Positions 1 through 12,259 of a stretch of 12,259 nt of DNA are shown one piece after another; position 1 is the stretch's first letter, and each line of letters begins with the position of its first letter. The position numbers and the translations under genes were made by a program. The DNA comes from an uncultured archaeon (GTDB lineage: Archaea > Iainarchaeota > Iainarchaeia > Iainarchaeales > CSSED10-239), in NCBI GenBank assembly GCA_964468895.1, contig CAYXWT010000022.1:1-12259 (forward strand), written 5' to 3'. Below the pieces are notes generated by a model. The model worked only from the letters and a program-made list of their open reading frames with translations. It did not search any database and was not told the DNA's origin.

Positions 1-113
1 ATGAAGATAAATTAAATGGCAAAATTTATAGCAAATTATATTTGATGGTTAAAGGTAATTACTTTAGAGGTAAAAAACATCTTGAAGAATATATAAACGG
101 TGAAAATAAATGA
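1..113 (+). CDS. rpl19e: 50S ribosomal protein L19e (eL19), C-terminal fragment; 5' end lies outside the window
   Basis: Frame 3 reads EDKLNGKIYSKLYLMVKGNYFRGKKHLEEYINGENK then TGA at 111-113. The Y..LY...KGN.FR.K..L.EYI pattern matches the conserved eL19 C-terminus as I recall it. It sits directly upstream of L18, as in archaeal spc clusters. Its stop overlaps the L18 ATG (ATGA at 110-113). Confidence 0.7.
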   Translation, partial: EDKLNGKIYSKLYLMVKGNYFRGKKHLEEYINGENK

Positions 114-622
114 AGAGCGGACCAACTTATAAAGTTCCATTTAAAAGAAAAAAATCTCAAAAAACAAATTATACAAAAAGATTAGCTTTATTAAAATCAA
201 ATTGTAATAGATTTATAGTAAGATTGACAAATAATTTAGTTAGAATACAAATTGTAGAATATAATAGAGATGGAGACAAAACATTAGTTAGTGCAAATTC
301 AAAAGAATTAACTAAATTAGGTTGGAATTATTCTCTTAAAAATACATCTTCAATTTATTTAACTTCTTTGTTATTATGTTCAAAAGCTAAATCAAAAAAA
401 ATTACAAAAGTAATATTTGATTTAGGATCTAAAAATTACAAAGCAAAAAGTAAAATTTTTGCAGCTCTTAAAGCTGTTGTTGATAGTGGTATTGAATGCC
501 CTTATGATGAAAAAGCATTTCCACTTGATGAAAGAATTTCTGGTAAAGTTTGCTCTGAATTCTTAAAAAATAATATGCTTAAAGATTTTGAAGAAATTAA
601 AGAAAAAATATTAAAGATGTGA
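110..622 (+). CDS. rpl18: 50S ribosomal protein L18 (uL18)
   Basis: The N-terminus GPTYKVPFKRKKSQKTNYTKRLALLKS matches the archaeal uL18 signature (GPRYRVPFRRRREGKTDY-like). GGTGA at 99-103 lies 6 nt before the ATG. The position between L19e and S5 fits. Confidence 0.9.
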   Translation: MKSGPTYKVPFKRKKSQKTNYTKRLALLKSNCNRFIVRLTNNLVRIQIVEYNRDGDKTLVSANSKELTKLGWNYSLKNTSSIYLTSLLLCSKAKSKKITKVIFDLGSKNYKAKSKIFAALKAVVDSGIECPYDEKAFPLDERISGKVCSEFLKNNMLKDFEEIKEKILKM

Positions 623-626
623 TTTT

Positions 627-1397
627 ATGAGTGCAGGATTTAGAAGACCTAGAAGAAAACAAAGACAAGAAAAAGTTTTTGATAAAGAAGCATGGACACC
701 TAAAACAGAGCTTGGTGCAAAAGTAAAATCTGGTGCTATCGATAATATAGATTATATTTTTAAAATTGGCAGAAAAATAATGGAACCAGAAATTATTGAT
801 TGTTTAATTCCTGGAATTAAAGCTAAAACTATTGATGTTAAAAAAACTACAAGAGTTACAAGAGCAGGAAGAAATTTTGCTTTTAGAGTAACAGCTATTG
901 TTGGCGATGGAAATGGTCATATTGGTGTTGGAACTGGAAAAAATATAGAAAGAATAACAGCTCAACAAAAAGCAATATTAAATGCAAAAGTTAATCTTAT
1001 ACCTATTAAAAGAGGATGTGGATCTTGGGAATGTAATTGTTCTAAACAACATTCTATACCATATATGAGTCTAGGAAATTGTGCTTCATTAAGAGTTGAA
1101 TTATTACCTGCACCAAACGGTATTGGTCTTGCAGTTAGTGATACTATTAAACCAGTTTTTGAATTGGCTGGTATTAAAGATATTTGGTCTAAAACAAGAG
1201 GTGCTACAGATACTAAACTTAATTTTGTAAGAGCTACAATTAATGCTTTAGAAAATATATCTAAATTAAAATTTAATGAAAAAGAAGAAGAAGAATTAGA
1301 AGAATTAGAAGAAAAACAAGAAGAAGTTATTGAAGATTCTAAAGTTGAAGTTAATAACAAAATTGATACTGAAATTAAAAAAGAAAATTTAGAATAA
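627..1397 (+). CDS. rps5: 30S ribosomal protein S5 (uS5) with a 40-aa acidic C-terminal tail
   Basis: Contains VTRAGRNFAFRVTAIVGDGNGHIGVGTGK and RGCGSWECNCSKQHSIPY...LLPAPNGIGL, typical of archaeal/eukaryal uS5. The GTGA that spans the L18 stop lies 4 nt before the ATG. Confidence 0.95.
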   Translation: MSAGFRRPRRKQRQEKVFDKEAWTPKTELGAKVKSGAIDNIDYIFKIGRKIMEPEIIDCLIPGIKAKTIDVKKTTRVTRAGRNFAFRVTAIVGDGNGHIGVGTGKNIERITAQQKAILNAKVNLIPIKRGCGSWECNCSKQHSIPYMSLGNCASLRVELLPAPNGIGLAVSDTIKPVFELAGIKDIWSKTRGATDTKLNFVRATINALENISKLKFNEKEEEELEELEEKQEEVIEDSKVEVNNKIDTEIKKENLE

Positions 1398-1432
1398 TTA
1401 TATAATGTTGAAAATAAAAAAGGTTGAAAAAC

Positions 1433-1894
1433 ATGTTTGCAGTTATTAGAATTAGAGGACCTATTAAGGTTAATAGAGATATTGAACATACTATGAATTT
1501 ATTAAATCTTACTAGATCTAATCATTGTGTTATATATCCTGAAAATGAAAAAATTAAAGGTATGATTAATAAAGTTAGAGGTTATGTAACTTATGGAGAA
1601 ATTAATAAAGATATTTTTCAAAAGTTGTTATTAAAAAGAGGAAAAGTTTATAATAAAGAAGGTAAATTAAATTATATTAAAGATGTATTTAAGATTACAG
1701 AAGTTGAAACTATGGTAGATGATCTTTTAAGTTCCAAAATAAAGATTTCTGATATCAATTTAAAGCCTGTATTTAGATTAAAACCTCCTTCTAAAGGTTA
1801 TGATAGAAAAGGTATTAAAAAAACATTTAATGAAGGCGGTGCATTAGGTTATAGATCTAATAAAATAAATGAATTATTAAAAAAAATGTTATAG
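1433..1894 (+). CDS. rpl30: 50S ribosomal protein L30 (uL30)
   Basis: MFAVIRIRGPIKVNRDIEHTMNLLNL is the typical uL30 N-terminus. The ORF track starts at TTG 1424, but AGGTTGA at 1421-1427 lies 5 nt before ATG 1433, so 1433 is preferred. Confidence 0.88.
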   Translation: MFAVIRIRGPIKVNRDIEHTMNLLNLTRSNHCVIYPENEKIKGMINKVRGYVTYGEINKDIFQKLLLKRGKVYNKEGKLNYIKDVFKITEVETMVDDLLSSKIKISDINLKPVFRLKPPSKGYDRKGIKKTFNEGGALGYRSNKINELLKKML

Positions 1895-1942
1895 TTATAA
1901 AACATTTTGATTATATATATATTATATTAAAGTGATGATATT

Positions 1943-2311
1943 ATGGGTAAATCTAAAGTTGATAAATTAAGAGGAAAAAGAAGTCACGGTAAAGGTAATA
2001 CTAAAAACAATAGAGGTGCTGGTTGTAAAGGTGGTAGAGGTAGAGCAGGCTCTAAGAAACATAAATTTACTAAATATTATTTAACTTTTGGTATTAAAAG
2101 AAGACTTTGTACTAAAGGAACATTAAAAACTATTAATCTAGTTGATTTAATGCCTTTAATTGAAGATAAAAAAGAAATTAATCTTAAAGAATTAGGTTAT
2201 GATAAAATATTAGGTAAAGGTAATATTACTTGTGCTATTAAATTTAAAAAGGCACTTGCTACTAATGTTGCTAAAGAAAAAATCGAAAAAGCAGGGGGCT
2301 CGGTTGAATGA
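1943..2311 (+). CDS. rpl15: 50S ribosomal protein L15 (uL15), short form
   Basis: LRGKRSHGKGNTKNNRGAGCKGGRGRAGSKKHKF is the glycine/basic uL15 N-terminal motif. GTGAT at 1932-1936 lies 6 nt before the ATG. The stop overlaps the secY start (ATGA at 2308-2311). Confidence 0.9.
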   Translation: MGKSKVDKLRGKRSHGKGNTKNNRGAGCKGGRGRAGSKKHKFTKYYLTFGIKRRLCTKGTLKTINLVDLMPLIEDKKEINLKELGYDKILGKGNITCAIKFKKALATNVAKEKIEKAGGSVE

Positions 2312-3630
2312 ATATTTTAGATAGTATAATTGGAATTTTACCTTCTGTAAAAGCACCAGTTAAAGTACCAACAATTAAACAAAAATTGATTTGGACATTT
2401 GTTGTTCTTTGTTTATTTTTTGTTTTAGGTAGTATTACCCTTATTGGTTTAGATCCTGCCAAAACAGCAGAATTAGGTCTTTACCAAATGATAATGGCAA
2501 GTAACTTAGGTACTTTGATTAGTTTAGGTATTGGACCGATTGTATTAGCTTCTATTATTCTTCAATTATTAGCTGGAGTAAAAATTATAAATTTTGATTT
2601 TTCTAATCCTAAATCAAGAGCAAAATTTAGTGGTATTCAAAAATTATTAGCAATTGTATTATCTGTTGTTGAAGCTATTGTTGCTACAGTTGCAGGTATG
2701 TTAGTTCCACTTCCTGGAATGACATTTTTAGTTATTTTACAAGTAGCTTTTGGATCTATATTATTAATATATTTAGATGAGATTGTAAGTAAATATGGTA
2801 TTGGATCAGGAATTGGTTTATTTATTGCAGCTGGAGTTTCTCAAGCTGTGTTTTGGAGAATATTTGCATTTCCAATGTCAGGACGTGTTGGAGGTTTATT
2901 GTTTCAAGCTTTTACAAGTATAAGTGCAGGGACAACGGTTCAATTGTTCTCAAATATATTGTTGCCAATACTGATGACATTATTTGTATTTTTTATAGTT
3001 GTTTATGCAGAAAGTATGCATATTAATATACCTTTAACAGTTGGAAGAAGTGGTATGGGTGCCAAATACCCTGTTAAATTATTATATGTTTCAAACATGC
3101 CTGTAATTTTAGCAGGAACTTTGTTTGCAAATATTAGGATGCTTGGTGGAGTATTTAAAAATTCTTCATTTTTTGCAGTAATAAACAATTTTATAGCAAG
3201 TCCAAATGGTTTGTTGCAAACAATAATTTATGGTGGTGCAACCACATCAATGATACTTAATGCTTTAGGATATATGGTCCTATTTGTTGTAACATGTGTT
3301 ATCTTTGGTAAGTTTTGGGTAGAAGTAGGTGGACAGAGTGTAAGTAGTGTTGCACAACAATTACAAAGAAGTGGAATGTCTATACCTGGATTTAGAAGAG
3401 ATGAAAGAGTGATAGTTGGAGTACTAAATAGATATATTCCAACAATAGTAATTTTAGGATCTGTATTTGTAGGTCTTTTATCATTTTTTGCAGATATTAC
3501 TGGTGCAATAGGAACTGGAACAGGAATTTTATTAACTGTTGGTATAATATATAGGTTTTATGAACAATTAGCAAAAGAACAAGCATTTGAATCAAGCGCA
3601 TTATTAAAACAAATAGCAGGTAAAAAATAA
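2308..3630 (+). CDS. secY: Preprotein translocase subunit SecY
   Basis: A 440-aa polytopic membrane protein of about 10 hydrophobic segments, placed immediately after L15. Contains SNLGTLISLGIGPIVLASIILQLL and YLDEIVSKYGIGSGIGLFIAAGV, which are SecY/Sec61alpha-like motifs. Confidence 0.95.
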   Translation: MNILDSIIGILPSVKAPVKVPTIKQKLIWTFVVLCLFFVLGSITLIGLDPAKTAELGLYQMIMASNLGTLISLGIGPIVLASIILQLLAGVKIINFDFSNPKSRAKFSGIQKLLAIVLSVVEAIVATVAGMLVPLPGMTFLVILQVAFGSILLIYLDEIVSKYGIGSGIGLFIAAGVSQAVFWRIFAFPMSGRVGGLLFQAFTSISAGTTVQLFSNILLPILMTLFVFFIVVYAESMHINIPLTVGRSGMGAKYPVKLLYVSNMPVILAGTLFANIRMLGGVFKNSSFFAVINNFIASPNGLLQTIIYGGATTSMILNALGYMVLFVVTCVIFGKFWVEVGGQSVSSVAQQLQRSGMSIPGFRRDERVIVGVLNRYIPTIVILGSVFVGLLSFFADITGAIGTGTGILLTVGIIYRFYEQLAKEQAFESSALLKQIAGKK

Positions 3631-3643
3631 AATTTGATGTTAT

Positions 3644-4096
3644 ATGATGGAATTTCCTCTGTTTGGTGCTTGGATAGATATTATAGTAATTTGTATAGTG
3701 TATTCTTTAATAGTGAAATTAATACAACATCTTTTAATAAAACCTAAAGAATATATTCAAGTAAAATTAGAATCTAAAAAATTAAATAAAGAAATGCAGG
3801 CTTTAATTAAAGAACAAAAAGTTGAAGAAGCTCAAAAAAAACAAAAAGAAAGTTTAATATTAATGCAAAAACAAATGAGTTTTACAATGAAACCTATGAT
3901 GGTTTTGATGATTGTTGCTTTCCCTTTGTTATGGTTTATAAAAAAATATTATGGGGAATTAAGTTATAATTTTGGACTATTTACAGTTTCTGGAATTTGG
4001 GCTTATGTGATAATTGCAACTGTTATATCATTGATAATATCAACTGTTTATGATAAAAATTTAGAAAAAAAATACGGACAAGAATTAGTAAAATAA
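3644..4096 (+). CDS. DUF106-family membrane protein (archaeal Oxa1/YidC/EMC3-like insertase homolog)
   Basis: The 150-aa protein has TM1 (IDIIVICIVYSLIVKLI), a lysine/glutamate-rich coiled-coil hairpin (KLESKKLNKEMQALIKEQKVEEAQKKQKE), then TM2 and TM3. This is the DUF106 architecture. The slot downstream of secY in archaeal clusters is conserved. The family call rests on topology and synteny, not on an alignment. Confidence 0.65.
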   Translation: MMEFPLFGAWIDIIVICIVYSLIVKLIQHLLIKPKEYIQVKLESKKLNKEMQALIKEQKVEEAQKKQKESLILMQKQMSFTMKPMMVLMIVAFPLLWFIKKYYGELSYNFGLFTVSGIWAYVIIATVISLIISTVYDKNLEKKYGQELVK

Positions 4097-4126
4097 AAAT
4101 AACAAAATATTTAATTGGTGAAATTT

Positions 4127-4468
4127 ATGCCTAATCCAAATGAAAGATTTAAAAAACACAAGTTTGTAAGAACTCCTGGTGGAAAACTTAAAAGAAATTT
4201 AGTTAAGAAAAAAACATCTAAACACAAATGTGCAGTATGTTCTAAAATACTTAACGGTGTTCCTCATGGACTTAGAACTTTTGAAGTAAAAAGACTAAGT
4301 AAAACTCAAAGAAGACCTGAAAATCTATTATCGTCTATTCTTTGTCCTAAATGTAGAGAAATCGCATATCACGATGCAGTTATGTTAAAGTATAATCTTA
4401 AAGAAGAAAAAAACTTAGATTTTAGATATGCAAAATATGTAAAAATGATTTTAAATAAAATCGAATAA
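4127..4468 (+). CDS. rpl34e: 50S ribosomal protein L34e (eL34)
   Basis: Contains HKFVRTPGGKLKRNLVKKK, then C..C (CAVCSKILNG) and C..C (CPKCREI), an eL34 zinc-ribbon pattern. The ORF track begins at TTG 4115, but GGTGA at 4117-4121 lies 5 nt before ATG 4127. Confidence 0.88.
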   Translation: MPNPNERFKKHKFVRTPGGKLKRNLVKKKTSKHKCAVCSKILNGVPHGLRTFEVKRLSKTQRRPENLLSSILCPKCREIAYHDAVMLKYNLKEEKNLDFRYAKYVKMILNKIE

Positions 4469-4496
4469 AATATAATTAAAAAAATTGTGAATGATT

Positions 4497-4655
4497 ATGG
4501 GTATTTTAATTCCAGGTAAGAAATGTATTATTATGCAAGGTAAAAACTTTGGTAAGAAAATAATTGTAGATAAAGTTGATAAAAACTTTGTTTATTTTAA
4601 ACTAGATGATAAAGAAAAAAAGTTATCTTTATTACATGTTTTTCCAATAGAATAA
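4497..4655 (+). CDS. rpl14e: 50S ribosomal protein L14e (eL14), minimal 52-aa KOW-type form; absent from the supplied ORF track
   Basis: Hand translation gives MGILIPGKKCIIMQGKNFGKKIIVDKVDKNFVYFKLDDKEKKLSLLHVFPIE then TAA at 4653-4655. The G..C....G...GK..IV..VD.NFV ... L.P pattern resembles the archaeal L14e KOW core. GTGA at 4487-4490 lies 6 nt before ATG 4497. The position after L34e fits the archaeal order. Confidence 0.65.
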   Translation: MGILIPGKKCIIMQGKNFGKKIIVDKVDKNFVYFKLDDKEKKLSLLHVFPIE

Positions 4656-4681
4656 AAAAATTAAATTGATGAGTGATATTT

Positions 4682-5302
4682 ATGGCTAAAGCAAAAAAAG
4701 GAAATAAATCAAATTCAAAACCTAGAAAAGGTAATCCTAAATCTAAAAAACCTAATAAAAAAAATATAACAATTGTTGTAAAGAAGAAACATACAGATAG
4801 ATTAAGATTACAAAAAGCAAAACCTGTACCATCTCACATTGATTTAACTAAAGAAAGCGAAGATTTTAAACATGTTGTTAGAATTGCTAGTAGAGATTTA
4901 CCAGGATATATGACTTTAAGTCAAGGTTTAGATTTAATTTATGGTATTAGTAGTAGAGTTTCAGATTCTGTTAATAAAATTTATACTAAAAAAACAGGTA
5001 AAGTTATTAACAAAATTGGATATTTAACAGATGAAGATGTTGTTATAATTCAAGAAATTTTAGAAAATTTAGATTCTTATGTGCCTAAATGGTTATTAAA
5101 TAGATCTAAAGTTATGGAAGGCGGATGTAAACATTTAATTATGGCTGATTTAAAACTTTCTCAAAGAAGAGAATTACAAAGATTAGGTAAAATTAAAAGT
5201 TATAGAGGATTAAGATTACAATGGGGACTTCCTGTTAGAGGTCAAAGAACAAGATCTACTTTTAGAAGAAGTGGTGTTGTTGGAGTTAATAAGAATAAAT
5301 AG
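4682..5302 (+). CDS. rps13: 30S ribosomal protein S13 (uS13) with a lysine-rich N-terminal extension of about 58 aa
   Basis: The core EDFKHVVRIASRDLPG...GISSRV...LGKIKSYRGLRLQWGLPVRGQRTRS is uS13. The ORF track starts at GTG 4673, which lies inside the GTGAT Shine-Dalgarno site. ATG 4682 follows that site by 5 nt. Confidence 0.9.
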   Translation: MAKAKKGNKSNSKPRKGNPKSKKPNKKNITIVVKKKHTDRLRLQKAKPVPSHIDLTKESEDFKHVVRIASRDLPGYMTLSQGLDLIYGISSRVSDSVNKIYTKKTGKVINKIGYLTDEDVVIIQEILENLDSYVPKWLLNRSKVMEGGCKHLIMADLKLSQRRELQRLGKIKSYRGLRLQWGLPVRGQRTRSTFRRSGVVGVNKNK

Positions 5303-5351
5303 AAATTATAAAAAAATTCTATTTTATTGAATTTAATTAAGGTGATTTATT

Positions 5352-5921
5352 ATGGGAGAACCAAGACGTTTAAGCAGACAGTATGATGTTCCAAGAAAAT
5401 TATGGGATAAAAGAAAAATAATATCTGATAAAAAGTTAACTAAAGAGTTTGGACTTAAAAGTAAAAAAGAAATCTGGAAAGCTGAAACTAAAGTTAGAAT
5501 TTTAAGAAAACTTGCTAGAAATTTACTTGCAGGTAATGTAGATAATTATGAACTTAGAAAAAACGAATTACTAAATAAATTAATTAATTTAGGTGTTTTT
5601 ACTAAAGAACATAAATTAGAAGATGTTTTAAAATTACAATCTATAGATTATTTAGAAAGAAGATTACAAACACAAGTTTTAAGAAAAGGTTTATCTTTAA
5701 CTGCTAATCAATCAAGACAATTAATAATTCATAAACATATTGCAGTTAATGGAAGAGTTAGAAATGCTCCTTCATCTTTAATTACTATAAATGATACAAT
5801 TTCATATTCAAATTCAAAAATAAAAAATATAATTGATAAGCAAATAGAAAGTAAAGGAAAATCTACTGTTGTAGATAAGAAAAGTGAAGATGCTGCAAAA
5901 ACAGTAGAAAATAAGGTGTGA
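5352..5921 (+). CDS. rps4: 30S ribosomal protein S4 (uS4)
   Basis: MGEPRRLSRQYDVPRKLWDK is an archaeal uS4 N-terminus. An S4 RNA-binding domain follows (LERRLQTQVLRKGLSLTANQSRQLIIHKHIAVNGRV). GGTGAT at 5341-5346 lies 5 nt before the ATG. Confidence 0.92.
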   Translation: MGEPRRLSRQYDVPRKLWDKRKIISDKKLTKEFGLKSKKEIWKAETKVRILRKLARNLLAGNVDNYELRKNELLNKLINLGVFTKEHKLEDVLKLQSIDYLERRLQTQVLRKGLSLTANQSRQLIIHKHIAVNGRVRNAPSSLITINDTISYSNSKIKNIIDKQIESKGKSTVVDKKSEDAAKTVENKV

Positions 5922-5926
5922 ATTTA

Positions 5927-6313
5927 ATGAGTAAAGAAAAAATAGGAATTGTAAATATTTTTGCTTCTAGAAATAATACCATGATTGTTTTAACAGATGA
6001 AACTGGTGCAGAAATTATTGCAAAATGTACTGGTGGACAAATGACTAAATCTCAACATAAAGAAGGTTCTCCTTATATAGCTTCTAAAATTGCTCAAAAT
6101 GTTGCAGATAAAGCTAGAGATAAAGGTATTACAAGAGTTCATGTTAAAATAAGAGCTCCTGGTGGAAATTTATATTATAATCCTGGTCAAGGTGCTGAAG
6201 CATCATTAAAATCCTTAACTAGAGCTGGATTAAATATTTTAAGTATTAGTAATACAACTCCTGTACCACATGATGGTTGTAGAAAGAAAAAATGTTATAG
6301 AAAGAAAAGATGA
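5927..6313 (+). CDS. rps11: 30S ribosomal protein S11 (uS11)
   Basis: Contains GIVNIFASRNNTMIVLTDETG...SPYIASKIAQNVADKARDKGITRVHVKIRAPGG...TPVPHDGCRKKK. The ORF track starts at GTG 5918, but AGGTG at 5914-5918, running into the S4 stop, is the Shine-Dalgarno site for ATG 5927. Confidence 0.93.
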   Translation: MSKEKIGIVNIFASRNNTMIVLTDETGAEIIAKCTGGQMTKSQHKEGSPYIASKIAQNVADKARDKGITRVHVKIRAPGGNLYYNPGQGAEASLKSLTRAGLNILSISNTTPVPHDGCRKKKCYRKKR

Positions 6314-6351
6314 TTTTTTTAAATATTAAATTATGTGTGTGTGATTAATAA

Positions 6352-7089
6352 ATGGTTAAAGTAAGTTTTTTAAAAAAGGAAGAGAAACTAAATAAATTTT
6401 TAGTTGAAAAAATAGATGCAAGTCTTTTAAATGTTTTTAGAAGAATTTCTTGCTATAATATTCCAATATATGCTATAGAAGAAATTGATTTTATAGAAAA
6501 TGATTCTGTGATTGTAGACGAAATGCTTGCTAATAGGATAGGACTTTGCCCAGTTTATACACCATTAGATAATACTGGTAAAAAAGTTACTTTTAGTTTA
6601 GATAAAATTGGACCAGGAGTAATATATAGCAAAGATTTAATTTCAAATGATTCTGAAATTAAAATGACTTGTGATAGTATTCCTCTTACAAAACTAAGTG
6701 ATAATCAAAAATTAAAATTTGAAGCTTTTGCAGTATTAGGTAAAGGCAGTACACATGTAAAATATTCTCCAGCAATTGTATCTTATAGCCAATTAGTTGA
6801 TTTTGAAAATCTAAAAGGTTGTGATGGTTGTGGAATTTGTGTGAATGCATGTCCTAAAAATAATATTAAATTAGTAGCTAATAAACCTAAAATTATTGAT
6901 ATTTATAAATGCGATGCCTGTAGAGCTTGTGTAGATTCTTGTCCAAAAACACTTTTAAAATTAATATATTCAGATAATTATATTTTAAATGTAGAATTAA
7001 TTGGACAAACCACAGTGAAAAGTTTAATAAAAGAAACAAAAAGATATACTAAAGAATATTTTATGCTTCTAAAAAAGAAATTTAAATAA
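6352..7089 (+). CDS. rpoD: DNA-directed RNA polymerase subunit D (Rpo3) with a two-cluster ferredoxin-like insertion
   Basis: LLNVFRRISCYNIPIYAIEEIDFIENDSVIVDEMLANRIGLCPV is the RpoD/Rpb3 dimerisation-domain signature. Two complete C..C..C...CP motifs are present (CDGCGICVNACP and CDACRACVDSCP). The position after S11 is canonical. Confidence 0.9.
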   Translation: MVKVSFLKKEEKLNKFLVEKIDASLLNVFRRISCYNIPIYAIEEIDFIENDSVIVDEMLANRIGLCPVYTPLDNTGKKVTFSLDKIGPGVIYSKDLISNDSEIKMTCDSIPLTKLSDNQKLKFEAFAVLGKGSTHVKYSPAIVSYSQLVDFENLKGCDGCGICVNACPKNNIKLVANKPKIIDIYKCDACRACVDSCPKTLLKLIYSDNYILNVELIGQTTVKSLIKETKRYTKEYFMLLKKKFK

Positions 7090-7105
7090 ATTAAATTTAT
7101 TTTTT

Positions 7106-7187
7106 GCTGGGTTTCCCGAGCGGTCAAAGGGGCTGGACTTAAGATCCAGTGCTTAGTGCTTCGCAGGTCCGAATCCTGCACCCAGCA
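7106..7187 (+). tRNA. tRNA-Leu, anticodon TAA (UAA), type II with a long variable arm; no encoded CCA
   Basis: Hand fold: acceptor GCTGGGT (7106-7112) pairs with ACCCAGC (7180-7186), with discriminator A at 7187. The D stem is CCC/GGG with a GG-containing loop. The anticodon stem is CTGGA/TCCAG around loop CTTAAGA (anticodon 7140-7142). The variable region is 13 nt. The T stem is GCAGG/CCTGC with loop TCCGAAT. This is also a local GC-rich island in AT-rich DNA. Confidence 0.9.
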
Positions 7188-7226
7188 TTTAATATTAAAA
7201 AATAAATTTTGTTAATGTGATATTTT

Positions 7227-7583
7227 ATGAAAAGATTAAATAAAAATTTAGATAAAAAAGAAATTATTGTCAAATTATATAATATGGCAAAATCTAAGAA
7301 AAAAGATATTTATGCTAGTTTAGCTAAAGAACTTGAAAAATCTAGTAGATTAGAAGTAAGGGTTAATTTAGGAAAAATGGAAAGTCTTAAATATATTAAA
7401 GATGGAGATATAGTTGTTGTTCCAGGAAAAGTTTTAGGTACTGGTTTATTAAATAAAAATATAACAATTTATTCTTATAGTGTTTCTAAAGTTGCTAGTG
7501 AAAAATTAAAAAATAATGTAAAAAATTTAATGGATTTTTGTAATGATGATATTAATTATAAAGTTACAAAAATAATAAAATAA
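7227..7583 (+). CDS. rpl18e: 50S ribosomal protein L18e (eL18)
   Basis: A 118-aa protein containing VRVNLGKMESL...GDIVVVPGKVLGTG, which is eL18/L18e-like. The slot between rpoD and L13 is conserved. GTGAT at 7217-7221 lies 5 nt before the ATG. Confidence 0.82.
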   Translation: MKRLNKNLDKKEIIVKLYNMAKSKKKDIYASLAKELEKSSRLEVRVNLGKMESLKYIKDGDIVVVPGKVLGTGLLNKNITIYSYSVSKVASEKLKNNVKNLMDFCNDDINYKVTKIIK

Positions 7584-7610
7584 ATGATTTGATTGTATTG
7601 GTGAAATATT

Positions 7611-8036
7611 ATGGTTATTATAAATGCTAAAAATAAAGTTTTAGGAAGATTGTGTTCTCAAATTGCAGAAAAATTATTAAAAAGTGGAGCTAAGGTAATA
7701 GTAGTTAATTCTAGATATGCTATTATAACAGGTAAGAAAAAAGAAATTTTTAAAAGATACTCTGACTTAACTTCTAGAAAAGGAAAAGGTAATCCTCTTA
7801 AAAACCTAAAAAACCCAAGATATTCTGATAAAATAATTAAAAGAACAGTAAGAGGTATGTTACCAAGAAATGCAAAAGGAACTAGTGCTTTAAGAAAATT
7901 AAAAACATATATAGATGTTCCTGAAGTTTATTTTAATGATGTTCCTAAAGAAGTAAATGTGTCTGAAGTTTTACATATTACTTTAGAAGATTTATCTAAA
8001 TATTTAGGTGCAAAGTTAAAGGATGTAAAAAAATAA
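7611..8036 (+). CDS. rpl13: 50S ribosomal protein L13 (uL13)
   Basis: Contains IINAKNKVLGRLCSQIAEKLLKSGAKVIVVNS...ITGKK and VRGMLPRN.KG..ALRKLK, which are uL13 motifs. GGTGA at 7600-7604 lies 6 nt before the ATG. Confidence 0.92.
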   Translation: MVIINAKNKVLGRLCSQIAEKLLKSGAKVIVVNSRYAIITGKKKEIFKRYSDLTSRKGKGNPLKNLKNPRYSDKIIKRTVRGMLPRNAKGTSALRKLKTYIDVPEVYFNDVPKEVNVSEVLHITLEDLSKYLGAKLKDVKK

Positions 8037-8075
8037 ATTTTATTATATATAAAAATTTGGAAAAGTGATATTAAT

Positions 8076-8480
8076 ATGGTTAAAAACTATTTTGTAAAAT
8101 CTTCAAGAAAAAAAGCAAAAGCAAGATGTTTGGTTAAAAAAGGTGCAGGAAATATACATGTAAATAATGCTCCTATAGATGCAAAATATAGTGGTTATAA
8201 ATTAGAATTAATTAAAGAACCAACTTATATTGCTCAACCAGAATTTGAAAAATTAGATTTTTTTGTAAATGTTAGTGGTGGAGGAATTTCTGGACAAGTT
8301 CAAGCTATAAGATCTTGTGTTGTTAAAGGAATTTTAGAAGCAAATAATAATAAAGAAGAATTAAAAAAAGTATTTTTAAGTTATGATAGACATTTAGTTG
8401 TTGATGATGTTAGACAAAAAGAAGAATACAAACAACTTGGTCGTGGTGCAAGATCTAAAAAACAACATTCTAAAAGGTAG
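8076..8480 (+). CDS. rps9: 30S ribosomal protein S9 (uS9)
   Basis: Contains GGGISGQVQAIRSCVVKGIL and the C-terminal RQKEEYKQLGRGARSKKQHSKR, with the uS9 terminal SKR. GTGAT at 8065-8069 lies 6 nt before the ATG. Confidence 0.92.
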   Translation: MVKNYFVKSSRKKAKARCLVKKGAGNIHVNNAPIDAKYSGYKLELIKEPTYIAQPEFEKLDFFVNVSGGGISGQVQAIRSCVVKGILEANNNKEELKKVFLSYDRHLVVDDVRQKEEYKQLGRGARSKKQHSKR

Positions 8481-8494
8481 AGGTGTATTTAAAT

Positions 8495-8683
8495 ATGATT
8501 TGTCCTGTAAGATGTTTTTCATGTGGTCAGGTTGTTGCTGACAAATATGAGGCTTATAAAAAATTAATAGACGATGGTAAAAGTCCTGAACAAGCTTTAG
8601 ATTTGTTAGGTGTTAAAAAATATTGTTGTAGAAGAATGTTGCTAACACATGTTGAATTAATAGATGAAGTTATTAAATTTTAA
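8495..8683 (+). CDS. rpoN: DNA-directed RNA polymerase subunit N (Rpo10)
   Basis: MICPVRCFSCGQVVADKYEAYKKL...KKYCCRRMLLTHVELIDE is the Rpo10/RpoN zinc-bundle signature. The ORF track starts at GTG 8483, inside the AGGTG Shine-Dalgarno site at 8481-8485. ATG 8495 gives the canonical MI.P.RCF.CG N-terminus. Confidence 0.95.
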   Translation: MICPVRCFSCGQVVADKYEAYKKLIDDGKSPEQALDLLGVKKYCCRRMLLTHVELIDEVIKF

Positions 8684-8728
8684 TTATTTAACTTATATTT
8701 TTAATAATGTATTTAGAAGTGAAAGATT

Positions 8729-9505
8729 ATGGTTGAAAAAGAAATAAATGTAAAAAGATCAGATAATAAATATAGATATAAATCTAGAACATTAGTAAAC
8801 ATAGATTTATATTTAAAAAATGGAATTCATATTGGTACTAAATATAAAAATGGACCTATGAGAAGATTTATTTTTAAATCTAGAAGTGATAAATTAAATG
8901 TAATGGATGTACAAGCTATAGATCAAAGAATAAAGATAGGAATTGATTTTTTACTTAGATATGATCCTAAAGATGTAATTTTTATATCTAGAAAGAAATA
9001 TGGTTTACCTGGTTTAAAAGTTTTAGAAAAAACTTTTGGATATAAAAATATAGTTAATAGATTTGTTCCAGGTACTTTTACAAATCCACAAAGAGAAGGA
9101 TTTACAGAACCTAAACTTGTTTTTATTTGTGATCCTAATATAGATAGACAAGCAATAGTTGAAGCAACTAAAATTAGTATTCCAGTTATGGCATTATCAA
9201 CCACTTCAAGTAATATAAGGAATATAGATTTAGTATTACCATTTAATAACAAAGGAAGAAAAGCAATATCTTTATTTTTCTGGTTATTAAATAGAGAATT
9301 ACAACTTAGAAATGGTATCATAAAATCAGAACAAGAATATTCTTATTCTGTAGAAGATTTTTTATTTAAAGTAGATAAAAAGGATTCTAGAGGAAAAGGA
9401 AGTTTTAATAGAGGTAGTAGAAGTTCTGGAAGATTTGGTAATAATAGATCTGGTAGAACAAATAATTATAGAAGTAATACTAATCCTAGACCTAAAAATT
9501 TATAA
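8729..9505 (+). CDS. rps2: 30S ribosomal protein S2 (uS2) with a 39-aa Arg/Gly/Ser/Asn-rich C-terminal tail
   Basis: Contains YLKNGIHIGTKYKNGPMRRFIFKSRSDKLNVMDVQ, VFICDPNIDRQAIVEATKISIPVMAL and NNKGRKAISLFFWLLNRE, which are uS2 motifs. GTGA at 8719-8722 lies 6 nt before the ATG. Confidence 0.92.
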   Translation: MVEKEINVKRSDNKYRYKSRTLVNIDLYLKNGIHIGTKYKNGPMRRFIFKSRSDKLNVMDVQAIDQRIKIGIDFLLRYDPKDVIFISRKKYGLPGLKVLEKTFGYKNIVNRFVPGTFTNPQREGFTEPKLVFICDPNIDRQAIVEATKISIPVMALSTTSSNIRNIDLVLPFNNKGRKAISLFFWLLNRELQLRNGIIKSEQEYSYSVEDFLFKVDKKDSRGKGSFNRGSRSSGRFGNNRSGRTNNYRSNTNPRPKNL

Positions 9506-9524
9506 AATTTAATATTAAATCAGA

Positions 9525-9532
9525 TTTTTTTT
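9525..9532 (+). terminator. Oligo-T tract (T8), candidate archaeal intrinsic terminator ending the ribosomal cluster
   Basis: A run of 8 T begins 20 nt after the S2 stop, at the first sizeable (121-nt) intergenic gap after about 9.4 kb of tight packing. T runs are common in DNA this AT-rich, so confidence is low. Confidence 0.35.
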
Positions 9533-9626
9533 ATAAATGTTTAGTAGGATTTGTTATTCTGTAATGTGATATATTTAAAAAGTCTTTTAAGTATAATAAA
9601 TATAGATATATGTGTGGTGATGATTT

Positions 9627-10346
9627 ATGTTAAATAATAAAATTATTGATTTGTTATTAAGTCTTGGATTAACTGAGTATGAATCTAGAACTCTTAGTAC
9701 TTTATTTAAATTTAATGAATCTGACGCTCCAAATATAAGTAGAAATGCAGAAATTCCTAAAACTAGAGTTTATGATGTTCTTGATAAATTAAAAGCAAAA
9801 GGTCTTGTTTTAGAAGTATATGGTAGACCTAAAAAATATAGAGTTATAGATGCTAATGAAATATTTAATAGTTTATTAGAATCTAAAAGAAAAGATCTAG
9901 ATATTTTAAATAATAATGTTAAAGATATTTTAATAAAAGAAAATTGGAATTCTTATATTGGTACTGATGAAAAAATATTACAAGTAAAAAATATAGGTGA
10001 TTATAATAAATTATTAGCTCAAGAATTAAATTGTGCTAAAAAAGAAATTTTTGGTTTTACACATTTAGATGAAAGAAGTGATGCTTTTAAGAATGTTTTT
10101 ACAAATCCTAAATTAAATATTAAATTAATAACTAAACCTTCATCTAAAAAGCATAACATTCCAAAACATGTTGAAATTCAAGAACAAGAACATTCAATGG
10201 ATGCTTTTGTTGTAGATAAAAATAAAGTTATCATGTCTTTAAATGATTTGGTAAAACCTAAAAATACATATCATTTAACAGTTTTAAAAAACAATCCTAG
10301 TTTAACAAAAGCTTTATTAAATCATTTTGATAGTTACTGGAAATAG
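9627..10346 (+). CDS. TrmB-family (COG1378-like) winged-helix transcriptional regulator
   Basis: The N-terminus LLSLGLTEYESRTLSTLFKFNESDAPNISRNAEIPKTRVYDVLDKLKAKGLVLEVYGRPKKYRVID matches the TrmB-type wHTH pattern (LGL..YE...Y..L.......A..I......IP..RVYDVL..L...G.V). A coiled-coil-like linker and a C-terminal domain of about 130 aa follow. GGTGA at 9616-9620 lies 6 nt before the ATG. Confidence 0.75.
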   Translation: MLNNKIIDLLLSLGLTEYESRTLSTLFKFNESDAPNISRNAEIPKTRVYDVLDKLKAKGLVLEVYGRPKKYRVIDANEIFNSLLESKRKDLDILNNNVKDILIKENWNSYIGTDEKILQVKNIGDYNKLLAQELNCAKKEIFGFTHLDERSDAFKNVFTNPKLNIKLITKPSSKKHNIPKHVEIQEQEHSMDAFVVDKNKVIMSLNDLVKPKNTYHLTVLKNNPSLTKALLNHFDSYWK

Positions 10347-10350
10347 TTTG

Positions 10351-10359
10351 TTTTTTTTT
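10351..10359 (+). terminator. Oligo-T tract (T9) immediately after the TrmB-family gene, candidate terminator
   Basis: TTTG followed by T9 starts right after the TAG at 10344-10346, inside the 16-nt gap between the convergent genes. AT-rich background applies here too. Confidence 0.3.
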
Positions 10360-10362
10360 AAA

Positions 10363-11403
10363 TCAAATTTCTATTTTTTTTATTATTTCTCTAATTCTAT
10401 TAAGTGTTTTTAAATTTTTATTAGTTTTATTAGTATTATATTTTTTAAGATATATTTTATATCTTCTTTTTATTTCTATTATTGCTTTTTCTTGAACTAA
10501 TTTATCATCTATTATTGCTTTTTTAATAGTATTTATACCCATATCTGTAGGTGCTTTATAATTTCTCATTTTATTATTTTTACAAGTTATTTTAGAAATT
10601 ATTTTTTTTAATATTTTAAAATTTTCTATATCTCTATTATAATTTATTGCAATTTTATTATAGTTTTTTTTATAATAAGGATCAATTAGATTTTGATCTT
10701 CTAAATCTGCTGTTGCAGCTTCATAAGCTAAATTTACTGGATGATTAAGTTTTAAATTCCAAACAGGAAATGTTTCAAATTTAAAATAACCTGATTCTAT
10801 ATTATTTATTTTTAAATCAGAATATATTTGTGATAAGCAAACGCACATTTTACCAGAATTTGAATTGTGACTTGTAACTATCACAATATTTTTTTTTGTT
10901 TGTATATAAGGTTGTTTTAAATACCCATTTTTACCTAGAATTATTTTTAAATTATTAGGATATTGTTTAATATCTTTTGTAGTATATACTTTAAATTTTA
11001 ATTTATTTAATCTTTGGATAAATTTTTCAGTGATTTTATTTTGTTTATTATATCTTGTTATAACAATATTAATATTTTTAAATTTATTTTTTAAATATTT
11101 TATTTCTTTAAAAACTTCTTTTTGTTGTTTTTCTTTTGTATAATCTGCAGAATCTTTTTCTAAATGTTTTGAATATATACAATATATTATTTCAATATTT
11201 TTTTTAAGTTTTTGAATTATTTTGATTTTATTATTTTTATCATAATCTTTAAAAACTCGTGAAGTATGATTATCATTAATTATGTGACCACCAATTTCTA
11301 TGTATACTTTTTTAAAACATTTTAATCTTTTTTTAATTTCTTTAATTTGTTCTTCTATATATTTATTGTTATCAAATATTTTTATTTTTGCCATATTAAT
11401 CAT
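10363..11403 (-). CDS. DUF1846/UPF0371-family protein, apparently lacking the C-terminal third of the family
   Basis: Contains FDNNKYIEEQIKEI...VYIEIGGHIINDNH and SGKMCVCLSQIYSDL...GYFKFETFPVWNLKLNHPVNLAYEAATADLEDQNLIDPYY...IAINYNRDIENFKILKKII.KIT......YKAPTDMGIN. These closely resemble the conserved blocks of UPF0371 proteins as I recall them (about 490-500 aa in Firmicutes and methanogens). An alternative start is the second ATG at 11394 (MAKIKIF). Confidence 0.65.
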   Translation of the reverse strand: MINMAKIKIFDNNKYIEEQIKEIKKRLKCFKKVYIEIGGHIINDNHTSRVFKDYDKNNKIKIIQKLKKNIEIIYCIYSKHLEKDSADYTKEKQQKEVFKEIKYLKNKFKNINIVITRYNKQNKITEKFIQRLNKLKFKVYTTKDIKQYPNNLKIILGKNGYLKQPYIQTKKNIVIVTSHNSNSGKMCVCLSQIYSDLKINNIESGYFKFETFPVWNLKLNHPVNLAYEAATADLEDQNLIDPYYKKNYNKIAINYNRDIENFKILKKIISKITCKNNKMRNYKAPTDMGINTIKKAIIDDKLVQEKAIIEIKRRYKIYLKKYNTNKTNKNLKTLNRIREIIKKIEI

Positions 11404-11605
11404 ATTTTAAAATTTATATTTTATCTTGATTATAGATTTATTAAAAAATCTATTTATAAAGCTTGCCTAATATATATTATATTATATATTGAGTATTTTT
11501 TATTTAATTTATATAAAAATACTGTGAGATATATCTAATTTTAATATGTCTCTTAATAAAAAAATTTAAAATCAAAGCTGATGAATATTTTGGAGGTAGT
11601 TTATT

Positions 11606-12259
11606 ATGGCTGAGTTCGTAAAATTTCAAGTATCAGAAGACTTAAAAACTTTACAAAAAGATGTTTTAAGTAAAATTTCTAAATCAGGTAAAATAAAAAT
11701 TGGAATCAATGAAGTTACAAAAGTTATAGAAAGAAATACAGCAAAATTAGTTTTAATCGCAGAAGATGTTAGTCCTGCAGAAATTATAATGCATGTACCA
11801 ATTTTATGTAAAGATAAAAAAGTTCCTTTTAGTTATGTAAAAACAAGAGAAGAATTAGGTAAAATATCAGGAATTAGTGCTAAAGCAAGTTCTATAGCAG
11901 TTATAGATGAAGGAGTTGCTAAAAAAGAATTTACTTCATTATTAAATAAAATTGCAGAAATTTCTGGAGATAAACCAAAACCAGTTTCTACAAAAGAACC
12001 TAAGGCTAAAGTAGTTAAAGAAGAACCTAAGGTAGAAGTAGCTAAAGAAGAACCTAAGGCTAAAGTAGTTAAAGAAGAACCTAAGGCTAAAGTAGTTAAA
12101 GAAGAACCTAAGGTAGAAGTAACTAAAGAAGAACCTAAGGCAGAAGTAGTTAAAGAAGAACCTAAGGTAGAAGTAGTTAAAGAAGAACCTAAGGTAGAAG
12201 TAGCTAAAGAAGAACCTAAGGTAGAAGTAGTTAAAGAAGAACCTAAGGTAGAAGTAGCT
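11606..12259 (+). CDS. rpl7ae: 50S ribosomal protein L7Ae (eL8 family, k-turn-binding) fused in frame to a C-terminal KEEPKVEVV tandem-repeat tail; 3' end lies outside the window
   Basis: Hand translation from ATG 11606, with GGAGGT at 11592-11597, gives MAEFVKFQVSEDLKTLQKDVLSKISKSGKIKIGINEVTKVIERNTAKLVLIAEDVSPAEIIMHVPILCKDKKVPFSYVKTREELGKISGISAKASSIAVIDEG. This matches the L7Ae/L30e signature G.NEVTK.IER..AKLV.IAEDV.P.EI..H.P.LC..K.VP. There is no stop in 218 codons to the window end. The gene is not in the supplied ORF track because it is open-ended. Confidence 0.9.
   Translation, partial: MAEFVKFQVSEDLKTLQKDVLSKISKSGKIKIGINEVTKVIERNTAKLVLIAEDVSPAEIIMHVPILCKDKKVPFSYVKTREELGKISGISAKASSIAVIDEGVAKKEFTSLLNKIAEISGDKPKPVSTKEPKAKVVKEEPKVEVAKEEPKAKVVKEEPKAKVVKEEPKVEVTKEEPKAEVVKEEPKVEVVKEEPKVEVAKEEPKVEVVKEEPKVEVA
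11993..12259 (+). repeat. 27-bp in-frame tandem repeat with consensus AAAGAAGAACCTAAGGTAGAAGTAGTT; one 24-bp degenerate unit plus 9 full units, truncated by the window end
   Basis: Full units start at 12017, 12044, 12071, 12098, 12125, 12152, 12179, 12206 and 12233. Units 1, 7 and 9 are identical, units 2 and 3 are identical, and units 6 and 8 are identical. Differences are confined to codons 6, 7 and 9 of the unit. Confidence 0.95.

Follow-up and report, generated by a model that had tools for sequence, protein, structure and literature searches.

A repeat array encodes a clade-wide, predicted disordered tail on the ribosomal and sRNP protein L7Ae in an Iainarchaeota lineage

L7Ae is usually pictured as a minimal K-turn binder of ~120 residues, common to archaeal ribosomes, to sRNPs of the box C/D and H/ACA classes, and to RNase P. 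It binds K-turns in rRNA, in C/D and H/ACA sRNAs, and in RNase P RNA, and it is much used in synthetic biology. Outside archaea, the PEVK region of titin is an entropic-spring segment in which P, E, V, and K make up at least ~70% of residues. Eukaryotic snoRNP proteins (Nop56, Nop58, and Cbf5/dyskerin) bear lysine-rich intrinsically disordered regions (IDRs) of the KKE/D type, which have a positive net charge, alternating charge blocks, and lysine doublets spaced by acidic residues, and which undergo salt-sensitive coacervation with RNA and engage in homotypic and heterotypic interactions (PMC11528048). Lysine-rich snoRNP IDRs are stated to be absent from archaea (PMC11528048). The published l7ae leader is a K-turn with a GAU bulge, tandem G:A pairs, and the Shine-Dalgarno (SD) sequence in its C helix; in A. 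fulgidus its bulged strand reads ...GGGCCGAUGAAUG... (PMC6298567; PMC5539422).

Here we describe an L7Ae gene at the end of a 12,259-nt window (the whole stretch of DNA that was analyzed) whose product has a canonical core and a long repetitive extension. Solved archaeal L7Ae proteins are 106–128 aa long, with one of 145–149 aa, and none is tailed at the C-terminus, whereas the protein in the window adds ~100 residues that are predicted to be disordered.

A canonical L7Ae core followed by an in-frame repeat array

The open reading frame that starts at ATG 11606 on the plus strand runs without a stop for 218 codons to 12259. Residues 18–106 match Pfam Ribosomal_L7Ae (PF01248) at 88.2 bits (gathering cut-off 22.1, E = 3e-25), and PDB L7Ae chains match the core at E = 4e-33. 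The TIGR03677 equivalog model is matched over positions 1–116 of 117, with 132.7 bits for the window protein and 134.0 for the allele P0001, 0.6–1.9 bits short of the 134.6 cut-off; the runner-up family scores 39.7 bits. AF2 modeling of P0001 recovered the alpha-beta-alpha sandwich of solved L7Ae, and the best Foldseek matches of the predicted core were all L7Ae (target-normalized TM ~0.9, rmsd 1–2 Å). The canonical proteins of A. fulgidus (4BW0/1RLG), M. jannaschii (1XBI), P. furiosus (2HVY), and S. solfataricus (3PLA) have the same fold (TM ~0.9) at 40–50% identity. With the window protein they also share the NExxK K-turn-binding helix, the operon position ahead of S28e-L24e, and a leader whose K-turn, predicted in the case of the window, covers the SD.

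The K-turn-contacting NExxK helix is present as GINEVTKVIER, with N35, E36, T38, and K39 invariant across 54 sequences. Loop 9 departs from the canonical form: where canonical L7Ae has G(I/L)xV(G/P), the window protein has GISAKAS, and every tailed member of its clade has GI(S/N/G)AKAS. Tail-less relatives retain the canonical hydrophobic loop, G-I/L-x-V-G/P. The order L7Ae-S28e-L24e is found in three related contigs (L002, L003, and L004), with S28e lying 25 nt past the L7Ae stop codon and L24e after it. The related loci were covered over 3–10 kb to each side of L7Ae. We take it as shown that the ORF beginning at 11606 is the syntenic eL8 gene (L7Ae) of this organism, standing first in a conserved L7Ae-S28e-L24e operon.

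Upstream of the gene lies a putative K-turn that may occlude L7Ae's own ribosome-binding site, and its motif agrees with the published leader (PMC6298567). The bulged strand would comprise GCU (11577–79), a GAU bulge (11580–82), and GA (11583–84), followed by a loop; the non-bulged strand, G-GA-GGU (11592–97), coincides with the SD sequence GGAGGT, 8 nt 5' of the ATG. This arrangement, (A/G)CC-NAU-GA ... G-GA-GGU, is kept 5' of L7Ae in both tailed and tail-less Iainarchaeota loci. An Rfam scan of 9400–12259 returned nothing relevant, the sole match being rli22 at E = 0.14.

Features of the L7Ae locus, in window coordinates.
Feature	Position	Strand	Evidence
Predicted autoregulatory K-turn leader, with the Shine-Dalgarno sequence in its non-bulged strand	11577..11597	+	Motif conservation and literature match
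L7Ae (eL8) core, residues 1–120	11606..11965	+	Pfam, TIGR03677, PDB, AF2, Foldseek
Linker GDKPKPVST between last core helix and repeat array	11966..11992	+	Translation; identical junction in L002, L003, L004
Tandem array of 27-nt units, predicted disordered polyampholyte tail	11993..12259	+	TRF, pattern scan, unit table, AF2, composition
Copy-number polymorphism: two units, EEPKVEVAK EEPKAKVVK (54 bp), in the window and missing from L002	12020..12073	+	BLAST and unit-by-unit comparison

The last core helix is followed by a conserved G or SG throughout the clade. Beyond the linker, the array consists of one degenerate unit and nine more, the final one lacking only its last AAA codon at the window end. 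The unit, AAA GAA GAA CCT AAG GYW RAA GTA RYT, encodes K-E-E-P-K-[V/A]-[E/K]-V-[V/A/T]. Tandem Repeats Finder reported 11994–12257 with period 27, 9.8 copies, 93% matches, and a score of 445, and the degenerate unit GAAGAACCTAAGGYWRAAGTA matched 10 times in the window and not once in 200 shuffles. Within the window, 98 residues of the tail can be read (121–218); the probability that a random stretch of 98 codons at the array's base composition would contain no stop is ~3e-5. The possibility of an antisense or alternative-frame gene was rejected: stops abound in plus frames 2 and 3 of the array, and the two open minus-strand frames, which are open only because the unit has no reverse-strand stops, lack a start, homology, and context.

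A first-pass annotation of this DNA had proposed a normal L7Ae core that continues past GDKPKPVST into an in-frame repeat tail. The Pfam match and the fold prediction bear out the core, and the stop-free translation gives the units in exactly the order listed there. The data show that the predicted C-terminal tail of ~100 residues is genuine, in frame, and encoded by 27-bp tandem units.

Strain alleles and the integrity of the assembly

By BLAST, L002 is 99.66% identical to the window. It and L003 and L004 are three independent assemblies from different samples; all have the same core-linker-array junction and read through to a stop. In L002 and two other contigs, the allele ends ...KEEPKAVKE and a stop, followed by S28e and L24e. 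Comparing the L002 allele with the window suggests that the latter ends about nine codons and a stop short of an expected terminus at ~227 aa, unless this strain has more units. The L003 array has fewer units than the window, plus one of 24 nt. Alleles thus differ by whole in-frame units, as in the 54 bp that the window has over L002, and copy number therefore appears polymorphic, as had been suggested from the window's sequence. The array accordingly has the features of a coding minisatellite with copy-number polymorphism.

The first-pass annotation had also noted that a sequence ending inside an array looks like an assembly break at a repeat. In agreement with this, the Logan contig L001 comes to an end at 11983 of the window, just ahead of the array, and the window itself stops within it, so copy numbers drawn from short reads are unreliable. 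These two ends are also what could be cited for an assembly artefact, either a chimera in which L7Ae is fused to a repeat from elsewhere, which that annotation had raised, or a collapsed or mis-assembled array. However, the same junction, in-frame array, stop, and downstream S28e and L24e recur in the three separate assemblies, and homologous tails occur in ~80 related sequences of many sources. Because three independent contigs span both junction and array, a chimera is effectively refuted, and we give an artefact of any of these kinds a negligible probability.

Distribution and evolution of the tails

Tails of 24–127 aa are present in 21 of 21 species-level genomes of one Iainarchaeota (DPANN) clade, a raw per-species count that ignores phylogeny, and in none of its sister clades. 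Clade members include Ca. Forterrea multitransposorum (CP045477), with a tailed L7Ae of 179 aa. A search of L7Ae orthologs for C-terminal K/E/P/V repeats, a step proposed in the first-pass annotation, thus found tails throughout the clade, and also in scattered archaea. K/E/P/A/V tails of differing repeat period occur in ~60 L7Ae protein clusters (at least 60% identity), and ~25 further archaeal L7Ae clusters (50% identity) are tailed, including that of the cultured Ferroplasma acidiphilum (WP_171481583.1, 193 aa). The tails of L026, L034, L080/82/83, the ~25 other clusters, and Ferroplasma are apparently independent. Publicly deposited tailed proteins from the clade and from F. acidiphilum have, as in the window lineage, a core and a K/E/P/A-rich low-complexity tail that mostly ends ...KE. 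The array of the window lineage is among the longest and most regular (9-aa unit, 93% match, V-rich), whereas others differ in unit or period or have decayed. The earlier claim that such a tail is rare was therefore overstated, since related genomes commonly carry one. A literature search for a description of tailed L7Ae found none in the papers covered; tailed L7Ae is under-described, not unique.

Nearly the same 9-residue K/E/P/V/A unit is found on another small ribosomal protein: bacterial-type S16 (PF00886; P0121–P0123, P0126) carries 6–8 KKEEPKVEA repeats at its C-terminus. Because the protein families differ, the S16 and L7Ae tails are convergent, not homologous. A homology search with the tail alone gave six matches (bacterial-type S16 and two unknown proteins) and no archaeal proteins; it missed even the known alleles and is therefore uninformative on other tailed proteins in this genome. 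An exact 22-mer of the unit had a single, unrelated match in JGI metagenomes, a protein of 169 aa (L085) in which EEPKVEVVKEEPKAE occurs once, as a linker.

Array periods across the clade range from 21 to 69 nt, differ between species, and are all multiples of 3. Synonymous variants are fixed by lineage: every unit of L002 has AAG and GTA, and every unit of L004 has AAA and GTT, in line with the homogenization at synonymous sites that had been proposed for the window. Whole-unit differences between strains that are otherwise nearly the same, and synonymous variants that run through all units of a lineage, show an array that grows, shrinks, and is homogenized, evidently via in-frame slippage or unequal recombination, with units evolving in concert. 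Some clade tails (L006 and L013) have decayed to non-repetitive low complexity.

We estimated dN/dS as 0.154 for the tail and 0.138 for the core, with the precision of the tail value inflated because each homogenized change enters the count anew for every unit. A tally of events in the tail by eye gave ~6 synonymous and 8–10 non-synonymous changes, or omega ~0.4; this value, too, lies below 1, although it is weaker evidence. The C-terminal residue is E in 16 of 18 clade tails compared to ~25% expected, again as raw counts with kinship ignored. This conserved ...KE end may be due to constraint on the nucleotides, imposed by the adjoining ribosome-binding site of S28e, and not to protein function. 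We conclude from these comparisons that the predicted tail is long established and characterizes the whole clade of this one Iainarchaeota lineage, in which tail presence, K/E/P/A/V composition, and an acidic C-terminal end are conserved, and sequence and repeat period are not.

Polymer properties and possible role of the tail

In the AF2 model of P0001, residues 121–209 have a pLDDT of 45–56 and no secondary structure, compared to 88–96 in the core, consistent with the disorder predicted in the first-pass annotation. The window tail has a charged fraction of 0.53 and a net charge per residue of -0.02, with no arginine and no aromatic residues; lysine makes up 25% of it (19–39% across the clade) and P+E+V+K 86%. 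Clade tails have charged fractions of.45–.75 and net charges per residue of -.06 to +.13 (mean +.03), and means over 80 tails are K.30, E.25, P.10, A.11, V.09, R.000, N.01, and I.007. Charge is well mixed, as measured by an in-house implementation of the Das-Pappu kappa (0.037 for the window tail, 0.007–0.054 for six relatives). KK doublets number 0 in the window allele, 20 in P0026, 12 in P0056, and 8 in L009. AT-bias was rejected as the source of this composition: the tail GC of.35 exceeds that of the window (.245), the array has hardly any N, I, F, or Y, and clade tails are almost without N, I, and L despite a GC of 22–39%. The tail thus appears to be a near-neutral, well-mixed strong polyampholyte with ~10% proline and no sticker residues. 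Its likeness to titin PEVK, which is likewise P/E/V/K-rich, disordered, and punctuated by proline, is one of sequence alone; PEVK is built of 26–28-aa PPAK or polyE motifs rather than a 9-aa unit, in an unrelated protein and organism.

Because of these properties, the tail would be expected to form an expanded, highly hydrated, non-sticky chain. Probably translated and retained on the protein, it would project from all L7Ae-bearing particles, that is, the 50S subunit together with, where the organism has them, sRNPs of the box C/D and H/ACA classes and RNase P; such decoration of ribosomes and sRNPs is plausible. There it could work as a bristle or spacer, steric or entropic, that aids solubility, lessens non-specific association, or makes weak transient contacts, and it would not be expected to serve as a specific binding domain. 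Taken as a whole, a real, clade-wide, slippage-driven disordered tail that forms a hydrated, non-sticky bristle or spacer on L7Ae particles is the explanation we favor, at slightly better than even confidence, its functional step being drawn from sequence-based polymer physics.

The tail could instead be a neutral, mutation-driven appendage: the L7Ae C-terminus tolerates additions, purine-rich AAA/GAA runs readily slip, and a functionless tail expands and decays. C-terminal GFP fusions of L7Ae are used in synthetic biology, and one was among the proteins searched (P0136), so this terminus is permissive. The lack of conservation in sequence and period, a five-fold range in length, the decayed tails, and the sporadic presence of similar tails on ribosomal proteins other than L7Ae and in unrelated lineages all fit a neutral origin. 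However, no clade species has lost the tail even though a single transversion would turn ~55% of its codons (those for K and E) into a stop. Moreover, its composition avoids the N/I/L/F/Y expected of AT-rich drift at a GC above the genomic value, its dN/dS is ~0.15 or, by event count, ~0.4, and its C-terminal residue is non-random, and we consider neutrality unlikely. Rather less likely still is that a lysine-rich tail acts as KKE/D domains do, making multivalent electrostatic contacts with nascent rRNA or other tails that gather L7Ae-bearing sRNPs and precursors of the ribosome where rRNA is made, in a proto-nucleolar manner. Like KKE/D IDRs, the window tail is a long, terminal, lysine-rich and arginine-free strong polyampholyte, predicted to be disordered, on a core sRNP and ribosome protein involved in rRNA modification. 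Some clade members have literal KKE/D repeats (P0026, with KKEEP ~20 times; P0056, with KKEDV/KKEDP; and P0059), and the yeast domains drive rRNA proximity and self-association (PMC11528048). Yet the window tail has a net charge near zero rather than positive, no KK doublets, abundant proline, valine, and alanine, and, with its relatives, kappa values below 0.06 compared to the.1–.4 reported for the blocky lysine-rich IDRs of eukaryotic Cbf5; and its carrier is the ortholog of Snu13/Nhp2, not of Nop56/58 or Cbf5. That the tails are an archaeal counterpart of KKE/D, convergent or ancestral-like, which would gather L7Ae particles around nascent rRNA, is by this analogy a long shot. If true, it would imply a primitive membrane-less organization of ribosome biogenesis in tiny DPANN cells and would contradict the published view of such IDRs as a eukaryotic invention.

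The statement that archaeal snoRNPs are without lysine-rich IDRs (PMC11528048) is qualified by tailed L7Ae. The arrays break short-read assemblies, and they yield truncated or variable gene calls for a protein used as a phylogenetic marker. The tails also offer a natural series in length, period, and K/E pattern that could be used to study composition-level selection, concerted evolution of IDRs, and the role of tails on RNPs. Finally, the picture of a minimal, ~120-residue L7Ae needs qualifying: a whole DPANN clade and scattered other archaea, the cultivable Ferroplasma among them, add to it a charged tail of 30–125 residues that appears to be under selection and is predicted to be disordered.

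L7Ae gene, leader and repeat tail

The L7Ae frame stays open for 218 codons up to the end of the window, with GGAGGT 8 nt 5' of its ATG. After the linker GDKPKPVST, TRF found a 27-nt unit repeated 9.8 times (93% matches, score 445), and a degenerate form of this unit matched 10 times in the window versus 0 times in 200 shuffles. Plus-strand frames 2 and 3 of the array are stop-rich, and the chance of 98 open codons is P ~3e-5. The translated units are identical to those listed in the first-pass annotation, and the open frame, TRF array and unit scan together bear out its description of an L7Ae whose in-frame repeat tail runs off the window.

The core is a normal L7Ae, as that annotation had also held. 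Residues 18-106 match Pfam Ribosomal_L7Ae (E = 3e-25), and AlphaFold2 modelled residues 10-120 of a tailed allele, P0001, at pLDDT 88-96. The top PDB matches by Foldseek and phmmer are all archaeal L7Ae (TM ~0.9, 40-50% identity, E to 4e-33), with chains of 106-128 aa and one of 145-149 aa. The NEVTK helix is invariant. The full-length match to TIGR03677, the eL8/L7Ae equivalog, scores 132.7-134.0 bits against a cut-off of 134.6, a shortfall that a derived loop 9 may account for. In our alignment, every member of the tailed clade reads GI(S/N/G)AKAS in this loop instead of the canonical G(I/L)xV(G/P); the form G(I/L)xV(G/P/A) is seen in tail-less relatives and in solved structures. Because this split follows tailed versus tail-less relatives, alteration of the RNA-contacting loop co-occurs with tail gain.

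A K-turn-like leader precedes the gene (table below). The (A/G)CC-NAU-GA ... GGAGGU arrangement is kept 20-45 nt upstream of the ATG in both tailed and tail-less relatives (L006-L036); in place of the GCC of relatives the window reads GCU, which makes a U-G wobble. In published autoregulatory l7ae leaders the bulge is GAU, G:A pairs occur in tandem and the C helix contains the Shine-Dalgarno sequence; the window leader sequence fits this translational autoregulation element (PMC6298567; PMC5539422). Given the core features and this leader, the window gene looks, at the sequence level, like a functional, autoregulated L7Ae orthologue.

Features of the window and of one locus matching a 22-mer of the repeat unit
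Feature	Position	Strand	Remarks
uS5	627-1397		acidic C-terminal tail
ORF opposite uS5	962-1489	-	175 aa
SecY to S13 interval	3630-4673		
54-aa ORF	4491-4655		no confident family assignment
uS13	4673-5302		N-terminal extension
uS2	8729-9505		258 aa
ORF opposite uS2	8923-9321	-	132 aa
DUF1846 (PF08903) protein	10363-11403	-	E = 5e-100
K-turn-like leader	11577-11597	+	
GCU-GAU-GA	11577-11584	+	
G-GA-GGU	11592-11597	+	Shine-Dalgarno, non-bulged strand
L7Ae start codon	11606		
L7Ae loop 9	11870-11890		residues 89-95
Repeat array	11994-12257		
Two units extra to L002	12020-12073		54 bp
L085 ORF	562-1071 of L085	-	169 aa

Related contigs and neighbouring genes

Four related contigs (L001-L004) were reached via the neighbouring DUF1846 protein and L7Ae homologues. 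L002 (ENA, 28 kb), 99.66% identical to window positions 1606-12221, crosses the whole array: 8 full units are followed by GAAGAACCTAAGGCAGTTAAAGAATAG, encoding EEPKAVKE and a stop. S28e begins 25 nt on, then L24e, aIF5B, S6e and aIF2-gamma; L7Ae-S28e-L24e is a canonical archaeal operon. Junction, stop and operon are the same in L003 (99.1% identity) and L004 (92.9% identity), and all three contigs read from core into repeats without a stop or chimeric join, the two faults for which a check had been proposed. This agreement rules out the tail as an assembly artefact, a reading to which we give virtually no weight. If its end matches that of L002, the window L7Ae would be ~227 aa long.

The first-pass annotation had further suggested that copy number might be polymorphic and that the sequence ends at an assembly break within the repeat. 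The window has two units more than L002, the unit count is lower in L003, where one unit is 24 nt long, and L001, a Logan contig, stops at window position 11983, immediately 5' of the array; both the polymorphism and the breakage are therefore real.

At 24.5% GC the window is AT-rich, and it spans an archaeal cluster of ribosomal-protein genes in the order L18, S5, L30, L15, SecY, EMC3-like, L34e, S13, S4, S11, RpoD, L18e, L13, S9, RpoN, S2, TrmB, DUF1846 and L7Ae. The DUF1846 gene is divergent to L7Ae, a layout also seen in L002 and L003. In many archaea adk, cmk, L14e and cbf5/truB sit between SecY and S13; none is present in this interval of the window, which holds only the EMC3-like membrane protein, L34e and the 54-aa ORF. 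uS5 has an acidic tail of ~40 residues (…KEEEELEELEEKQEEVIEDSKVEVNN…KKENLE) and uS13 a K/N/P-rich extension of ~55 residues, so several ribosomal proteins of this organism bear charged extensions; among those in the window, only that of L7Ae is a tandem repeat. The C-terminal uS2 tail (~45 residues, R/G/S/N-rich, …SRGKGSFNRGSRSSGRFGNNRSGRTNNYRSNTNPRPKNL) resembles a GAR/RGG region and is atypical for archaeal S2. The antisense ORFs opposite uS5 and uS2 look like by-products of composition, not genes.

Distribution and evolution of the tails

A core-only search returned ~60 clusters at >=60% identity, all of 150-224 aa with K/E/P/A/V tails of differing units; remoter matches were 110-135 aa. 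The nearest GTDB species representatives belong to Iainarchaeota (Diapherotrites); one of them is the complete genome of Ca. Forterrea multitransposorum. In a neighbour-joining tree of cores, the window and 20 GTDB genomes form one clade whose every member is tailed (24-127 aa), and no tails were found in the GTDB genomes of sister Iainarchaeota clades, Nanohaloarchaea or Aenigmarchaeota. L026, L034 and the L080/L082/L083 group apparently gained tails separately. With an exhaustive phmmer search over 1.84 billion representatives we found ~25 more 50%-identity clusters with K/E/P/A tails, one being the annotated L7Ae of cultured Ferroplasma acidiphilum (WP_171481583.1). As the whole clade, further clusters and F. 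acidiphilum carry tails, the tail is not unique: the initial view of it as an oddity among archaeal L7Ae does not hold, and, by the criterion that the first-pass annotation itself had set, it is real but not unusual within the lineage. Public databases already list tailed proteins, named simply as L7Ae, and no description of a tailed archaeal L7Ae was found in the literature searched.

Searching with the tail alone brought up bacterial-type S16 proteins (PF00886; P0121-P0123, P0126) with 6-8 C-terminal copies of KKEEPKVEA, whose close likeness to the L7Ae KEEPKVEVA units is convergence. The sole match to an exact 22-mer of the unit in JGI metagenomes was L085, which encodes an unrelated protein whose two folded-looking halves are joined by one EEPKVEVVKEEPKAE linker. 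P0136, from a metagenome-derived protein collection, is a 351-aa A. fulgidus-type L7Ae-GFP fusion that entered public data as a synthetic construct or a contaminant.

Repeat periods in the clade (21, 24, 27, 30, 36, 39, 42, 51, 57, 63 and 69 nt) are species-dependent and all multiples of 3; in two tails the repeats have degenerated into low-complexity sequence that is no longer repetitive. Comparing L002 and L004, alleles of equal length, we obtained a dN/dS of 0.138 for the core (dS 0.129) and of 0.154 for the tail (dS 0.52), the latter counting homogenised changes per unit, with a rough by-eye event count giving omega ~0.4. The two alleles differ synonymously (AAG to AAA, GTA to GTT) in essentially all units per lineage, a pattern of concerted evolution, judging from these alignments, that agrees with the homogenisation proposed earlier. 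Clade proteins end in E in 16/18 species and in KE in 10/18, where composition predicts 25% and 9.5%, and other tailed lineages share this bias. In L006-L025 the L7Ae stop abuts the S28e Shine-Dalgarno (e.g. GAA TGA GGTGA...ATG), 10-25 nt before S28e, and either a motif at the C-terminus or a nucleotide-level constraint imposed by the abutting ribosome-binding site may underlie the bias.

In the window tail, K makes up 25%, E 26%, V 23%, P 12% and A 7%; the charged fraction is 0.53, the net charge per residue is -0.02, the charges are very well mixed (kappa 0.037), and there are no KK doublets. Array GC is 35% versus 24.5% for the window, which rules out AT bias as the source of the tail. Means over 80 tails are K.30, E.25, P.10, A.11, V.09 and R.000, with N, I, L, F and Y near 0, charged fractions of.45-.75 and net charges per residue of -.06 to +.13. 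Over residues 121-209, the P0001 model has a pLDDT of 45-56 and lacks secondary structure, so the tail is predicted to be disordered, as anticipated.

Possible roles of the tail

The syntenic L7Ae carries a C-terminal extension that is conserved across the clade, is resized by slippage and is predicted to be disordered. Taken together, repeat periods, composition, substitution pattern and C-terminal residue argue for selection on its presence and composition and not on its sequence. The same evidence, dN/dS included, weakens a neutral, tolerated expansion, which we consider unlikely. By the Das-Pappu polymer rules, a well-mixed, near-neutral strong polyampholyte is an expanded, hydrated chain that self-associates poorly. 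The tail, with proline and without Arg or aromatic stickers, would be such a chain, and on this ground we lean towards its serving as a bristle or spacer, steric or entropic, on the particles that contain L7Ae.

A role in RNA proximity or condensation like that of KKE/D domains, which are lysine-rich IDRs on eukaryotic snoRNP proteins, seems quite improbable. The tail is likewise a lysine-rich polyampholyte, and relatives P0026, P0056 and P0059 have literal KKE/D repeats. However, KKE/D domains, abundant lysine-rich strong polyampholytes, lie on Nop56, Nop58 and Cbf5, are net positive, group their charges in blocks and contain lysine doublets, with kappa 0.1-0.4 in Cbf5 IDRs (PMC11528048). The L7Ae tails share lysine richness, predicted disorder and high charge with them, but differ in net charge (zero), blockiness (kappa very low), subunit and, in the window allele, doublets. 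At most, the L7Ae tail is a KKE/D analogue, not a member.

KKE/D domains have been described as "absent from archaea" (PMC11528048). The tail is a clade-wide, recurrent L7Ae variant and not a singular oddity. Little described and apparently under selection, this disordered tail of a central RNP protein provides a counter-example to the view that lysine-rich IDRs are missing from the sRNP proteins of archaea.
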